A DNA stretch of 39,042 nt, from the sequence record PQ850599.1. One strand, given 5' to 3'. Below, one piece after another: positions 1 to 39,042 of this stretch (positions are counted from its first letter, which is position 1; the number at the start of each line of letters is the position of its first letter). This stretch comes from Escherichia phage CurroJimenez_Bas106. The notes beneath the pieces were generated by a model. The model searched no databases and was not told the DNA's origin. It saw nothing but the letters and a program-made list of their open reading frames with translations. The translations under genes were made by a program, and so were the position numbers.

Positions 1-489
1 ATGGCAGCACCAAAGGGCAACCGATTTTGGGAGGCCCGCAGTAGTCATGGGCGAAACCCTAAATTCGAATCGCCTGAGGCGCTGTGGGCTGCTTGTTGTG
101 AATACTTCGAGTGGGCTGATGATAACCCGCTATGGGAGGGTAAGGTATTTTCATATCAGGGAGAAATAATTAAGGCTAATGTCCCTAAGATGCGAGCCAT
201 GACTATTTCAGGATTGTGTACCTTCCTTGATATCACCAGGCAAACATGGGGAACCTTCCGGTCAATGGAAGGTTTTTCTGACGTCACATCACGAGCGGAA
301 GACATCATCTACGACCAGAAATTTTCTGGCGCAGCCGCTGACCTTCTCAACGCTAACATCATCGCCCGTGATTTGGGCCTCAAAGAGCAGTCGCAAGTTG
401 AAGACGTGACACCTGATAAGGGAGATCGCGATAAGCGGCGCTCTCGTATCAAGGAGCTATTCAACCGTGGAACTGGACGCGATTCTTGA
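1..489 (+). CDS. terS: terminase small subunit (P22 gp3-like)
   Basis: 162 aa ORF starting at window position 1; length and N-terminal sequence match my recollection of P22 gp3; 23-nt overlap with terL; RBS-like GTGAGA lies at the window end (39031-39036). Confidence 0.85.
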
Positions 490-1966
490 TAACTTGAGCG
501 ACGAAGAGCAAATCGAATTGCTCGAGCTACTCGAAGAAGAAGAGAACTACCGGAACACACACCTGCTATATGAATTTACGCCATACAGCAAACAGCGTGA
601 GTTCATCGACGCCGGGCATGACTATCCAGAGCGCTGTTTTATGGCTGGTAACCAGCTTGGTAAGTCATTTACTGGTGCTGCTGAAGTCGCGTTTCACCTT
701 ACCGGGCGTTATCCGGGCACAAAAGGCTATCCTGCTGATGGTAAATATGGCGGTGAGTGGAAAGGTAAGCGTTTCTATGAGCCTGTTGTTTTCTGGATTG
801 GTGGCGAGACAAACGAGACTGTAACCAAAACGACTCAACGCATCCTGTGCGGTCGTATCGAAGAGAATGATGAGCCTGGCTACGGTTCCATACCGAAAGA
901 AGACATCATTAGCTGGAAGAAGTCTCCTTTCTTTCCGAACCTTGTTGATCATCTTCTGGTTAAGCATCACACGGCTGATGGCGTTGAAGATGGCATTTCA
1001 ATCTGCTACTTCAAGCCATACTCGCAAGGCCGTGCTCGCTGGCAGGGTGACACAATCCACGGCGTGTGGTTTGACGAAGAGCCACCATACAGCATTTATG
1101 GCGAAGGTCTTACCCGTACCAACAAATACGGGCAATTCTCAATTCTGACGTTTACCCCGCTGATGGGGATGTCTGACGTTGTTACCAAGTTCCTGAAGAA
1201 TCCCAGCAAGTCGCAGAAAGTGGTCAACATGACCATCTATGACGCAGAGCACTACACCGACGAGCAGAAAGAGCAAATCATCGCATCCTATCCCGAGCAC
1301 GAGAGAGAGGCGCGTGCTCGCGGTATTCCTACGATGGGTAGCGGTCGAATCTTCCAGATACCGGAAGAGACGATTAAGTGCCAGCCGTTCGAGTGTCCTG
1401 ATCACTTCTACGTAATTGGCGGGATGGATTTCGGATGGGATCACCCACAGGCGCAGGTTCAGCTTTGGTGGGATAAGGACGCAGACACAATCTACGTTTC
1501 ACGCGTGTGGAAGGCGAAAGAAAAAACAGCCGTTCAGGCATGGGGAGCTGTTAAATCATGGGCGCATAAAGTGCCAACAGCATGGCCTCATGACGGAAAT
1601 CAGCACGAGAAGGGCGGCGGTGAGCAGCTCAAAGGGCAGTATGCAGATGCTGGTTTTATGATGTTGCAGGAGCATGCGACATGGCCTGATGGCGGTAACG
1701 CGGTGGAGCCTGGCATCACTGAATTGCGCGACATGATGCTCGATGGTCGCTTCAAAGTATTCAACACCTGTGAGCCATTCTTTGAGGAGTTCCGCCTCTA
1801 TCACCGTGATGAAAACGGGAAGATCGTCAAGCTTAACGACGACGTTCTCTCAGCTGTTCGCTATGCATACATGATGCGCCGCTTCGCCAAAATGATGCGC
1901 GACATCAAAAAACCAAAAGAGAAAAAGATACCAGCCCCAATCAGGCCCATCGCACGGAGAACTTAA
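467..1966 (+). CDS. terL: terminase large subunit (P22 gp2-like)
   Basis: 499 aa ORF, GTG start preceded by AAGGAG (451-456); same length as P22 gp2; position between terS and portal. Confidence 0.9.
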
Positions 1967-4132
1967 ATGGCCGACGAAAACAGACTCAATTCCATTCTGT
2001 GTAAGTTTGACGCAGACTGGATGGCGAGCGATGAAGCCAGAACCGAGGCGACAAATGACCTGTATTTTAGCCGAGTGTCGCAATGGGATGACTGGCTATC
2101 AAACTACACCACCCTGCAATATCGAGGACAATTCGATGTTGTCCGCCCGGTGGTCAGGAAACTGGTCGCAGAGATGCGCCGGAACCCTATCGACGTTCTC
2201 TTCCGACCCAAAGACGGCGCTAATCCTGATGCTGCCGATGTGCTGATGGGGATGTATCGTACTGATATGCGCCATAACACGGCAAAAATTGCCGTTAACG
2301 TTGGCGTTCGTGAGCAGATAGAGTCCGGCGTTGGTGCATGGCGTCTGGTCACCCAGTACGAAGACAACAACCCAACAAGCAACAATCAGGTAATCCGACG
2401 CCTGCCAATCCATGAAGCCTGCTCACACGTCATATGGGACGCCAACAGCAAGCAGATGGATAAGAGCGACGCTAAGCACTGCACGGTGATTAACGCTTTG
2501 TCACGCAATGGCTGGAAAGAGTTCGCAGAGGATTACGGTATTGATCCTGACACCTTGCCATCTTTCCAGAATCCGAACGATACATGGCTGTTTCCGTGGG
2601 TATCGAATGATGTCGTCTACGTCGCTGAGTATTACGAGGTCGAAGAGAAGAAAGAGAAAGTCTTCATCTACCGCGACCCGCTGACAGGTGAGCCGGTCAG
2701 CTATTACCAGCAGGATATCAAAGACGTCATCGACGACCTGGCTAATCGTGGATTCATTAAGGTAGCAGAGCGCAAGGTGAAGCGTCGGCGTGTGTATAAG
2801 TCGATCATCACCTGCACGCAGATACTGAAAGACCGCGAGAAGATAGCCGGAGAGCATATTCCAATCGTTCCAGTGTATGGCGAATGGTCATTCGCTGGTG
2901 ACAAGGAGTGCTACGAAGGAGTGGTAAGGCTGACGAAAGACGGTCAACGCCTTCGTAACATGATCATGTCGTTCAACGCCGATATTGTTGCTCGTTCACC
3001 GAAGAAGAAACCGACCTTCTTCCCTGAGCAAATCGAAGGCTACGAATACATGTACGGTGGAAATGATGACTATCCGTACTATCTGCAGAACAGGACCGAT
3101 GAAAACGGTAACGACCTGCCGATTGGTCCAATCTCCTACATGGAAAACCCTGAAGTGCCGCAAGCCAACGCTTACATGCTTGAGGCTGCCACCAACGCAG
3201 TGAAAGAGGTGGCTAGTCTTGGCGTGGATGCGCAGGCGGCAAATGGTCAGGTCGCTTTCGATACCGTCAATCAACTGAACATGCGGGCAGACCTTGAGAC
3301 ATACGTGTTTCAGGATAACCTGGCTACCGCAATGAGACGTGATGGCGAGATTTATGCCTCAATGGTCAACGATATTTATGACGTTCCTCGTCATGTAACG
3401 CTGACACTTGAAGATGGAAGCGAGAAAGACGTTCAACTCTATGCGCAAGTTGTCGATTACCAGTCCGGCAATGTGGTCACACTCAACGACATTCGTGGTC
3501 GCTATGAGTGCTATACGGACGTTGGGCCATCCTTCCAGAGCATGAAGGAACAGAACCGCGCAGAGATTCAGGAGTTACTCACCAAGGTTCCGCAAGGTAC
3601 TCCAGAGTTCCAGATGCTGATGCTGCAATACTTCACGCTGCTTGACGGTAAAGGCGTCGAGATGATGCGAGAGTACGCGAACAAGCAACTGGTGATGATG
3701 GGGCTGAAGAAACCAGAAACACCTGAAGAGATGGAGATGGTGCAGCAGGCACAACAACAGCCGCAGCAGCCATCAGCAGAGCAAATTCAGGCGCAGGGTA
3801 TCCTTCTGCAAGGTCAGGCTGAATTGCTCAAGGCAGAGAACCAACAGGCGCAGATTCAGGTTGAAGCTGCCAAGGTTGAAGCTCAAAACCAACTCAACGC
3901 CGCGAAGATTGCAGAAATCTTCAACAATATGGACCTCGACAAGCAGGCAGAACTGCGTGAGTACCTCAAGCTCGTAGGTCAATTCCAGCAACAGCGCAGC
4001 AAAGATGCTCGCGCTAACGCTGAGCTGCTTCTTAAAGATGCAGACCAGACTCATTCACAACGCATGGATTTCGCGAATCTTATGCGTCAAGTTCAAATCC
4101 CCTCCGGCGGAGTAGCCGAGACACCTCAATAA
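1967..4132 (+). CDS. portal protein (P22 gp1-like)
   Basis: 721 aa ORF; ATG directly after terL stop, SD ACGGAGA upstream; size and order as P22 portal. Confidence 0.9.
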
Positions 4133-4145
4133 GAGAGAGTTAACC

Positions 4146-5057
4146 ATGGACCAAACCACCGACATTCAGGCTTCTGAAGAATTAACCCTGCCCGGCAATC
4201 ATGCAGCGGCATCTGCTGATGGCTTAGTTGTCGATAATGCCAACGACATCGCAGGTCAGGAAGAAGGCTTCGAGATTGTCCTGAAAGACGATGAGAAACC
4301 AAAACAAGACCCGGCAACTAATGCTGAATTTGCCCGTCGCCGCATCGAACGCAAACGCCAGCGTGAGCTTGAGCAGCAGATGGAAGCGGTTAAGCGTGGA
4401 GAGTTGCCGGAGCACCTGCGGGTGAACCCTGAGTTACCAAAACAACCAGACCCTAACGATTATCTTTCCGAAGATGCGCTGGCTAAGTACGACTATGACC
4501 AGAGCCGCGCACTGGCTGCCTTCCAGCAGGCAAACAGTGAATGGCAGATCAAGGCTATGGACGCACGAAGCCAGGCTGTCGCCGAGCAGGGTCGCAAAAC
4601 TCAGGAGTTCACCCAGCAATCAGCGCAATACGTCGAGGCAGCCCGTAAGCACTACGACGCAGCGGAAAAGCTCAATATCCCTGACTATCAGGAGAAAGAG
4701 GATGCATTCATGCAACTGGTGCCGCCAGCAGTCGGTGCCGACATCATGCGCCTCTTCCCGGAGAAATCCGCCGCTCTCATGTATCACCTTGGTGCTAATC
4801 CTGAGAAAACACGCCAGTTGCTGGCGATGGACGGGCAATCCGCGCTGATTGAACTCACTCGACTGTCAGAACGTTTAACTCTCAAGCCTCGAGCAAAGCC
4901 TGTTTCAGAAGCCCCGTTACCTGATGAACCCATTCAGGGGCACGCTGTTGCTGCAAATATCTCTGCGATTGAAAAGCAGATGGAAGCGGCAGCAAACAAA
5001 GGGGATGTAGAGACGTACCGCAAGCTCAAGGCGCAACTGAATAAAGGAATTCGATAA
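4146..5057 (+). CDS. scaffolding protein (P22 gp8-like)
   Basis: 303 aa, charged helical protein between portal and coat genes; same length as P22 gp8. Confidence 0.85.
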
Positions 5058-6352
5058 TGGCATTAAATGAAGGTCAACTGGTCACGTATGCTCTGGATGA
5101 AATCATCGAAACCGTCCAGAACCTGACGCCAATGGCGTCCAAAGTGACAAAATACACCCCTCCGGCAGAATCCATGCAACGTTCAAGCAACACCGTGTGG
5201 ATGCCTGTTGAGCAGGAAGCGCCAACTCAGACTGGCTGGGATTTAACTGGCAACGCTACTGGGATTCTGGAACTCTCCGTGAAATGCAACATGGGTGATC
5301 CGGATAACGATTTCTTCGAGCTTCGTGCAGATGACCTGCGTGATGAGCGTTCTTACCGTCGCCGCATCCAGGCATCTGCCAAAAAACTGGCGAATAACAT
5401 TGAGTCAGCGATTGCCAAACAGGCAACTGAAATGGGCTCACTTGTTGTTCACGATGCCCGCGCAATTGGTCCATCTACTGGCCTGTCTGGCTGGGATTTT
5501 GTGTCTGATGCAGAGCGCCTGATGTTCTCCCGCGAACTCAACCGCGACATGGGCATCAGTTACTTCCTGAACCCTGACGATTACCGCAAAGCAGGCCGCA
5601 ACCTGGTAGATGGTGACATCTTTGGGCGCGTTCCTGAAGAAGCTTATCGCAACGGTACTATTCAGCGTCAGATTGCTGGCTTTGATGAAATTCTTCGCTC
5701 ACCGAAACTTCCTGCAGTTACCAAGTCAACCGCTACTGGTGTAACTGTTTCTGGTGCGCAGAAGTTTAAGCCGCAGGCATACACCCTTGATACCGATGGT
5801 AACAAAGAGAACGTCGACAACCGTGTTGCAACGGTGACCATATCCTCCACCACCGGATTTAAGCGCGGCGACAAAATCAGCTTCACTGGTGTGAAATTCC
5901 TGTCTCAGATGGCGAAGAACGTGCTGACTGATGATGCGACTTTCTCAATCACCCGTGTGATCGATGGTACTCACATCGAAATCACGCCGAAGCCGATTGC
6001 GCTTGATGACGCTTCACTGACAAAAGAAGAGAAGGCTTACGCTAATGTAAACACCTCTCTTGCTGATGCCACTCCGGTAAACGTTCTGAACGTGGCAACA
6101 ACCACCGCTAACGTGTTCTGGGCTGATGACTCAATCCGCCTGCTATCTCAGCCGATCCCGGTAACCCATGAACTGTTTGCTGGCATGAAAACGTCTTCCT
6201 TCAGCATTCCTGGTATTGGTGTTAACGGCATCTTCGCAACGCAGGGTGATATCAACACGCTGTCTGGTAAGTGCCGTATTGCTGTGTGGTATTCAGCATG
6301 TGCTGTACGACCAGAGGCAATTGGTGTTGGTCTGCCTAACCAGACTGCGTGA
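5057..6352 (+). CDS. major coat protein (P22 gp5-like)
   Basis: 431 aa; start overlaps scaffold stop (TAATG); N-terminus [16 protein letters not shown] resembles P22 coat; followed by a strong terminator. Confidence 0.9.
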
Positions 6353-6357
6353 TAACC

Positions 6358-6384
6358 AGAGGGAGCTTCGGCTCCCTTTTTTAT
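6358..6384 (+). terminator. rho-independent terminator after coat gene
   Basis: GGGAGC-TTCG-GCTCCC hairpin (6361-6376) followed by TTTTTT. Confidence 0.85.
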
Positions 6385-6396
6385 CTGGAGACAAGC

Positions 6397-6627
6397 ATGA
6401 CACACATGATCTTTCGTCATGGCGACATGAAGAAGTGGAAAGGCGTTGGCTACGACTTTGAAATCGTGAAAGCCGAAGAGCTTCAGGAATATCTGGATGC
6501 TGGTTGGTTTTCACATCCTGATGACCTTTTGAAGGATGTTGCAGAGCCAGAGCCAGAAGAAAAACAGCGTAAAAAGCCTGGTCGAAAACCTAAGGCGGCA
6601 GCAGATGAACCTGACAACGAAGGGTGA
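6397..6627 (+). CDS. hypothetical small protein (76 aa), acidic/lysine-rich tail
   Basis: ATG at 6397 with GGAG 7 nt upstream, immediately after the coat terminator; overlaps start of gp4 by 23 nt. The ORF-track 5' extension from 6349 runs through the terminator and was not used. Confidence 0.4.
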
Positions 6628-7105
6628 TTTAGTCCTTGCAGCATTACGTAAGCTCGGTGTTGCATCAAATGCCACGTTAACCGATGTCGAACCGCAGTCT
6701 ATGGAAGACGGGGTCAACGACCTTGAAATGATGATGGCTGAATGGCTTGGCGGTGATGTGTCACCTGGTATCAACGTTGGCTACATTTTCGCTGATGCCG
6801 ATGTCGCTCCGGATCCAGGCGATGAACACGGTTTATCAAATAACGCTATCAATGCCGTCATTTTCAACCTTGCATGCCGCATTGCTCCAGATTATGCGCT
6901 GGAAGCGTCTGCAAAACTTATAACCACTGCCAGATACGGGAAAGAGCGACTCGTCAAACTGTCTGCAATGGACAGAGCAAAAGCCGCTAAATGTAAATCC
7001 GGTTATCCAAACCGTATGCCTGTTGGTAGTGGTAACCAGTTGGCGAAGTGGAATGGTTGGAATTACTTCCACCGAAAGGAACCTTGCGATAACGGGAGCG
7101 AATAA
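6605..7105 (+). CDS. head-to-tail adaptor / tail accessory factor (P22 gp4-like)
   Basis: 166 aa from the internal Met [20 protein letters not shown], which matches the P22 gp4 N-terminus and length; the ORF-track start at 6536 is an upstream extension. Confidence 0.8.
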
Positions 7106-8523
7106 TGCCGATTCAGCAACTTCCGCTTATGAAAGGTGTCGGCAAAGATTTCCGAAACGCCGACTACATCGACTATCTGCCAGTGAATATGCTGGCTACA
7201 CCCAAAGAAATACTCAACAGCAGCGGATATCTTCGCTCATTCCCGGGCATTGCCAAACGTTCTGATGTGAATGGTGTATCGCGCGGTGTCGAGTACAACA
7301 TGGCGCAGAATGCTGTTTATCGCGTTTGCGGTGGCAAGCTGTACAAAGGAGAAAGTGAAGTCGGTGACGTTGCCGGAAGTGGTCGTGTATCAATGGCGCA
7401 TGGTCGGACATCACAGGCGGTAGGTGTTAATGGTCAACTGGTCGAGTATCGCTATGATGGCACGGTTAAAACAGTCTCAAACTGGCCTACAGACAGCGGA
7501 TTCACGCAGTATGAGTTAGGTTCGGTTCGTGACATTACGCGCTTACGTGGGCGTTATGCGTGGTCAAAAGACGGCACTGATTCATGGTTTATCACTGACC
7601 TTGAAGACGAATCGCATCCTGACCGTTACAGCGCACAATATCGCGCAGAATCGCAGCCGGACGGCATCATCGGTATCGGCACATGGCGAGACTTCATCGT
7701 CTGCTTTGGTTCATCAACGATTGAATATTTCTCCCTGACTGGTGCAACCACCGTTGGTGCCGCTTTGTATGTCGCACAGCCATCACTGATGGTGCAGAAA
7801 GGCATTGCCGGAACTTACTGCAAAACGCCGTTTGCTGATTCCTATGCGTTCATCAGCAATCCGGCAACGGGTGCTCCGTCTGTATACATCATCGGCTCCG
7901 GTCATGTGTCACCAATCGCCAGCGCGAGCATTGAGAAAATCCTCCGCTCCTACACTGCTGATGAACTGGCTGATGGTGTGATGGAATCGCTGCGGTTTGA
8001 TGCTCATGAGTTGCTGATTATCCACCTTCCTCGCCATGTTCTCGTGTACGACGCATCTTCAAGCGCCAATGGTCCGCAATGGTGTGTACTGAAAACAGGC
8101 TTGTATGACGATGTGTACCGCGCTATCGACTTCATTTACGAAGGAAATCAGATAACGTGCGGCGATAAGCTGGAATCCGTGACCGGGAAACTGCAATTCG
8201 ATATCAGCAGCCAGTACGACAAGCAGCAGGAACACCTGCTGTTTACTCCGTTGTTCAAAGCTGAGAACGCCAGATGTTTTGATCTTGAGGTTGAATCGTC
8301 AACTGGCGTAGCTCAGTACGCCGACCGCCTGTTCCTCTCTGCAACCACTGACGGCATAAATTATGGGCGTGAGCAGATGATTGAGCAGAATGAACCGTTC
8401 GTTTACGACAAACGCGTTTTGTGGAAGCGAGTCGGGCGCATCAGGAAAAATGTCGGCTTCAAATTGCGCGTTATCACGAAGTCACCTGTCACTCTGTCTG
8501 GCTGCCAGATAAGGATTGAGTAA
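7105..8523 (+). CDS. tail hub / head completion protein (P22 gp10-like)
   Basis: 472 aa, same length as P22 gp10; ATGA overlap with gp4 stop; conserved gene order. Confidence 0.85.
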
Positions 8524-9224
8524 TGGCGGATTCATCACTGAATAATCCTGTCGCGGTTCAGGCTACGCGCCTTGATGCTTCAATTTTGCCACGCAATATA
8601 TTCAGCCAGTCTTACCTGCTGTATGTCATTAATCAGGGGGCTGATGTTGGCGCAATTGCCGGGAAGGCAAATCAGGCTGGTCAGGGCGCTTACGATGCTC
8701 AGGTGAAAAACGATGAACAGGACGTCGAACTGGCAGATCACGATTCAAGAATCACCGCAAACACAAAAGCGATAAATCTCCTTGAGGTCAGGTTAACAAC
8801 TGACGAAGGGAAGATAGTCGTACTGCGTAGCGATGTTGATTACTTGCTGGATGAGGTTATCGATATTCAGGCGCATCTGGTCACTGTTGACAAAAGACTG
8901 GATAGCGTAGAAAGCGATGTATCTGACATTAAGAGTGATTACGTATCGAAAACTGTAACCGAATCGCAGTCTCTTGCGTCACCGCTGGATGTAAAAACAT
9001 CATATTCAGTTGATGGAATTCAGGTTGTTGGAGCAAGAAATACCGGATGGACTGCAGCCACAGGTACGCCACTTCTTGGCTCATTCAACGCTAACCAGTC
9101 ATACACTGTCGGCACTACGTACACAAAATCCGAAGTCGCAGCTCTCGCTACAGGTTTGCAGCAGGCGCGGCAGCGTATTCTGGCGCTTGAAACAGCACTT
9201 AGATTACATGGGCTGATTGACTGA
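8523..9224 (+). CDS. tail needle protein (P22 gp26-like)
   Basis: 233 aa; N-terminus [25 protein letters not shown] closely resembles P22 gp26; coiled-coil middle. Confidence 0.85.
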
Positions 9225-9679
9225 TGATTACATTCAAACCAACGCGAAACATCGACCTGATCGAAGCAGTAGGAAATCACCCTGACATTATCGCCGGGAG
9301 CAACAACGGTGATGGATACGACTACAAACCTGATTGCCGTTACTTTGAGGTGAACGTGCACGGGCAGTTCGGCGGCATTGTTTACTATCAGGAGATTCAG
9401 CCGCTGACATTCGATTGCCACGCCATGTACCTGCCAGAGATTCGCGGCTTCAGCAAGGAAATCGGGCTGGCGTTCTGGCGATACATTCTGACTAACACCA
9501 CCGTTCAGTGCGTCACATCGTTCGCTGCACGCAAATTCCGCCACGGGCAGATGTACTGCGCAATGATTGGCCTTAAGCGTGTAGGAACCATCAAGAAATA
9601 CTTCAAAGGCGTGGATGACGTGACTTTTTACAGCGCCACACGCGAAGAACTAATCGACTTCCTGAATCACGGGAGATAG
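9224..9679 (+). CDS. virion assembly protein (P22 gp14-like)
   Basis: 151 aa ORF in the gp14 position, start overlapping gp26 stop. Confidence 0.7.
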   Translation: MITFKPTRNIDLIEAVGNHPDIIAGSNNGDGYDYKPDCRYFEVNVHGQFGGIVYYQEIQPLTFDCHAMYLPEIRGFSKEIGLAFWRYILTNTTVQCVTSFAARKFRHGQMYCAMIGLKRVGTIKKYFKGVDDVTFYSATREELIDFLNHGR

Positions 9680-9681
9680 CC

Positions 9682-10377
9682 ATGTTATATGCATTTAAGC
9701 TGGGCAGAAAACTGCGCGGCGAGGAACCTTATTGCCATGAAAAAGGCGGGAAAGGTGGTAGCTCTGATAAAAGCGCAAAGTATGCAGCAGAAGCTCAGAA
9801 GTATGCCGCAGACCTGCAAAATCAGCAGTGGCAGACGATCATGAAAAACCTTGCTCCGTTCACGCCGCTTGCGGAGCAGTATGTTAACCAGCTTCAGAAT
9901 CTTTCCAGTTTAGAAGGTCAGGGGCAGGCACTTAACCAGTATTACAACTCTCAGCAGTACAAAGATCTTGCTGGTCAGGCTCGCTATCAGAGTCTGGCTG
10001 CAGCGGAAGCAACAGGTGGATTGGGTTCCACTGCAACCGGTAATCAGTTAGCAACAATCGCACCAACGCTTGGTCAGCAGTGGCTGTCTGGTCAGATGAA
10101 CAACTACCAGAATCTGGCAAATATTGGTCTTGGCGCACTGCAAGGTCAGGCAAACGCCGGGCAGACATATGCCAACAACATGAGTCAGATTTCGCAGCAA
10201 AGTGCGGCTCTTGCCGCTGCTAATGCCAATAAACCATCAGGTCTTCAGACAGCAATTAGCGGCGGAGCTTCAGGGGCTATGACTGGCGCTGCTCTTGGCT
10301 CTATTGTTCCCGGACTTGGCACTGGATTAGGTGCGGCAATTGGCGGCGGACTTGGCCTGCTTGGCTCGTTGTTTTAA
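9682..10377 (+). CDS. ejection (internal virion) protein, P22 gp7-like
   Basis: 231 aa, Gln/Ala/Gly-rich with glycine-rich C-terminus; position and size as P22 gp7. Confidence 0.8.
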   Translation: MLYAFKLGRKLRGEEPYCHEKGGKGGSSDKSAKYAAEAQKYAADLQNQQWQTIMKNLAPFTPLAEQYVNQLQNLSSLEGQGQALNQYYNSQQYKDLAGQARYQSLAAAEATGGLGSTATGNQLATIAPTLGQQWLSGQMNNYQNLANIGLGALQGQANAGQTYANNMSQISQQSAALAAANANKPSGLQTAISGGASGAMTGAALGSIVPGLGTGLGAAIGGGLGLLGSLF

Positions 10378-10386
10378 GGGGTAATC

Positions 10387-11682
10387 ATGGCTACTTGGCA
10401 AGGATCAAATGGCGGATTGTTAGCTGGTATCGGCGGCGTAAACTCAAACGCTCCGAACGTAAATGACATCGGCAATACGCTTCAGCTTATCAGGCAGAAC
10501 AATGATATTGAGCGTTCAGGCGCTAACAATGTTGGGCTGACTGCTTTGCAAGGCCTTTCAGGTATTGCGGGGGTGTTTCAGCAGGAAAAGCAGGCTCAGC
10601 GGCAGAAAGAATTTCAGCAGGCATACGCTAATGCTTATGCGTCTGGTGATCGCGGTGCTTTGCGTCAGTTAGCTACTCAATATCCAGACCAGATTGAATC
10701 CGTTCGTAAAGGCATGGGATTCATTGATGAAGACCAGCGCAATTCCATCGGTACCTTAGCGGCTGGCGCCCGCCTTGCGGCATCGTCTCCAGAAGCGATG
10801 CAATCATGGCTGCAAAACAACGCCAAGGAACTGACTCGCGTCGGTGTTGACCCTAACAGCGTTGCTCAGATGTATCAGCAGAATCCTTCAGGATTTGGTG
10901 AGTTTGTTGATCACCTTGGGATGGCTGCTCTTGGTCCGATTGATTACTTCAATGTTCAGGACAAGATGGCTGGTCGTGAGATTGACCGAGGCAGACTGGC
11001 AGAGACAATCCGCAGCAATCAGGCAGGAGAAGCACTAACAGCTCGAGGTCAGGACATCCAGATACGTGGACAGAACATCAGCGCACAGAATGCTGCTCTT
11101 TCCCGAGAAATACAAAGAGCAGAATTACAAGAAAAGGCTCTGGACAGACAGATAGCCAGAGAAAGCAATCAGTTAAAGCTTGAAGAGCTAAAACAGAAAC
11201 AGGCAGATGTTCGGCAAAAGGCTGACATAGCCCGCGCTGACAGGCAGGCCGCCGCTCAGGGTGCAGTTGATACGTTCAGCACCGCGCTTGATTCTCTCAA
11301 CGAGATAGAGCAAAGCCCCGGCCTTTCAAAAGCAGTAGGAATTCGCTCAGCGTTTCCGACAGTTCCTGGCTCTGATGCGGCTAACTTTGAAGCAAGACTC
11401 GACACCTTTAAAGCTCAAACTTTCCTTCCTATGGTGCAGTCCCTTAAGGGTATGGGGGCTCTTTCAGATGCTGAGGGTAAAAAATTATCCGATGCGGTTG
11501 GTGCCCTAAGCCCCAAAATGAGCGAAAAGGCTTTTCGTGACTCTATCGGAAAGATTAGAAATCAGCTTGAAAGCAAGTTGAGCACTGTTAAAAAACAGTT
11601 TGATTATCAGGAGCCAGTACAGAATACGCCAGGACAACAATCTCCTGCTGGCAGTAACTTTTCTTCACTATGGGGTGATTAA
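10387..11682 (+). CDS. ejection protein, P22 gp20-like
   Basis: 431 aa, coiled-coil rich; position between gp7-like and gp16-like genes. Confidence 0.75.
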
Positions 11683-14174
11683 TGGCTAAAGCATGGAAAG
11701 ATGTTATCGCCTCTCCACAGTATCAGGCGTTAGCACCAGAACAAAAAGCGCAGGCTCAGGAACAATACTTCAATGAAGTCGTTGCCCCGCAAGCCGGAGA
11801 AAATGCAGAGCAGGCAAAACAAGCGTTTTACTCTGCTTACCCTAGAGGTCTGCTAGAGAAGGGTAATATTGACATTCACAATCGGCCTGTTGTTAAAAAC
11901 TCTGATGGCAGCATTAGCACTGTGCGGAGCATGTCTACCAATATAGATGGTAGAGAGGTGCTGATTCCTACCGTTAGTGATGATGGTCGCATTATGTCTG
12001 ATGATGAAGCTATTGATAACTTCATGAGGACGGGAAAGCATCTTGGTATGTTCGACAATCCTGACGATGCCACTGCATATGCGGAGAGTCTGCACAACCA
12101 GCAAGCTGATGAATACCTCCCTAGGAAGAATCAAGCTACACAACAGCCTGTACAGCAAAGTACACAGGCAGCGCCTCAGCAGCAGAAAGAAGAACCATCA
12201 TTGATGCAACAAGCTGGCGATTGGCTCACAGGTGGTCAAAGTGCAGGGCAAATTGCAGAGCAGGCTGGTCGTGGTCTGGTAAACATACCATTTGACGTAT
12301 TGCAGGGTGGCGCAAGTCTGATTAATGCAATCAGCCAGGGGATTGGTGGCCCCAAGGTTTTGGATGATGTTTATCGCCCTGTCGATCGACCGACAGACCC
12401 TTACGCGCAAGCCGGTGAAACAATTGGTGGGTATCTCCTGCCAATTGGCACAGCGGCAAAAGCTGCTGGAGCGCCAGCAAAGCTCGCTGGAGATATCGGT
12501 TCCGCAGGAAACATGATTGCAGGTTCTCTTGCTGATGCTGCAAATCAGGATGGCGATTTTGCACAAAATGCCGCCATTAACGGTGGTATCAATATTGGTG
12601 CTCAGGGGATACTTTCTGGGGCTGGAAGGATCTTAACCTCTAAATCACCTCAAGTTCTTGGTGGCGGGGCAATAAATTCCGCTGCTGATGTTTCGAAAAT
12701 GGCAAAGTCTGGTACAGGAAGAGAGATTATTGCCAGACAGTCAGCTAACGTGTCAGACGAAATAGCAAAAGCAGCAGATACTGCTGGAATAGATATCAAC
12801 GCATTAACTCCTGGCATGAGATCAGGTAGTCGTGGTCTTGCTCAGGCGGAGGGGATTCTGGCGTCAAAGCCCGGAATTACACAGGATGCACACACCAAAG
12901 CATTCAGTGAAATAGAGTCGAAATTTAACTCAGCATTGGATGAGTTTGGGGCTGAAGCAGGAACTGCATCAGAAAAAAGTGCAGCCATAAAACAAAGGGT
13001 TTTGGCAAGTATTGATAAAATGAAAAATTCAGAAAAGGCCGCATGGAATAGCGTCCGCTCCACGATGCCTGACGCAAAGGCCAGAATGTCAAACCTGAAC
13101 GCTACAATTCAGGGTGATATTTTGGCTGGCATGCCGCTAACTCCTGAGATGAAACAATTCGCATCTGCTTATGCTAAAACTGGTAAAAAAGGAATCACGT
13201 TTGATGCCATGAAGGCATGGCGAAGTAAACTTGCTGACGCAGAGCAGAAGTATATAAGGTCTGGTGAGGCAAATACGGCAAGGCGCATGGCTGAGCTTCG
13301 TGATGCAGCAACGGAAGATATGCGCATAATGGCTCAAAATGGCGGTTTTCTTGATGACTGGCAAAAAGCTAATGATCTGTCAAAGGCAAGATTTACAGCA
13401 CAAGAACAGGCTGAAGCAGCGTTTGGTAGAGACCTTGCAACTGATCAGTTGGTAACTAATGGCTCTAAGGCGTTACAGGGTTCAGCAAAAAGTGGAACAG
13501 GTCAGTTCCATAAAATAATAAGCGCCCTACCTGAGTCGGAACGCGCGCCAGCAATTGCATCAATATTACAAGATGCAATGTCGCAAGGGGTACGCGGAGG
13601 TAAGTCTGAAGAGGCTGGAATTAAGCATATCGCGACTATTCTTACCCCACAAAACGTGAAGGCAATTAGTCGATATTCTCCAGAACTTGGCAGGATTACA
13701 AGTTCATACGGAGAACTTGCACGAGCAGCAACAAAGCCACTTCGATATGTTGAACAGACAGGGCGATCTATGCCAGCCATTAGCACTCTTGAGAATGGCC
13801 TTCATCCAGTTTTAGAGAGCGCATTGTCTGGCGCTTTTAGAACTACTGGCACTATCGCAGGGTTCTCTGGAGGAGGAGTTATTGGAGCAATAGCGGGTGG
13901 CGCTGCAGGTGGAGCAATTGATGCAATGGCAAAAGGAGCGATAGCGAAATTATCCGCAACTAGAAGCGGTCGTTACGCTATTGAAAAGGCTGTTCAAGAG
14001 GCAACAAAGGCCGTTAAGGTTGGGGCAAGTGATGGTGCATTAGCGGCGGCGGAACGCAGATTTATGGCAAATAAAGCCGCCGTAAAAGCAATACGCGATG
14101 CTATTGGTAGCGATGAATTCAATCGCTTGTCGAGAGCTGGTATTGTCGCCTCGTTAAGCGGTATGAATGAATAG
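11682..14174 (+). CDS. ejection protein, P22 gp16-like (enlarged, 830 aa)
   Basis: ATGA-overlapping start with gp20; Ala/Gly-rich; last virion gene before tailspike; about 220 aa longer than the 609 aa I recall for P22 gp16. Confidence 0.7.
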
Positions 14175-14398
14175 CTTTATCTAATGTTGCTGCTCTATAT
14201 CAAACTTTAACGCAATGCTGCGCAACTTAAGTGACTGTCAGGTTGATAACAGACACTCTTTTTTGCATGATTCCTTTAGACCATCACAATTGATGAAGAA
14301 TCATGAAAAGAAGAACTCTTCTAAAGTCTTTGCTCGGCCTGACGTCACTCTTACCAGTTAAGTTTGCAGCATCTCAAAACCTGCAAGGTAAAAGTATA

Positions 14399-16297
14399 AT
14401 GTCAGACATTACACCCAATGTTGTAGTGAGTATGCCTTCGCAACTCTTCACTATGGCTCGTTCTTTTAAAGCCGTAGCTAATGGAAAGATTTATATCGGG
14501 AAAATTGACGCTGACCCGGTAAACACTGAAAACCAGATTCAGGTTTATGTAGAGAACGAAGATGGTTCTCACGTTCCTGTTTCGCAACCAATCATCATTA
14601 ACGCTGCTGGATATCCGGTATATAACGGACAGATTGCTAAATTCGTTACCGTGCAAGGCCATTCTATGGCTGTTTATGATGCCTATGGTGCTCAGCAATT
14701 CTATTTCCCAAACGTGCTGAAGTATGACCCGGACCAGGCATTGCCAGCATTTAAGGCTGATTTGACTGGTCCTGATGGTGCTGACCTTGTTGGTTATGGA
14801 GATTCCACTGTCGAGGCAGAGTTAGACATCCTGACTACATCTAATGGGTGGTACGTAACTCCTGATCAGTTCGGCGCGAAGGGTGATGGCACTACCGATG
14901 ACACAGCGGCGATTAGTGCGGCAATTGCTGAGTGTGCTTCTACAGGGAAAACATTGCTCCTGCTTAATAAACGCTATGTGTGGAATGGGCCAACCATATC
15001 CACCGATAAAATATCCGTTATGGGCGTCCGTCGCCCAAGCCCTGACGCGACGCTATCCAAGCTGGAAAACGGCAGCATCATTGTCGGTACCATGATATTT
15101 TCCGGAACTCGTGTTCAGGTGCAAAACTTTGGTGTAGACCACGGTTCAGCCACATTCACTTCTGGTGGTGATGCGCTAGTGCTTTCCGCAACTGAAAAGA
15201 ATGGGCTGTTTGGTATCATCCGGAACTGTGTAGGTCTTGGAAGAAACTCATCTGACGCTTACCATGCAATTCTCTGTGAGGGTTACAAATACTCAACGGT
15301 GAGAGATATCATTGGCTGCCAGAACTTATATGGCTATGCACAGAAATGTAATTATTCCGTATCAAGCGGTGTTGTAGTAAAAAACAACCAAAACGGAATA
15401 ATCATCAAATCAGACAGTGTATTTGGCGATGGAAGCCAATCAATTCTTAGTGATGTTGTTATTGATGGTAATGGATTAACATCTATTGGCGTCTGGGTTT
15501 TCTCGCTGGATGCACAACTTCAAAAAGTAAACATAAGTAACGTGACCTCGTCTGGTTGCTCTTATGATATCGTAGTGCAGGCTGCTGAGAACGTCATTAA
15601 TGAAATTAATATTAATAACGTAGCTGCGAGTTCATCACGCATTGCATCAATCTGCCTGGCTGGAACTGCAGTTGATAAAATTTACACAGCCAATATCAGC
15701 AATGTTGCTATAGGTGAAGCAGCGGGAATGCTAATAGATGCCCAGACATGTAACTTCCTTAACCTGACAAACGTAACTGGACGAATAACAAACGAATCAA
15801 CGCATGCTAACGACTCAATAAACATTGGAGCATTAGTAGGAAGCTCTAACATCAGCAACGTGTTCCCTACCATCAACTACAGTCAGGATGTACTTGCTGG
15901 CATTACCTATCTTAATAACTATAAAAACAACACGCTTACCAATTATAAGGCGAACGTGTTTGGTGTTGGGGCTCCGAAACCAGGTTACGACACGCAAAAC
16001 ATTGATACCAATGTCGGAAGCGTGTACCTGAGGAGCAGTGCAACTAACTCTTCATTCCTGAGGTTAACGCCACTTAGTAACTCATCCATTACGACGCTTA
16101 ACATCACCACTCAAGCAGGTGGAGTGATAAGCCCGGGTTACACATGGTGGTTACAAAACGCATCACCATCATTCACGCTGTCTATAGTTCCATCATCAGG
16201 AGGTCACATCGTCACTTCAGGCAACTCTACCAAGGTGCTTAGCGGTGGAGACAAGATAGGATTCATGTTCGACGGAGCGACATGGATTCAGATTTGA
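14399..16297 (+). CDS. tailspike protein (P22 gp9-like head-binding domain, divergent receptor-binding beta-helix)
   Basis: From the Met at 14399 the first ~110 aa ([37 protein letters not shown]...) are near-identical to the P22 tailspike N-terminal domain; the remainder is divergent, Asn/Ser/Thr/Gly-rich. The ORF-track start at 14303 adds 32 unconserved codons. Confidence 0.9.
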
Positions 16298-16536
16298 TGA
16301 TGCAGCCATGGATGGCTACATGAATGGGTGGTGCAACTGATGGTGAGTTCAGAATTAAGCGTTACCTGACATACCCATAACCGCATCTGGAAAATCTGGG
16401 TAACGGAAAGAGGGAGAGGATTCCTGACAAGAATTAGGCCTCTGAGACTTCTCGACCTGTATTTGTGGTGATCACCTACATCATCAACGATGCGCGTGCA
16501 GGTTAGTTTGATGATTTCCCAGGGATGTAGGTGGCG

Positions 16537-17694
16537 CTATGCCACTTTTTCATCAAGCCAATCTGCCCACCACTGCATCATTTCTCTGCGCTTATCAAGA
16601 TACTGAGCATGGTTGTAAATTCCACGCACAGATCCGCCGTTGGCATGTGCCAGTTGCACTTCAATAGCGTCAGCAGGCCATTCGTGCTCGTTCATAATCG
16701 TGCTGAATTCATGCCTGAATCCGTGACCGCTTTCCAGACCCTCATAGCCGATTTGTTTGATCACAAGTAGCACCGCGTTCTCGCAGATTGGCTTTTTCTT
16801 ATCGTTGCGCCCGGCAAAAACAAACTCTGATACTGGTTTGGTGATTGAGCTTAGCGTAGTGAGAAGTTCAACCACCTGGTCTGACATCGGTACTACATGA
16901 ATTTTGCGGCCCTTCATCACACTGGCGTCGATAGTGATAATCCTGTTTTCAAAATCGACGTTCTTCCATTGCATGGAACGAAGCTCTTTCGTTCTTAGGG
17001 CTGTGTAGCGTAAAACTTTGGTCGCAATGAGCGATACGATGCTTCCTGAAAATGTTGCCAGTGCTTTGTTGAATGCAGGGATCTGGTCTGCTGGAAGAAA
17101 CGGGAAGTTCTTCTTGCGGTATCCTTTCATGGCATCTGCAAGGTCAGGTGCCGGGTTATATTTAGCCCTTCCGGTGACAATAGCGTAACGAAAAACCTCG
17201 CCGCATCTTCTGCGGGCTTTGTTGGCTCGCTCCATTGCACCGCGATCTTCAAATCTGCGGATTACTTCCAGCAGTTGCATCGGCTCAATATCCTGAATCT
17301 CAAGACCGCCGATGATGGGTAAAATGTCGTCATCAAACATTTTGGCAAGTTCAGTTGCATAGCCTACTGACCAGACTTGCTTCTTGTGCTCGTACCATTC
17401 CTTGTAAATCGCACTAAATGAATTGTTGTTAGACGAAGCCTTTTTCGCCTTTACCGGATCGATGCCAACCGAGATGTCTTTCCTCGCAGTCCATGCCTTA
17501 TCCCTTGCTTCCTGCAAAGTCATAAGCGGATATTTTCCGACAGTCAGGATTTTCTCCTTACCGTCAATCTTGTAGCGAAGCTGCCATACCTTTTTCCCTG
17601 ATACAGGGACATAAAGGTACAGGCCATTACCATCGAGTAGGCGGTATGGTTTTTCTTTCGGCTTTGCTGCTTCAATCTGCTTAACGGTGAGCAT
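16537..17694 (-). CDS. int: tyrosine integrase, P4 family
   Basis: 385 aa from ATG at 17694 (MLTVKQIEAAKPKEKPYRLLDGNGLYLYV... is the typical P4-type N-terminus); C-terminus has R...HxxR...Y catalytic-domain features. An alternative GTG at 17730 adds 12 codons. Confidence 0.85.
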   Translation of the reverse strand: MLTVKQIEAAKPKEKPYRLLDGNGLYLYVPVSGKKVWQLRYKIDGKEKILTVGKYPLMTLQEARDKAWTARKDISVGIDPVKAKKASSNNNSFSAIYKEWYEHKKQVWSVGYATELAKMFDDDILPIIGGLEIQDIEPMQLLEVIRRFEDRGAMERANKARRRCGEVFRYAIVTGRAKYNPAPDLADAMKGYRKKNFPFLPADQIPAFNKALATFSGSIVSLIATKVLRYTALRTKELRSMQWKNVDFENRIITIDASVMKGRKIHVVPMSDQVVELLTTLSSITKPVSEFVFAGRNDKKKPICENAVLLVIKQIGYEGLESGHGFRHEFSTIMNEHEWPADAIEVQLAHANGGSVRGIYNHAQYLDKRREMMQWWADWLDEKVA

Positions 17695-17949
17695 GGGTAA
17701 AAATCCGGTGGGTAAAATTATTTTATCCACTTTTTACCCGTCATGGAGTGCGGCTGTCAACGATCTGACGCGAACCATGACGAACTGCGAATCTACGGAA
17801 GACTTGATATTCAGGGGATTTTGCGGACTGGTACGGATGGGAGCGAACTGATAAATGGTGTCCCCTGCAGACATCTACTTGACGCGGCAGGGGATTGATT
17901 GGAATGATGTTTTTTAGATGTGAGAAATATTTTACCCGCTATTTTACCC
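17695..17949. repeat. five copies of 8-bp motif GGGTAAAA/TTTTACCC flanking the candidate attP core (putative arm-type Int sites)
   Basis: GGGTAAAA at 17695-17702 and 17710-17717; inverted copy TTTTACCC at 17732-17739, 17930-17937 and 17942-17949. Confidence 0.45.
17856..17870 (-). other. candidate attP core: tRNA-Arg (argW-type) 3'-terminal 15 nt
   Basis: Minus strand reads CTGCAGGGGACACCA, matching the 3' end of E. coli argW as I recall it; flanked by the 7-bp inverted repeat CCCCTGC/GCAGGGG; between the int and AlpA-like genes. Confidence 0.5.
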
Positions 17950-18144
17950 ATTAGCGCGGCTTAAGAGCTTATTTTTGAATTCACAATGGTCACGATATAA
18001 CCATCGTGCTCGCCCGTGGATAACTTTGGCTTTAGGCAGGTCTCCGGACTTAATCCGGTCATAGATGAAGGTCTTACCGAAGCCAGTATCGGCCATGATG
18101 AATTTCAAATCAACCAGTGAATCAGGCTGTAGTTCGTGTTGCAT
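17944..18144 (-). CDS. AlpA-family HTH protein / putative excisionase
   Basis: 66 aa; GGAGA SD 9 nt upstream; pattern TGF..T.IY..I..G.LP.A...AR.W typical of AlpA/Xis-like winged-helix proteins; sits next to candidate attP. Confidence 0.6.
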   Translation of the reverse strand: MQHELQPDSLVDLKFIMADTGFGKTFIYDRIKSGDLPKAKVIHGRARWLYRDHCEFKNKLLSRANG

Positions 18145-18187
18145 GAGTGCTATCTCCGAATAGGGAATCGAACCTGCAAATCAGGCA

Positions 18188-18210
18188 ATAAAAAACCGCC
18201 ATCAGGCGGC
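18188..18210 (-). terminator. rho-independent terminator (minus strand)
   Basis: Minus strand GCCGCC-TGAT-GGCGG hairpin followed by TTTTTTATT; overlaps the stop of the 55-aa ORF. Confidence 0.7.
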
Positions 18211-18369
18211 TTGGTGTTCTTTCAGTTCTTCAATTCGAATATTGGTTACGTCTGCATGTGCTATCTGCGCCCACAGCATCCAGTGGTCATAGCAGTCGTT
18301 GATGTTCTCCGCTTCGATAACCCTGTTGAATGGCTCTCCATTCCATTCTCCTGTGACTCGGAAGTGCAT
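18202..18369 (-). CDS. hypothetical protein (55 aa)
   Basis: Found by manual translation (below the ORF-track threshold): ATG with GGAG 9 nt upstream; stop codon lies inside a rho-independent terminator hairpin. Confidence 0.35.
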   Translation of the reverse strand: MHFRVTGEWNGEPFNRVIEAENINDCYDHWMLWAQIAHADVTNIRIEELKEHQAA

Positions 18370-18527
18370 TTATCATCTCCATAAAACAAAACTCGCCGTA
18401 GCGAGTTCAGATAAAAGAAATCCCCGCGAGTGCGAGGATTGTTATTGTCTTTTCTTCGTGCATTTGTCGCACTTTCGGCACCATCCAGATAGGCACATCC
18501 GTCCGCAATTAACACATATAGGCCACA

Positions 18528-18809
18528 TCATTTCTCCTCTTTTGGTTTATGAATCTGAATGGTCATGCCGCTTTGAGTGGTGACTACAATGACAGAACCT
18601 GGCTGAAGACTGTTAAGATTGAACGCTTCGTAAAACGAATCCAATGCCAGTGCTTTTTTATTCTTTCGGTTCCACCAACGCCATCCCTTGCTACAGGCTT
18701 CACTGACAATCCACTGCCCACTCCTGTAAGCCATATAAAACCAGATGAGCAAAACCTGAAGGAATGCTATCCAGTCAATAATCGTATATTTCGCGAAGGA
18801 GTCCATCAC
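18528..18809 (-). CDS. hypothetical membrane protein (93 aa)
   Basis: Hydrophobic segment IIDWIAFLQVLLIWFYMAY; start overlaps upstream stop (ATGA), part of the overlapping gene chain. Confidence 0.55.
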   Translation of the reverse strand: MMDSFAKYTIIDWIAFLQVLLIWFYMAYRSGQWIVSEACSKGWRWWNRKNKKALALDSFYEAFNLNSLQPGSVIVVTTQSGMTIQIHKPKEEK

Positions 18810-19342
18810 TTCACCTCCTGCTGCGGTGCTGCTGGCATTTCACGCCAGTGCGTAACTGAGTGCGGATCCGGATATTCGGTGCCATCATCCCAGCGATTGC
18901 CATTCCACATTGCAGACCACATCTCACCGTCTTCATACATGACCATTACAGGAATTAACTTATCCGGCATTCGCTCACTACAGCTTATCCAGCCATCCGG
19001 AATTACCGGCGCTGGCTGGGCGGTATAAAGCGGTGTTATATCTGCCCGAAAATTACATGCTTTATGCAGCCGCACCCACCGTTCGACTTCTGCTTTGTCA
19101 GAATACATACCAGTGAACGTGTTATATTCACGGTCAATTTGCGTGAATGTTACCTTCCACGCCACCGGCTCTGCTTCCAGCGATGCCAGTGCAATCCGTG
19201 CCAGTTCCAGTTCCCGTTCAACCATCTCAAGAACAACTTTGCAGTCCTCACCTTCTTTGCTAGCACGTCCTTTCAAGTCTTCCAGATAACTAACGCTTTC
19301 GCGTGCATGGGAGATTAACTGTTCTTTGGTAAAAGTTGTCAT
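18806..19342 (-). CDS. DUF551-domain protein
   Basis: Start taken at the internal Met MTTFTKEQL, 1 nt after the upstream gene stop; C-terminal PDGWISCSERMPDK...NGNRWDDG...THWREMP is a DUF551-like signature; N-terminus shares ARIALASLEAEPVAW with the 19931-20293 protein. Confidence 0.65.
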   Translation of the reverse strand: MTTFTKEQLISHARESVSYLEDLKGRASKEGEDCKVVLEMVERELELARIALASLEAEPVAWKVTFTQIDREYNTFTGMYSDKAEVERWVRLHKACNFRADITPLYTAQPAPVIPDGWISCSERMPDKLIPVMVMYEDGEMWSAMWNGNRWDDGTEYPDPHSVTHWREMPAAPQQEVK

Positions 19343-19343
19343 A

Positions 19344-19562
19344 TCAGCTTTCCTTGTACGGGTTAATTTTATTGTGTAGTGCGTTGAACGACGCCCATAC
19401 CACGTCGTTATACAATTCAATAACTGGCTCAATTATTTTCCCGATTGCCCAGACAAAAATTAGCGGGGATATCGGTATCATCAACACGATAAACAGAATG
19501 AGAAACATGATTTCTATTGTCCTGCTTCTTCGCGGATATTCTTTTCTGAATAATGTAGGCAC
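19344..19562 (-). CDS. hypothetical small membrane protein (72 aa)
   Basis: Hydrophobic core MFLILFIVLMIPISPLIFVWAIG; tightly packed between neighbouring minus-strand genes. Confidence 0.45.
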   Translation of the reverse strand: MPTLFRKEYPRRSRTIEIMFLILFIVLMIPISPLIFVWAIGKIIEPVIELYNDVVWASFNALHNKINPYKES

Positions 19563-19563
19563 A

Positions 19564-19752
19564 TCACTCTCCTTTAGTGCGCAAGTGGTTTTTCCAGCGG
19601 TTTTGCGCCGCGCTGGGTTTGTTAAGAAAACACATCACGATATCAGCCGTGTTTGTGAACAATCCCATTCTGCGGTTACTGAGTTTTAACCATTGCTGGA
19701 CGCCGCGCGCGTTTCTACAGGTCAAAAGAATTTTTGCTTTACGGTTTTTCAT
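19564..19752 (-). CDS. hypothetical protein (62 aa)
   Basis: Start overlaps upstream stop by 4 nt (ATGA); basic small protein. Confidence 0.4.
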   Translation of the reverse strand: MKNRKAKILLTCRNARGVQQWLKLSNRRMGLFTNTADIVMCFLNKPSAAQNRWKNHLRTKGE

Positions 19753-19931
19753 CGTTTTGTTCTCCTGCGTTTGCGTTTCTTTGCTGCTCGTCGTGCCGCT
19801 GCAATACCGGTATGGCGGCGCTTTGGTGCCGGGATGATGTTGTCAGCCATCAGGACATGTGGCTTTGCAATTAGCGCAGGAGCCCAAAAACGAGTCGGGT
19901 ACGTTAACAAGCCGAAAAATGCCACACGCAT
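19749..19931 (-). CDS. hypothetical protein (60 aa), very basic C-terminus
   Basis: Overlapping stop/start with both neighbours; KRRHTGIAAARRAAKKRKRRRTKR tail. Confidence 0.4.
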   Translation of the reverse strand: MRVAFFGLLTYPTRFWAPALIAKPHVLMADNIIPAPKRRHTGIAAARRAAKKRKRRRTKR

Positions 19932-20293
19932 TACTCACCTCCCTTACCCTGAAGCATGGCGGCGCGATAGGCGTTCCAGCCGACAGCTTTTCCGTGTTCA
20001 AACGCGCTGTCAAAGTCATCATCAATTTCCATCGCAGCGGGCACAGATACCGGCGCTGGCGGGGAGGCGTAAAGCGGCGTTACTTCTCGCAGCGGGTCGG
20101 CATAAGCATTGCCACTATCGAAGCTGACGTTGTTTTTTGCCCCGCCTCCTGACAGCAACCACGCCACCGGCTCCGCTTCGAGCGATGCCAGTGCGATACG
20201 CGCCAGTGCAGAAGCCTCACCACATTGAACGTGGTCAGTTTCGATAATTTGCTGTAACTGCTCTTTGGTGAATTCTTTGGTGATAGTGCTCAT
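19931..20293 (-). CDS. hypothetical protein (120 aa), Ea-type
   Basis: N-terminus MSTITKEFTKEQL... and motif ARIALASLEAEPVAW are shared with the DUF551 protein, indicating modular Ea-type proteins. Confidence 0.55.
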   Translation of the reverse strand: MSTITKEFTKEQLQQIIETDHVQCGEASALARIALASLEAEPVAWLLSGGGAKNNVSFDSGNAYADPLREVTPLYASPPAPVSVPAAMEIDDDFDSAFEHGKAVGWNAYRAAMLQGKGGE

Positions 20294-20294
20294 A

Positions 20295-20834
20295 TCACTC
20301 CCCCTTCACGCCAATGCCAGCGGCGCGGTCAATACGTTCAATTTCTGCCAGAATAAGAGCGCCAGCTTTTACTAAGTCGCGGCGTGCTCCTGATTGCTTC
20401 CACCAGTCAGGAGACCACGGCCAATGTGCTGGAGTGGAGAAACCTTGGTTGTGCGCATGAATTGCGTAACAAGCCGCTGCATCTGCTAATTCGCTATTTT
20501 GATATGCGTTGTCATGTTCAGGAGTCCATCCTTCAACCGACTGTTGCCGCTGGCGTTCTGCTACCACATCAAGAATTGCGGGATTGAATGCGCCCCCCTC
20601 CAGTTCTGCTATGCGCTTCTCTGCGGCTTCCAACTCATCCAGCATCGCCAGCACGGTAGTGGGGTTTGCTGCGGAGTTCAGCGCGTTCAAGGCAGTGATA
20701 TCTGCATCAAGCTGAGTTCCTTCTGCCAGTGAGATATCGAAAATGTCATCAGGCGGCATAACACTAAGGCGCTCATGTGCGCCAACTGCTGCCGCTGCGA
20801 TTTCACGCAGCGCCTGTTTGTCGATGTTGCTCAT
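20295..20834 (-). CDS. Ead/Ea22-like protein (179 aa)
   Basis: N-terminus MSNIDKQALREIAAAA is paralogous to [15 protein letters not shown] of the next gene; start overlaps upstream stop. Confidence 0.6.
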   Translation of the reverse strand: MSNIDKQALREIAAAAVGAHERLSVMPPDDIFDISLAEGTQLDADITALNALNSAANPTTVLAMLDELEAAEKRIAELEGGAFNPAILDVVAERQRQQSVEGWTPEHDNAYQNSELADAAACYAIHAHNQGFSTPAHWPWSPDWWKQSGARRDLVKAGALILAEIERIDRAAGIGVKGE

Positions 20835-21475
20835 TGGGCGGCCTCCTTGCGAATCTGCTCCCTGAACAAGCGGGCTGAGACGATGATGTCTCTGATGCGT
20901 ACTGATTTTTCGTCGAACTGCTCACCACCGTTTTTAATATGCGCATCCAGTTCTGCACTGTGATGCCGAATGAAAGCGTTGAGGTCATGCGCACGCACTT
21001 CAGCCAGGAAAGCGTCGGTGGCTGGGGTTTTGTTATCTGACTCCAGCCACTGGTTGTAGTAATAATCGAACATGCCAGTAGGATAACCACATCCGCCGTG
21101 CACGTGGTCTTTCATAGCAGAACCACACATGCAGTAGTCATTGTCAGTATTACTAATGATGTCGATAAGTTGCTGTGTCCGTTGCTTCAACATCGCATTC
21201 TCCGCCGCCAGCGCCGCAAACTTCTCGTGTGCCAACTTAACAGCCGCATCAGCCTGCTTAATTGACTCAGTCGCTTTCTGGTGGTCTTCGGCCAGCCCTG
21301 CTAAATCAGCCTCCAGTTCGGCTAGGCGTTCATTTAATGCATCTCGTTCATCCAGTAGAGCCAGCACAACCTGAGGTGTGACTTTCATACGAAATGCCAG
21401 CAATTTTTGAGGTGTTGCTACTGTTTCAATTGCTACTGCTGCCTCACGCAGTACCTGATAGTCAATCTTGCTCAC
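20831..21475 (-). CDS. Ead/Ea22-like coiled-coil protein (214 aa)
   Basis: Long coiled-coil (ERLAELEADLAGLAEDHQKA...), Cys/His-containing C-terminal region; ATGA overlaps with both neighbours. Confidence 0.6.
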   Translation of the reverse strand: MSKIDYQVLREAAVAIETVATPQKLLAFRMKVTPQVVLALLDERDALNERLAELEADLAGLAEDHQKATESIKQADAAVKLAHEKFAALAAENAMLKQRTQQLIDIISNTDNDYCMCGSAMKDHVHGGCGYPTGMFDYYYNQWLESDNKTPATDAFLAEVRAHDLNAFIRHHSAELDAHIKNGGEQFDEKSVRIRDIIVSARLFREQIRKEAAQ

Positions 21476-22053
21476 TGGTTGCCTCCTTTACGAAGCTGTT
21501 CTGCGATATCTTCGAGAACGCCATCAGAGAATGAGCGATCAAAATCGCCTTCCGGCGCATTAGCCATAAACTCAGTAGAGGTAAGAATCATCCTGGCAAT
21601 ATCCGCGGCGTTCTTCGCAGTATCATCAATAAAACCAGCATCCCAGGCAGCCAGCATTCTGTTCGCCACAAAGTAAGCGCCTTCCTTGCGTGCTTCAGTC
21701 TTCACTTCATCCCAAAAAGCGTCGGTGACTTGGGTTTGCGGCATCCTTCCGTCTATTGCGCAGATATACGCATCAGATAGTTCACCCTGCTCGCCGTCAA
21801 ACACGTAGCAACTCTGTACGATAAATTTATTCAGCCACGCATTCTCCACAGCCAGCGCCGCGCACTTGGCCTCAAGGTTATCAATCGTGATTCCAGCAGA
21901 ACGACACTCCCGCAACGCCGTTTCTAGTTTTGATTCAAGTTCACCGAACTTACGGACAAGATATTCAGCGTTTGTTTCGTTAACCTTTAAATCTCGGGGG
22001 ATGCATTTACCTTTCAGAAAACCATCCATCTCAATTAGTGACATTTGTTTCAT
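21472..22053 (-). CDS. Ea22-like coiled-coil protein (193 aa)
   Basis: Coiled-coil segment [36 protein letters not shown]; third member of the tandem family. Confidence 0.55.
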
Positions 22054-22214
22054 TTTTTCCCACTCCGCAACATCGCATTCAGATATTTGTTTTGATTTAC
22101 TGACGGAAAAGAATTTCTCTTAAGCAATTCCTCTCTCGATGGCATTGGCTTTACGCGTTGGCGAATAATCATTTCTGCTGGAAGAATGCCGGGATTGTAT
22201 GCAAGTCCTCTCAT
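22050..22214 (-). CDS. hypothetical protein (54 aa)
   Basis: ATG at 22214 with GAGGA 8 nt upstream and 10 nt after the upstream stop; the longer ORF-track version (to 22367) would overlap the preceding gene by about 140 nt. Confidence 0.4.
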
Positions 22215-22224
22215 GGTAAATTCC

Positions 22225-22521
22225 TCAGTCATTACTGATAGCGCCATAGCGTGAGCGGTAATTACGCAGGCGCGGGTCGATATATTCAGGGAGGTTGGTA
22301 TATGTGGCTTTGCGGAATGGTCGGATTGATGTCTGGTAAATTCGCTCTCGTTCTTCTTTCTCTGCAAGCCATATACAATGGCGAAATTCCTTTTCCTCTT
22401 TCGTTTCCTGCGGTAGCGACATTATCAGGTCGTAGTTTTTTCTGAATTTATCCAGCACCTCCGATACGGAATTGCCGGAACAGCGGCGCGCGTCGTCCGC
22501 ACCATACAGAGGCGCTGGCAT
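22225..22521 (-). CDS. hypothetical protein (98 aa)
   Basis: ATG with GGAGA SD; charged protein; no family recognised. Confidence 0.5.
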
Positions 22522-22537
22522 GGTTTTCTCCTGTTGA

Positions 22538-23086
22538 TTATTTAGCTAACTTTTTCCAGATCGCTGAAACGTATTTGGCTTGGTGAATGGCATCATCAAG
22601 CGCGTTGTGGCGAGTTCCTTTGAATGGCATATCTCGCTTAGGGTCGAATCCTATTACCTTCCCAAGTTCGACGATTGTTCTTACGTCGCGGTCATTCCAC
22701 CACTGCCACGGAACTGGCTGCCCTGTCAGCGAATAACTGTTTCGGAGAATAACGCAGTCAAATGATGCTCCATTCCCCCAAACCTGAACGAATTTGTGGT
22801 TAGCGTTCTTTATGATGAATTCAGATAACCATGAAAGAGCCGTTGAAAGCTCCTGAGTGTTGCTGGTTAGCGATTTTCTGGCTTCTTCACTCTGTTCCAG
22901 CCACCATAAAATCGTTGAAGCGTCAGGACGCGCCCGATATCGCATTGATGACTCAAGCGAGATATTTACCGAGAACTCTTCTCCTGTTTCTCCGGTATTC
23001 GGGTCAAAGAATACCGCCCCAATAGAAATAACTGGCGCGTATGGCCCGTTGCCCATTGTTTCAAGGTCAACCATCAAGTGATTCAT
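22538..23086 (-). CDS. 3'-5' exonuclease, DEDDh (DnaQ/RNase T-like) family
   Basis: Motifs MVDLETMG (Exo I), GNGASFD (Exo II) and H..ALDDA (Exo III); AAGGA SD 6 nt upstream. Confidence 0.75.
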   Translation of the reverse strand: MNHLMVDLETMGNGPYAPVISIGAVFFDPNTGETGEEFSVNISLESSMRYRARPDASTILWWLEQSEEARKSLTSNTQELSTALSWLSEFIIKNANHKFVQVWGNGASFDCVILRNSYSLTGQPVPWQWWNDRDVRTIVELGKVIGFDPKRDMPFKGTRHNALDDAIHQAKYVSAIWKKLAK

Positions 23087-23094
23087 GTAAGTCC

Positions 23095-23574
23095 TTAAAT
23101 TGCGTGAATAGCGTGACGAGGGAAGGGGAGAGTTACTGGTTCCTCGTCTGGGTAGATAGGTTTGTTATGTTTGTGCCACTCGACATGACATGACTTGCAG
23201 AGCCACATCACATCGGTTGGTTTGCTGTAGTCGCAGTGGTGCGCCTGTGGTTTACATTCTGATCCGCAGCACTCACATTGTGGTGGTCGGATTAGCTTAC
23301 CGTCGCGCAAAAAATTACCCACAATGATGTGGGCTTTTCTTTTCCATGGGTTGCTCTGAATGAACCGATTTTTGGCTGCGTTACACCGTTCTCTTCCGCG
23401 TTCCGATGATTGATATTCTCTCCTTGCTGATACTCGATGTGGCAATCCAGCGCGTTCTTTGTCGTATTCAGCCAGGCAAGCCCGGCAAGCGGCAGTTAAT
23501 CCATCTCTGGATGCTCTTCTGATTTGAAAGTCCCTTTCTTCCTTCTGTTGATGGCATCTTGAGCAGATTTTCAT
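23095..23574 (-). CDS. HNH endonuclease
   Basis: Cys-rich with C..C...HH...C..CH (CGSECKPQAHHCDYSKPTDVMWLCKSCHVEWH) HNH/zinc motif. Confidence 0.65.
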   Translation of the reverse strand: MKICSRCHQQKEERDFQIRRASRDGLTAACRACLAEYDKERAGLPHRVSARREYQSSERGRERCNAAKNRFIQSNPWKRKAHIIVGNFLRDGKLIRPPQCECCGSECKPQAHHCDYSKPTDVMWLCKSCHVEWHKHNKPIYPDEEPVTLPFPRHAIHAI

Positions 23575-23583
23575 ATTCAGCTC

Positions 23584-24057
23584 CTAGAACGGAATATCCG
23601 AATCGTCGAAGTTCATAGGTGGTTCGCTGTGATCCCCCTGCTGCTGAGGTTGCTGTCTTTGTTGCTGACCGCTATTTCGCTGAGGAGAAGACTGTTCATT
23701 GCCTCCTTGCTTGCCACCAAGCATTTGCATGGTTCCACCAACGCCCACGATGACTTCGGTAGTGAACCGATCCTGTCCGCTTTGATCCTGCCATTTTCTT
23801 GTCCGCAATTTGCCTTCAAGATAAACCTCAGAGCCTTTTCGCAGATATTCGCTGGCAATTTCTGCCAGTTTCCCGCTCATTACCACGCGGTGCCACTCCG
23901 TCTGCTCCTTTTGCTCTCCAGTTTGCTTATCACGCCATTGTTCTGACGTAGCAACTGTAAGGTTTGCAAATGCCGTTCCTGATGGTGAATATCTGATTTC
24001 TGGATCATGCCCAAGGCGACCAATAATGATCACCTTATTTACGCCTCTGCTTGCCAT
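23584..24057 (-). CDS. ssb: single-stranded DNA-binding protein
   Basis: OB-fold N-terminus ([18 protein letters not shown]), Gln/Gly-rich linker and acidic tail ending DDSDIPF. Confidence 0.9.
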
Positions 24058-24765
24058 TTATGCCGCCTGTTTTAGCTCGTTAACCCTGATGTTCATTACC
24101 TGAACGCATTTAGCCTGCGCATCCTCATTGCCAGCCATTAATTGCCAGTCACGCTGATAACGCTCGATGAGTTTTTTCTTGTCAGTTTCTTTCGATGCAT
24201 AATCGCTGAAGTCTTTCAGGATTTGTTCGCAGTCAACCGATGGAGATTTCTGGTTGGTATTTTCTGGTGATGGTTTGTTATCTGATGCTGGGATTGCCCA
24301 TCCTGGCAGCGATGGAGGGAGCCAGTAAAATCCTGTTCCATCCTTCAGTTTTGCCCTGTGCCACCCCTGATTTTTATCGAGAGATGTTTGTGCGAAACCT
24401 TCCTCAAGGTTATACAGATACCGACCGATTCCCCACTGAACGGCAGCGCGCTTCATTGCACCGGAACGACCACCTTTGACGGCTTCTACCTGCGTGTTTT
24501 CAGCAGCATCCCATTTGGTTACCCATTCGGAATCAATCTTGATTGATATGCCGCATTCAACTCCGCCGTTGTTGGGAATATCGCGGTATTCATTGCGCCA
24601 TCCTGCTTTGCCGCAAACATCGTCCAGGCGTTTCATGATTGCCCGGTTCGTGACATAAGCCAGCACCATAGCCCACACCTTGCCATCGCGTGTTTTACCG
24701 CTTTGCTGTATTCGCCATTCGATATCTTCAGGGCTGAATGGCTCATCGAATTTATTCAAATCCAT
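24058..24765 (-). CDS. single-strand annealing protein: Rad52/Sak-like core with Erf-like C-terminal tail
   Basis: N-terminal region carries KRAAVQWGIGRYLY (Rad52-family signature); last ~55 aa (EQILKDFSDYASKETDKKKLIERYQRDWQL...KCVQVMNIRVNELKQAA) match my recollection of the P22 Erf C-terminus. Confidence 0.7.
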   Translation of the reverse strand: MDLNKFDEPFSPEDIEWRIQQSGKTRDGKVWAMVLAYVTNRAIMKRLDDVCGKAGWRNEYRDIPNNGGVECGISIKIDSEWVTKWDAAENTQVEAVKGGRSGAMKRAAVQWGIGRYLYNLEEGFAQTSLDKNQGWHRAKLKDGTGFYWLPPSLPGWAIPASDNKPSPENTNQKSPSVDCEQILKDFSDYASKETDKKKLIERYQRDWQLMAGNEDAQAKCVQVMNIRVNELKQAA

Positions 24766-24773
24766 AATTCACC

Positions 24774-24962
24774 TCAGAATGGTAATTCGGATGGGGAGGA
24801 AAGAAATTCGCGCTCATTCATGCGCTCTCTTTGTGCTTGCCATAAACAAAGTTGTTTCTTTGATTTATCTCCCGCTTTACGCCAGTAACGAGCCTCAGCA
24901 ATGTGATATTCTCTTTTTAATCGACTTAACTCTGGAGTTTTCGCCAGCTCTACCGGAATCAT
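24774..24962 (-). CDS. hypothetical protein (62 aa), in the position of P22 arf
   Basis: Between kil and the annealing-protein gene; 4-nt overlap with kil stop; assignment by position only. Confidence 0.4.
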   Translation of the reverse strand: MIPVELAKTPELSRLKREYHIAEARYWRKAGDKSKKQLCLWQAQRERMNEREFLSSPSELPF

Positions 24963-25072
24963 TTAGACCTCCATTTTCTGTAGGCTTCGACGGCCTCACG
25001 AAACATCTTTTCATCGCCAATAAAAGTGGCGATAGTGAATTTAGTCTGAATAGCCATAAGTGTTTTATCCAT
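24959..25072 (-). CDS. kil: Kil (host cell-division inhibitor), lambda-like
   Basis: MDKTLMAIQTKFTIATFIGDEKMFREAVEAYRKW matches the lambda Kil N-terminus; ATG overlaps cIII stop (ATGGATAA) as in lambda; the ORF-track 5' extension was not used. Confidence 0.7.
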   Translation of the reverse strand: MDKTLMAIQTKFTIATFIGDEKMFREAVEAYRKWRSK

Positions 25073-25211
25073 TTTTTGGAACTCCTGGCTGATTAAGTAC
25101 GTCGATGAGTCGTTTCCATCCGTCACGTAATTTACGGGTGATTCGTTCAAGTAAAGATTCATTTAATTGGAAGGCACCCATGCGAGCGCCTCCCGCGATT
25201 GCGTAAATCAT
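25065..25211 (-). CDS. cIII: CIII (protease inhibitor stabilising CII), lambda-like
   Basis: Manually translated 48 aa MIYAIAGGARMGAFQLNESLLERITRKLRDGWKRLIDVLNQPGVPKNG; AAGGA SD 8 nt upstream; below ORF-track threshold. Confidence 0.8.
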   Translation of the reverse strand: MIYAIAGGARMGAFQLNESLLERITRKLRDGWKRLIDVLNQPGVPKNG

Positions 25212-25235
25212 GGGTGGTTCCTTATGTTGGTTTTA

Positions 25236-26204
25236 TTAGTAGGTTATTTTTGTTGCGAATACTTTGCCTTTTACGATGGCTGTTATGATATTTTTAGCAA
25301 CATCTTCTGATGCGCCAACCTTGATAAGGTCAGCAAGTATTTTGTTATTTACTTCTTTCCGGTGAGCTTTATCCTTTGCTCTACACTCTTCTTCTTCCTT
25401 GATTCTTTTTTCTTCTGCTATTCTGGCTTGCTCTTTTGCTTCAGCCTCGCGCCGGATTCGTTCAGCCTCCTCCTGTGCTTTTCGGCGTTCTGCTTCAATT
25501 GCCGCCTGCTTTTCTCTTTCAGCTCGTTCTGCTGCCTCTTTTGCTTCGCGCTGTGCTCGTTGCTCGGCTTCAATGCGTTCACGCTCTGCACGTTCCGCTG
25601 CGGCCTTAGCTTCTGCTTCTCGCCTTGCTGCTGCTTCAATTTCGGCTTTTGCCTTTGCTTCGGCTTCTGCTCTGGCTTTCTCTTCAGCTTCTCTTTTTAA
25701 GCGTTCTTCATGCTCTCGCTTTTCCTGCTCCGCTTTGAGTCTTGCCTCTTCTCTTTGGCGGTCAAATTCGCGATCCATCAAAATAGCTATTTCATGGTCA
25801 GACTCAATTTGCTTTGCGAGAGCTTCAGCTGCTGCCTTAGCTTCTTCTTCGGCTTTAATCCGCGCCTGTTCCTCCTCATAATCAGTAAGAGGCTGGCGAG
25901 CCTTGGCTTTCAGTTCATCAAGGCGATCGCGCACTGTCTTGCGGTTGGCATCAATTAGCTTTGGAATTTCCTTCAGTTCAGCAACAAGGTCTTTGCCAAG
26001 ACCATCGAGATATGTTTTCGTCTGCGCAACTTTATACGCCAGAGAAGCGATCTCCTTTCTGCCCTTTGCCGTTGTGATATCAGGCACAAAGGACATAACT
26101 TCACGTTCAACCTTTTGAAGGATTTCTTCAATCTGGTCTGCAGACTGAAATACAGTCATTGCATTTGCTTTTTCAATAAAAACTAAGTCTGTTACTTCAC
26201 TCAT
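25236..26204 (-). CDS. hypothetical coiled-coil protein with Glu/Ala/Arg/Lys-rich low-complexity core
   Basis: Start at ATG 26204 (MSEVTDLVFIEK...) with GGAGG 5 nt upstream; ORF-track start at 26258 is a TTG running into the upstream terminator hairpin. Confidence 0.65.
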   Translation of the reverse strand: MSEVTDLVFIEKANAMTVFQSADQIEEILQKVEREVMSFVPDITTAKGRKEIASLAYKVAQTKTYLDGLGKDLVAELKEIPKLIDANRKTVRDRLDELKAKARQPLTDYEEEQARIKAEEEAKAAAEALAKQIESDHEIAILMDREFDRQREEARLKAEQEKREHEERLKREAEEKARAEAEAKAKAEIEAAARREAEAKAAAERAERERIEAEQRAQREAKEAAERAEREKQAAIEAERRKAQEEAERIRREAEAKEQARIAEEKRIKEEEECRAKDKAHRKEVNNKILADLIKVGASEDVAKNIITAIVKGKVFATKITY

Positions 26205-26216
26205 ATATCCTCCATC

Positions 26217-26243
26217 AAAAAAATCGCCCTCACATCGGAGGGC
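26217..26243 (-). terminator. rho-independent terminator (minus strand) upstream of the coiled-coil gene
   Basis: Minus strand CCCTCC-GATGTG-AGGG(C) hairpin followed by GATTTTTTTG. Confidence 0.6.
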
Positions 26244-26338
26244 AAAGAAGATTTCCAATAATCAGAACAAGTCGGCTCCTGTTTAGTTACGAGCGACATT
26301 GCTCCGTGTATTCACTCGTTGGAATGAATACACAGTGC

Positions 26339-26551
26339 TTATTCGCGAGCTTTGAGCATGGCATCAGCAATAAAGTAGGCATCATCTGCTAATTCTTTGT
26401 ACTGTGGTGAATTCTGTCCACCGCCAAAGGAATGTCCGTCCCATCTGCGCACTATTGCTGCCATAGCCTTAGCAGCGAAGTAATCACGTAATGTCGCATC
26501 ACTTGCCATTTCTGGGCGTTTGATATCTGCTTCATAAAACTCGCACATCAT
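26339..26551 (-). CDS. hypothetical protein (70 aa)
   Basis: ATGA overlap with upstream gene stop; no family recognised. Confidence 0.5.
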   Translation of the reverse strand: MMCEFYEADIKRPEMASDATLRDYFAAKAMAAIVRRWDGHSFGGGQNSPQYKELADDAYFIADAMLKARE

Positions 26552-26826
26552 TCACCTCCCAGAGCCTTGCTGATTGCTGCCTTGGCTCGTTTGTATTCGG
26601 TTAACTCTCTGCACCCTTCGTCATGCTCGTAAAGGAAGACAAGCTCTTGCAGTGCTTCAAGCAAATCAGGAGCTGCTGCTATCAGTAGCGCATCCTCCCT
26701 TTCATTTCTTGTTGCTGCTTCAATGTATGTGTCACCAATCGTCACACCATGGAACGTAGTCATCATCTCGTTGACGTTTCTAACCGTGTACTTCCATTTA
26801 CCAGGCGTACCCTTAAACTCTTTCAT
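26548..26826 (-). CDS. hypothetical protein (92 aa)
   Basis: ATG at 26826 with GAGGTGG SD; contains LLIAAAPDLLEALQ; follows a terminator. Confidence 0.5.
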   Translation of the reverse strand: MKEFKGTPGKWKYTVRNVNEMMTTFHGVTIGDTYIEAATRNEREDALLIAAAPDLLEALQELVFLYEHDEGCRELTEYKRAKAAISKALGGE

Positions 26827-26846
26827 ATCCACCTCTGTTGTTTATG

Positions 26847-26874
26847 CCAAAAATAAAGGCCGACTATGCGGCCT
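26847..26874 (-). terminator. rho-independent terminator (minus strand) after the 156-aa gene
   Basis: Minus strand AGGCCG-CATAGT-CGGCCT hairpin followed by TTATTTTT. Confidence 0.7.
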
Positions 26875-27343
26875 AGTAGAATACCCAATTTTCTGTTTCT
26901 TGGTTGTGTCCAAAGTTATATTCAATATCTGGTGTTGATGTATCAATATTCTTCATCCCATCAACAAGAGTTGATACAACAGCCAAATCTTGTTTGATTC
27001 TCATCAAATGGTATTTCTTCCGGCGCAATAAACTTTCAATGGCAAGTTTCTTCGTCGGGAACGCAAAAGATCTTTCTGCATTTTTTGCTACTTTCTTAAT
27101 TGCATATCTATTTCTCCTTTGTTTCCATTCCTGTAACCACTGATTTGGTGCTGGTTTAAAATTAACAATCCAATGCGCAGGAACCAACCATGCATAATGC
27201 TCTGTCTGATGAAAAGCTATATATTGAAGTGCGAATATTTTGATTCCATCTTCTTCAACTGTCGCCTGGAATCTCCAGAAAACAGGCATTCCATCATGTT
27301 CAGTTTCTGATTCAGGAAAAGGTACGCTCCATGATTTTGTCAT
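26873..27343 (-). CDS. hypothetical protein (156 aa), no recognised family
   Basis: GGTGAG SD 8 nt upstream; Trp-rich, no obvious transmembrane segment; in the position where lambdoid phages carry sieB/exclusion genes; stop is followed by a terminator. Confidence 0.6.
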   Translation of the reverse strand: MTKSWSVPFPESETEHDGMPVFWRFQATVEEDGIKIFALQYIAFHQTEHYAWLVPAHWIVNFKPAPNQWLQEWKQRRNRYAIKKVAKNAERSFAFPTKKLAIESLLRRKKYHLMRIKQDLAVVSTLVDGMKNIDTSTPDIEYNFGHNQETENWVFY

Positions 27344-27351
27344 ATCTCACC

Positions 27352-27516
27352 TTAAATAAGTGGTTTGCTGCGGAAATAAATCCTATCCCACCAAGTCCCG
27401 TATTTATCTATCCAGTTACACCAATCGTCGACACTCCATTTTGTTGTGTCGCATTTTGGCAACTGGCATGAATATCTACCCTCTTTGTAAAGTCGGCGTT
27501 TGACTTTCTTGAGCAT
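27352..27516 (-). CDS. hypothetical Cys/Trp-rich small protein (54 aa)
   Basis: Manually translated MLKKVKRRLYKEGRYSCQLPKCDTTKWSVDDWCNWIDKYGTWWDRIYFRSKPLI; GGTGAG SD 8 nt upstream; starts 8 nt after N stop. Confidence 0.45.
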   Translation of the reverse strand: MLKKVKRRLYKEGRYSCQLPKCDTTKWSVDDWCNWIDKYGTWWDRIYFRSKPLI

Positions 27517-27524
27517 GGCTCACC

Positions 27525-27857
27525 TCAATCGTAATAAGCTGGAATTGATTTTCCGCGTTGCTTCTGGCGGCCTGAGCAGGTCAACCCCATTTCACTGCGT
27601 GGCTTGCTGTACCATGTGCGCTGATTCTTGCGCTCAATACGCTGCAGGTTGCTTTCAATCTGTTCGTGGTATTCAGCCAGCACCGTAAGGTCTATCGGAT
27701 TCAGTGCGCTTTCTACTCGTGATTTCGGTTTGCGATTCAGCGAGAGAATAGGGCGGTTAACTGGTTTTGCGCTTACCCCAACCAACAGGGGATTTGCTGC
27801 TTTCCATTGAACCTGTTTCTCTGCGCGACGTTCGCGGCGGCGTGTTTGTGCATCCAT
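27525..27857 (-). CDS. N: antitermination protein N (lambda-type)
   Basis: 110 aa; MDAQTRRRERRAEKQVQWKAANPLLVGVSAKPVNRPILSLNRKPKSRVESALNPIDL is near-identical to lambda N as I recall it. Confidence 0.9.
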   Translation of the reverse strand: MDAQTRRRERRAEKQVQWKAANPLLVGVSAKPVNRPILSLNRKPKSRVESALNPIDLTVLAEYHEQIESNLQRIERKNQRTWYSKPRSEMGLTCSGRQKQRGKSIPAYYD

Positions 27858-28125
27858 CTGGATTCTCCTGTCAGTTAGCTTTGGTGGTGTGGTGGCTGGT
27901 AGTCTAGCTCCAGCTTGTTGAGTCTCATTCGGAGGGGTATAACCGGCACCCCAGCGATTTTTCCATGCGACAACGTGCGCGTTATGGCGGCCTTATCGCC
28001 CGCGGCTCCCCATCTCGTCCACGCTATTGCTAGCGTTGGGAGCGCTTCACCGCTCAACAGTAGGTAAGCACTTGCCAGTGACTAGCTGGCTTCACCACAC
28101 CCCAAAGCCTTCTGCTTTGAATGCT

Positions 28126-28156
28126 GCCCTTCTTCAGGGCTAAATTTTTAAGAGCC
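28126..28156 (-). promoter_or_regulatory. nutL (boxA + boxB) N-utilisation site
   Basis: Minus strand reads GGCTCTTAA (boxA-like) followed by GCCCTGAAGAAGGGC, identical to lambda nutL boxB; about 35 nt downstream of the pL start. Confidence 0.85.
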
Positions 28157-28195
28157 TCACCTTCATGGTGGTCAGTGCGTCCTGTTGATGGCTAG

Positions 28196-28259
28196 ATAAT
28201 CACAAATTGTGTTCGTGCTGTCAACACGAAATGTGATTGTTTTTATCACAACACGTGTT
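28196..28259 (-). promoter_or_regulatory. oL/pL region: three operator repeats and leftward promoter pL
   Basis: Repeats ATCACAAATTGTGTT (28199-28213), AACACGAAATGTGATT (28223-28238), ATCACAACACGTGTT (28245-28259); on the minus strand -35 TTGACA (28224-28219), 17-bp spacer, -10 GATTAT (28201-28196). Confidence 0.65.
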
Positions 28260-28301
28260 TTCATTGATTTTTAAGGTAATTTAATTTTCTTTGGGCAACA
28301 A

Positions 28302-28330
28302 AAAACCCGCCGAAGCGGGTTTGATGTTTT
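28302..28330. terminator. terminator downstream of cI (possibly bidirectional)
   Basis: CCCGC-CGAA-GCGGG hairpin with T/A runs on both sides (AAAAACCCGCCGAAGCGGGTTTGATGTTTTT). Confidence 0.7.
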
Positions 28331-28345
28331 TAAGTGGCGGGTATA

Positions 28346-28987
28346 TCAGGAGAATTTCATCATCATCTGCACTGCTACGCCGATTATCTTGCAGTTGCCG
28401 TCGATTGGGATCAACGGATAGGCAGGGTTAAGCCCTTTCAGGTATTTGTTACCGCCATCAATGATTAGCTTCTTGAACGTGGCTTCATTAGCATCTGTCA
28501 GCTTCGCAACTACCAGGCTTCCATTAACGGCTTCCTTTCCAGTGTCGAACAGAACCAGCATACCCTCAGGAACGCTAAGGCCGGTAGGAGCTGTCATTGA
28601 GTCGCCCTGAACCCTGAGCCAGAAGGCGTCACCGACAACGTGACAATCTGATTCATACCACTCATCCACTGCCTGAGGGTTGTACGGCTCTACGGCCTCA
28701 CTCCATGCACCTGCGCTAACCCAGCTAATCAACGGAAACTTTTCCCCTGGCTTGTATTGTCCCTGATAGTTGTCGCCAAAAAGCAGTTCTGCCGGAGCGA
28801 CGCCCAAAGCTTTAGCTATTACCTCTGCGTCATCAACACTAACGCTTCTGGTTCCTGATTCATAGTTGCCGATCCGAGATTGTGAAGCCCAGCCGCAAAG
28901 CTCCGCCAGAGCCTTCTGTGAAAGCCCTTTATCTTCCCGTAATCGCTTGATACGCGCGGCGATAGTTTCTGTTCTGTTCATGCGCAT
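28346..28987 (-). CDS. cI: CI-type prophage repressor (HTH N-domain, LexA/S24-like autocleavage C-domain)
   Basis: 213 aa; HTH in N-terminus; C-domain has LISWVSAGAWSEAVEPY and QGDSMTAP...ATFKKL (Ser/Lys dyad region) like P22 C2. Confidence 0.85.
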   Translation of the reverse strand: MRMNRTETIAARIKRLREDKGLSQKALAELCGWASQSRIGNYESGTRSVSVDDAEVIAKALGVAPAELLFGDNYQGQYKPGEKFPLISWVSAGAWSEAVEPYNPQAVDEWYESDCHVVGDAFWLRVQGDSMTAPTGLSVPEGMLVLFDTGKEAVNGSLVVAKLTDANEATFKKLIIDGGNKYLKGLNPAYPLIPIDGNCKIIGVAVQMMMKFS

Positions 28988-28991
28988 TTTA

Positions 28992-29059
28992 TATCACATT
29001 CCGTGGTTTAAGGCTTTACACGATTTGTGTTGACTATCAATCACAATATGTGTTTAATA
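28992..29059 (+). promoter_or_regulatory. oR/pR region: three imperfect palindromic operator repeats and rightward promoter pR
   Basis: Repeats TATCACATTCCGTGGTT (28992-29008), TTACACGATTTGTGTTG (29016-29032), ATCACAATATGTGTT (29040-29054); pR -35 TTGACT 29030-29035 and a -10-like AT-rich hexamer about 17-18 bp downstream; cro ATG at 29092. Confidence 0.7.
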
Positions 29060-29091
29060 AAGACTGAGTGAACTAGCTCTTAAGGAAACCT

Positions 29092-29307
29092 ATGAACAAC
29101 ATTGCCAACGAACGGAAAAAGCTTGGCATCACTCAATCTGCGTTAGCAGGCGCGTGTGGCTGGAACCAGTCCCGCTTAGCTAACTACGAGTCAGGTATCC
29201 GGACTCCAGATTTAGAGTCGTGCCGTCGCCTGGTAAAGGCGCTGAATAAATTGGGGAGCAAGACAACGCTAGATGGCTTGTTCCCGCCGGAACACAAAGC
29301 CGCTTAA
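29092..29307 (+). CDS. cro: Cro-like HTH repressor
   Basis: 71 aa HTH protein; AAGGA SD 6 nt upstream; divergent from cI across the operator region. Confidence 0.8.
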   Translation: MNNIANERKKLGITQSALAGACGWNQSRLANYESGIRTPDLESCRRLVKALNKLGSKTTLDGLFPPEHKAA

Positions 29308-29315
29308 GACATTCC

Positions 29316-29347
29316 CGCTCTTACACATCCCAGCCCTGAAAAAGGGC
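29316..29347 (+). promoter_or_regulatory. nutR (boxA CGCTCTTACACA + boxB GCCCTGAAAAAGGGC)
   Basis: Exact lambda nutR boxA and boxB between cro and cII; downstream leader matches the lambda tR1/cII leader. Confidence 0.9.
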
Positions 29348-29426
29348 ATCAAATTAAACCACACCTATGGTGTATGCATTTATTTGCATACATTCAATCA
29401 ATTGTTATCTAAGGAAATACTTACAT

Positions 29427-29705
29427 ATGCAACTTACAAGTACTCGCAAGAAAGCGAATGCAATTACAAGCAACATCCTGAATCGAATTGCTGTACGTGG
29501 TCAGCGAAAGGTTGTCGACGCGTTAGGGATTAATGAATCGCAAATTTCGCGATGGAAAGACAGCTTCATCCCAAAAATGGGAATGCTTCTGGCTGTTCTT
29601 GAATGGGGTGTTGAAGACGAGGAGTTGGCGGAACTGGCTAAGAAAGTAGCCAGAATGCTGACAAAAGAAAAAGCCCCGAAGAACGGCGAATTCTTCGAGG
29701 CCTGA
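29427..29705 (+). CDS. cII: CII transcriptional activator (lambda-like)
   Basis: 92 aa from ATG 29427 (AAGGA SD); KSQISRWK..IPKMGMLLAVLEWGV matches lambda CII; the upstream leader matches lambda nutR/tR1. Confidence 0.85.
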   Translation: MQLTSTRKKANAITSNILNRIAVRGQRKVVDALGINESQISRWKDSFIPKMGMLLAVLEWGVEDEELAELAKKVARMLTKEKAPKNGEFFEA

Positions 29706-29739
29706 TGTAGAAAGACTGGATCAATCCACAGGAGTAATT

Positions 29740-30384
29740 ATGACATACGAAAATGACAAATTCCAGGTTCTGAAGAGCATGAAGGTGCCAGATGATTTTA
29801 AATCAAATGGCTTTGTTTATGTGCTTTCTAATGAGTGCATGCCAGGAATTTATAAGATTGGGATGACTAAGCATTCACCAGAAGTTAGGGCTAAAGAAAT
29901 TTCAGCCTCTACTGGCGTTCCTAAGCCATTTAAGGTGATAGCAGCCTTTCATTCAAATAATCCCGCATCAGATGAAAAACTCATTCATAAAGCCTTTGCA
30001 AAAGAGAGGCTTAGTGATAATCGAGAGTTTTTCAAGCTTGAAGATAATGAGCTTTCTGAATCTCTAAATGAAATAAGGGCGCTGGTTGGCCCTGAAAGAA
30101 ATGGCGAGACGGCAGAATACGCAATTTACGACTCATTCATTTCTTTTCGCCATGAAAATGAGCTTGATCTTAATGAGGAGCTTATAGAGCAAGGTCTGGG
30201 TAGTGTAGTTGGTCATCTTCCTGCGGTGAAAAATTTCCTTATTCGCGCCGGAATTGATTACGCGAAGCAACTGATAAGCAAATATAACTCATCGATAGTT
30301 ATTAATACAGATGGCAGTGTGGTGATGGTTAAGTCTCTTGAAGCCCAATGCTTTGATGCGGAGGTTGGAAATGAGCCTGGCTGA
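29740..30384 (+). CDS. T5orf172 / GIY-YIG-like domain protein (putative nuclease), inserted between cII and O
   Basis: 214 aa; AGGAG SD; N-terminal NGFVYVLSNECMPGIYKIGMTKHSPEVRAKEI...EFFKL fits the GIY-YIG-like T5orf172 pattern; 3' end overlaps O start by 14 nt. Confidence 0.65.
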   Translation: MTYENDKFQVLKSMKVPDDFKSNGFVYVLSNECMPGIYKIGMTKHSPEVRAKEISASTGVPKPFKVIAAFHSNNPASDEKLIHKAFAKERLSDNREFFKLEDNELSESLNEIRALVGPERNGETAEYAIYDSFISFRHENELDLNEELIEQGLGSVVGHLPAVKNFLIRAGIDYAKQLISKYNSSIVINTDGSVVMVKSLEAQCFDAEVGNEPG

Positions 30385-31213
30385 AGTATTTTACCTGTCG
30401 AAGAGTGAACCTGTTGAACAGGAGCGAAGAGTGGCTGATATCGATGATGGTTACACCAGATTCGCTAACGAGCTGCTGGAAGCTATCGCAAGTGCTGATT
30501 TAACCGCTCGCCAGTTGAAAGTTATGCTGGCCTACGTCCGGAAAACATATGGATTCAATAAGAAAACAGATCGAATAGCCGATGAGCAAATTGCTCAGTT
30601 AACAGGACTGTCAAGGCAGAATGTTAACAAGGCTAAAAAAGAACTGATTTCAATGAATTGCCTGTTTATGGATGGAAATCAAATCGGTGTAAACAGTGAG
30701 GTATCTGCGTGGCAATTCAGCAAGTGTCTCCAAGTTAGCAACTTTGTCTCGAAGTTAGAGACAAAAAATGTCTCCAAATTAGAGACACTCAATGTCTCGA
30801 AGTTAGAGACACACAAAAGACATTCTTTAAAGACAAAAGAAAATATTAATAAACCCCCTATATCCCCCAAAAAAGTTTCTCAGAAGTTCGACCCGCTAGA
30901 AACAGAGTTGCCTGATTGGTTATCAGCAGAAACATGGTTGTCGTGGGTTACCTATCGCAAGGAGATAGGTAAGTCGATCAAGTCTAAGCAAAGTGTCACT
31001 CAGGCTATCAACGTTCTAAGCAGAAGTCTGGAGAAGGGATATACACCTGAAGAAATTATAAACCAGAGCATCGCCAGTGGTTGGCAGGGGATTTTTGAAC
31101 CCAAGACTCCAAAGGGGAAATCTCAACCGAGGCCGCAGCAGCGAGCTATGCAGGAAAACTTTGCCGCCAAAGATTACGGGCAAACTGAAATGCCTTCATG
31201 GGCGCAGGAGTGA
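30371..31213 (+). CDS. O: replication initiator O-like protein
   Basis: Start ATG 30371 with GAGG SD; N-domain ARQLKVMLAYVRKTYGFNKK...LTGLSRQNVNKAKKEL is lambda-O-like; gene contains four iterons plus an AT-rich tract. Confidence 0.8.
   Translation: MSLAEVFYLSKSEPVEQERRVADIDDGYTRFANELLEAIASADLTARQLKVMLAYVRKTYGFNKKTDRIADEQIAQLTGLSRQNVNKAKKELISMNCLFMDGNQIGVNSEVSAWQFSKCLQVSNFVSKLETKNVSKLETLNVSKLETHKRHSLKTKENINKPPISPKKVSQKFDPLETELPDWLSAETWLSWVTYRKEIGKSIKSKQSVTQAINVLSRSLEKGYTPEEIINQSIASGWQGIFEPKTPKGKSQPRPQQRAMQENFAAKDYGQTEMPSWAQE
30725..30855 (+). repeat. replication origin inside O: four ~19-bp iterons plus AT-rich tract
   Basis: TGTCTCCAAGTTAGCAAC (30725), TGTCTCGAAGTTAGAGACA (30745), TGTCTCCAAATTAGAGACA (30769), TGTCTCGAAGTTAGAGACA (30793), spaced 20-24 bp, then AT-rich 30812-30855; encodes the repeated VSKLET peptide in O. 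Confidence 0.8.
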
Positions 31214-31215
31214 AT

Positions 31216-32109
31216 ATGAATACGACAAATGGTTACAATCTGGCACTGCAAAGGCAACTTGTAGACTCAAAAATCAATGACATTTCTGATCTGAAACAGA
31301 AACTTGAGTTTAGCAAAATTGGATCAGCATCAGATGGAATGTCAGTTACCAGCACAGTGGAAGAGTGCGAGAAACACGGTAAATATACTTCCTATGAGAA
31401 ATATCTGACCATCTCAGGAAAAAGAATTACTTCAAGTAAATCTGAGTGCCCACAGTGCCTTGAGGAGAAAATTCGTAAGAAAGAGATTGAACGTGAGCAG
31501 GCAGAACAAAGAGCAAGACAATCAAAAATTGAATATTTGTTGAATTCTCTCAATATTCCAGAGAGGTTCAAAAATTGCACTCTTCAGAATTATGAGCCTG
31601 TTAACGATGATGCAAAGCGAGTTCTTAAGGTATGCCAGGCATATGCCAGTAAGTGGCCTGAACGCCTTCAGAAAGGTGGCGGACTGGTCATGTGTGGTAA
31701 GCCTGGAACTGGAAAGAACCACCTTGCACTGGCTATCGCTAGGCACGCCATTATCGAGCATCAAAGCTCTGTGATATTTACCACTGCGTTGAAAATTGCC
31801 AGAGAGTACAAATCAACATGGTCTAAGGCCGCAACCAGAACTGAAGAAGAAGTCATTAGGCAATTTACGCATCCTGACTTGTTAATAATCGATGAGGTTG
31901 GCGTGCAGTTCGGCAGTGATGCTGAAAAGCTAATCATGTTCGAAATTATCAACACCAGATATGAATACATGAAGCCAACAATCCTGATTAGTAATCAGAG
32001 CAAAGATGAACTTTCGGCATTCATTGGTGAGCGTGTTATTGACAGGATGAATGATGGCGGCGGATGCACCCTTGCGTTTACATGGGATAGTTACAGGAGC
32101 AGATCGTGA
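31216..32109 (+). CDS. DnaC-like helicase loader (AAA+ ATPase)
   Basis: Start ATG 31216 with GGAG SD; Walker A GKPGTGKNHLALAIA and Walker B LLIIDEVG; N-terminal Cys pairs. Confidence 0.8.
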   Translation: MNTTNGYNLALQRQLVDSKINDISDLKQKLEFSKIGSASDGMSVTSTVEECEKHGKYTSYEKYLTISGKRITSSKSECPQCLEEKIRKKEIEREQAEQRARQSKIEYLLNSLNIPERFKNCTLQNYEPVNDDAKRVLKVCQAYASKWPERLQKGGGLVMCGKPGTGKNHLALAIARHAIIEHQSSVIFTTALKIAREYKSTWSKAATRTEEEVIRQFTHPDLLIIDEVGVQFGSDAEKLIMFEIINTRYEYMKPTILISNQSKDELSAFIGERVIDRMNDGGGCTLAFTWDSYRSRS

Positions 32110-32396
32110 CTGGAAAAGAAATCATCCTGGAATATCTGAAAACTCATGAACAATTCTCCCCACATGAATTAGCTCTGATCACCGGAATACCAAATAACAG
32201 AATCGCTCAAGCAGCAAGGCATATGGTGAAACAAGGGCATTTGAGTGTTGTTGAGCGTAAGTGGAAGACGGTTATTTATGCGAAACGCAAAGTGAAGAAG
32301 GAGCCAATTAAAAGAAATCCAGATGGTACGGGGTGGGGATGTGCAAATCCAATGACGGCGTTTATTAATAGGGCGCTTATGGAGGTAAGGCAATGA
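32106..32396 (+). CDS. hypothetical protein (96 aa), possible winged-helix
   Basis: GTG start overlapping loader stop (GTGA); no family recognised. Confidence 0.45.
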   Translation: MTGKEIILEYLKTHEQFSPHELALITGIPNNRIAQAARHMVKQGHLSVVERKWKTVIYAKRKVKKEPIKRNPDGTGWGCANPMTAFINRALMEVRQ

Positions 32397-32662
32397 ATAA
32401 AAAACAATTAGCCATTCTCGAAAAGGCATGGGATGCACAAATATCATGCGCTTTGAAAGAACAGGCACTACCAATAATCCAGACCAAATCGAAAATAGCC
32501 AGGCAGTTATGCGATGACGGATTCCTGAACGAAGTTGAGATTACGCGCCAGATGGTAACGTTCAAAGGGTATGAGATAAATCATCATGGTATAGCGGCGT
32601 ATTGCTCCCACCTTCCTGATGACGTTGACATTGATGAAATGGAAAGGGAGATGAAGCAATGA
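32393..32662 (+). CDS. hypothetical protein (89 aa)
   Basis: ATGA overlap with upstream gene; followed by a rho-independent terminator. Confidence 0.5.
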   Translation: MNKKQLAILEKAWDAQISCALKEQALPIIQTKSKIARQLCDDGFLNEVEITRQMVTFKGYEINHHGIAAYCSHLPDDVDIDEMEREMKQ

Positions 32663-32687
32663 CCATCTACATCACTGAGCTAATAAC

Positions 32688-32718
32688 AGGCCTGCTGGTA
32701 ATCGCAGGCCTTTTTATT
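32688..32718 (+). terminator. rho-independent terminator in the nin region
   Basis: AGGCCTGC-TGGTAATC-GCAGGCCT hairpin followed by TTTTTATTT. Confidence 0.8.
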
Positions 32719-32748
32719 TGGGGGAGAGGGAATTGGAGGCTTTAAGAA

Positions 32749-32964
32749 ATGAGTACGATAGCTGAGCTTGTCAGGGCTAATTTTCGTGAAGAGTTGGTGC
32801 GTTGGTATCGGTATCGTTCATCGTCCAGTTTGCCGATTGATGAGTTGTATGAGCATTCACCTGCTGCACGACGCTATCCGCGTGACCGTGTTCTTCGACG
32901 GTTGTCCAAACTCAACAATGAGTTTCAGCGCAACAGAATTATTCGGAGTCTGGATTTAAAGTAA
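32749..32964 (+). CDS. hypothetical protein (71 aa)
   Basis: ATG with GGAGG-type SD; Arg-rich. Confidence 0.45.
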   Translation: MSTIAELVRANFREELVRWYRYRSSSSLPIDELYEHSPAARRYPRDRVLRRLSKLNNEFQRNRIIRSLDLK

Positions 32965-32974
32965 AGGAGTGAGC

Positions 32975-33181
32975 ATGACAAATCAGCAGCAAATAGAGTT
33001 CATCCTTGAGCAGATTCGAAAAATGCGAGAAAAGAACCAGCCAGACATGATGGAAATATGGAGACGCCAGCAGGAAGAATACCGCAAGCATATTTTTGGT
33101 GAGAGAAAACAGGATGACTGGAGCCTATATGGCTATGGCACCAGGACAAATAAAAACGGATATAGCCTTTACACATATTGA
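32975..33181 (+). CDS. hypothetical protein (68 aa)
   Basis: ATG at 32975 with AAGGAG SD 5 nt upstream (ORF-track GTG at 32969 disfavoured). Confidence 0.45.
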   Translation: MTNQQQIEFILEQIRKMREKNQPDMMEIWRRQQEEYRKHIFGERKQDDWSLYGYGTRTNKNGYSLYTY

Positions 33182-33189
33182 GGAATTCC

Positions 33190-33600
33190 ATGAAACAGAC
33201 AATTTTCCTCAGGAGTAAGCAACAACAGCAAGCCGCAATCACCGCCATCCTCGCAACACCACTCGATAAAGACAAGCCAGTTACCATCCGCATTACTGAC
33301 TACAAGCGCAACCTTGACCAGAACGCAAAATTTCACGCGATGCTGGCGGATATCGCAAGTCAGGTTCAATGGTGCGGCAAATGGTTAAAACCAGAACAAT
33401 GGAAGGTTTTGTTGATAAGCGGTCATGCAGTGGCAACAAAGCAGGAAGCTGATGTTTTGCCCGGGCTTGAAGGCGAATACGTCAACATTCGCGAAAGTAG
33501 CGCGCAGATGAGCGTGAAGCGCATGGCAAGCCTGATTGAGTACACGACAGCATGGGCTATTGGTCAGGGTGTCAGATTTACCGACAGGAGGTACGAATGA
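33190..33600 (+). CDS. ninB: NinB (Orf-family recombination mediator)
   Basis: 136 aa from ATG 33190; [27 protein letters not shown] resembles lambda NinB. Confidence 0.75.
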
Positions 33601-33779
33601 GACGACAGCGACGAAGCATCACCGACATCATCTGCGAAAACTGCAAATACCTTCCAACGAAACGCTCCAGAAATAAACGCAAGCCAATCCCAAAAGAATC
33701 TGACGTAAAAACCTTCAACTACACGGCTCACCTGTGGGATATCCGGTGGCTTAGAGAACGTGCGAGGAAAACAAGGTGA
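33597..33779 (+). CDS. ninE: NinE
   Basis: 60 aa [32 protein letters not shown]..., near-identical to lambda NinE as recalled; ATGA overlap with ninB stop; AGGAGG SD. Confidence 0.8.
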
Positions 33780-33946
33780 TTGACCAAAATCGAAGTTACG
33801 AACAAGGAAGTGTCGAGCGAGCTTTAACGTGCGCTAACTGCGGTCAGAAGCTGCATGTGCTGGAAGTTCACGTGTGTGAGCGCTGCTGTACAGAACTGAT
33901 GAGTGATCCGAATAGCTCAATGTACGAGGAAGAAGACGATGGCTAA
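33776..33946 (+). CDS. ninF: NinF
   Basis: Manually translated 56 aa (GTG start overlapping ninE stop): [35 protein letters not shown]..., matching lambda NinF. Confidence 0.65.
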
Positions 33947-34550
33947 ACCAGCGCGAAGACGATGTAAAAACGATGAATGTCGGGAATGGTTTCACCCTGC
34001 ATTCGCTAATCAGTGGTGGTGCTCTCCAGAGTGTGGAACAAAGATAGCACTCGAACGACGAAGCAAAGAACGCGAAAAAGCGGAAAAAGCAGCAGAGAAG
34101 AAACGGCGACGAGAGGAGCAGAAACAGAAAGATAAACTTAAGATTCGAAAACTCGCCTTAAAGCCCCGCAGTTACTGGATTAAACAAGCCCAACAAGCCG
34201 TAAACGCCTTCATCAGAGAAAGAGACCGCGACTTACCATGTATCTCGTGCGGAACGCTCACGTCTGCTCAGTGGGATGCCGGGCATTACCGGACAACTGC
34301 TGCGGCACCTCAACTCCGATTTGATGAACGCAATATTCACAAGCAATGCGTGGTGTGCAACCAGCATAAAAGCGGAAATCTCGTTCCGTATCGCGTCGAA
34401 CTGATTAATCGCATCGGGCAGGAAGCAGTAGACGAAATCGAATCAAACCATAACCGCCATCGCTGGACTGTCGAAGAGTGCAGGGCCATCAAGGCGGAGT
34501 ATCAGCAGAAACTCAAAGACCTGCGAAATAGCAGAAGTGAGGCCGCATGA
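33939..34550 (+). CDS. ninG: NinG (Rap, recombination-associated endonuclease)
   Basis: 203 aa from [33 protein letters not shown], near-identical to lambda NinG as recalled. Confidence 0.85.
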
Positions 34551-34753
34551 CGTTCTCAGTAAAAACCATTCCAGACATGCTCGTTGAAGCATACGGAAAC
34601 CAGACAGAAGTAGCACGCAGACTGAAATGTAGTCGCGGTACGGTCAGAAAATACGTTGATGATAAAGACGGGAAAATGCACGCCATCGTCAACGACGTTC
34701 TCATGGTTCATCGCGGATGGAGTGAAAGAGATGCGCTATTACGAAAGAATTGA
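34547..34753 (+). CDS. ninH: NinH
   Basis: 68 aa, ATGA overlap with ninG; matches lambda NinH by order and length. Confidence 0.75.
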
Positions 34754-35402
34754 TGGCAGCAAATACCGAAATATTTGGGTAGTTGGCGATCTGCACGGAT
34801 GCTACACGAACCTGATGAAAAAACTGGAGACGATAGGATTCGACACCAAAAAAGACCTGCTTATCTCGGTTGGCGATTTGGTTGATCGCGGTACAGAGAA
34901 CGTCGAATGTCTGGAATTAATCACATTCCCCTGGTTCAGAGCTGTACGTGGAAACCATGAGCACATGATGATTGATGGCTTATCAGAGCGTGGAAACGTT
35001 AATCACTGGCTGCTTAATGGCGGTAGTTGGTTCTTTAATCTCGATTACGACAAAGAAATTCTGGCTAAAGCTCTTGCCCATAAAGCAGATGAACTTCCGT
35101 TAATCATTGAACTGGTGAGCAAAGGTAAAAAATATGTCATCTGCCACGCCGATTATCCTTGTGACGAATACGAGTTTGGAAAGCCAGTTGATCATCAGCA
35201 GGTAATCTGGAACCGCGAACGAATCAGCAACTCACAAGACGGGATCGTGAAAGAAATCAAAGGAGCGGACACGTTCATCTTTGGTCATACGCCAGCAGTG
35301 AAACCACTCAAGTTTGCCAACCAGATGTATATCGATACCGGCGCAGTGTTCTGCGGAAACCTCACATTGATTCAGGTACAGGGAGAAGGCGCATGGGCAT
35401 AA
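34731..35402 (+). CDS. ninI: NinI Ser/Thr protein phosphatase (lambda PPase-like)
   Basis: 223 aa from [24 protein letters not shown]; metallophosphatase motifs GDLHG, GDLVDRG, GNHE. Confidence 0.85.
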
Positions 35403-35911
35403 GAGAACTAAACCTCACCAAAGAGCAGCACGAGTGGCTGAATGGCTGGCTTGAACTGTGGGGCGCATGGGTTTATTCAGGTCGTCTGGAAAAGCGCATG
35501 AGCAGCGTAATAGCGAAGTTCATGGAGAGCGTAGAGCCGGGAAGAGTTATGACAAGGCCAATGTGTAATGATGATGATGGAATGTTGATTTCTCAGGTCG
35601 TCGATTCCGTCATGTGCATTGACAAGAAAGCCTTTGGCATCCTCCTCAGCTACTACGCTCATGGTTCATCTAAGCGAGCAATTGCATCCTACTATCACGC
35701 GACTGCAAAGCCACGCAAGATGTGTGGACGTGGTGGTGAGGGATGGAGAAAACCTTCACTGGCAACCTGTAGAAATGAAATTGACGACATCCTGAAAGCG
35801 TCGTTATTTGTTTTGTACCAACCAATGCAAAATGCTTTCAAAATGCGTAAACGTGTTGAGAAAGTTAAGCATGTTGCTGTTAAAAGCCTTGACATGCAAT
35901 TAGCCATTTAG
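35393..35911 (+). CDS. Q: late antiterminator Q (phage 21/933W/P22 gp23-type, not lambda-Q type)
   Basis: 172 aa; WLELWGAWV...[12 protein letters not shown] resembles the 933W-type Q antiterminator; late promoter and tRNAs follow. Confidence 0.7.
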
Positions 35912-35918
35912 CCATAAT
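35889..35918 (+). promoter_or_regulatory. late promoter pR'-like
   Basis: -35 TTGACA (35889-35894), 18-bp spacer, -10 CATAAT (35913-35918), at the 3' end of Q and upstream of the tRNAs and lysis genes. Confidence 0.5.
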
Positions 35919-35927
35919 TAGAGGGTA

Positions 35928-35970
35928 AGCTGCCGTTAGTGACTCTTAAGTTGCAACGGTGGCTTTTTTT
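35928..35970 (+). terminator. candidate tR'-like terminator downstream of the late promoter
   Basis: Imperfect stem GCTGCCGTT...AACGGTGGC (two G-U pairs) followed by TTTTTTTATTT; stem assignment uncertain. Confidence 0.4.
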
Positions 35971-35974
35971 ATTT

Positions 35975-36049
35975 GGGTCAGTCGTATAAAGGTCATTACG
36001 GAAGGCTGTTAACCTTCTTATCGTGGTTCGAGTCCACGCTGTCCCGCCA
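35975..36049 (+). tRNA. tRNA-Asn (anticodon GUU)
   Basis: Hand-folded 75 nt cloverleaf: acceptor GGGTCAG/CTGTCCC (one T-T mismatch), anticodon stem GAAGG/CCTTC, loop CTGTTAA, T-arm CGTGG-TTCGAGT-CCACG, discriminator G, encoded CCA. Confidence 0.7.
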
Positions 36050-36054
36050 AATAT

Positions 36055-36130
36055 GCTGGTTTAGCTCCAATGGTAGAGCAGTCGCCTTGTAAGCGAATGG
36101 GTAGCGGTTCAAGTCCGTTAACCAGCACCA
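36055..36130 (+). tRNA. tRNA-Thr (anticodon UGU)
   Basis: Hand-folded 76 nt cloverleaf: perfect acceptor GCTGGTT/AACCAGC, D-stem GCTC/GAGC, anticodon loop CTTGTAA, T-arm AGCGG-TTCAAGT-CCGTT, discriminator A, encoded CCA. Confidence 0.75.
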
Positions 36131-36219
36131 TAACTGAGCCGTAGCCACTGGCTATCCTGAACTCATCAGTGATAGTTACGCTGCGGCCTTCTACACATGA
36201 TCTTCGTGAAAGCGGGTGA

Positions 36220-36253
36220 CAGGAGGTCGCGCTAACAACCTCCTGCCGTTTTG
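36220..36253 (+). terminator. terminator-like hairpin between tRNAs and holin
   Basis: CAGGAGG-(12 nt loop)-CCTCCTG followed by CCGTTTTGCC. Confidence 0.45.
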
Positions 36254-36372
36254 CCCGTGCATATCGGTCACGAACAAATCTGATTACTAAACACAGTAGC
36301 CTGGATTTGTTCTATCAGTAATCGACCTTATTCCTAATTAAATAGAGCAAATCCCCTTATTGGGGGTAAGAC

Positions 36373-36696
36373 ATGAAGATGCCAGAAAAACATGACCTGT
36401 TAGCCGCCATTCTCGCGGCAAAGGAACAAGGCATCGGGGCAATCCTTGCGTTTGCAATGGCGTACCTTCGCGGCAGATATAATGGCGGTGCGTTTACAAA
36501 AACAGTAATCGACGCAACGATGTGCGCCATTATCGCCTGGTTCATTCGTGACCTTCTCGACTTCGCCGGACTAAGTAGCAATCTCGCTTATATAACGAGC
36601 GTGTTCATCGGCTACATCGGTACTGACTCGATTGGTTCGCTTATCAAACGCTTCGCTGCTAAAAAAGCCGGAGTAGAAGATGGTGGAAATCAATAA
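36373..36696 (+). CDS. S: holin S (lambda-type, dual-start S107/S105)
   Basis: 107 aa [34 protein letters not shown]..., near-identical to lambda S including the Met1-Lys2-Met3 dual start. Confidence 0.95.
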
Positions 36697-37156
36697 TCAA
36701 CGTAAGGCGTTCCTCGATATGCTGGCGTGGTCAGAGGGAACTGATAACGGACGGCAGAAAACCAGAAATCATGGTTATGACGTCATTGTAGGCGGAGAGC
36801 TATTCACTGATTACTCTGATCACCCTCGCAAACTTGTCACGCTAAACCCAAAACTCAAATCAACAGCCGCCGGGCGCTACCAGCTTCTTTCCCGTTGGTG
36901 GGATGCCTATCGTAAGCAGCTTGGCCTGAAAGACTTCTCTCCGAAAAGCCAGGACGCTGTGGCATTGCAGCAGATTAAGGAGCGTGGCGCTTTACCGATG
37001 ATTGATCGCGGTGATATCCGTCAGGCAATCGACCGTTGCAGCAATATCTGGGCTTCACTGCCGGGGGCTGGTTATGGTCAGTTCGAGCATAAGGCTGACA
37101 ACCTGATTGCAAAATTCAAAGAAGCTGGCGGAATGGTCAGAGAGATTGAGGTATGA
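36680..37156 (+). CDS. R: endolysin R (lytic transglycosylase, lambda-type)
   Basis: 158 aa [34 protein letters not shown]..., near-identical to lambda R. Confidence 0.95.
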
Positions 37157-37590
37157 GCAGAGTAACCGCGATTATCTCCGCTCTGGTTATCTGCATCATC
37201 GTCTGCCTGTCATGGGCTGTTAATCACTACCGTGATAACGCCATCGCCTACAAAGAGCAGCGCGATAAGGCCGCATCCACAATTGCTGACATGCAGAAGC
37301 GTCAACGTGATGTAGCAGAACTCGACGCCAGATACACAAAGGAGCTTGCTGATGCTAACGAGACTATCGAAAGTCTCCGTGCTGATGTTTCTGCTGGTCG
37401 TAAGCGCCTGCAAGTCGCCGCCACCTGTGCAAAGTCAACGACCGGAGCCAGCGGCATGGGCGATGGAGAAAGCCCAGGACTTACAGCAGATGCTGAACTC
37501 AATTATTACCGTCTCAGAAGTGGAATCGACAGGTTAACCGCGCAGGTTAACTACCTGCAGGAATACATCAGGACGCAATGCCTTCGATGA
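37153..37590 (+). CDS. Rz: spanin, inner-membrane subunit Rz
   Basis: 145 aa; N-terminal TM helix then coiled coil; lambda-Rz-like N-terminus; overlaps R stop. Confidence 0.85.
37346..37537 (+). CDS. Rz1: spanin, outer-membrane lipoprotein subunit Rz1 (embedded in Rz, +1 frame)
   Basis: 63 aa; lipobox LVVSAC followed by Pro-rich mature region; fully embedded in Rz as in lambda. Confidence 0.75.
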
Positions 37591-37765
37591 TAGCGATAAT
37601 TTTACTCATCATCCTTCACATCTGGCTCTGTAGACAGGGTGGTGATCACTTCTGGAGTGAATCCAGATTAAACATCTCATTGCTGATGCTTGATATTGAG
37701 CATCTGGCGCGCGGTAAGGGGCTGCGTTGAGATAAGAGCCAGTTCATTACAAATACCAGGATTTA

Positions 37766-37790
37766 GCCTCGCATTCGCGGGGCTTTTTAT
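37766..37790 (+). terminator. rho-independent terminator downstream of Rz
   Basis: GCCTCGC-ATTC-GCGGGGC hairpin (one G-U pair) followed by TTTTTAT. Confidence 0.6.
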
Positions 37791-37932
37791 ATCTGAATTT
37801 CACAGCGCATCTCACGCGCATATTAACGAGAGCCTTTCAGTAAGCGAGCCTGAGAAATGCCGTTATAGGTGGCGACCTCTCTCGGGCGGCTTTTCTGTGA
37901 GACAGGCTCACTTTCTAAAAGGTAAAGACGCT

Positions 37933-38460
37933 ATGAATCATCAATTGGCTAATCTCGATTTCCGGGACATGGTGGTTGTTTCTGGTGATCGCGTGATCAC
38001 AACCTCCCGCAAGGTAGCAGCTTACTTCGACAAGCAGCATCACCACATCATTCAGAAAATCGAAAAGCTAGACTGTTCGGATGAATTTCTAACCAGCAAC
38101 TTTTCGCGGGTTACCTATGAACACAAGGGTAATCAGTATGTTGAATATGAAATTTCCAAAGACGGCGCGATGTACATCATCATGTCGTTTACCGGCAAAA
38201 AAGCTGCCGCCATCAAAGAGGCGTTTATCAAAGCATTTAATTGGATGCGTGACAGGCTGATGGAGATGGCTCACTCATACCAAAGAGAGCACAACGAGTT
38301 AATGCTGGAGTTCATGAAGGAAAAGGATGTTGCCAGTATGTCAGGACGCTTGCTGAACCGCTGGGGCAGGATCAAAAAACCGCAACTCATAGCAAGAATC
38401 GAAAGGCTTGAGCAGCAGGCGCAAATATCGATCCCCGGACTTCCAGTCAGGCGGCGCTAA
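37933..38460 (+). CDS. rha: Rha-family phage regulatory protein
   Basis: 175 aa from ATG 37933; LANLDFRDMVVVSGDRVITTSRKVAAYFDKQHHHIIQKIEKL resembles Rha-domain proteins; same position as P22 rha; the ORF-track 5' extension crosses a terminator. Confidence 0.6.
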   Translation: MNHQLANLDFRDMVVVSGDRVITTSRKVAAYFDKQHHHIIQKIEKLDCSDEFLTSNFSRVTYEHKGNQYVEYEISKDGAMYIIMSFTGKKAAAIKEAFIKAFNWMRDRLMEMAHSYQREHNELMLEFMKEKDVASMSGRLLNRWGRIKKPQLIARIERLEQQAQISIPGLPVRRR

Positions 38461-38542
38461 TTCAGATATCACGACTCGCACTATCGAAGCGGTGCGTAAA
38501 TCGAAGGAAGCGTTAGACCTGTTCACTACCGGAGTGTAAGAG

Positions 38543-38830
38543 ATGACTGAACAAGAAATGCCGAGATACCAGTGCCACAAAAAAGTTCGCGCCCTGAAGA
38601 TTGGCTCTATAGAACATAAGCCAAACCCAGATCAGTCTGGTAAGACTGGCTCTTCTAGTTATGGGGCAATTATTCATCCGGATGATAAGAAATACGCAGC
38701 ATTTGATGTTAGCGCGGAATATATCTGTAAGCACCGACCAATGTCTGGAGGCTATTACGTTGTCTATGAGGATGGATATGAATCATATTCTCCTGCTGAG
38801 GTATTTGAGTCTGGATATTCAAAATTATAG
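38543..38830 (+). CDS. hypothetical protein (95 aa)
   Basis: ATG with GGAGTG SD; no family recognised. Confidence 0.5.
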   Translation: MTEQEMPRYQCHKKVRALKIGSIEHKPNPDQSGKTGSSSYGAIIHPDDKKYAAFDVSAEYICKHRPMSGGYYVVYEDGYESYSPAEVFESGYSKL

Positions 38831-38839
38831 GAATCCTCT

Positions 38840-39019
38840 ATGACAAGCGTCGTTGATCTTGGTAAGGAGAAGAAATTCCCAATTACTCAAGAGCTATACG
38901 AGCGGCTTGAAAGCGTCATCCATGATTACGATGGTGAAATCAGTTTATGTGAGGCGATTGGCACACTCGAATTGCTGAAGCAGTCACTGATTGAAAGTGC
39001 GAAAGAGTCCTCAACCTGA
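38840..39019 (+). CDS. hypothetical protein (59 aa)
   Basis: Manually translated MTSVVDLGKEKKFPITQELYERLESVIHDYDGEISLCEAIGTLELLKQSLIESAKESST; below ORF-track threshold; last gene before the wrap to terS. Confidence 0.4.
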   Translation: MTSVVDLGKEKKFPITQELYERLESVIHDYDGEISLCEAIGTLELLKQSLIESAKESST

Positions 39020-39042
39020 AATGACAATTAAGTGAGATGAAT

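Follow-up and report, generated by a model that had tools for sequence, protein, structure and literature searches.

The window, i.e. the whole 39,042-bp stretch of DNA that was analysed, is the complete genome of a P22-like (Lederbergvirus) phage of E. coli, and the record starts at the ATG of the small terminase gene terS. The final 182-604 nt of the window continue straight into the terS ATG in 21 related loci, indicating that the window is a complete genome that was opened at terS by convention. The genes at its left end, in order, and two tRNA genes near its right end are as follows.

1-489, + strand: terS, small terminase of the P22 gp3 family (162 aa), with a candidate pac site within its own coding sequence
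467-1966, + strand: terL, large terminase (499 aa), homologue of P22 gp2 (93% identity, no gaps)
1967-4132: portal, following terL in the gene order
4146-5057: scaffold, adjoining the coat gene
5057-6352: coat, 73% identical to P22 gp5
35975-36049, + strand: tRNA-Asn(GTT)
36055-36130, + strand: tRNA-Thr(TGT), upstream of ORFs at 36680-38460

No identical phage was found among deposited phages, the best match being Dewey (96.4% over 74% of the first 25 kb). Phage Louie has an HNH endonuclease gene (5058-5585, opposite strand) between its scaffold and coat genes, and the window scaffold gene (4146-5057) meets the coat gene (5057-6352) directly, without such an insert. The two tRNA genes are neighbours located between ORFs (35975-36130, + strand). 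As a proxy for the start of packaging, the record starts of related phages are uninformative; those in the records checked are set by convention, at either terS or pac.

At the DNA level, terS has 99% identity to its counterparts in the E. coli phages EC.P3, Louie and IME10, versus 85.5% to gene 3 of Salmonella phage P22. Its product matches the crystal structure of P22 gp3 (3P9A) over its full length (residues 1-162; E = 1e-90), and residues 104-162 are identical to P22. The start of terL overlaps the 3' end of terS by 23 nt, likewise in P22. TerS and TerL are orthologues of P22 gp3 and gp2, and so the terminase cognate to a P22-type pac site is present. Compared to P22, terS is a mosaic of three pieces: nt 1-114 are 98.2% identical, nt 115-305 are 64.9% identical, and nt 306-489 are 98.9% identical. 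Within the diverged block, TerS residues 39-101 have 56% identity to the P22 protein. This pattern suggests that recombination swapped only the central portion of terS, which is the portion predicted to carry pac.

The exact TerS protein allele of the window is very common: among the 80 best matches in IMG/VR (of 505 confirmed), 75 are 100% identical and the other five are 99% identical, and many of the 505 confirmed matches are prophage contigs derived from isolate genomes. A TerS 100% identical to the window allele is also encoded by a 9.7-kb contig (JAUVQU010000080.1) of a metagenome-assembled genome labelled 'Cellvibrionaceae bacterium', which is probably a mis-binned enterobacterial phage contig.

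The pac site of P22 is a sequence of 22 bp, gaagatttatctgaagtcgtta, located inside gene 3 (Wu et al. 2002, as cited in PMC9611059, PMC8022706 and PMC11260489). The same sequence is quoted in a feature note of NC_013059, and pac is annotated at nt 4-25 of NC_002371 and at terS nt 268-289 in both EU570103 and NC_013059. The terS gene of the window could be aligned without gaps with those of P22, epsilon34, g341c and L, which places the following features within it.

115-305, + strand: mosaic block where terS has diverged from P22 (64.9% nt identity, with flanks of 98-99%), holding the site at 268-289 and residue 91
219-338, no strand assigned: predicted zone of series-initiating terminase cuts, ~120 bp centred on the candidate pac by analogy with P22
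268-289, + strand: positional homologue of the 22-bp P22 pac, GAAGGTTTTTCTGACGTCACAT, comprising codons E90 G F S D V T96 and the first base of S97
269-285, + strand: candidate 17-nt pac core, AAGGTTTTTCTGACGTC, based on a regular expression match, PWM score and synonymous identity
298-319, + strand: 22-mer flagged in the first-pass annotation, which is conserved coding sequence (E100-K107, terS codons 100-107) and not pac-like

The candidate at 268-289 is inside terS, at the homologous place and on the coding strand, as is P22 pac. It is identical to P22 pac at 15 of 22 positions overall and at 14 of 17 in the core. The raw Hamming match to the 22-bp sequence was rejected as a detector of pac, as the 15/22 of the candidate is tied by four unrelated sites in the window. 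Identity over the full 22 bp, including the right arm (GTCGTTA), was not found: nt 286-289 are ACAT, versus GTTA in P22. The weight to be given to identity of the right arm is doubtful, and the host pac-like sites that are used by P22 have no conservation past the TC either (flanks in Table 1 of PMC11260489).

Two descriptions of functional sites were applied to the window. The regular expression AA[GC][AG][TC][AT][AT][ATC][TC][TC]T[GT][ACG][ACG][ACG]TC, from the host pseudo-pac sites of P22 (PMC11226127), has exactly one match on both strands of the 39 kb, at 269-285 (+ strand), where 0.08 matches would be expected. A PWM was constructed from nine host sites at which P22 packaging was found to start by sequencing of capsid DNA, together with the native pac (PMC11260489, Table 1). 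With this PWM the stretch at 269-285 scores 25.1 bits, higher than all ten of the training sites (17.8-23.6 bits, of which native P22 pac has 23.6), the next site in the window scores 13.2 bits, and the maximum over 100 shuffled genomes was 20.4 bits. No base of the window core is shared, at its position, by fewer than 4 of the 10 functional sites. Four pac-wobble mutations that cripple P22 pac are at core positions 2, 5, 8 and 11 (PMC11260489); the window core is wild-type at three of these (2, 5 and 11) and has an allowed T at position 8. The same paper also has a precedent, the plasmid pET28a-terS, for packaging of a plasmid through a cloned site.

Homologues of terS came from three sources: 61 loci in genomes sampled at one per species, 80 loci in IMG/VR, almost all of which are the window's own allele, and phage records. 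Their codon alignment was reduced to 44 non-redundant sequences with less than 92% nucleotide identity. Synonymous-codon identity was calculated as the fraction of pairs with the same codon among those sharing the amino acid. In these 44 homologues it is 0.84 for codons 90-95, versus 0.45 gene-wide. This is the highest value among the 157 six-codon windows of the gene, of which the five best all overlap the candidate pac, and so the DNA itself is under selection there. Codon 90 is GAA, CAA or AAA in all 41 sequences that have a two-fold NAR codon at this position, and never NAG; the other 3 of the 44 have GAT or AAT. Among the remaining NAR codons of the same genes, NAA accounts for 45%, giving a naive probability of 5e-15 for codon 90 that ignores phylogeny and shared ancestry; the contrast between codon 90 and the other codons is internally controlled, being drawn from the same sequences. 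Nucleotide 273 is a pyrimidine in every homologue, codon 92 is TTT in 29 sequences versus TTC in one, and codon 95 is xTC in 44 of 44; the third positions at nt 270 and nt 285 are essentially invariant. These constrained synonymous positions coincide with those that never vary in the functional consensus (AAG-R-Y-TT ... TC). Thus, 268-289 is under purifying selection at the nucleotide level across the terS family, and this constraint is an independent confirmation, from sequence only, of the critical pac positions that were established genetically in P22.

The signal is weaker when only alleles of the window type (EGFSD; 81-88% nucleotide identity) are considered. In these, the site is kept as GAAGGYTTTTC(T/G)GAC(R)TCAC, and the 9 nt before it are scrambled. 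Codons 90-95 have a synonymous identity of 0.76, compared with 0.41 in the remainder of the diverged block, and rank only 13th because the C-terminal block has become near-identical through recent recombination. Among 50 unique sequences of the window's own allele there are 41 variable positions, none of which is in 253-290; this is not significant, as ~1.8 would be expected and the probability of finding none is ~0.15. Pairwise identity between the window and P22 was also considered as evidence for a conserved island and was rejected: the core has 15 of 18 positions identical versus 65% for the block, but a stretch beginning at nt 121 has 17 of 18. In distant, including alpha-proteobacterial, prophage homologues (Rhizobium, Mesorhizobium, Brucella and Paracoccus), with ~50-60% protein identity, AAG-R-Y-TT ... 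TC is kept synonymously and nt 277-282 in the middle of the site are freely variable. The pac core may long predate the P22-like phages.

The stretch at 268-289 agrees with a P22-type pac site in its position, its fit to the functional consensus, its cognate terminase and its constraint at the DNA level, and differs from P22 pac in lacking identity over the full 22 bp. From homology, the match to the functional motif and the signatures of selection, it is predicted that 268-289, with its core at 269-285, is probably the functional pac site of this phage. A site of the pac type is an expected feature of the P22-like phage family, although no pac annotation was found in the records closest to the window (Louie, IME10, EC.P3 and Emek).

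The first-pass annotation had placed a candidate pac site slightly downstream, at 298-319. The string in question, GAAGACATCATCTACGACCAGA, is present there on the + strand inside terS, and encodes E100-D-I-I-Y-D-Q-K107. As a general idea, a pac site within terS, some 270-300 nt from its start, is well supported, but the coordinates and the sequence match were wrong, the candidate homologue being at 268-289. The position of P22 pac had been taken as ~300 nt into terS, which is wrong by 30 nt, as it is annotated at nt 268-289 of gene 3. The supposed sharing of a GAAGA...ATCT core with P22 pac is at chance level: GAAGA-N(0-6)-ATCT occurs twice in the window, both strands included, versus 2.4 +/- 1.6 occurrences expected. 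Compared with the published sequence gaagatttatctgaagtcgtta, as had been proposed, 298-319 matches at only 10 of 22 positions without gaps, and 292 other 22-mers of the window match P22 pac at 12 or more of 22. With the PWM of functional P22 pac sites, no 17-mer around the flagged stretch exceeds 2.1 bits, versus 17.8-23.6 bits for real sites. The stretch also has no match to the regular expression of the 17-nt consensus, which it fails at core positions 9, 12 and 16. Its GAAGA and ATCT are separated by 4 nt instead of 3, and it is without the TG and TC found invariably in the functional pac-like sites of P22.

That 298-319 is itself the recognition site, being located in terS close to the position of P22 pac and containing both GAAGA and ATCT, is hardly credible. 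It is well conserved in P22 (19 of 22 positions shared), but the P22 equivalent reads GAACAGGTCATCTACGACCAGA, which is not the pac site of P22, and the conservation is accounted for by coding, because the 98.9%-identical 3' block of terS begins with this stretch. It belongs to a conserved coding block, AEDIIYDQK, that includes the family-wide motif IYDQK. Its codons have an unremarkable synonymous identity of 0.56-0.60 in the 44 homologues, and its third codon positions are free to vary: across the family at nt 300 (A in 17, G in 24), 303, 306 and 312, and within the window's own allele, which has synonymous variants at nt 309 and 315.

A further alternative is that TerS of the IME10/window type has a shifted or different specificity, forming a packaging-specificity group apart from P22, such that 268-289 is read differently (for example through a need for G272, T276, C282 and the right arm ACAT) or another sequence is recognized at some other place. 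In its favour, TerS has only 56% identity to P22 over residues 39-101, the site departs from P22 pac at 7 of 22 positions with the differences fixed within the allele, and residue 91 is Gly rather than Asp. Codon 91 is also the only one at which the record of the high-transducing (HT) mutant HT105/1 int-201 (MN161573, marked UNVERIFIED) departs from P22 gene 3, through a single base, G271A; a search of the literature for HT105 gave no match. However, G271A converts AAG to AAA in pac, with loss of the invariant G, as well as Asp91 to Asn, and so the phenotype need not reflect residue 91. The HT phenotype might result from the damaged pac, instead of or besides the altered protein, and the HT105/1 record was rejected as a locator of specificity residues because the change is inside pac, where effects on the protein and on the site are inseparable. 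At host sites, the P22 terminase itself tolerates all three of the core differences between the window and P22, and the functional consensus is approached more closely by the window core than by P22 pac. The constrained positions AAG-R-Y-TT and TC are retained synonymously in either allele type and also in distant relatives, which speaks for a common ancestral read-out. On the PWM, the rest of the genome has no site above the shuffle background, although the matrix is blind to an unrelated motif. A shifted specificity is therefore considered unlikely. A particular form of it, namely a second packaging-specificity class in the P22 gp3 family consisting of the IME10/window-type allele with Gly91 and the site GAAGGTTTTTCTGACGTCAC, with co-variation of protein and site around the ancient AAG-R-Y-TT...TC core, is a speculative and rather improbable proposal. 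The IME10/window-type allele of terS is common in E. coli prophages and, if the proposal were true, the pair of alleles would be a natural system for finding the residues of TerS that read pac, where in vitro binding with P22 failed.

The preferred reading, that 268-289 is pac, predicts the course of packaging by homology with P22. In P22, the cuts that initiate a packaging series are made in a ~120-bp region centred on pac (PMC11260489; PMC11226127), packaging runs downstream of pac in its written orientation (PMC11226127; PMC11260489), and later cuts are headful and sequence-independent (PMC8022706; PMC9611059); in vitro work has yet to demonstrate that P22 TerS binds pac oligonucleotides directly and specifically (PMC9611059). 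In the phage of the window, the TerS ring and TerL would recognize the asymmetric site at 268-289 on concatemeric DNA. TerL, the presumed nuclease and ATPase, would cut near pac and package rightward, making its first cut within ~60 bp on either side of the site, a zone that includes 298-319. Located 9-30 bp to the right of the candidate recognition site and 30 nt downstream of the homologous position, the flagged stretch is probably inside the predicted ~120-bp cutting zone, where it may be cut, but it is not the sequence recognized. Packaging would proceed from terS to terL to portal by a headful mechanism, and the products would be circularly permuted, terminally redundant chromosomes. By analogy with P22 we infer the use of the site by the phage's own TerS, the positions of the cuts, the direction of packaging and the size of the headful. 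The head capacity of P22 is ~43.4 kb (as quoted in PMC10345575) and, given coat proteins that are 73% identical, we infer a terminal redundancy of ~4.4 kb (11%) if the head of this phage holds the same amount.

Initiation might instead be imprecise or not site-specific, spread over hundreds to thousands of bp with no discrete pac, as in Sf6, which is P22-like, and ES18, both of which initiate over wide regions (PMC11260489; PMC3896407). This is very unlikely: the TerS types of Sf6 and ES18 are unrelated (that of Sf6 has 12% identity to P22; PMC9611059), whereas TerS and TerL of the window are orthologues of P22 gp3 and gp2, and the site is under selection at the nucleotide level. No end-mapping or PhageTerm data for IME10, Louie, Dewey, Huey, E212 or the window-type terS allele were found in the searchable literature, and IME10 is absent from PMC3896407.

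The placement of pac at 268-289 on the + strand, with packaging rightward, aids the annotation of the abundant P22-like phages of E. coli, the prediction of which host genes flanking their prophages are moved by lateral transduction, and the use of the 17-nt consensus to look for pseudo-pac sites in E. coli. The core looks fully acceptable to the P22 terminase, and so E. coli phages of the window type and Salmonella phage P22 may share packaging specificity, which would be relevant to cross-packaging and to the engineering of transducing particles. None of these findings would surprise a specialist.

The candidate was compared with known pac sites. The closest system is P22 itself, of which the pac site has the same position in the gene (nt 268-289) and the same orientation, and is accompanied by orthologous TerS and TerL. 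The two sites have in common the invariant core positions (AAG, TT, T-G, TC), and differ by seven substitutions, which are A272G, A276T and A282C together with the change of the right arm from GTTA to ACAT, such that the encoded peptide is EDLSEVV in P22 and EGFSDVT in the window. The window site also differs in being within a diverged mosaic block of terS, in belonging to a phage of E. coli rather than Salmonella, and in being known from sequence alone. Phages epsilon34, g341c and L have an annotated pac, GAAGACTTATCTGAGGTCGTTA, that was also assigned by homology at terS nt 268-289 (PMC8022706); however, it is 2 nt from P22 pac and their TerS proteins are ~96% identical to that of P22, whereas the site and TerS of the window are far more diverged.

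Phages Sf6, ES18 and SPP1 resemble the window candidate in that their headful packaging begins in or near terS, but their TerS families are unrelated to that of the window, their pac regions have no sequence similarity to the candidate, and initiation involves far larger regions or multi-part sites (pacL/pacC/pacR). More similar in sequence are the pseudo-pac or pac-like sites for P22 on the Salmonella chromosome (PMC11226127; PMC11260489), as the window core fits the same degenerate 17-nt consensus, differing at three positions from host site 6 (AAGACTTTTCTGACATC) and at two from site 4 in purF (AAGGTTTATCTGGCGTC). Those Salmonella sites are fortuitous host sequences that drive generalized transduction, whereas the candidate in the window is the phage's own, in its native gene context.

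Follow-up and report, generated by a model that had tools for sequence, protein, structure and literature searches.

We are highly confident that the tailspike of phage CurroJimenez (PQ850599.1) is a modular receptor-binding protein of a P22-like (Lederbergvirus) podovirus, composed of a conserved virion anchor and a swapped, horizontally acquired O16 cassette. The window analyzed was the whole genome of 39,042 nt. CurroJimenez (Bas106) has been described as having 39,042 bp, GC 0.477, 2 tRNAs, and total dependence on O16 (PMC11990801). The tailspike is the single receptor-binding protein of the phage. Its reading frame spanned 14303–16297; translation from ATG 14399, the start supported by homology, gave a product of 632 aa beginning with MSDITPN. 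Over the part printed in the supplementary alignment of PMC11990801 (about aa 1–205), the published CurroJimenez tailspike agreed with this product. The receptor, the modularity, and the layout without immI have all been published already (Sf6; Villafane et al. 2008; Humolli et al. 2025), and both the receptor swap and the immI-less layout are ordinary for the P22-like group.

The head-binding (virion-anchor) domain comprised aa 1–113 (14399–14737, plus strand). Profile PF09008 Head_binding matched these residues over its full length (E 8e-66, 219.8 bits against a cut-off of 24). The tailspike N-terminus also matched PDB entries of Sf6 (7sg7) and P22 (2vky/1lkt); the P22 matches ended at aa 114, while those of Sf6 went on weakly to aa 182. 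Over aa 1–113, identities were 83/113 with P22 gp9 (73.5%, E 1e-47), 102/113 (90%) with Sf6 gp14, and 111/113 with an E. coli prophage tailspike. An earlier note on this DNA had called the N-terminal ~110 aa near-identical to P22 gp9; the conserved P22-type head-binding domain was borne out, but at 73.5% identity the near-identity was not. By analogy with the P22 and Sf6 structures, six tailspike trimers would dock onto the tail hub via aa 1–113.

Beyond this domain, sequence resemblance to P22 was lost. BLASTP of the receptor domain against the C-terminal part of P22 gp9 gave a best E of 0.29, and the global alignment reached z 1.7 over shuffles. A profile built from 71 receptor-domain sequences retrieved no P22-, Sf6- or HK620-type chain from the PDB at E ≤ 1. 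A close alignment with the P22 endorhamnosidase domain, the observation which the earlier note had set against its own reading, was found neither by phmmer nor by BLASTP or profile search.

The swapped module started with a linker or neck (aa 114–150, 14738–14848, plus strand), delimited by alignment and by the blastn breakpoint at 14736/37. O16 tailspikes of siphovirus and T7 type were homologous from about aa 118–124 onward, and aa 115–146 had low pLDDT in the AF2 monomer model. The neck was followed by a predicted right-handed parallel beta-helix of the pectin-lyase-like type (aa 151–529, 14849–15985, plus strand), which presumably binds and cleaves the O16 O-antigen, and by a putative C-terminal beta-sandwich (aa 530–632 with the stop codon, 15986–16297, plus strand), all-beta in the AF2 model. 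PF12708 (pectate-lyase-like) was matched on aa 157–408 with 27.6 bits against a cut-off of 27, most of the score coming from the N-terminal GDG motif. PF25692 Phage_depo_C remained sub-threshold in CurroJimenez (15.5 bits against a cut-off of 25, E 0.024); it was matched in 43 of the 71 homologues aligned end to end (E ≤ 0.001).

The receptor domain was modeled by AF2 as a monomer from the 71-sequence alignment, with a pLDDT of 92; a full-length run with an 8-sequence alignment reached a pLDDT of 59 and was discarded. In the model, the domain folded as a right-handed parallel beta-helix. Its structural matches were AlgE4 epimerase (score 36.6), GH87 glucanase (34.3), Dettilon tailspike (34.1), phi29 gp12 (32.8), the P22-type tailspike of 9NA (28.6), and the HK620 tailspike (27.6), with sequence identity of 10–17% throughout. 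Foldseek concurred with the beta-helix matches and added the Sf6 tailspike to them. As modeled, the swapped module thus belongs to the fold class of the receptor domains replaced (9NA, Sf6, HK620) and has no specific close structural relative. The claim that ~550 C-terminal residues are unrelated to P22 therefore held for sequence; the length had to be corrected to 519 aa (114–632), and the fold class appears to be the same.

The joints of the cassette were located by blastn. The left joint, 14195, was the start of a 204-bp leader common to APC_JM3.2 and prophages. The second, 14736/37, fell at codon 113, after YDPDQ, the point up to which Sf6 and the PigCaeca_1 prophage were similar. The right joint lay at about 16334, 37 bp past the tailspike stop. 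At the DNA level, the resemblance to Sf6, HK620, CUS-3, and about 1100 prophages of E. coli broke off at 14736–14753, and the sequence past the codon-113 joint was common to four phages and one prophage lineage only. The CUS-3 "bsq1 boundary sequence" was considered as a precedent for the joint at 14737 and rejected, as it is actually a spacer upstream of the CUS-3 tailspike. One E. coli prophage carried an identical leader-plus-tailspike cassette. Directly on its 5' side lay an Mnt/Arc-like gene and a head-binding fragment from another lineage, truncated to 70 codons, which resembles the scar left when a whole gene is replaced.

The swap to a different surface receptor, proposed in the earlier note, was supported by the end of similarity at codon 113 and by the published O16 dependence (PMC11990801, PMC12243541). 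K-12 with restored O16 O-antigen was the sole plating host of CurroJimenez (PMC11990801); such a host had also yielded Louie, Dewey, and Huey, whose plating was confined to it (PMC12243541). These four phages were published by Humolli et al. 2025 and Maffei et al. 2025. In the 2.1-kb tailspike region, DNA identity to CurroJimenez was 100% for Louie and Dewey, 99.5% for Huey, and 99.1% for APC_JM3.2, and other phages matched the head-binding part only. At the protein level, the receptor domains of Louie, Dewey, Huey, and APC_JM3.2 had 97–100% identity to that of CurroJimenez (97.3–99.8% in the search of the phage records). Homologues with 33–54% identity were present in 11 further E. coli phages, 10 of which were O16-dependent BASEL phages with other anchors.

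Among 50,697 phage records, 15 contained a receptor-domain homologue (E ≤ 1e-10): they included 4 Lederbergvirus isolates as well as BASEL phages Bas70–73, Bas77–80, Bas82, and Bas105, and 13 of the 15 were O16-dependent isolates of the Harms laboratory. The head-binding part was found in 1,129 of 5,426 complete E. coli genomes, and the receptor-domain DNA in 0 of 5,426. A word-indexed protein search returned 7 receptor-domain relatives, including one E. coli prophage cluster (97% identical) and three proteins (53–55%) with a TSP1/Gp66-type N-terminal domain. This low number was due to the sensitivity limit of that search, as shown by exhaustive HMMER of 1.84 billion cluster representatives, which gave 460 matches at E ≤ 1e-3, of which 51 reached E ≤ 1e-30; their usual length was 500–800 aa. 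The 71 aligned members carried N-terminal anchors of Tail_spike_N, T7_tail, Head_binding, and tail_fib (tail-collar fibre) types. One receptor-domain family and one receptor were thus shared by differing virion architectures, consistent with the O16-specific tailspike clade of Humolli et al. 2025 (Fig 11A, PMC11990801).

Conservation among 71 homologues (21–55% identity) pointed to a candidate active site: D247, H289, E294, K316, K337, and D339 were invariant or nearly so. Of these polar residues, D247 (codon 15137–15139), E294 (15278–15280), and D339 (15413–15415, all on the plus strand) are the candidate catalytic carboxylates, chosen by their conservation. We consider it probable that the beta-helix hydrolyses the O16 O-antigen via conserved carboxylates; the "enzymatic" action of the O16 tailspike is an inference in the source paper, too (PMC11990801).

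Two other readings of the receptor domain were weighed. The domain might bind the O16 O-antigen without glycosidase action, as a lectin-like adhesin, or act on it by deacetylase or lyase chemistry. We regard this as rather unlikely, because the near-invariance of the six polar residues in the 71 homologues is an active-site pattern and no SGNH esterase domain was found in the tailspike by Pfam. Characterised O-antigen tailspikes with a beta-helix fold (P22, Sf6, and HK620, to which 9NA can be added by homology) are endoglycosidases, which counts against binding only. The O16 repeat, reportedly described by Stevenson et al. in 1994, is said to lack the uronic acid that a beta-elimination lyase would need, which counts against the lyase. 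According to the other reading, the target is colanic acid or another exopolysaccharide and not the O-antigen. It is suggested by the label of PHROG 8280, "tail spike protein with colonic acid degradation activity", by the same note in the Louie record, and by the presence of the Phi92 colanidase gp150 among the Foldseek matches (E 1e-4). The likeness to the Phi92 colanidase, however, was that of a generic beta-helix (TM 0.35, 12% identity), and phages with homologous receptor domains came from O16-dependent isolation (13 of the 15 records). Since the published efficiency of plating is also strictly wbbL- (O16-) dependent (PMC11990801, PMC12243541), an exopolysaccharide target is extremely unlikely.

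The preferred reading, hydrolysis of the O16 O-antigen, suggests the following course of infection. The cassette of aa ~114–632, consisting of the neck, the beta-helix, and the beta-sandwich, would recognise the O16 O-antigen and most likely cleave it hydrolytically. By this cleavage, the virion would pass the LPS layer and reach the outer membrane; there, in analogy with known systems, the needle and the ejection proteins would then deliver the DNA.

The tailspike was the last gene of the late operon, after the homologues of gp7, gp20, and gp16. All three ejection-gene homologues were located directly 5' of it: gp7 (83%), gp20 (PF16928), and a PHROG 770 protein; the gp20-type Inj_translocase identified by Pfam had 431 aa. 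At the place of gp16, an ejection (DNA transfer) protein (11682–14174, plus strand, 830 aa in the ORF list) matched PHROG 770, DNA transfer protein, with E 3.6e-216. By tblastn, its aa 1–54 were 98% identical to Sf6 gp13 and its aa ~143–318 were 66% identical to aa 26–182 of P22 gp16. Judged by these alignments, the protein is a mosaic of an Sf6 gp13-like N-terminus and a P22 gp16-like segment, with a divergent remainder. The label "gp16" used in the earlier note agreed with the PHROG 770 match, but the resemblance to P22 gp16 was limited to aa ~143–318. Between the end of the ejection ORF at 14174 and the tailspike ATG at 14399 lay a spacer of 224 bp (14175–14398), in agreement with the gap of ~220 bp stated in the note; it replaces the P22 "ant moron" (sieA-mnt-arc-ant). 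Small ORFs in the spacer had no match in PHROG, and no gene was detected there.

We failed to find sieA, mnt, arc, or ant anywhere in the genome by tblastn and blastn, in line with the absence of this block stated in the earlier note. Queries of P22 SieA, Orf59a, Mnt, Arc, Ant, and GtrA/B/C and of Sf6 Oac against all 39,042 nt gave a best E of 0.28; the 2.9-kb P22 immI DNA gave chance matches of 13–21 nt only in the whole genome, which was also negative with a prophage Mnt-like query. The layout was of the Sf6 type—ejection protein, short spacer, tailspike, int—without immI (mnt/arc/ant/sar), sieA, or O-antigen conversion genes. The reading as immI loss thus stood as to the absence, but the layout is best called Sf6-like and not P22 minus a block. 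As immI is absent, lysogeny control must rest on the lambda-like immC region alone. A phage without immI, sieA, and O-antigen conversion genes would have immC-type lysogeny control only and no tailspike-linked lysogenic conversion.

We sampled 80 IMG/VR loci with a head-binding domain at least 93% identical to that of CurroJimenez. At least one upstream homologue of Mnt, Arc, Ant, SieA, or HkcB was present in 76 of them; 4 of the 80 had none, and in 3 of these 4 the spacer was shorter than 300 bp. Total absence of the "ant moron" is a minority state, and it is already that of Sf6; the Sf6-like absence of immI was discussed explicitly by Villafane et al. 2008 (PMC2629481). The same authors described the conserved head-binding domain of P22-like phages joined to unrelated receptor domains (PMC2629481). 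The 80 loci yielded 75 complete tailspikes, none of which (0/75) had the receptor domain of CurroJimenez. They formed 58 receptor-domain clusters (at least 50% identity); therefore, swapping at the head-binding junction is the rule.

Alternatives concerning the immI region and the tailspike start were also evaluated. If immI had moved to another place in the genome, or if an antirepressor module of analogous function stood in for it there, a candidate would be the Rha-family protein at 37903–38442, which was 44% identical to P22 Rha, named "anti-repressor" in the P22 record. But P22 has rha besides immI, so rha is no substitute, and homologues of Mnt, Arc, and Ant were absent genome-wide (queries of P22, CUS-3, and L005 type), which makes a relocated or analogous module very unlikely. 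The tailspike itself could be a 664-aa form, starting at ATG 14303 and bearing a signal-peptide-like N-terminal extension. This in-frame upstream extension of 32 codons (14303–14398, plus strand), which has a KRR-plus-hydrophobic pattern, is part of the tailspike in some database records: Louie and the NCBI E. coli protein P0001 (663 aa, a cluster of 184 members) are annotated with the long form. The frame is indeed open from 14303, but all leader copies are at least 99.5% identical, so the open frame says nothing about selection. No Shine–Dalgarno sequence was found ahead of 14303, and this ATG lies within the 3' arm of a predicted 17-nt hairpin, whereas AAGG occurs 10 nt before ATG 14399. 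The P22 and Sf6 tailspikes and the solved chains align from residue 1, equivalent to 14399, and the MSDIT start is used by PGAP (PigCaeca_1), in the APC_JM3.2 record, and in the alignment of the BASEL authors (PMC11990801). PGAP also picked the ATG equivalent to 14399 in a prophage with an identical leader and a different receptor domain. For these reasons we prefer 14399; the extension is probably untranslated, and the 664-aa product is highly improbable.

The leader (14195–14398, 204 bp), which rides along with the tailspike cassette, was predicted to be highly structured as plus-strand RNA, with an MFE of −61.2 kcal/mol and z of −4.28, compared to −2.53 for the minus strand. Its copies were about 99–100% identical and confined to 8 records. 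Diverged copies for covariation were absent from E. coli genomes, the phage collection, and the 80 IMG/VR loci, where all copies were at least 99.5% identical. An Rfam scan of 13900–18300 gave nothing approaching the gathering score; ftsZ-DE, isrK, and c4-a1b1 matches in this interval were sub-threshold and were rejected as probably due to chance. A promoter and terminator scan yielded a number of sites not above that in shuffles. The leader might act as a structured cis-acting RNA setting tailspike dosage. Such an RNA would attenuate or stabilise late-operon read-through and so take over the part played in P22 by the "ant moron" terminators. Independently of this, the receptor domain might have an uncharacterised glycosidase specificity for the galactofuranose-containing O16 repeat. 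Taken together, we consider these proposals unlikely.

Between the tailspike and int, no O-antigen conversion genes were found, only the remnant of a umuD-like moron (pseudogene, 16291–16434, plus strand). It was detected by tblastn with the intact UmuD-like ORF of L005 (aa 51–98, 71%, E 8e-19), had an in-frame stop, and lacked ~460 bp in comparison with APC_JM3.2 and L005. The integrase of the Sf6/CPS-53 IntS type, recognised by Pfam integrase domains, was encoded convergently with the tailspike (16537–17694 or 16537–17730, minus strand); its identity was 382/385 with Sf6 Int, 383/385 with K-12 IntS, and 381/385 with Louie Int. The attP core ATGGTGTCCCCTGCAG (17855–17870) was an exact match to the 3' end of the tRNA gene argW, and it exactly matched the annotated Sf6 attP core and K-12 argW at the CPS-53 attL junction.

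CurroJimenez is thus a textbook case of host-range change in P22-like phages, in which the virion anchor was kept and the receptor domain exchanged. The joints were mapped to the base, and the O16 module was found on Head_binding, T7-tail, and TSP1-type anchors. These data can be used for the engineering of receptor-binding proteins and for the prediction of host serotypes from sequence.

Compared with Louie, Dewey, Huey, and APC_JM3.2, CurroJimenez had the same gene, leader, and genome position, and the tailspikes showed essentially no difference. The ejection protein differed in length: 830 aa in CurroJimenez, compared with 718 aa for Louie and 911 aa for APC_JM3.2. Unlike CurroJimenez, APC_JM3.2 also had an intact umuD-like gene and another integrase.

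Sf6 resembled CurroJimenez in the head-binding domain, the gene order, the absence of immI, a near-identical integrase, an identical attP core, and the beta-helix fold class (predicted for CurroJimenez). Its spacer between the gp13-type ejection protein and the tailspike was 164 bp, as against 224 bp in CurroJimenez. The receptor domain of Sf6 gp14, however, could not be aligned with that of CurroJimenez past the GDG cap motif, and the annotation of Sf6 names its tailspike an endorhamnosidase acting on the S. flexneri O-antigen. In Sf6, oac is located between the tailspike and int, whereas CurroJimenez has the umuD-like remnant there. P22 shared with CurroJimenez the homologous head-binding domain and the position of the tailspike at the end of the late operon; it differed in the receptor-domain sequence and in having the 2.9-kb sieA-orf59a-mnt-arc-sar-ant block and gtrABC, which are absent from CurroJimenez.

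The receptor domain was related to those of other O16 phages, with 53–54% identity over the whole length in KarinMuster Bas82 and Kayfunavirus ElsieAttenhofer Bas105, and 33–35% over the whole length in Bas70–73 (Kagunavirus according to PMC11990801) and Bas77–80. All of these phages depend on the O16 O-antigen (PMC11990801). Their anchors, in contrast to Head_binding of CurroJimenez, were of the Tail_spike_N or T7-tail type, matching their virion architectures.

A locus resembling the scar of a tailspike gene replacement was found in an E. coli prophage, L005 (GCA_037012965.1), where positions 7114–7708 comprised a Mnt/Arc-like gene and a truncated head-binding fragment. Both were retained 5' of a leader-plus-tailspike cassette identical to that of the window, and the fragment (70 codons) was 60% identical to the head-binding domain encoded in the window; this arrangement of sequences looks like the trace left by such a replacement. 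The only antirepressor-like gene detected within the window was that of a Rha-family protein (37903–38442), 44% identical to P22 Rha.

The start of the tailspike differed between database records, being annotated to give either 664/663 aa or 632 aa (window 14303–14398; CDS0015 of the temperate sibling phage Louie, PQ850616; NCBI E. coli protein cluster P0001). The long form carries an additional signal-peptide-like N-terminal extension; the 632-aa form is better supported. For the 204-nt leader directly upstream of the latter (14195–14398), folding far more stable than that of shuffled sequence was predicted for the plus strand (minimum free energy of −61.2 kcal/mol, z of −4.28, with 0 of 200 shuffles as good), while predicted folding of the minus strand was weaker (z of −2.53 vs. 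shuffles). The spacer between ant and gene 9 of P22 and the tailspike leader of Sf6 were likewise predicted to be structured (z of −4.42 and −2.71, respectively). All copies of the leader found were near-identical. Just 3' of the tailspike lies what is left of a moron of the umuD-like (S24 peptidase) type (16291–16434): it is truncated and broken by an internal stop codon, and approximately 460 bp are missing from the window at this point, whereas the umuD-like gene was complete in phage APC_JM3.2 and in prophage L005 (10325–10621).

The integrase gene and attP core occupied positions 16537–17870. The integrase was identical to CPS-53 IntS of E. coli K-12 at 383 of 385 residues and to that of Louie at 381 of 385, and the 16-bp attP core (17855–17870) was identical to the argW 3' end, which K-12 also carries at the junction of CPS-53. 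Clear plaques of CurroJimenez have been ascribed, in a published speculation, to K-12 lacking its attB; the integrase near-identities and the argW site in K-12 argue against this. Within int and antisense to it (17132–17222, plus strand), Rfam gave matches below threshold to isrK (23.4 bits vs. a gathering score of 50, E-value of 0.049) and to c4-a1b1; they are probably due to chance.

A mosaic ejection protein is encoded in the place of gp16 (11682–14174). Its residues ~55–142 had no match to the P22, Sf6, or L005 ejection-protein queries, and the Pfam search of the whole protein returned no family. With 830 aa, it was longer than the proteins in this position in P22 (609 aa), Sf6 (665 aa), and Louie (718 aa), whereas those of APC_JM3.2 and L005 were 911 aa in length and contained an SLT lytic transglycosylase domain.

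Follow-up and report, generated by a model that had tools for sequence, protein, structure and literature searches.

The region at 17695-18180 of the 39,042-nucleotide DNA of Escherichia phage CurroJimenez_Bas106 (PQ850599.1; this whole stretch is referred to as the window) is the attP and regulatory region of a site-specific recombination module of the IntS/TorI (KplE1/HK620/Sf6) type. In every feature tested the attP is a member of the KplE1/HK620/Sf6 group; it is already known, and nothing new is added to it by this analysis. Between the upstream terminator and the excisionase gene torI, the module also carries a copy of part of the argW T-arm (T-arm copy), which its conservation marks as a selected cis element of 13-16 nt. 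This second tRNA piece probably helps to control excision. As a whole, the region represents a known system together with a conserved cis element that has apparently gone unrecognised.

On the minus strand the order is early-left genes, terminator (18212-18187), 45-nt leader, torI/hkaC, attP and int. The terminator forms the left border of the recombination module, and the same terminator is common to lambda-type phages that carry a different int-xis cassette. A tailspike gene lies convergent with int, coming from the left. The 2.2 kb around 17695-18180 showed 100% identity to Escherichia phage Dewey (PQ850600.1) and 96-97% identity, over the same 2.2 kb, to the phages Louie, N7, HF4s, IME10, Sf6, HK633 and HK620. 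In the integrase, the Pfam domains Arm-DNA-bind_3, Phage_int_M and Phage_integrase were found (P4-type arm-binding domain and tyrosine recombinase), and in amino acids it is 99.0-99.7% identical to its counterparts in HK620, Sf6 and related phages (99.0% for HK620, 99.5% for Sf6). An earlier note on this DNA, made without database searches, had described a small xis-like gene and a P4-family-type attP directly 5' of int. Both descriptions were borne out, the small gene being that of the excisionase TorI, which matches the 'Tor inhibition protein' of PDB 1Z4H over its full length (E 6.6e-43) and is 100% identical in amino acids to HkaC of HK620 and gp18 of Sf6.

The attP sites of KplE1, HK620 and Sf6 have been published previously (PMC2951348, PMC3509656), and for substrates of KplE1 and HK620, recombination activity dependent on Int and TorI is on record (cited in PMC2951348). 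In the GenBank records of HK620 and Sf6, the same 16 nt are labelled 'attP core' and the same repeats are labelled attP repeats; these records also carry a promoter annotation in the module. The IntS-TorI module at argW is reportedly treated in the work of Panis, Ansaldi and co-workers, of Clark et al. 2001 and of Casjens et al. 2004. The coordinates of the features are collected in the table.

Table. Features of the recombination module and its T-arm copy (positions are those of the window).
Feature	Position	Strand	Basis
int, IntS type, 385 aa, ATG at 17694	16537-17694	-	ORF list
P' arm-type sites, TTTTACCC twice (= GGGTAAAA on + strand)	17695-17702 and 17710-17717		
P' degenerate arm-site copy GGATAAAA	17721-17728		
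P' arm-type site GGGTAAAA	17732-17739	-	
PintS promoter, -35 TTGACA (17760-17755), -10 TAAAAA (17736-17731)	17731-17760	-	
Five TorI (RDF) sites	17760-17850	-	motifs and spacings as KplE1 attL (PMC2951348)
TorI site I5 CAGATCGT	17760-17767	-	
TorI site I4 TGGTTCGC	17770-17777	-	
TorI site I3 CAGTTCGT	17780-17787	-	
TorI site I2 CAGTCCGC	17823-17830	-	
TorI site I1 CAGTTCGC	17843-17850	-	
attP core CTGCAGGGGACACCAT, last 15 nt of argW (CCA included) plus 1 base	17855-17870	-	
Inverted repeat TCCCCTGC (17887-17894)/GCAGGGGA (17861-17868) around C side	17861-17894	-	inspection
Left core-type half-site (C side) AAGTAGATGT, followed by C, adjoining overlap	17871-17880	-	
P arm-type sites GGGTAAAA-TAGC-GGGTAAAA	17930-17949	-	
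torI/hkaC, recombination directionality factor (RDF), 66 aa, inside P arm of attP	17944-18144	-	
Leader between T-arm copy and torI ATG, Shine-Dalgarno GGAG at 18154-18157	18145-18163	-	
argW T-arm copy TTGCAGGTTCGATTCC: T-stem 5' strand, T-loop, 2 nt of 3' strand	18164-18179	-	
Intrinsic terminator AAGCCGCCTGATGGCGG plus T-run, ends upstream early-left genes	18187-18212	-	

The minus strand at 17870-17856 reads CTGCAGGGGACACCA and matches the 3' end of argW, as the earlier note had proposed; the identity runs one base beyond these 15 nt, giving a core of 16 nt (17870-17855) that contains the crossover region. In K-12, the argW 3' end reads ...GGGCTAATTGCAGGTTCGATTCCTGCAGGGGACACCA, and KplE1 (CPS-53) is bounded by argW::core-P'-intS on the left and by torI-P-core(pawZ)-dsdC on the right, split exactly at the core. 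The window sequences that flank the core on its two sides recur at the K-12 attL and attR, respectively. The attachment site proposed from the letters alone is supported in this way, at the level of the module, by an existing lysogen, since the attL and attR of KplE1 in K-12 MG1655 map exactly to the core, which contradicts junctions elsewhere in the phage genome. Among 5426 complete E. coli genomes, the uninterrupted argW-dsdC junction (empty attB) was found in 938 and torI/attR-type sequence in 3034. These comparisons place the strand exchange by IntS inside the 16 nt that the core has in common with the end of argW, so that the tRNA is rebuilt at attL upon integration. The overlap TGCAGGG showed 0% deviation from the consensus in an alignment of nine lineages. 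For KplE1, a 16-nt core, arm-type IntS sites, five TorI sites and PintS have been described (PMC2951348), and all features of this map (core, arm sites, TorI sites and PintS) are unchanged in the window.

The five repeats of the earlier note were all recovered, as copies of GGGTAAAA within 17695-17949; seen from the core, three of them lie towards int and the other two towards torI. The whole window contains seven copies where 0.68 are expected, and none of 100 shuffles reached seven. The interpretation of these 8-bp repeats as integrase arm-type sites agrees with the published KplE1 map, in which the sites P'1-3 are described (PMC2951348). The core is flanked by GGGTAAAA arm-type sites, of which the torI side has two and the int side three or four. 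The int ATG adjoins the last P' arm site, while the torI stop codon is part of the first P arm site (GGG TAA AA); across the nine lineages, the P arm sites deviated by 2.1%. PintS overlaps P'1 and TorI site I5, and its sequence is that of the experimentally mapped KplE1 promoter (PMC2951348). The five TorI sites of KplE1 are of the form GTTCG/GATCG/GTCCG and lie in two blocks overlapped by PintS, and intS is under negative control by IntS and TorI (PMC2951348). With motifs and spacings kept, TorI can be assigned the binding of five GTTCG-type sites on the int side, the direction of excision and, together with IntS, the repression of PintS.

The C side of the core reads (A)TTCGATGTA in many genera, versus TTCGATTCC in the tRNA. 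Among 43 distinct C-side sequences the positions T-8, G-6, A-5 and T-4 are near-invariant, and the same bases stand in the tRNA T-loop and in the T-arm copy. Because the C side keeps these four bases, the integrase evidently reads T-loop bases. The C side is enclosed by an inverted repeat, and in other genera the left arm of this repeat was seen to co-vary with the acceptor sequence of the host tRNA.

The second tRNA fragment had been placed by the earlier note at 18179-18163. Sixteen of these bases (18179-18164), TTGCAGGTTCGATTCC, are an exact match to the argW bases directly 5' of the core; the seventeenth does not match, 18163 being C where the tRNA has T. The two pieces do abut in K-12 argW, as had been stated (...TTGCAGGTTCGATTC followed directly by CTGCAGGGGACACCA), and are separated here by 293 bp containing torI together with the P arm, with strand and order kept. 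ARAGORN detected no tRNA gene at 17695-18180, the only ones in the window being tRNA-Asn and tRNA-Thr (35975-36130), so the two pieces are fragments; Rfam likewise gave no tRNA match in 17500-18500. Immediately 5' of the T-arm copy, similarity to the tRNA falls to 6 of 12 bases with a gap, which is not significant, and no target-site duplication and no inverted repeats were found at the ends of the 293-bp 'insert'. The part of the copy that is conserved across genera is the 13-mer CAGGTTCGATTCC (18176-18164). In argW, CAGGTTCGATTCC precedes TGCAGGG and is the left (B) half-site of attB, left of the overlap.

Each of the two tRNA pieces occurs once in the window, where 0.04 matches would be expected even at two mismatches. 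The T-loop is a common motif, and the first TTGC of the stretch can be read as homologous to a lambda CII box, so a chance resemblance to a generic T-loop (GGTTCGAnTCC) was considered. However, an exact 16-mer (or a 12-mer beyond TTGC) that is in register and lies on the same strand no more than 300 bp away has an expectation of ~1e-5 or less, and this reading is already refuted by the recurrence of the match at one and the same position in at least 12 lineages. The probability of this explanation is practically nil: an exact match of 12-16 nt in the right register, strand and neighbourhood is not due to chance.

To trace the T-arm copy in relatives, TorI homologues were collected from species-representative genomes, through a protein search with subsequent contig look-ups, and from phage records. 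The leader ATTGCCTGATTTGCAGGTTCGATTCCCTATTCGGAGATAGCACTCATG is identical in HK620 and Sf6 and differs by one base in K-12; the T-arm copy itself is identical in HK620, Sf6 and K-12 KplE1, and the flanks that precede it there are of three different kinds. The motif (C)AGGTTCGATTCC(C) is located 17-30 nt 5' of the RDF start in at least 12 lineages, with RDF identities down to 39%. It is carried by Escherichia, Atlantibacter, Citrobacter, Cedecea, Hafnia, Edwardsiella, Serratia fonticola, Pantoea stewartii, a second Pantoea, the Salmonella phages Emek and g341c, and the Erwinia phages phiEt88 and Midgardsormr38. In the other genera, its flanks have diverged completely. Emek and g341c keep the T-arm copy with an RDF that is 51% identical and with arm sites GGGCATAA; phiEt88 keeps it with an RDF that is 39% identical and with P' repeats without GTTCG; and Midgardsormr38 has two tandem copies, 16 bp apart.

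A MAFFT alignment of the leader, torI, P arm and core was made for nine non-redundant lineages, which are related and not independent samples; its leader part was anchored by the motif itself, the distance from motif to start codon being nearly constant. In this alignment no other non-coding 13-mer, from the leader through torI and the P arm to the core, is as conserved as CAGGTTCGATTCC. Its deviation from the consensus was 1.7%, versus 48% for the upstream leader, 25% for the P arm overall and 31% for the torI third codon positions, and its conservation is on par with that of the proven arm sites (1.7% vs 2.1%). Within the E. coli lineage the element is about tenfold less polymorphic than the torI synonymous sites, with a minor-haplotype count per site of 0.2-0.3 vs 3.1-3.3 among 70 E. 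coli-type haplotypes, which are again related and not independent. Broad scans of viral and metagenome sequences, queried with the integrase or TorI, returned E. coli-type loci only, and these were used for the polymorphism estimate. The T-stem 3' strand has decayed in most lineages, with Serratia, Edwardsiella, P. stewartii and phiEt88 as the only ones that keep it intact, whereas the 13-mer has not decayed.

These figures bear on the possibility that the T-arm copy is a neutral scar, that is, a non-functional remnant of an old rearrangement for example one in which a longer block identical to the tRNA received torI and the P arm as an insertion, or in which a phage later recaptured argW'-torI-attR as the remnant of a deletion. 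A scar would agree with the exact abutment in argW of two pieces that here flank torI and the P arm, with the position of the element at the left border of an exchangeable module, where lambda-type phages diverge, and with the several lineages that lack it. It would not agree with near-invariance in non-coding surroundings that deviate by ~48% and beside synonymous sites that deviate by ~31%, with the tenfold deficit of polymorphism within E. coli, with the tandem duplication in Midgardsormr38, or with the decay of the T-stem 3' strand while the 13-mer was kept. A neutral scar is therefore considered very unlikely.

The T-arm copy is absent from about half of the lineages examined. These are Klebsiella, where torI overlaps the upstream gene, Mixta, Cronobacter, Rahnella, Xenorhabdus, Tatumella, several Pantoea, EhrS_49 and Dryocola, where the copy is cleanly deleted; in the lineages without it, no relocated copy was found nearby. 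Because it is near-invariant across genera yet missing from about half of the lineages, the T-arm copy is ancient, selected where present, and dispensable.

The separation of the two tRNA pieces had been taken by the earlier note as a sign of a past rearrangement or insertion at the attachment site. As an event in this phage, this is contradicted by the identity of the fragment in HK620, Sf6 and K-12 KplE1, by its near-invariance in other genera with diverged flanks and by the ~10x lower polymorphism than at torI synonymous sites in E. coli. We infer instead an ancient capture or duplication of argW, and an ancient rearrangement may have been the source of the T-arm copy; the originating event is older than the split between these modules. 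As the pieces are exactly contiguous in argW, the element must have come from the tRNA gene itself or else from an att site in which more of the tRNA was formerly present. Several routes of more than one step can be written, for example a prophage-internal deletion that gave argW'-torI-P-core and was later recaptured by a phage, or an insertion into a longer tRNA identity block. Evidence discriminating between the routes was looked for, and none was found.

As the best explanation of the region as a whole we propose an IntS/TorI attP module with the T-arm copy as an integrase-bound control of torI, and we give this proposal an even chance of being right. The T-arm copy would be bound by the core-binding/catalytic domain of the integrase, which would hold or block the expression of torI. 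Integrase could bridge from the T-arm copy to the arm sites at the torI stop codon, ~215 bp apart, with the RDF gene looped out, and the level of integrase would in this way gate RDF synthesis and, through it, excision. The integrase is favoured as the binder because the element equals the left half-site of attB and follows the target rather than the RDF, the phages phiEt88, Emek and g341c all keeping the same core and target. It is also favoured because the attP left half-site keeps T-8, G-6, A-5 and T-4 of the T-loop. The T-arm copy sits between the terminator and the torI ribosome-binding site. In KplE1, IntS is constitutive at a low level and excision is governed by the expression of torI, the promoter of which was called 'non-characterized' (PMC2951348); gating of torI by the integrase fits this published control of excision.

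In its most specific form, this would amount to attB mimicry, in which free integrase would bind the half-site copy through its core-binding domain, bridge to the arm sites at the far end of the 200-bp excisionase gene, and loop out and silence that gene, so that its occupancy would directly gate the passage from lysogeny to excision. We put this forward tentatively, as a possibility on the doubtful side. If attB mimicry were general, other tRNA-targeting RDF-attP-int modules would carry a copy of the half-site of their own target. All RDF-attP-int modules found target argW or the same core, and the other P4-like phage integrases examined in the search for another target tRNA had a different layout or non-tRNA targets.

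Several observations speak against this explanation. The attP left half-site tolerates much variation, and integrase binding alone is not obviously the cause of the invariance of 13 nt. The element is dispensable, being missing in about half of the lineages. It also holds the TorI pentamer GTTCG, its 3' part is able to pair with the Shine-Dalgarno sequence, and no sigma-70 promoter on which it might act was found.

The pentamer points to an operator at which the RDF would bind GTTCG in the element and autoregulate its own gene, as RDFs of the Apl, Cox and Vis type do. The TorI sites of KplE1 are GTTCG/GTCCG/GATCG 8-mers (PMC2951348), the element contains GGTTCG as I4 does, a second, weak xTyCG follows 12 nt downstream, though only in several of the lineages (for example GTCCG in Edwardsiella and GTTCG in P. 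stewartii), and TorI represses PintS. However, the flanks are off consensus (GTTCG-C-C/T vs GTTCG-A-T, the TorI 8-mer being of the type CAGTTCGY), and the invariance of 13 nt exceeds one TorI site. The element is moreover unchanged in phiEt88, in which the P' repeats GATGTAACC and GCGTTACC lack GTTCG and the RDF is 39% identical. An operator for TorI is thus judged unlikely.

The pairing with the Shine-Dalgarno sequence could indicate an element that acts as RNA, in which the 3' part of the copy (AUUCC) pairs with GGAG(AU) and limits the translation of TorI, with a second pairing of GGUU and AACC before the AUG. In six of the nine lineages, minimum-energy prediction gives one and the same imperfect hairpin, the UUCC:GGAG pairing is predicted in E. 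coli, the spacing to the Shine-Dalgarno sequence is short (3-13 nt) and the orientation is fixed. Yet in most lineages the fold energies do not surpass those of shuffled sequences (z -2.9 to +0.3), with alifold the consensus reaches only -2 kcal/mol, the invariance of CAGGUUCG is left unexplained, the T-stem pairing is not conserved and no Rfam family matched. In Rfam, nothing came above threshold at the T-arm copy, and a sub-threshold match to STnc130 covered mostly the terminator. We regard control at the RNA level as decidedly improbable. Two other RNA structures were tried and rejected: a T-arm RNA hairpin, of which the 3' strand of the stem is not conserved, and a long-range pairing of the T-arm copy with the core in one transcript, which is unsupported in relatives.

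A further reading comes from the database records. HK620 and Sf6 label the stretch of the T-arm copy as a CII-dependent pI promoter or as 'boundary sequence', so that TTGCCTGATTTGC would be a CII box and the T-arm copy only the spacer of the promoter. This is backed by the annotations themselves ('promoter, phage integration' and a 'cII protein' site in HK620, pI in Sf6) and by the true pI CII box of lambda-type phages, TTGCGTGTAATTGC, which lies at the homologous place right after the same terminator. Lambda-type phages with the other int-xis cassette diverge within the leader and have the CII box TTGCGTGTAATTGC directly before xis. In the present leader, however, the TTGC...TTGC box has N5 spacing and not N6, and N5 boxes occur at chance frequency; the N6 box of lambda pI form in the window, TTGCTTGTAATTGC, lies elsewhere (29460-29473). 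Neither TTGC is conserved in other lineages, K-12 having TTAC and Atlantibacter and Citrobacter TTCC, while the supposed spacer does not vary; no acceptable -10 and no promoter call were obtained on the torI strand, and KplE1 has no cII gene. With the spacing at chance frequency and the box not conserved, the CII-box/pI promoter reading of the leader was rejected as highly improbable. Promoter calls and manual inspection revealed no sigma-70 promoter on the torI strand of the leader that the element could regulate, and manual trials with a -35 of TTxxCA in the leader gave no usable -10. Inspection of the leader by eye for sigma-54, LexA, TorR and IHF motifs gave no convincing match.

Full-text searches of the accessible literature with the sequence and related terms gave no description of the T-arm copy, and the records of HK620 and Sf6 do not describe it as such; an earlier mention is possible. 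The T-arm copy is as conserved as proven integrase sites and lies in the torI leader, which the published work on KplE1 left uncharacterised. It offers a cheap and testable handle on the control of torI in the established model systems KplE1 and HK620. The annotation of 2001-2004, a CII-dependent pI promoter that was copied between records, is corrected by these results. If true, integrase control through the T-arm copy would be unusual in that the phage keeps part of the bacterial att site lying on the side of the crossover not supplied by recombination.

Compared with KplE1 (CPS-53), HK620 and Sf6, the module has the same order RDF-attP-int, the same 16-nt core, arm-type sites, TorI sites, PintS and proteins. 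All three carry the T-arm copy in identical form, and the attP shows no substantive difference. A second comparison can be made with the displaced tRNA 3' fragments at the ends of islands and prophages. The core at 17855-17870 is such a fragment and is annotated as pawZ at the K-12 attR; rules for the sublocation of integration in tRNA genes were reportedly set out by Williams in 2002. Unlike displaced 3' fragments, the second fragment corresponds to the part of the tRNA that lies 5' of the crossover. As this part is not duplicated in site-specific recombination, a copy of it is not expected in a phage.

The int-xis-attP region of lambda is characterised by pI with its CII box and by sib retroregulation. 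With lambda the module shares a heterobivalent integrase (arm and core sites), a small winged-helix RDF that acts on direct repeats, a location behind the same early-left operon terminator and a regulatory element just 5' of the RDF start. In lambda, however, attP lies downstream of int, whereas here it lies between RDF and int, so integration splits the two genes apart. Here, unlike in lambda, int has its own autoregulated promoter inside attL, and the element 5' of the RDF is a tRNA-derived half-site copy and not an N6 CII box. A functional likeness is offered by Apl of phage 186, Cox of P2 and Vis of P4, where the site of a recombination protein at a promoter or leader couples recombination with expression; all three RDFs also serve as transcription regulators and have operators at a distance from att (for Apl, PMC7498355). 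In these three systems it is the RDF that binds, whereas here the sequence is the bacterial core half-site of the integrase, and the evidence leans away from the RDF.

One of the arm-type sites, the integrase repeats flanking the attP core, includes the stop codon of the excisionase gene torI (GGG TAA AA, window 17944-17949), and the last of these sites directly adjoins the ATG of the integrase gene int (window 17692-17702). The two genes are therefore physically interlocked with attP. The 46-aa ORF listed in the table, recorded as a hypothetical protein for phages Dewey, HK620 (hkaB) and Sf6 (gene 17), shares part of its span with known protein-binding sites; it is unlikely to be a real gene.

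Features located in and outside the attachment region of the phage
Feature	Position	Strand	Remarks
46-aa ORF	17734-17874	minus	spans attP core and TorI sites
Inverted repeat TCCCCTGC ... GCAGGGGA	17861-17868 and 17887-17894	minus	arms enclose attP left half-site (C side)
Promoter-like site TTGACG-18-AATGAT	17879-17908	plus	TG before second hexamer; directed antisense into torI
TTGCTTGTAATTGC, CII-type TTGC-N6-TTGC box	29460-29473	minus	resembles lambda pI box
tRNA-Asn(GTT) and tRNA-Thr(TGT) genes	35975-36130	plus	phage-borne; gap 5 bp

In the cross-genus comparison of attP, the left arm of the inverted repeat covaries with the acceptor sequence of the host tRNA, the pairs being TCCCTGCATA/TATGCAGGGA in Edwardsiella and GTTCCCTG/CAGGGAAC in Cedecea. 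A degenerate TTCGAT sits between the arms, and as a sequence the whole looks like a collapsed minihelix of acceptor stem plus T-arm. The repeat could serve as a 3' hairpin of torI or as a DNA symmetry element.

Relatives differ in the copy of the argW T-arm piece carried in the torI leader. Erwinia phage Midgardsormr38 (locus L293, about 1862-1893) has CAGGTTCGATTCCC twice in tandem at a spacing of 16 bp, directly upstream of the excisionase ribosome-binding site. The leader of Dryocola sp. (locus L096, upstream of 1501) retains the terminator and ATTGCCTGG, with the ribosome-binding site immediately next; read from this arrangement, the T-arm copy is lost by clean deletion.

Antisense transcription across torI is possible, judging from two sequence features. 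The first is the promoter-like site, whose -35 lacks conservation in other genera. The second is a sub-threshold match to Rfam STnc130 on the antisense strand (25 bits versus a gathering score of 55; window 18094-18221, plus strand), which runs from the 5' end of torI to the bidirectional-looking terminator.

The torI-attP-intS junction was uninterrupted in 17 E. coli records (H31-H47), for example NZ_CP082824.1 (1538725-1539625, locus L302), where it is flanked by a tailspike gene and early-left genes, and NZ_CP081786.1 (39,448 bp). Such junctions suggest lysogens in tandem or, alternatively, circular genomes of excised phage that entered the assemblies as replicons. At the attR ends of E. 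coli-type modules the post-core flanks differ (CCATC, CCAGA, CCATG, CCATA, CACTTTA), suggesting that the same attR lies in several chromosomal or tandem contexts.

Outside attP, the CII-type box has the sequence TTGCTTGTAATTGC, a close counterpart of the lambda pI box, TTGCGTGTAATTGC. It may be part of one of the CII-dependent promoters of the phage.

Follow-up and report, generated by a model that had tools for sequence, protein, structure and literature searches.

Rad52-like core and P22 Erf-type C-terminal domain joined in the annealing protein of Escherichia phage CurroJimenez_Bas106

The single-strand annealing protein (SSAP) encoded by Escherichia phage CurroJimenez_Bas106 is a two-domain mosaic, in which a Rad52/Mgm101-type core is followed by a linker and by a C-terminal domain of the type present in P22 Erf. 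The evidence speaks against both a conventional Erf and a plain Rad52-like protein that merely resembles Erf. Its gene lies in a stretch of 39,042 nucleotides (PQ850599.1) that was analysed as a whole and is called the window here, within a region that we take, with a probability of roughly 0.85, for the homologous-recombination module in the early-left operon of a P22/Sf6-like temperate phage, its annealing protein being a mosaic born of domain swapping. The genes of the module are arranged in the order orf62, SSAP, SSB, HNH-like protein, DEDDh exonuclease and Abc2 (Table 1). The open reading frames of SSAP, SSB, the HNH-like protein and the exonuclease occupy exactly the positions given in the first-pass annotation, all of them on the minus strand. 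That annotation had described the annealing protein as flanked by the other three; the three genes are indeed close by, but all of them are located downstream and not on both sides.

Table 1. Features of the recombination module, in coordinates of the window
Feature	Position	Strand	Description
SSAP gene	24058-24765	minus	ORF, 235 aa; Sf6 gp28 homologue
Annealing core of SSAP	24298-24765	minus	SSAP residues 1-156; predicted Rad52/Mgm101-like fold plus FYWxPPxLPxWAxP element
Linker of SSAP	24232-24297	minus	SSAP residues about 157-178; low-complexity, disordered; swap junctions fall here
C-terminal domain of SSAP	24061-24231	minus	SSAP residues 179-235; Erf-type, predicted three-helix bundle
SSB	23584-24057	minus	Phage SSB of bacterial type, 157 aa; PF00436, TIGR00621
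HNH-like protein	23095-23574	minus	Cys/His-rich putative endonuclease (Sf6 gp26/ES18 type), 159 aa; phrog_2340
DEDDh exonuclease	22538-23086	minus	3'-5' exonuclease (Rv2179c-like/DnaQ-like), 182 aa; PF16473, phrog_255
Abc2	22225-22521	minus	Modifier of host RecBCD; PF11043, phrog_656
orf62	24774-24962	minus	62 aa; directly upstream of SSAP; phrog_1723 at 1.6e-33

Residues 4-136 of SSAP match the Pfam family Rad52_Rad22 (PF04098; E=4.8e-26, 91.9 bits against a cut-off of 20.3), and an ERF match was absent from the protein even at E<=0.1. The Rad52/Sak-type motif noticed earlier in the N-terminal part, KRAAVQWGIGRYLY, was recovered at residues 105-118, within the PF04098 match, and is almost unvarying among 33 homologues. 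SSAP is 97-99% identical to gp28 of Sf6, matches phrog_1097 along its full length and has 5,593 homologues at E<=1e-5, with PF04098 present in 120 of 120 among the matches listed. In the AlphaFold2 model, whose pLDDT is 81.9 for the whole protein and mostly 80-95 over the core, SSAP is predicted to adopt the RAD52-like beta-beta-beta-alpha DNA-binding fold. The top PDB matches retrieved for the core by Foldseek were Mgm101 (9yi9) and the RAD52 N-terminal domain (5jrb, 1h2i), with probabilities of 0.96-1.0, but with E values of only ~1e-3, TM scores of 0.26-0.45 and 12-17% identity. The eukaryotic RAD52 N-terminal domain, yeast Mgm101 and lactococcal phage Sak share the Rad52_Rad22 family with this core, whereas the conserved FYWxPPxLPxWAxP element and the Erf-type tail are peculiar to SSAP in that comparison. 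A conserved WW-like element ahead of the linker might, as a smaller possibility, represent a second, unrecognised interaction module. Assignment as a WW domain was rejected, the match to the Prp40 WW domain being weak (E=0.069) and Pfam giving none even at E<=10.

In agreement with the first-pass annotation, which had related the last ~55 residues to the C-terminus of P22 Erf, the last 56 residues of SSAP align without gaps with Erf residues 150-205 at 75% identity. BLASTP extended the alignment to SSAP 157-235 and Erf 134-205 (E=2e-30, with 63% identity across 79 residues), and outside this tail it detected no similarity to P22 Erf; a tail-only tblastn query likewise recovered P22 erf at E=2e-23. 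The core of P22 Erf (205 aa, residues 5-146) belongs to ERF (PF04404, 157 bits), a Pfam family other than that of the SSAP core. At the DNA level, the sole similarity to P22 erf spans positions 24228-24058 of the window, comprising the last 56 codons and the stop at 77.8% identity, and it begins abruptly at SSAP codon 180. The two genes correspond in position, each lying upstream of abc2 in the early-left operon, whereas P22 carries arf and abc1 and lacks SSB and nuclease genes.

The linker is disordered over about residues 160-177, with pLDDT below 50 at residues 163-176, and it differs in both length and sequence among SSAP homologues. The C-terminal domain is predicted to form three helices (residues 179-192, 196-209 and 214-234) and, when modelled alone, reached a pLDDT of 89 and a pTM of 0.74. 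Within it Arg227 is invariant, and Phe186, Tyr203 and Trp207 are conserved. No Pfam model covers it, either in SSAP or in P22 Erf. Its dN/dS against P22 is 0.05, and the values range from 0.05 to 0.20 for the tail and from 0.03 to 0.12 for the core; given this range for the tail, the coding sequences indicate that it is functional and kept by purifying selection. Relatives of the domain beyond the annealing proteins of these phages were sought by several routes. Foldseek searches of the PDB with the domain model brought up generic three-helix bundles alone, none with E below 1; the top matches in BFVD included Sak3, ERF, RecT and 'recombinase', but at E=0.6-3, and these resemblances between models are suggestive only. 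Weak matches of the tail profile to colicin coiled coils among PDB sequences (E=0.005-0.02) were read as chance helix similarity, and homology to the C-terminal domain of lambda Beta (PDB 6M9K) was rejected at an hhalign probability of 0.9%. A word-indexed protein search with the 73-aa tail yielded no more than 14 short fragments, which gave no picture of domain architectures, and exhaustive HMMER against 1.84 billion representatives only 17 matches, a library this large being unsuited to so short a domain.

Domain shuffling, which had been proposed from the sequence of this phage, was supported by a survey of ~240 related phage loci, found with single tails as queries and scored for gene content in 221 cases. 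These loci are highly redundant prophages of E. coli and Salmonella, and the counts given here are therefore not independent events. Among 80 loci with the P22-type tail, the core was Rad52-like in 76 and of the ERF family in four. Between P22 and two loci (L092 and L109), homology runs through arf into the first erf codons, disappears over the entire core and linker and resumes at erf codons 150-156 to continue through abc1 and abc2, which corresponds to a replacement of the core only. The reciprocal event, a replacement of the tail only, is seen in locus L090, which is P22-like solely in a 153-nt segment of the C-terminal domain (98.7% identity) with a Rad52-like core on one side and an SSB gene on the other. 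Likewise, the core of HK022 matches Pfam ERF (151 bits) and is 92% identical to that of P22, while the tails share only ~42% identity, and the tail of Klebsiella phage GZ7, borne by an ERF core, is 61-69% identical to Enterobacter, Leclercia and Erwinia tails borne by Rad52-like cores. Shuffling is thus supported by the core-only and tail-only replacements and by the presence of the tail on both kinds of core, together with the sharp boundary at the DNA level. As these comparisons show, recombination in the linker moves core and tail independently between phages, by which one tail has come to be carried by both ERF-family and Rad52-family cores.

The alternative to a chimera is vertical descent from a common ancestor with P22 Erf, the core having diverged beyond recognition and the tail having been conserved. 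Lopes et al. 2010 (PMC2896510) lend this some plausibility by uniting Sak, Erf and Red-beta within a single Rad52-like superfamily. However, precisely where the C-terminal domain begins, DNA similarity that is undetectable in the core rises to 78-99% identity, both flanks of the replaced core are homologous between P22 and the two loci mentioned above, and the same core occurs with different tails as the same tail does with different cores. Vertical descent would moreover demand a less constrained core, the opposite of what the dN/dS values indicate, and we consider it extremely improbable.

The genes accompanying SSAP agree with a recombination module, and most of their assignments in the first-pass annotation stood. 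The SSB, whose gene starts immediately after the SSAP stop codon, was identified by PF00436 (1.1e-38, 131.9 bits), by TIGR00621 (181 bits, cut-off 54) and by its acidic C-terminal tip, ...FDDSDIPF, and an SSB gene is located directly downstream of the SSAP gene in 80/80 loci with the window-type tail. The exonuclease matches PF16473 over its full length (2.9e-73, 245.7 bits) and displays the motifs VDLE, NGASFD and HNALDD, in the arrangement DxE ... D ... Hx4D; its gene is an optional cassette, present in 42 of the 221 scored loci and absent from Sf6. The HNH label is the least secure of these assignments: the protein matches phrog_2340 ('endonuclease') at 5e-47 and shows by eye a CxxC...HH...CxxCH...H pattern (CECC...AHHCDY...LCKSCHVEWH) in which the asparagine position is apparently substituted, but it had no match in Pfam, NCBIfam or PDB sequences. 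This gene is also an optional cassette, in only about one quarter of the related loci. Abc2 matches PF11043 over its full length (2.4e-61, 204.4 bits). At the other end of the module, orf62 occupies the position of P22 arf, and none of the surveyed loci was scored as having both there.

By analogy and on the basis of co-occurrence, it is plausible that the Erf-type tail constitutes a partner-interaction domain, and its co-occurrence across loci points to an SSB, of phage or host origin, as the partner more than to Abc2, Abc1, Arf or the nucleases. In the mechanism that we propose, Abc2 would bind the host RecBCD and convert it into a resection machine, as the known biology of its family implies; SSB from phage or host would coat the exposed single strand, and rings of the SSAP core would bind the coated strand and carry out its annealing with a complementary strand, with the C-terminal domain as the docking adaptor of SSAP and the HNH-like and DEDDh nucleases as optional accessories. 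The model for such docking is lambda Beta, in which a small helical C-terminal domain tethered to a core of the Rad52 superfamily binds both lambda Exo and the final ~9 amino acids of SSB (PMC11611040). That domain shares no detectable sequence or profile homology with the tail and is absent from its Foldseek PDB matches, so the comparison is an analogy only. Binding of the C-terminal domain to the acidic ...D-I-P-F tip of SSB, in the way of its unrelated lambda counterpart, has in our estimate slightly less than an even chance of being correct.

Arf, Abc1, the phage SSB, the HNH-like protein and the exonuclease are each missing in many loci with near-identical tails. Two tail types can be told apart by the gene that follows: after type A it is always a bacterial-type SSB or Abc1, and after type B it is orf127, ending in ...YDDSIPF, in 79/79 loci. 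Where Abc1 comes next to a type A tail, a host SSB is available. The Erf-type tail could tentatively be regarded as a portable adaptor linking any Rad52-superfamily core to a particular SSB, type A to the bacterial type (host SSB or phage SSB-1) and type B to orf127 (the HK022/HK97-type SSB). Were this true, the distribution of tail subtypes would follow the host gene pool and the type of SSB rather than the core, and tail swaps would offer a simple route for moving annealing proteins between recombineering hosts. The pairing of tail and SSB types could also reflect the mere adjacency and joint inheritance of two genes. Besides, host SSB (...FDDDIPF in E. coli), phage SSB-1 and orf127 end in almost the same tip, and the tip alone therefore cannot explain the existence of two tail types. 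That the phage SSB tracks the Rad52-like core was discarded, being refuted by 43 loci with a Rad52-like core and Abc1 but no SSB, as well as by one ERF-core locus with SSB.

Other roles for the tail were weighed against SSB docking. The tail might dock SSAP on Abc2 or on Abc2-modified RecBCD, loading it directly onto the resected strand. Among the partner genes of the module Abc2 is the most constant (217/221 loci, besides P22, HK022, Sf6 and the window), and these modules usually have no 5'-3' exonuclease of their own, which points to RecBCD-Abc2 as the resection partner, Abc2 being known to hijack RecBCD (PMC5928155). Docking of this kind would parallel the binding of lambda Exo by the lambda Beta C-terminal domain. 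The co-occurrence data speak against it, since Abc2 proteins of >90% identity pair with both tail types, themselves only ~35% identical, and near-identical tails accompany Abc2 variants only 61-97% identical; in addition, four ES18-like loci bear the tail with Abc2 absent within 2.5 kb, no Abc2 match accompanies the tail of phage GZ7, and Abc2 works with lambda Bet, whose C-terminal domain is unrelated, going by the title of Murphy 2000 as cited in PMC5928155. We thus regard this role as unlikely. Less likely still is an action within SSAP itself, for instance in the control of ring assembly or DNA release, or in stability. Such a role would agree with purifying selection on a tail for which no partner is strictly co-inherited, and also with yeast Mgm101, whose ssDNA binding and ring stability depend on a short tail at the C-terminus (PMC3655812). 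A specific internal contact is nevertheless hard to reconcile with the presence of the same tail on two cores without detectable pairwise similarity, and with the variable disordered linker that separates tail from core. Moreover, Erf fragments lacking the C-terminal domain reportedly still form rings and bind DNA (Poteete et al. 1983).

The two-domain structure removes a conflict in annotation, PHROGs and RefSeq naming the protein 'Erf-like' by its tail alone while Pfam and NCBI assign it to Rad52/Rad22 ('Rad52/Rad22 family DNA repair protein'). Work from 2025 on lambdoid recombination modules explicitly set 'shuffling of partner interaction domains' aside from its analysis (PMC12315714), and the survey of loci presented here narrows the candidates for the partner of the Erf C-terminal domain. 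As an SSB adaptor, should it prove to be one, the tail could serve to retarget annealing proteins in recombineering. The chimera itself is already known and common; it is textbook lambdoid mosaicism, published in 2004-2008. The epsilon34 genome paper describes exactly such a combination of Rad52 core and Erf tail, including the idea of partner interaction, and points to "Erf domain swaps" noted before in Sf6 and ES18 (PMC2629481). Sf6 gp28, epsilon34 gp36 and ES18 gp49, the 'Erf-like' proteins of P22-like phages in PHROG 1097, are the same protein as SSAP, with a Rad52-type core and an Erf-type tail, and their genes are likewise followed by SSB and Abc2. The module of the window carries both nuclease cassettes, whereas a single one is present in each of two relatives, the HNH-like gene in Sf6 and the exonuclease in epsilon34.

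The window is a mosaic temperate phage genome of P22/Sf6-like (Lederbergvirus-type) organization, of E. coli or Shigella, whose nearest records (Escherichia phages Huey, N7 and IME10, and Shigella phage Sf6) share 96-98% identity over a query coverage of only 34-79%. Its recombination module sits within the early-left operon on the minus strand, in the order cIII and kil, orf62 (a 62-aa ORF), the 235-aa single-strand annealing protein (SSAP), SSB, an HNH-like protein, a DEDDh exonuclease and abc2. All elements described by the first-pass annotation were recovered in place.

Coordinates of the features discussed
Feature	Position	Strand
orf62	24774-24962	minus
SSAP	24058-24765	minus
NQGWHRAKLKDGTGFYWLPPSLPGWAIPA element (SSAP residues ~131-159)	24289-24375	minus
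SSB	23584-24057	minus
HNH-like protein	23095-23574	minus
DEDDh exonuclease	22538-23086	minus
Both nuclease genes	22538-23574	
abc2	22225-22521	minus
Sf6 gp33 homologue	25236-26258	minus
ORFs of 179, 214 and 193 aa	20295-22053	minus
orf127 (also in locus L005)	L003:2686-3069	

The Rad52-like core and Erf-like tail previously proposed for the SSAP were both borne out. Pfam Rad52_Rad22 matched residues 4-136 with 91.9 bits (threshold 20.3), and Pfam ERF, which covers residues 5-146 of P22 Erf as taken from a P22 record, gave no match in the 235-aa protein. BLASTP aligned only SSAP residues 157-235 with Erf residues 134-205 (63% identity, E=2e-30), the last 56 residues aligning ungapped at 75% identity. 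Likewise, DNA similarity to P22 erf was confined to window positions 24228-24058, that is, the final 56 codons and the stop (77.8%); abc2 and cIII/kil form separate blocks of homologous DNA. An AlphaFold2 model, for which 33 homologues served as input (mean pLDDT 81.9), predicted three parts: a core that ends near residue 155, a linker in which pLDDT falls under 50 (residues 163-176), and a three-helix bundle (179-192, 196-209 and 214-234) which, modelled by itself, reached pLDDT 89 and pTM 0.74. Foldseek related the core to PDB folds, Mgm101 and RAD52 being the best, with probability ~1.0, yet with E ~1e-3 and TM 0.26-0.45. Among homologues the core is strongly conserved, with an invariant FYWxPPxLPxWAxP element at its end, the linker is variable in both length and composition, and the C-terminal domain is less conserved than the core (mean column identity 51%). 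No Pfam family covers this domain in the window SSAP or P22 Erf, and no solved structure matched the tail.

The family-invariant element NQGWHRAKLKDGTGFYWLPPSLPGWAIPA comes after the Rad52 core and before the linker, and its aromatic-to-W-x-x-P spacing is WW-domain-like. A profile search of PDB sequences gave a weak match to the Prp40 WW domain (E=0.069), Pfam WW did not match even at E<=10, and AlphaFold2 gave only two of the three strands expected for a WW domain. The element may be where ring subunits touch one another.

The Rad52-core/Erf-tail chimera is already known, since it is described in the epsilon34 genome paper (PMC2629481), and the window SSAP is of the Sf6 gp28, epsilon34 gp36 and ES18 gp49 type (PHROG 1097; 5,593 homologues at E<=1e-5 in a large protein collection). 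A 2025 survey of lambdoid modules reported these components too, DnaQ-type and HNH nucleases among them, and left partner-interaction domain shuffling 'beyond the scope' (PMC12315714). What is added here is the exact position of the junctions, locus counts, estimates of selection, a model of the structure and a shorter list of partner candidates.

Our survey supports the proposal that the annealing core was swapped while the tail was kept, as core-only and tail-only replacements occur and the same tail is found on ERF and Rad52-like cores. We gathered 240 IMG/VR loci with the window, P22 and HK022 tails as queries and scored each by tblastn for cores, tails and neighbour genes. In all 80 loci with window-type tails the core was Rad52-like (97-99% identical) and an SSB gene came next; of the 80 with P22-type tails, only 4 had an ERF core and 76 a Rad52-like one. 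When P22 was compared with loci L092 or L109, DNA homology ran from arf into the first erf codons, was lost across core and linker, and returned at erf codon 150-156 to continue through abc1 and abc2, which is a clean core replacement. By contrast, P22 and locus L090 had in common only a 153-nt segment of the C-terminal domain (98.7% identity), a tail-only block that in L090 has a Rad52-like core on one side and an SSB gene on the other. HK022 and mEp213 combine ERF cores 92% identical to that of P22 with a tail (type B) only ~35-42% identical to the window/P22 tail (type A). The tail of Klebsiella phage GZ7, on an ERF core, is 61-69% identical to Enterobacter, Leclercia and Erwinia tails on Rad52-like cores and only 45% identical to the window tail; it is a second subtype common to both core families. 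Purifying selection acts on both domains, with dN/dS of 0.03-0.12 in the core and 0.08-0.20 in the tail (0.05 for the tail between window and P22). Given the swap junctions, the core and tail recombinations and these selection estimates, we reject the alternative of vertical descent in which the core diverged fast.

Gene layouts of the 221 loci in which 2.5 kb or more follows the tail
Core	Tail	Downstream genes	Loci
ERF	B	orf127, Abc2	74
Rad52-like	A	SSB, Abc2	43
Rad52-like	A	Abc1, Abc2	42
Rad52-like	A	SSB, Exo, Abc2	34
Rad52-like	A	SSB, HNH, Abc2	12
Rad52-like	A	SSB, HNH, Exo, Abc2 (window)	8
Rad52-like	A	SSB, HNH, without Abc2 (ES18-like)	4
ERF	A	Abc1, Abc2 (P22)	2
ERF	A	SSB, Abc2	1
Truncated, not scored	A	SSB, Abc2	1

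The slot right after the SSAP gene is taken by SSB, Abc1 or orf127, and both nucleases are optional cassettes between SSB and abc2. As to the neighbours named by the first-pass annotation, SSB and the DEDDh exonuclease are solidly identified by Pfam, and backing for the HNH label is confined to membership of a PHROG family and a Cys/His pattern seen by eye. This protein, widely annotated as 'endonuclease/HNH', had no Pfam, NCBIfam or PDB sequence match; its N-terminal half weakly matched PHROGs labelled Lar-like restriction alleviation protein and endonuclease VII. The window joins two nuclease genes, one of them putative, in one module, a layout found in 8/221 loci; Sf6 lacks the exonuclease cassette, and only three phages with two same-function genes in the recombination module were reported in the lambdoid survey (PMC12315714). 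Essentially identical SSAP genes (L006-L085) adjoin SSB alleles ~97% or ~67% identical to the window SSB, so SSB is itself a swappable cassette.

In the recombination pathway, Abc2 makes host RecBCD a resection enzyme (PMC5928155); according to the literature on these families, SSB would cover the single strand and Rad52-superfamily rings would anneal complementary strands. Lambda Beta is the only case in which a C-terminal domain has been shown to bind partners (Exo, SSB tip; PMC11611040), and its C-terminal domain has no detectable homology to the tail. Since Arf, Abc1, phage SSB, the HNH-like protein and the exonuclease are each sometimes missing beside near-identical tails, none is an obligatory partner. 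Abc2 is nearly always present, which would favour Abc2/RecBCD; however, the same Abc2 (>90% identical) accompanies both tail types and does not co-vary with them, and we rank this reading next after SSB, as rather unlikely. Less probable still is that the tail acts inside the SSAP itself.

Tail type, on the other hand, tracks SSB type with zero exceptions in 237 loci, a redundant set: tail A pairs with a bacterial-type SSB or with Abc1 (host SSB being available), and tail B with orf127. SSB is therefore the favoured candidate partner, at a probability we place near 0.45. Two caveats apply: all three SSB kinds end in almost the same tip, and the link may simply reflect joint inheritance of adjacent genes.

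The unannotated 127-aa orf127, between erf and abc2 in HK022-type phages, including mEp213, stands beside a type B tail in 79/79 loci. It has a Gln-rich stretch, ends in the signature SSB tip ...YDDSIPF, and had no Pfam match; we infer that it is probably the type which Casjens, Smith and co-workers call 'SSB-1b' (PMC12315714). Directly upstream of the SSAP gene, in the position of P22 arf, orf62 (phrog_1723, labelled 'recombinase') ends in ...SSPSELPF, which bears a faint resemblance to an SSB tip. Arf and orf62 were never scored together at that position in the surveyed loci, and orf62 could be a functional analogue of Arf.

Elsewhere in the window, the Sf6 gp33 homologue, annotated 'TolA' in mEp213, had no Pfam match. 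It contains a very long Glu/Ala/Lys/Arg-rich predicted coiled coil, which coincides with the most extreme AT skew of the window (-0.41). Its mechanical ORF starts at TTG; as the PHROG alignment begins at residue 19 (MSEVTDL...), that ATG is probably the true start. Finally, three consecutive ORFs have overlapping stop and start codons, the 179- and 214-aa products having similar N-termini (MSNIDKQALREIAAAAV and a 17-residue counterpart) and the 179- and 193-aa products similar C-terminal ends. The three resemble a tandem array of modular Ead/Ea22-type paralogues.

Follow-up and report, generated by a model that had tools for sequence, protein, structure and literature searches.

A Two-tRNA Cassette Between Q and the Lysis Genes

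Within the window, that is, the whole 39,042-nucleotide stretch of Escherichia phage CurroJimenez_Bas106 (PQ850599.1) analyzed here, ARAGORN called exactly two tRNA genes, both on the plus strand (Table 1). The original prediction, made from the letters of the sequence, had placed two cloverleaf tRNAs (Asn-GUU and Thr-UGU) with encoded CCA ends at 35975-36130, past the late promoter, in the interval that separates Q from the holin gene. ARAGORN returned the same coordinates, Rfam supported both genes, neither gene fell below threshold, and the position relative to the late promoter, Q and holin gene agreed. The CCA ends are encoded in the DNA of both genes (36047-36049 in tRNA-Asn and 36128-36130 in tRNA-Thr). 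The cassette is a real, functional and already known feature, and in other phages that carry it the pair is mostly already annotated, as tRNA-Asn and tRNA-Thr in the gap between Q and holin.

Table 1. Coordinates of the tRNA cassette and the neighboring late-operon features in the window.
Feature	Position	Strand	Details	Basis
Q, late-gene antiterminator	35393-35911	+	172 aa	Pfam PF06530 Phage_antitermQ, 1.3e-25
Late promoter PR'	35889-35918	+	-35 TTGACA 35889-35894; -10 CATAAT 35913-35918	
tR', late-leader intrinsic terminator	35927-35974	+	hairpin 35927-35965; U-run 35964-35970	
tRNA-Asn(GUU)	35975-36049	+	75 nt; discriminator G73; encoded CCA	ARAGORN, Rfam
Inter-tRNA spacer	36050-36054	+	AAUAU, 5 nt	read off sequence
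tRNA-Thr(UGU)	36055-36130	+	76 nt; discriminator A73; encoded CCA	ARAGORN, Rfam
Structured leader, cassette to holin gene	36131-36372	+	hairpins ~36138-36187 and 36212-36258	
Holin S	36373-36696	+	107 aa; first gene of the lysis cassette	Pfam PF05106 Phage_holin_3_1, 2.4e-30
Endolysin	36680-37156	+		ORF list; same gene annotated in Sf6
Rz	37153-37590	+		ORF list; same gene annotated in Sf6

The gene order, Q - PR' - tR' - tRNA-Asn - 5 nt - tRNA-Thr - lysis genes, is that of a phage-21-type cassette. In Sf6 the homolog of Q is gene 59, which carries the annotation of a phage-21-Q-like antiterminator. PR' matched 11 of 12 positions in a consensus scan, and the homologous site is annotated as PR' in Sf6 and HK75. 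Two adjacent 8-mers could be read off the sequence inside the promoter, ATTAGCCA (35899-35906) and TTTAGCCA (35907-35914); they lie at the place equivalent to that of the Q-binding elements recorded between the -35 and -10 of phage 21, and are putative Q-binding elements. The tR' segment, identical to annotated terminators in phage 21, Sf6 and HK75, folds with a dG of -20.2 kcal/mol (z = -5.4), a stability reached by 0/200 shuffled sequences. On the right-hand side the cassette module is bounded by a leader block that is common to lambda, HK75 and HK446, with or without tRNAs, and whose first 62 nt are also common to phage 21.

This location invites the explanation that the tRNA folds act mainly as RNase P or RNase E entry sites, where the late mRNA would be freed of its Q-modified leader or have its 5' end defined, with decoding being incidental. 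In favor of such a role in RNA processing, the cassette is embedded in the late leader, with tRNA-Asn beginning only 4 nt past the U-run of tR', and is followed by the conserved structured block (z = -4.1 for 36131-36260). However, lambda and HK75 have the same flanks without tRNAs, so that late expression can do without processing at tRNAs. Furthermore, conservation extends to the anticodon loops, identity elements and CCA ends, the stems co-vary like those of working tRNAs, and tRNA-Thr decodes ACA in vivo (PMC12445682; bioRxiv 10.64898/2026.07.10.737580). We consider it very unlikely that processing is the main function.

Structure and Conservation of the tRNA Genes

Both genes have the properties of bacterial elongator tRNAs, a class defined by a cloverleaf with a 7-bp acceptor stem, G18-G19 in the D-arm, a 7-nt anticodon loop carrying U33 and a purine at 37, and the T-loop GTTCRANYC. 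In a search of the window with Rfam RF00005 (gathering score 29), tRNA-Asn scored 55.3 bits (E = 2e-9) and tRNA-Thr 61.5 bits (E = 4e-11), both aligned to the full-length model (1-71), and the minimum-free-energy fold of each was a cloverleaf. The acceptor-stem mismatch that had been noticed in tRNA-Asn is real and corresponds to U4.U69. Two more mismatches, beyond those in the original prediction, were observed in the D-stem of tRNA-Asn (U13.U22) and at G27.A43 of tRNA-Thr, which also has a non-canonical C14 in its D-loop. Because of G27.A43, the anticodon stem of tRNA-Thr is only 4 bp long; its pair 28-42 is U28-A42. The anticodon arm of tRNA-Asn (GAAGG/CUGUUAA/CCUUC) has a full 5-bp stem.

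The E. coli ThrRS recognizes its substrates by G1-C72, C2-G71, G35 and U36. These nucleotides, as well as A73, are present in the window tRNA-Thr, which is the same as host thrU at these positions, and tRNA-Asn carries both the GUU anticodon (G34-U35-U36) and G73 (base 36046). Such elements are in line with the reviewed identity sets of AsnRS (anticodon G34-U35-U36 and discriminator G73) and ThrRS (acceptor-stem pairs and anticodon nucleotides) (review PMC9976931). Judging from these positions, both tRNAs should be chargeable by the host AsnRS and ThrRS, respectively.

To follow base-pair changes, we collected closely related sequence variants (18 Thr and 14 Asn) from viral contigs using a 16-mer, discarding ~18 chance matches in unrelated contigs. 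Both sides of acceptor pairs 3-70, 5-68 and 6-67 had changed among the 18 tRNA-Thr variants, as had both sides of pairs 6-67, 7-66 and 28-42 among the 14 tRNA-Asn variants, for which the D-arm served as the search anchor. Slid alignments gave 0-1 such pairs, and the observed score was reached in 0/500 shuffles. Both tRNAs evolve under structural constraint, with compensatory base-pair changes.

The mismatches raise the question of whether one or both genes are decaying pseudogenes, tRNA-Asn with its two stem mismatches being the main suspect; the deviations in tRNA-Thr (C14 and G27.A43) could be read in the same way, and phage L / ST64T-type Salmonella phages do have a truly degenerate second gene, with a 4-nt anticodon loop and no ARAGORN call. 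Several observations argue against decay here. Both genes are far above the Rfam threshold, and the mismatches are fixed in the lineage (U4.U69 in 13/14 and U13.U22 in 14/14 tRNA-Asn variants; G27.A43 unpaired in 18/18 tRNA-Thr variants) while neighboring pairs change by compensation. Phage 21, Sf6 and HK446 carry both genes without a single base change (100% identity), with flanks that range from identical to unrelated, and tRNA-Asn is also 100% identical to the phage L copy. Compared with Sf6, 0/151 tRNA positions differ vs. 15/431 flank positions (p = 0.015). Finally, published experiments demonstrate activity of the tRNA-Thr sequence (PMC12445682; bioRxiv 10.64898/2026.07.10.737580). We consider decay very unlikely.

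Codon Usage of the Phage

The original prediction proposed that the tRNAs supplement codons used by late genes. Under this explanation they would boost decoders of codons favored by the phage, especially in late genes, and speed virion synthesis, with no link to defense. Part of the comparison with the host agrees. Of every 1000 phage codons 14.3 are ACA, ~1.5-fold the frequency in ordinary K-12 genes (9.4); ribosomal genes have 3.0. The share of ACA among Thr codons is 0.29 vs. 0.17 (p = 3e-6). The annotation of the K-12 thrU operon examined lists a single thrU-type gene. The tailspike, as anticipated, is rich in Asn and Thr (8.1% and 7.7%, genome mean 4.6% and 4.9%). The same had been said of gp16, but the gp16-like protein (11682-14174) has 4.1% Asn and 4.8% Thr and does not exceed the genome mean.

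The expected excess of Asn codons was absent: AAU stands at 21.1 vs. 20.6 (ratio 1.03) and AAC at 25.2 vs. 20.4 (ratio 1.24). ACA itself ranks just 13th among the over-used codons, and those at the top, AGA, AGG, GGA, AAG and AUA, have no tRNA in the cassette. Nor is the ACA bias a property of late genes, where its share of Thr codons is 0.26, compared with 0.33 in early genes. Of the late-gene proposal, the ACA enrichment thus stands, and the parts concerning Asn codons and late genes do not. A study of SfI independently found the ACA bias, again with no Asn bias, and called the significance of its tRNA-Asn 'not clear' (PMC3636060), so that this gene was left unexplained. Supplementation also gives no account of the conserved G27.A43 mismatch or of the lost nuclease motifs described below. 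We regard it as rather unlikely to be what maintains the cassette.

tRNA-Thr and the P2 Old Nuclease

The window tRNA-Thr is identical to the published tRNA-Thr of phage 21 (tRNA-Thr21) and to the tRNA-Thr of HK446. The P2 Old nuclease cuts host tRNA-Thr(UGU), and tRNA-Thr21 protects against it (PMC12445682, Govande et al., 2025), a resistance credited to a shortened anticodon stem together with an altered CNG motif, C28U/G42A (PMC12445682). A sequence identical to the window tRNA-Thr restores ACA decoding in vivo (PMC12445682), and the HK446 tRNA-Thr was described as a 'strong counter-defense' for HK97, HK542 and Bas34 (bioRxiv 10.64898/2026.07.10.737580). In the literature, the rescue of cells and phages by this sequence was obtained with plasmid-expressed tRNA. 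The tRNA-Thr(UGU) of Bas32 stayed intact, and host tRNA-Thr(UGU) was degraded as in the control (bioRxiv 10.64898/2026.07.10.737580); as the host tRNA is still degraded in the presence of the phage tRNA, phage tRNAs supplement the pool and do not inhibit Old. The Old experiments bear on codon supplementation as well: extra host tRNA-Thr(UGU) gave no rescue and the phage version did, which indicates that sequence matters, and not supply alone.

All features linked to Old resistance (the UGU anticodon, altered CNG sites at 28-30/40-42 and shortening at 27-43) are found in the window tRNA-Thr and are invariant in 18/18 variants. Its CNG sites read UCG and CGA, compared with CUG and CAG in the host, and positions 36-41 read UAAGCG vs. 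host UAAUCA. Divergence from host thrU is concentrated in the anticodon stem, where 8/10 positions differ, against 9/32 in the other stems (p = 0.008).

Protection by this tRNA has limits. On its own it did not rescue lambda from Old or relieve Old toxicity in recB cells, and the preprint authors question whether countering Old is the primary function of the HK446 tRNA (bioRxiv 10.64898/2026.07.10.737580). Among 5,426 complete E. coli genomes, P2's own old allele was present in 17 and the cassette in 369; with the allele so rare relative to the cassette, Old in the strict sense cannot be the sole selective agent. Other Old-related genes in the window give a mixed picture. By tblastn there was no homolog of HK446 Gp33, the Old trigger; a 62-aa ORF takes the corresponding place and shows no relationship to it. 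About 20 early-region ORFs were scanned with PHROG and Pfam, which recovered N, cIII, Kil, Erf, SSB and nucleases and did not find Gam; Abc2 is present and was detected by tblastn only. A homolog of the Old inhibitor Oad2 is present as well (48.5% identical).

The preprint authors also raised for HK446 the idea that such a tRNA makes up for damage that prophage integration does to a host tRNA gene (bioRxiv 10.64898/2026.07.10.737580). HK446 and SfI indeed integrate at thrW, a tRNA-Thr gene. However, thrW encodes the CGU isoacceptor and not UGU, attP normally rebuilds the 3' end of the tRNA, and phage 21 integrates elsewhere. For the carriers examined, no record places integration in a tRNA-Asn or thrU gene. 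The surroundings of the window int contained no tRNA fragment by Rfam, even at permissive E-values, and by megablast the attP-side region occurred in E. coli genomes only in IntS / S24-peptidase contexts. Compensation gives no reason for tRNA-Asn, and genes behind a late terminator are in the wrong place for expression in a lysogen. We rejected this explanation as weak and consider it highly improbable.

tRNA-Asn and PARIS-Type Nucleases

For tRNA-Asn, our literature search found no experiment on this gene. HK446 has been described as encoding a single tRNA (bioRxiv 10.64898/2026.07.10.737580), and the study of HK446 and Old overlooked tRNA-Asn. We therefore compared it with the recognition features of anticodon-stem nucleases. 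Changes at U39, position 41 and U16 impair tRNA cleavage (PMC12409363), and both window tRNAs differ from their host counterparts at positions 39, 41 and 16. In tRNA-Asn, both host CNG motifs are lost (host CGG/CCG vs. window AAG/CUU), and the host UAAUCC at 36-41 and U16 are UAACCU and A16 in the window; the features recognized by the nucleases (CNG, U36-A-A-U39-C40|N41 and U16) have thus been lost. The comparison predicts that tRNA-Asn would escape Old- and PARIS-type cleavage. Other features are less suggestive: the stem is not shortened, the anticodon stem is no more diverged from the host than the other stems (p = 0.47), and the five tRNAs that Old depletes most do not include tRNA-Asn (bioRxiv 10.64898/2026.07.10.737580). 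On these sequence features, tRNA-Asn may have a protective role.

PARIS itself restricts lambda, as reported (PMC9122126). The prime target of its nuclease AriB is tRNA-Lys(UUU), which is part of every reported PARIS rescue (PMC12409363). The window does not carry the complete T5-type anti-PARIS set, which consists of a resistant tRNA-Lys(UUU) along with Thr(UGU) and Asn(GUU), having by ARAGORN and Rfam two tRNAs and no tRNA-Lys; in the absence of tRNA-Lys(UUU), the cassette alone should not defeat the PARIS of E. coli B185.

We tentatively suggest, at somewhat less than an even chance, that tRNA-Asn is the second half of a two-part counter-defense module directed against Toprim anticodon-stem nucleases of the Old/PARIS family. 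The targets that these nucleases share include exactly Thr(UGU) and Asn(GUU). The lineage-fixed lost CNG motifs, C39, A16, U4.U69 and U13.U22 of tRNA-Asn would be evasion features, the counterparts of the G27.A43 and U28-A42 changes proven for tRNA-Thr. In lambdoid and P22-like phages, tR' would be followed by a slot serving as a general exchange site for nuclease-proof tRNAs. Variants of the slot that carry Asn-Thr, Asn-Phe-Thr-Arg(UCU) or Gly(UCC) all fit an exchange site, and Gly(UCC) is another reported Old target.

Proposed Role of the Cassette

Taken together, we think it probable that this is a functional, late-expressed tRNA cassette that replaces host tRNAs cut by Toprim anticodon-stem nucleases. 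The cassette would be a compact, mobile unit in the late-operon leader, directly behind tR', and because of this position its transcription from PR' would be expected in this phage mainly upon readthrough by Q, during production of the virion and lysis proteins. The tRNAs would be released from the late transcript by host RNase P and 3' exonucleases, and no CCA addition would be needed since the CCA ends are encoded. After charging by the host AsnRS and ThrRS, the tRNAs would decode AAC/AAU and ACA. The main benefit would most likely be to sustain late translation once host tRNA-Thr(UGU), and probably also tRNA-Asn(GUU), had fallen to Toprim anticodon-stem nucleases encoded by prophages or satellites, P2 Old and PARIS AriB among them. 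The altered anticodon stems and D-loops of the phage copies would let them escape cleavage, so that they would act as replacements for the host tRNAs and not as nuclease inhibitors. As a secondary benefit, it is plausible that ACA, a codon more frequent in the phage than in its host, would be decoded better.

Counter-defense is better supported as the role of the cassette than codon supplementation, and the usual label of 'codon supplementation' fits it poorly. In the better reading, temperate phages bring along nuclease-proof versions of those tRNAs that are destroyed by rival prophages and satellites. As a discovery the cassette adds little: hundreds of E. coli prophages, as well as phage 21, Sf6, SfI and BTP1, have the same genes annotated, base for base, and experiments in 2025-2026 already established what tRNA-Thr does.

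Comparison With Known Systems

The closest described system is phage 21 (OL657228.1), which has the same gene order, an identical tR' upstream and 155/156 matching cassette nucleotides, the sole difference being its spacer, AACAU instead of AAUAU. The two phages differ around the cassette: the 3' end of Q is ~71% identical, phage 21 shows no match to the PR' promoter, the putative Q-binding elements differ, and phage 21 has the pinholin S21 where the window has a lambda-type S. Cassettes 97-100% identical are found in Sf6, SfI, BTP1, SPN9CC, Kapi1, HK446 and other P22-like or lambdoid phages. The mosaic of the window differs from theirs, with virion genes closest to those of the E. coli phages Dewey, Louie and APC_JM3.2. 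Unlike the window, HK446 joins the cassette to a lambda-type Q, PR' and tR', and neither tRNA is annotated in its record. A literature search on tRNA expression in BTP1 gave no relevant result. The HK75 segment in the tRNA slot has, by Rfam, only a 20-bit sub-threshold match to the tRNA/tmRNA clan, a T-arm-like element; it was considered as a hidden tRNA gene, received no ARAGORN call and is treated as a relic.

Stx-converting lambdoid phages have tRNA genes of the ileX/ileZ-argN-argO type in the late region downstream of Q. Those are rare Ile and Arg decoders that match over-used rare codons, for which rare-codon supply is the classical explanation.

The order of Asn(GUU) followed by Thr(UGU) recurs in unrelated coliphages, namely in trnA-trnT of P1 and the Asn-Ser-Thr-Pro set of N4-like phages, and in the Asn-Phe-Thr-Arg set of Klebsiella phage Mulock; the Thr copies have G39 in every case. 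The Mulock pair, homologous to that of the window (91-92% identical), likewise precedes a holin gene. In contrast, identity to the P1 and N4-like genes drops to ~80-86% over the Thr gene, and their genomic contexts are different; P1 tRNA-Thr, unlike that of the window, keeps both CNG motifs and a 5-bp stem, and P1 tRNA-Asn keeps UAAUCA.

T5 encodes the same Thr(UGU) and Asn(GUU) isoacceptors, and U39 of its tRNA-Thr is replaced (G39), as it is in the window; its tRNA-Asn was left out of the comparison, as the anticodon arm at its annotated coordinates paired poorly. The T5 and window tRNA sequences are not closely related, and their setting differs: T5 has an array of ~24 tRNAs, expressed early from promoters of its own, whereas the window has two tRNAs behind a late terminator.

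Two tRNA genes behind the late terminator

ARAGORN called exactly two tRNA genes in the whole 39,042-base window, tRNA-Asn(GUU) and, after a 5-nt spacer, tRNA-Thr(UGU), and both scored well over the gathering score of the Rfam tRNA model (29). The pair first recognized by eye was thus recovered at the same positions, far beyond chance, and the predicted location between Q and the holin gene, downstream of the late promoter, agreed with the gene and promoter layout.

Features of the window discussed in the text
Feature	Position	Strand	Evidence or remark
ORF of the same array as the Oad2 homologue	20295-21475	-	
Oad2 homologue (Oad2, HK446 Old inhibitor)	21472-22053	-	48.5% identical
gp28 homologue	22053-22214	-	94% identical; adjoins Abc2 homologue
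Abc2 homologue	22228-22521	-	tblastn; 97% identical to HK446 gp30
Q	35393-35911		Pfam Phage_antitermQ; upstream of tRNAs
PR'	-35 TTGACA at 35889; -10 CATAAT ending 35918		11/12 consensus match
tR' hairpin	35927-35965		dG -20.2 kcal/mol, z = -5.4
tRNA-Asn(gtt)	35975-36049	+	ARAGORN; Rfam 55.3 bits, E = 2e-9 for whole window
tRNA-Thr(tgt)	36055-36130	+	ARAGORN; Rfam 61.5 bits, E = 4e-11 for whole window
Conserved structured leader	36131-36372		downstream of cassette
Holin gene	36373-36696		Pfam Phage_holin_3_1; then endolysin, Rz

In phage 21, Sf6 and HK75 the tR' hairpin carries an annotation as late-leader terminator; in the window its U7 run ends at 35970, 4 nt ahead of tRNA-Asn. With Q, PR' and tR' upstream and lysis genes downstream, the tRNAs lie in the late transcription unit behind a Q-controlled terminator, a layout that predicts late, Q-dependent expression. 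Between the -35 and -10 of PR', adjacent 8-mers ATTAGCCA and TTTAGCCA (35899-35914) occupy the place of the phage 21 Q-binding elements ATTGAGCA and AATGAGCA, which suggests a Q/QBE specificity variant of Sf6 type, unlike phage 21 despite identical tR' and tRNAs. Between cassette and holin lies a strongly structured block (36131-36260, z = -4.1) with hairpins at ~36138-36187 and ~36212-36258, of which the second, followed by CCGUUUUG, looks like a terminator. Conservation of the block extends to lambda, HK75 and HK446, irrespective of whether tRNAs are present, and phage 21 shares the initial 62 nt.

The cloverleaf is the minimum-free-energy fold of each tRNA, and CCA is encoded at both 3' ends, as had been noticed. 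The acceptor-stem mismatch foreseen in tRNA-Asn is U4.U69, and U13.U22 is also unpaired in its D-stem. In tRNA-Thr, a G27.A43 mismatch leaves an anticodon stem of 4 bp, and D-loop position 14 (window 36068) is C. Position 14 is nearly always A in tRNAs, the pairing partner of U8. An antisense 50-aa ORF spanning both genes (35996-36148, minus strand) is almost certainly spurious and was left out of codon counts.

Conservation and covariation

Homologues were drawn from viral contigs with a 16-mer from the tRNA-Asn D-arm, which matched at least 120 loci; among the matches listed, about 100 were true cassettes, yielding 18 Thr and 14 Asn distinct variants, closely related to one another. Pairs changed on both sides were 3-70, 5-68 and 6-67 in the Thr variants and 6-67, 7-66 and 28-42 in the Asn variants, against 0-1 pairs in slid controls. 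G27.A43 was unpaired in 18/18 Thr variants and U4.U69 in 13/14 Asn variants, as was U13.U22 in 14/14, although the Asn D-arm is invariant because it served as the search sequence. Since these mismatches stay fixed while other pairs co-vary, the odd features mark a lineage under constraint that has conserved them, and do not indicate decay. Position 14 of tRNA-Thr was C in 16 of the 18 variants, U in two and A in none; C14 must be tolerated, because the identical tRNA-Thr is reported to function. The reported asparagine identity elements, anticodon and G73 (PMC9976931), are present in tRNA-Asn, and tRNA-Thr equals E. coli thrU in the first two acceptor pairs, anticodon and discriminator. Pseudogene status for the two tRNAs is contradicted by this conservation and covariation and by the published activity of tRNA-Thr.

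Codon supply

The original prediction proposed that the pair supplements codons used by late genes. For the window, a greedy caller of long ORFs gave 57 genes, whose codon usage was compared with that of 64 annotated genes in a 50-kb stretch of K-12, with ribosomal and translation genes kept separate. ACA occurs 14.3 times per 1000 codons in the phage; the host rate is 9.4 for ordinary genes and 3.0 for ribosomal ones. Its share among Thr codons is 0.29 vs 0.17 in the host (p = 3e-6). That share is no higher in late genes (0.26) than in early ones (0.33), and Asn codons are near host level (phage/host ratio 1.03 for AAU, 1.24 for AAC). ACA ranks 13th among over-represented codons, and those at the top (AGA, AGG, GGA, AAG, AUA) have no cassette tRNA. 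The proposal therefore held in part for ACA and found no support for Asn; codon supply may contribute for ACA, but leaves the pair unexplained.

tRNA-Thr and the Old nuclease

Counter-defence is better supported than codon supply as the function of the cassette. Phage tRNA-Thr(UGU) genes rescue cells from Old, the P2 anti-phage nuclease that cuts host tRNA-Thr(UGU); resistance requires an altered CNG motif plus a shortened anticodon stem, and the protective 'tRNA-Thr21' of phage 21 has a shorter stem with C28U/G42A (Govande et al., PMC12445682). For HK97, HK542 and Bas34, the Thr(UGU) tRNA of HK446 acted as a strong counter-defence against Old, and the Bas32 tRNA-Thr(UGU) stayed intact while the host tRNA-Thr(UGU) was still degraded (10.64898/2026.07.10.737580), so that phage tRNAs replace the cleaved host tRNA and do not inhibit Old. 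The window gene is identical to the tested genes of phage 21 and HK446. Its anticodon arm reads G27 U28 C29 G30 C31 / CUUGUAA / G39 C40 G41 A42 A43, compared with ACUGA / CUUGUAA / UCAGU in the host, and the anticodon stem is the most host-divergent part of the molecule (8/10 positions vs 9/32 in other stems, p = 0.008), with 0/8 differences in the D-stem. G39 was found in every phage tRNA-Thr examined, where the host has U39.

tRNA-Asn, PARIS and Old

The PARIS nuclease AriB cleaves between positions 40 and 41 of the motif U36-A-A-U39-C40-N41, cleavage is impaired by changes at U39, position 41 and U16, and the Lys, Thr and Asn tRNAs of T5 jointly neutralise PARIS (Belukhina et al., PMC12409363). 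Position 14 of tRNA-Thr lies within the D-loop region proposed as an AriB contact. In a kinetics comparison from the Old study that included host tRNA-Asn(GUU), tRNA-Thr(UGU) was cut fastest (Govande et al., PMC12445682). Together, the two target sets indicate that both cassette isoacceptors are targeted by both nucleases; restriction of lambda by PARIS has also been reported (PMC9122126). Host asnT has paired CNG motifs CGG/CCG, UAAUCC and U16, where the window tRNA-Asn has AAG/CUU, UAACCU and A16, and comparison with the host sequences showed the known recognition features to be absent from both phage copies. We infer that tRNA-Asn would likewise be a nuclease-resistant replacement.

Several observations limit this reading. 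tRNA-Lys(UUU), part of every reported PARIS rescue (PMC12409363), is absent from the cassette. On its own, tRNA-Thr neither rescued lambda nor made Old less toxic to recB cells, and Asn does not rank among the top five tRNAs that Old depletes (10.64898/2026.07.10.737580). In tRNA-Asn the anticodon stem is full length and has not diverged from the host beyond the level of the other stems. Of 5,426 complete E. coli genomes, 369 carry the cassette, nearly always on the chromosome, and 17 have P2's own old allele; selection would have to come from a wider range of systems that target tRNAs.

Gam and a homologue of the Old trigger Gp33 were looked for in the window and neither was found. The Abc2 homologue had been missed by the greedy ORF caller. 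PHROG families phrog_14548, 368 and 614 are common to the three ORFs between 20295 and 22053, which for this reason look like a paralogous array; a 54%-identical Oad2 homologue of HK75 was reported insufficient (10.64898/2026.07.10.737580). Between cIII and the N-proximal early genes, a 340-aa ORF (25236-26258, minus strand) has a long, highly charged, repetitive Glu/Ala/Lys/Arg-rich middle and matches phrog_1376 and 21365 (function unknown), with no Pfam match.

Another suggestion is that the cassette makes up for a host tRNA gene that prophage integration has damaged (10.64898/2026.07.10.737580). The evidence fits this poorly. None of the carriers examined has a recorded integration site in an Asn or thrU gene, the surroundings of the window's integrase showed no tRNA fragment, and the tRNA genes lie behind the late terminator. 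The best current explanation is that late-expressed, nuclease-proof tRNAs would replace host tRNAs destroyed by nucleases, a role demonstrated in the literature for the identical tRNA-Thr and, judging from sequence, possible for tRNA-Asn.

Variants and mobility of the cassette

In phage L/ST64T-type Salmonella phages (L cII-101, locus L003; also L122), tRNA-Asn is identical to the window's. The second gene (L003 981-1052), a 72-nt diverged tRNA-Thr homologue annotated as tRNA-Leu(TAA), has an anticodon loop of 4 nt, scores 42 bits with Rfam and is rejected by ARAGORN; it is probably a pseudogene, and this lineage keeps tRNA-Asn without its partner. At cassette positions 81-234, the viral contigs L023, L052, L110, L121 and L131 have a variant arrangement: a chimeric Thr gene (no ARAGORN call), phage-type at positions 1-17 and host-thrU-type at 27-76 with a broken anticodon stem, followed by tRNA-Gly(UCC), 71/75 identical to K-12 glyT. 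This variant looks as if it arose when the cassette recombined with the thrU-tyrU-glyT operon of the host; Old is reported to deplete Gly(UCC), among other tRNAs. Further variants are Asn-Phe-Thr-Arg(UCU), with or without Gly, and Asn-Thr-Arg. The order Asn(GUU) then Thr(UGU) also occurs in P1, N4-like phages and Mulock.

A four-way alignment placed the cassette edges at the tR' U-run and at the block starting AACTGAGCCGTAGCC. HK446 has the same cassette but lambda-type Q, PR' and tR', phage 21 the same cassette but different lysis genes, whereas HK75 shares Q, PR', tR' and the downstream block with the window but has ~200 nt of non-tRNA filler instead of the tRNAs; a related filler, ~160 nt long, occupies this site in lambda. 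Against Sf6, differences number 0/151 in tRNA positions and 15/431 in flanks (p = 0.015). These alignments identify the cassette as a mobile module. A role purely in RNA processing is unlikely, since lambda and HK75 do without tRNAs at this position. The fillers (HK75, L011 ~421-629; lambda, L013 ~335-495) span the tR' U-run to AACTGAGCC. That of HK75 ends in a perfect T-arm-like element, GCCGG-TTCGATT-CCGGC, with a 20-bit sub-threshold Rfam tRNA/tmRNA clan match and no ARAGORN call, and may be the relic of an older tRNA gene.

Relation to known phage cassettes

The window is a mosaic P22-like E. coli phage with virion genes nearest Dewey, Louie, APC_JM3.2 and IME10. Matches to the 531 bases around the cassette were found in 180 phage records, many with 'tRNA-Asn | tRNA-Thr' annotated between Q and holin (Sf6, BTP1, SPN9CC, vB_SosS_Oslo, Kapi1); the Sf6 record words the pair as 'similar to phage 21', and the NCBI pipeline labels it tRNA-Thr | tRNA-Asn in E. 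coli genomes. HK446 has been described as encoding a single tRNA (10.64898/2026.07.10.737580), but carries an identical, unannotated tRNA-Asn; its record JQ086372.1 annotates neither gene, and positions 711-866 of the HK446 locus L012 hold both, each identical to its counterpart in 35975-36130. In direct alignment, HK446, Sf6 and phage 21 each match the window at 100% identity in both tRNA genes, and across 156 bases the sole difference from phage 21 lies in the 5-nt spacer. Given these identities and the existing annotations, the cassette was already known and annotated: it is the phage-21/Sf6-type tRNA cassette.
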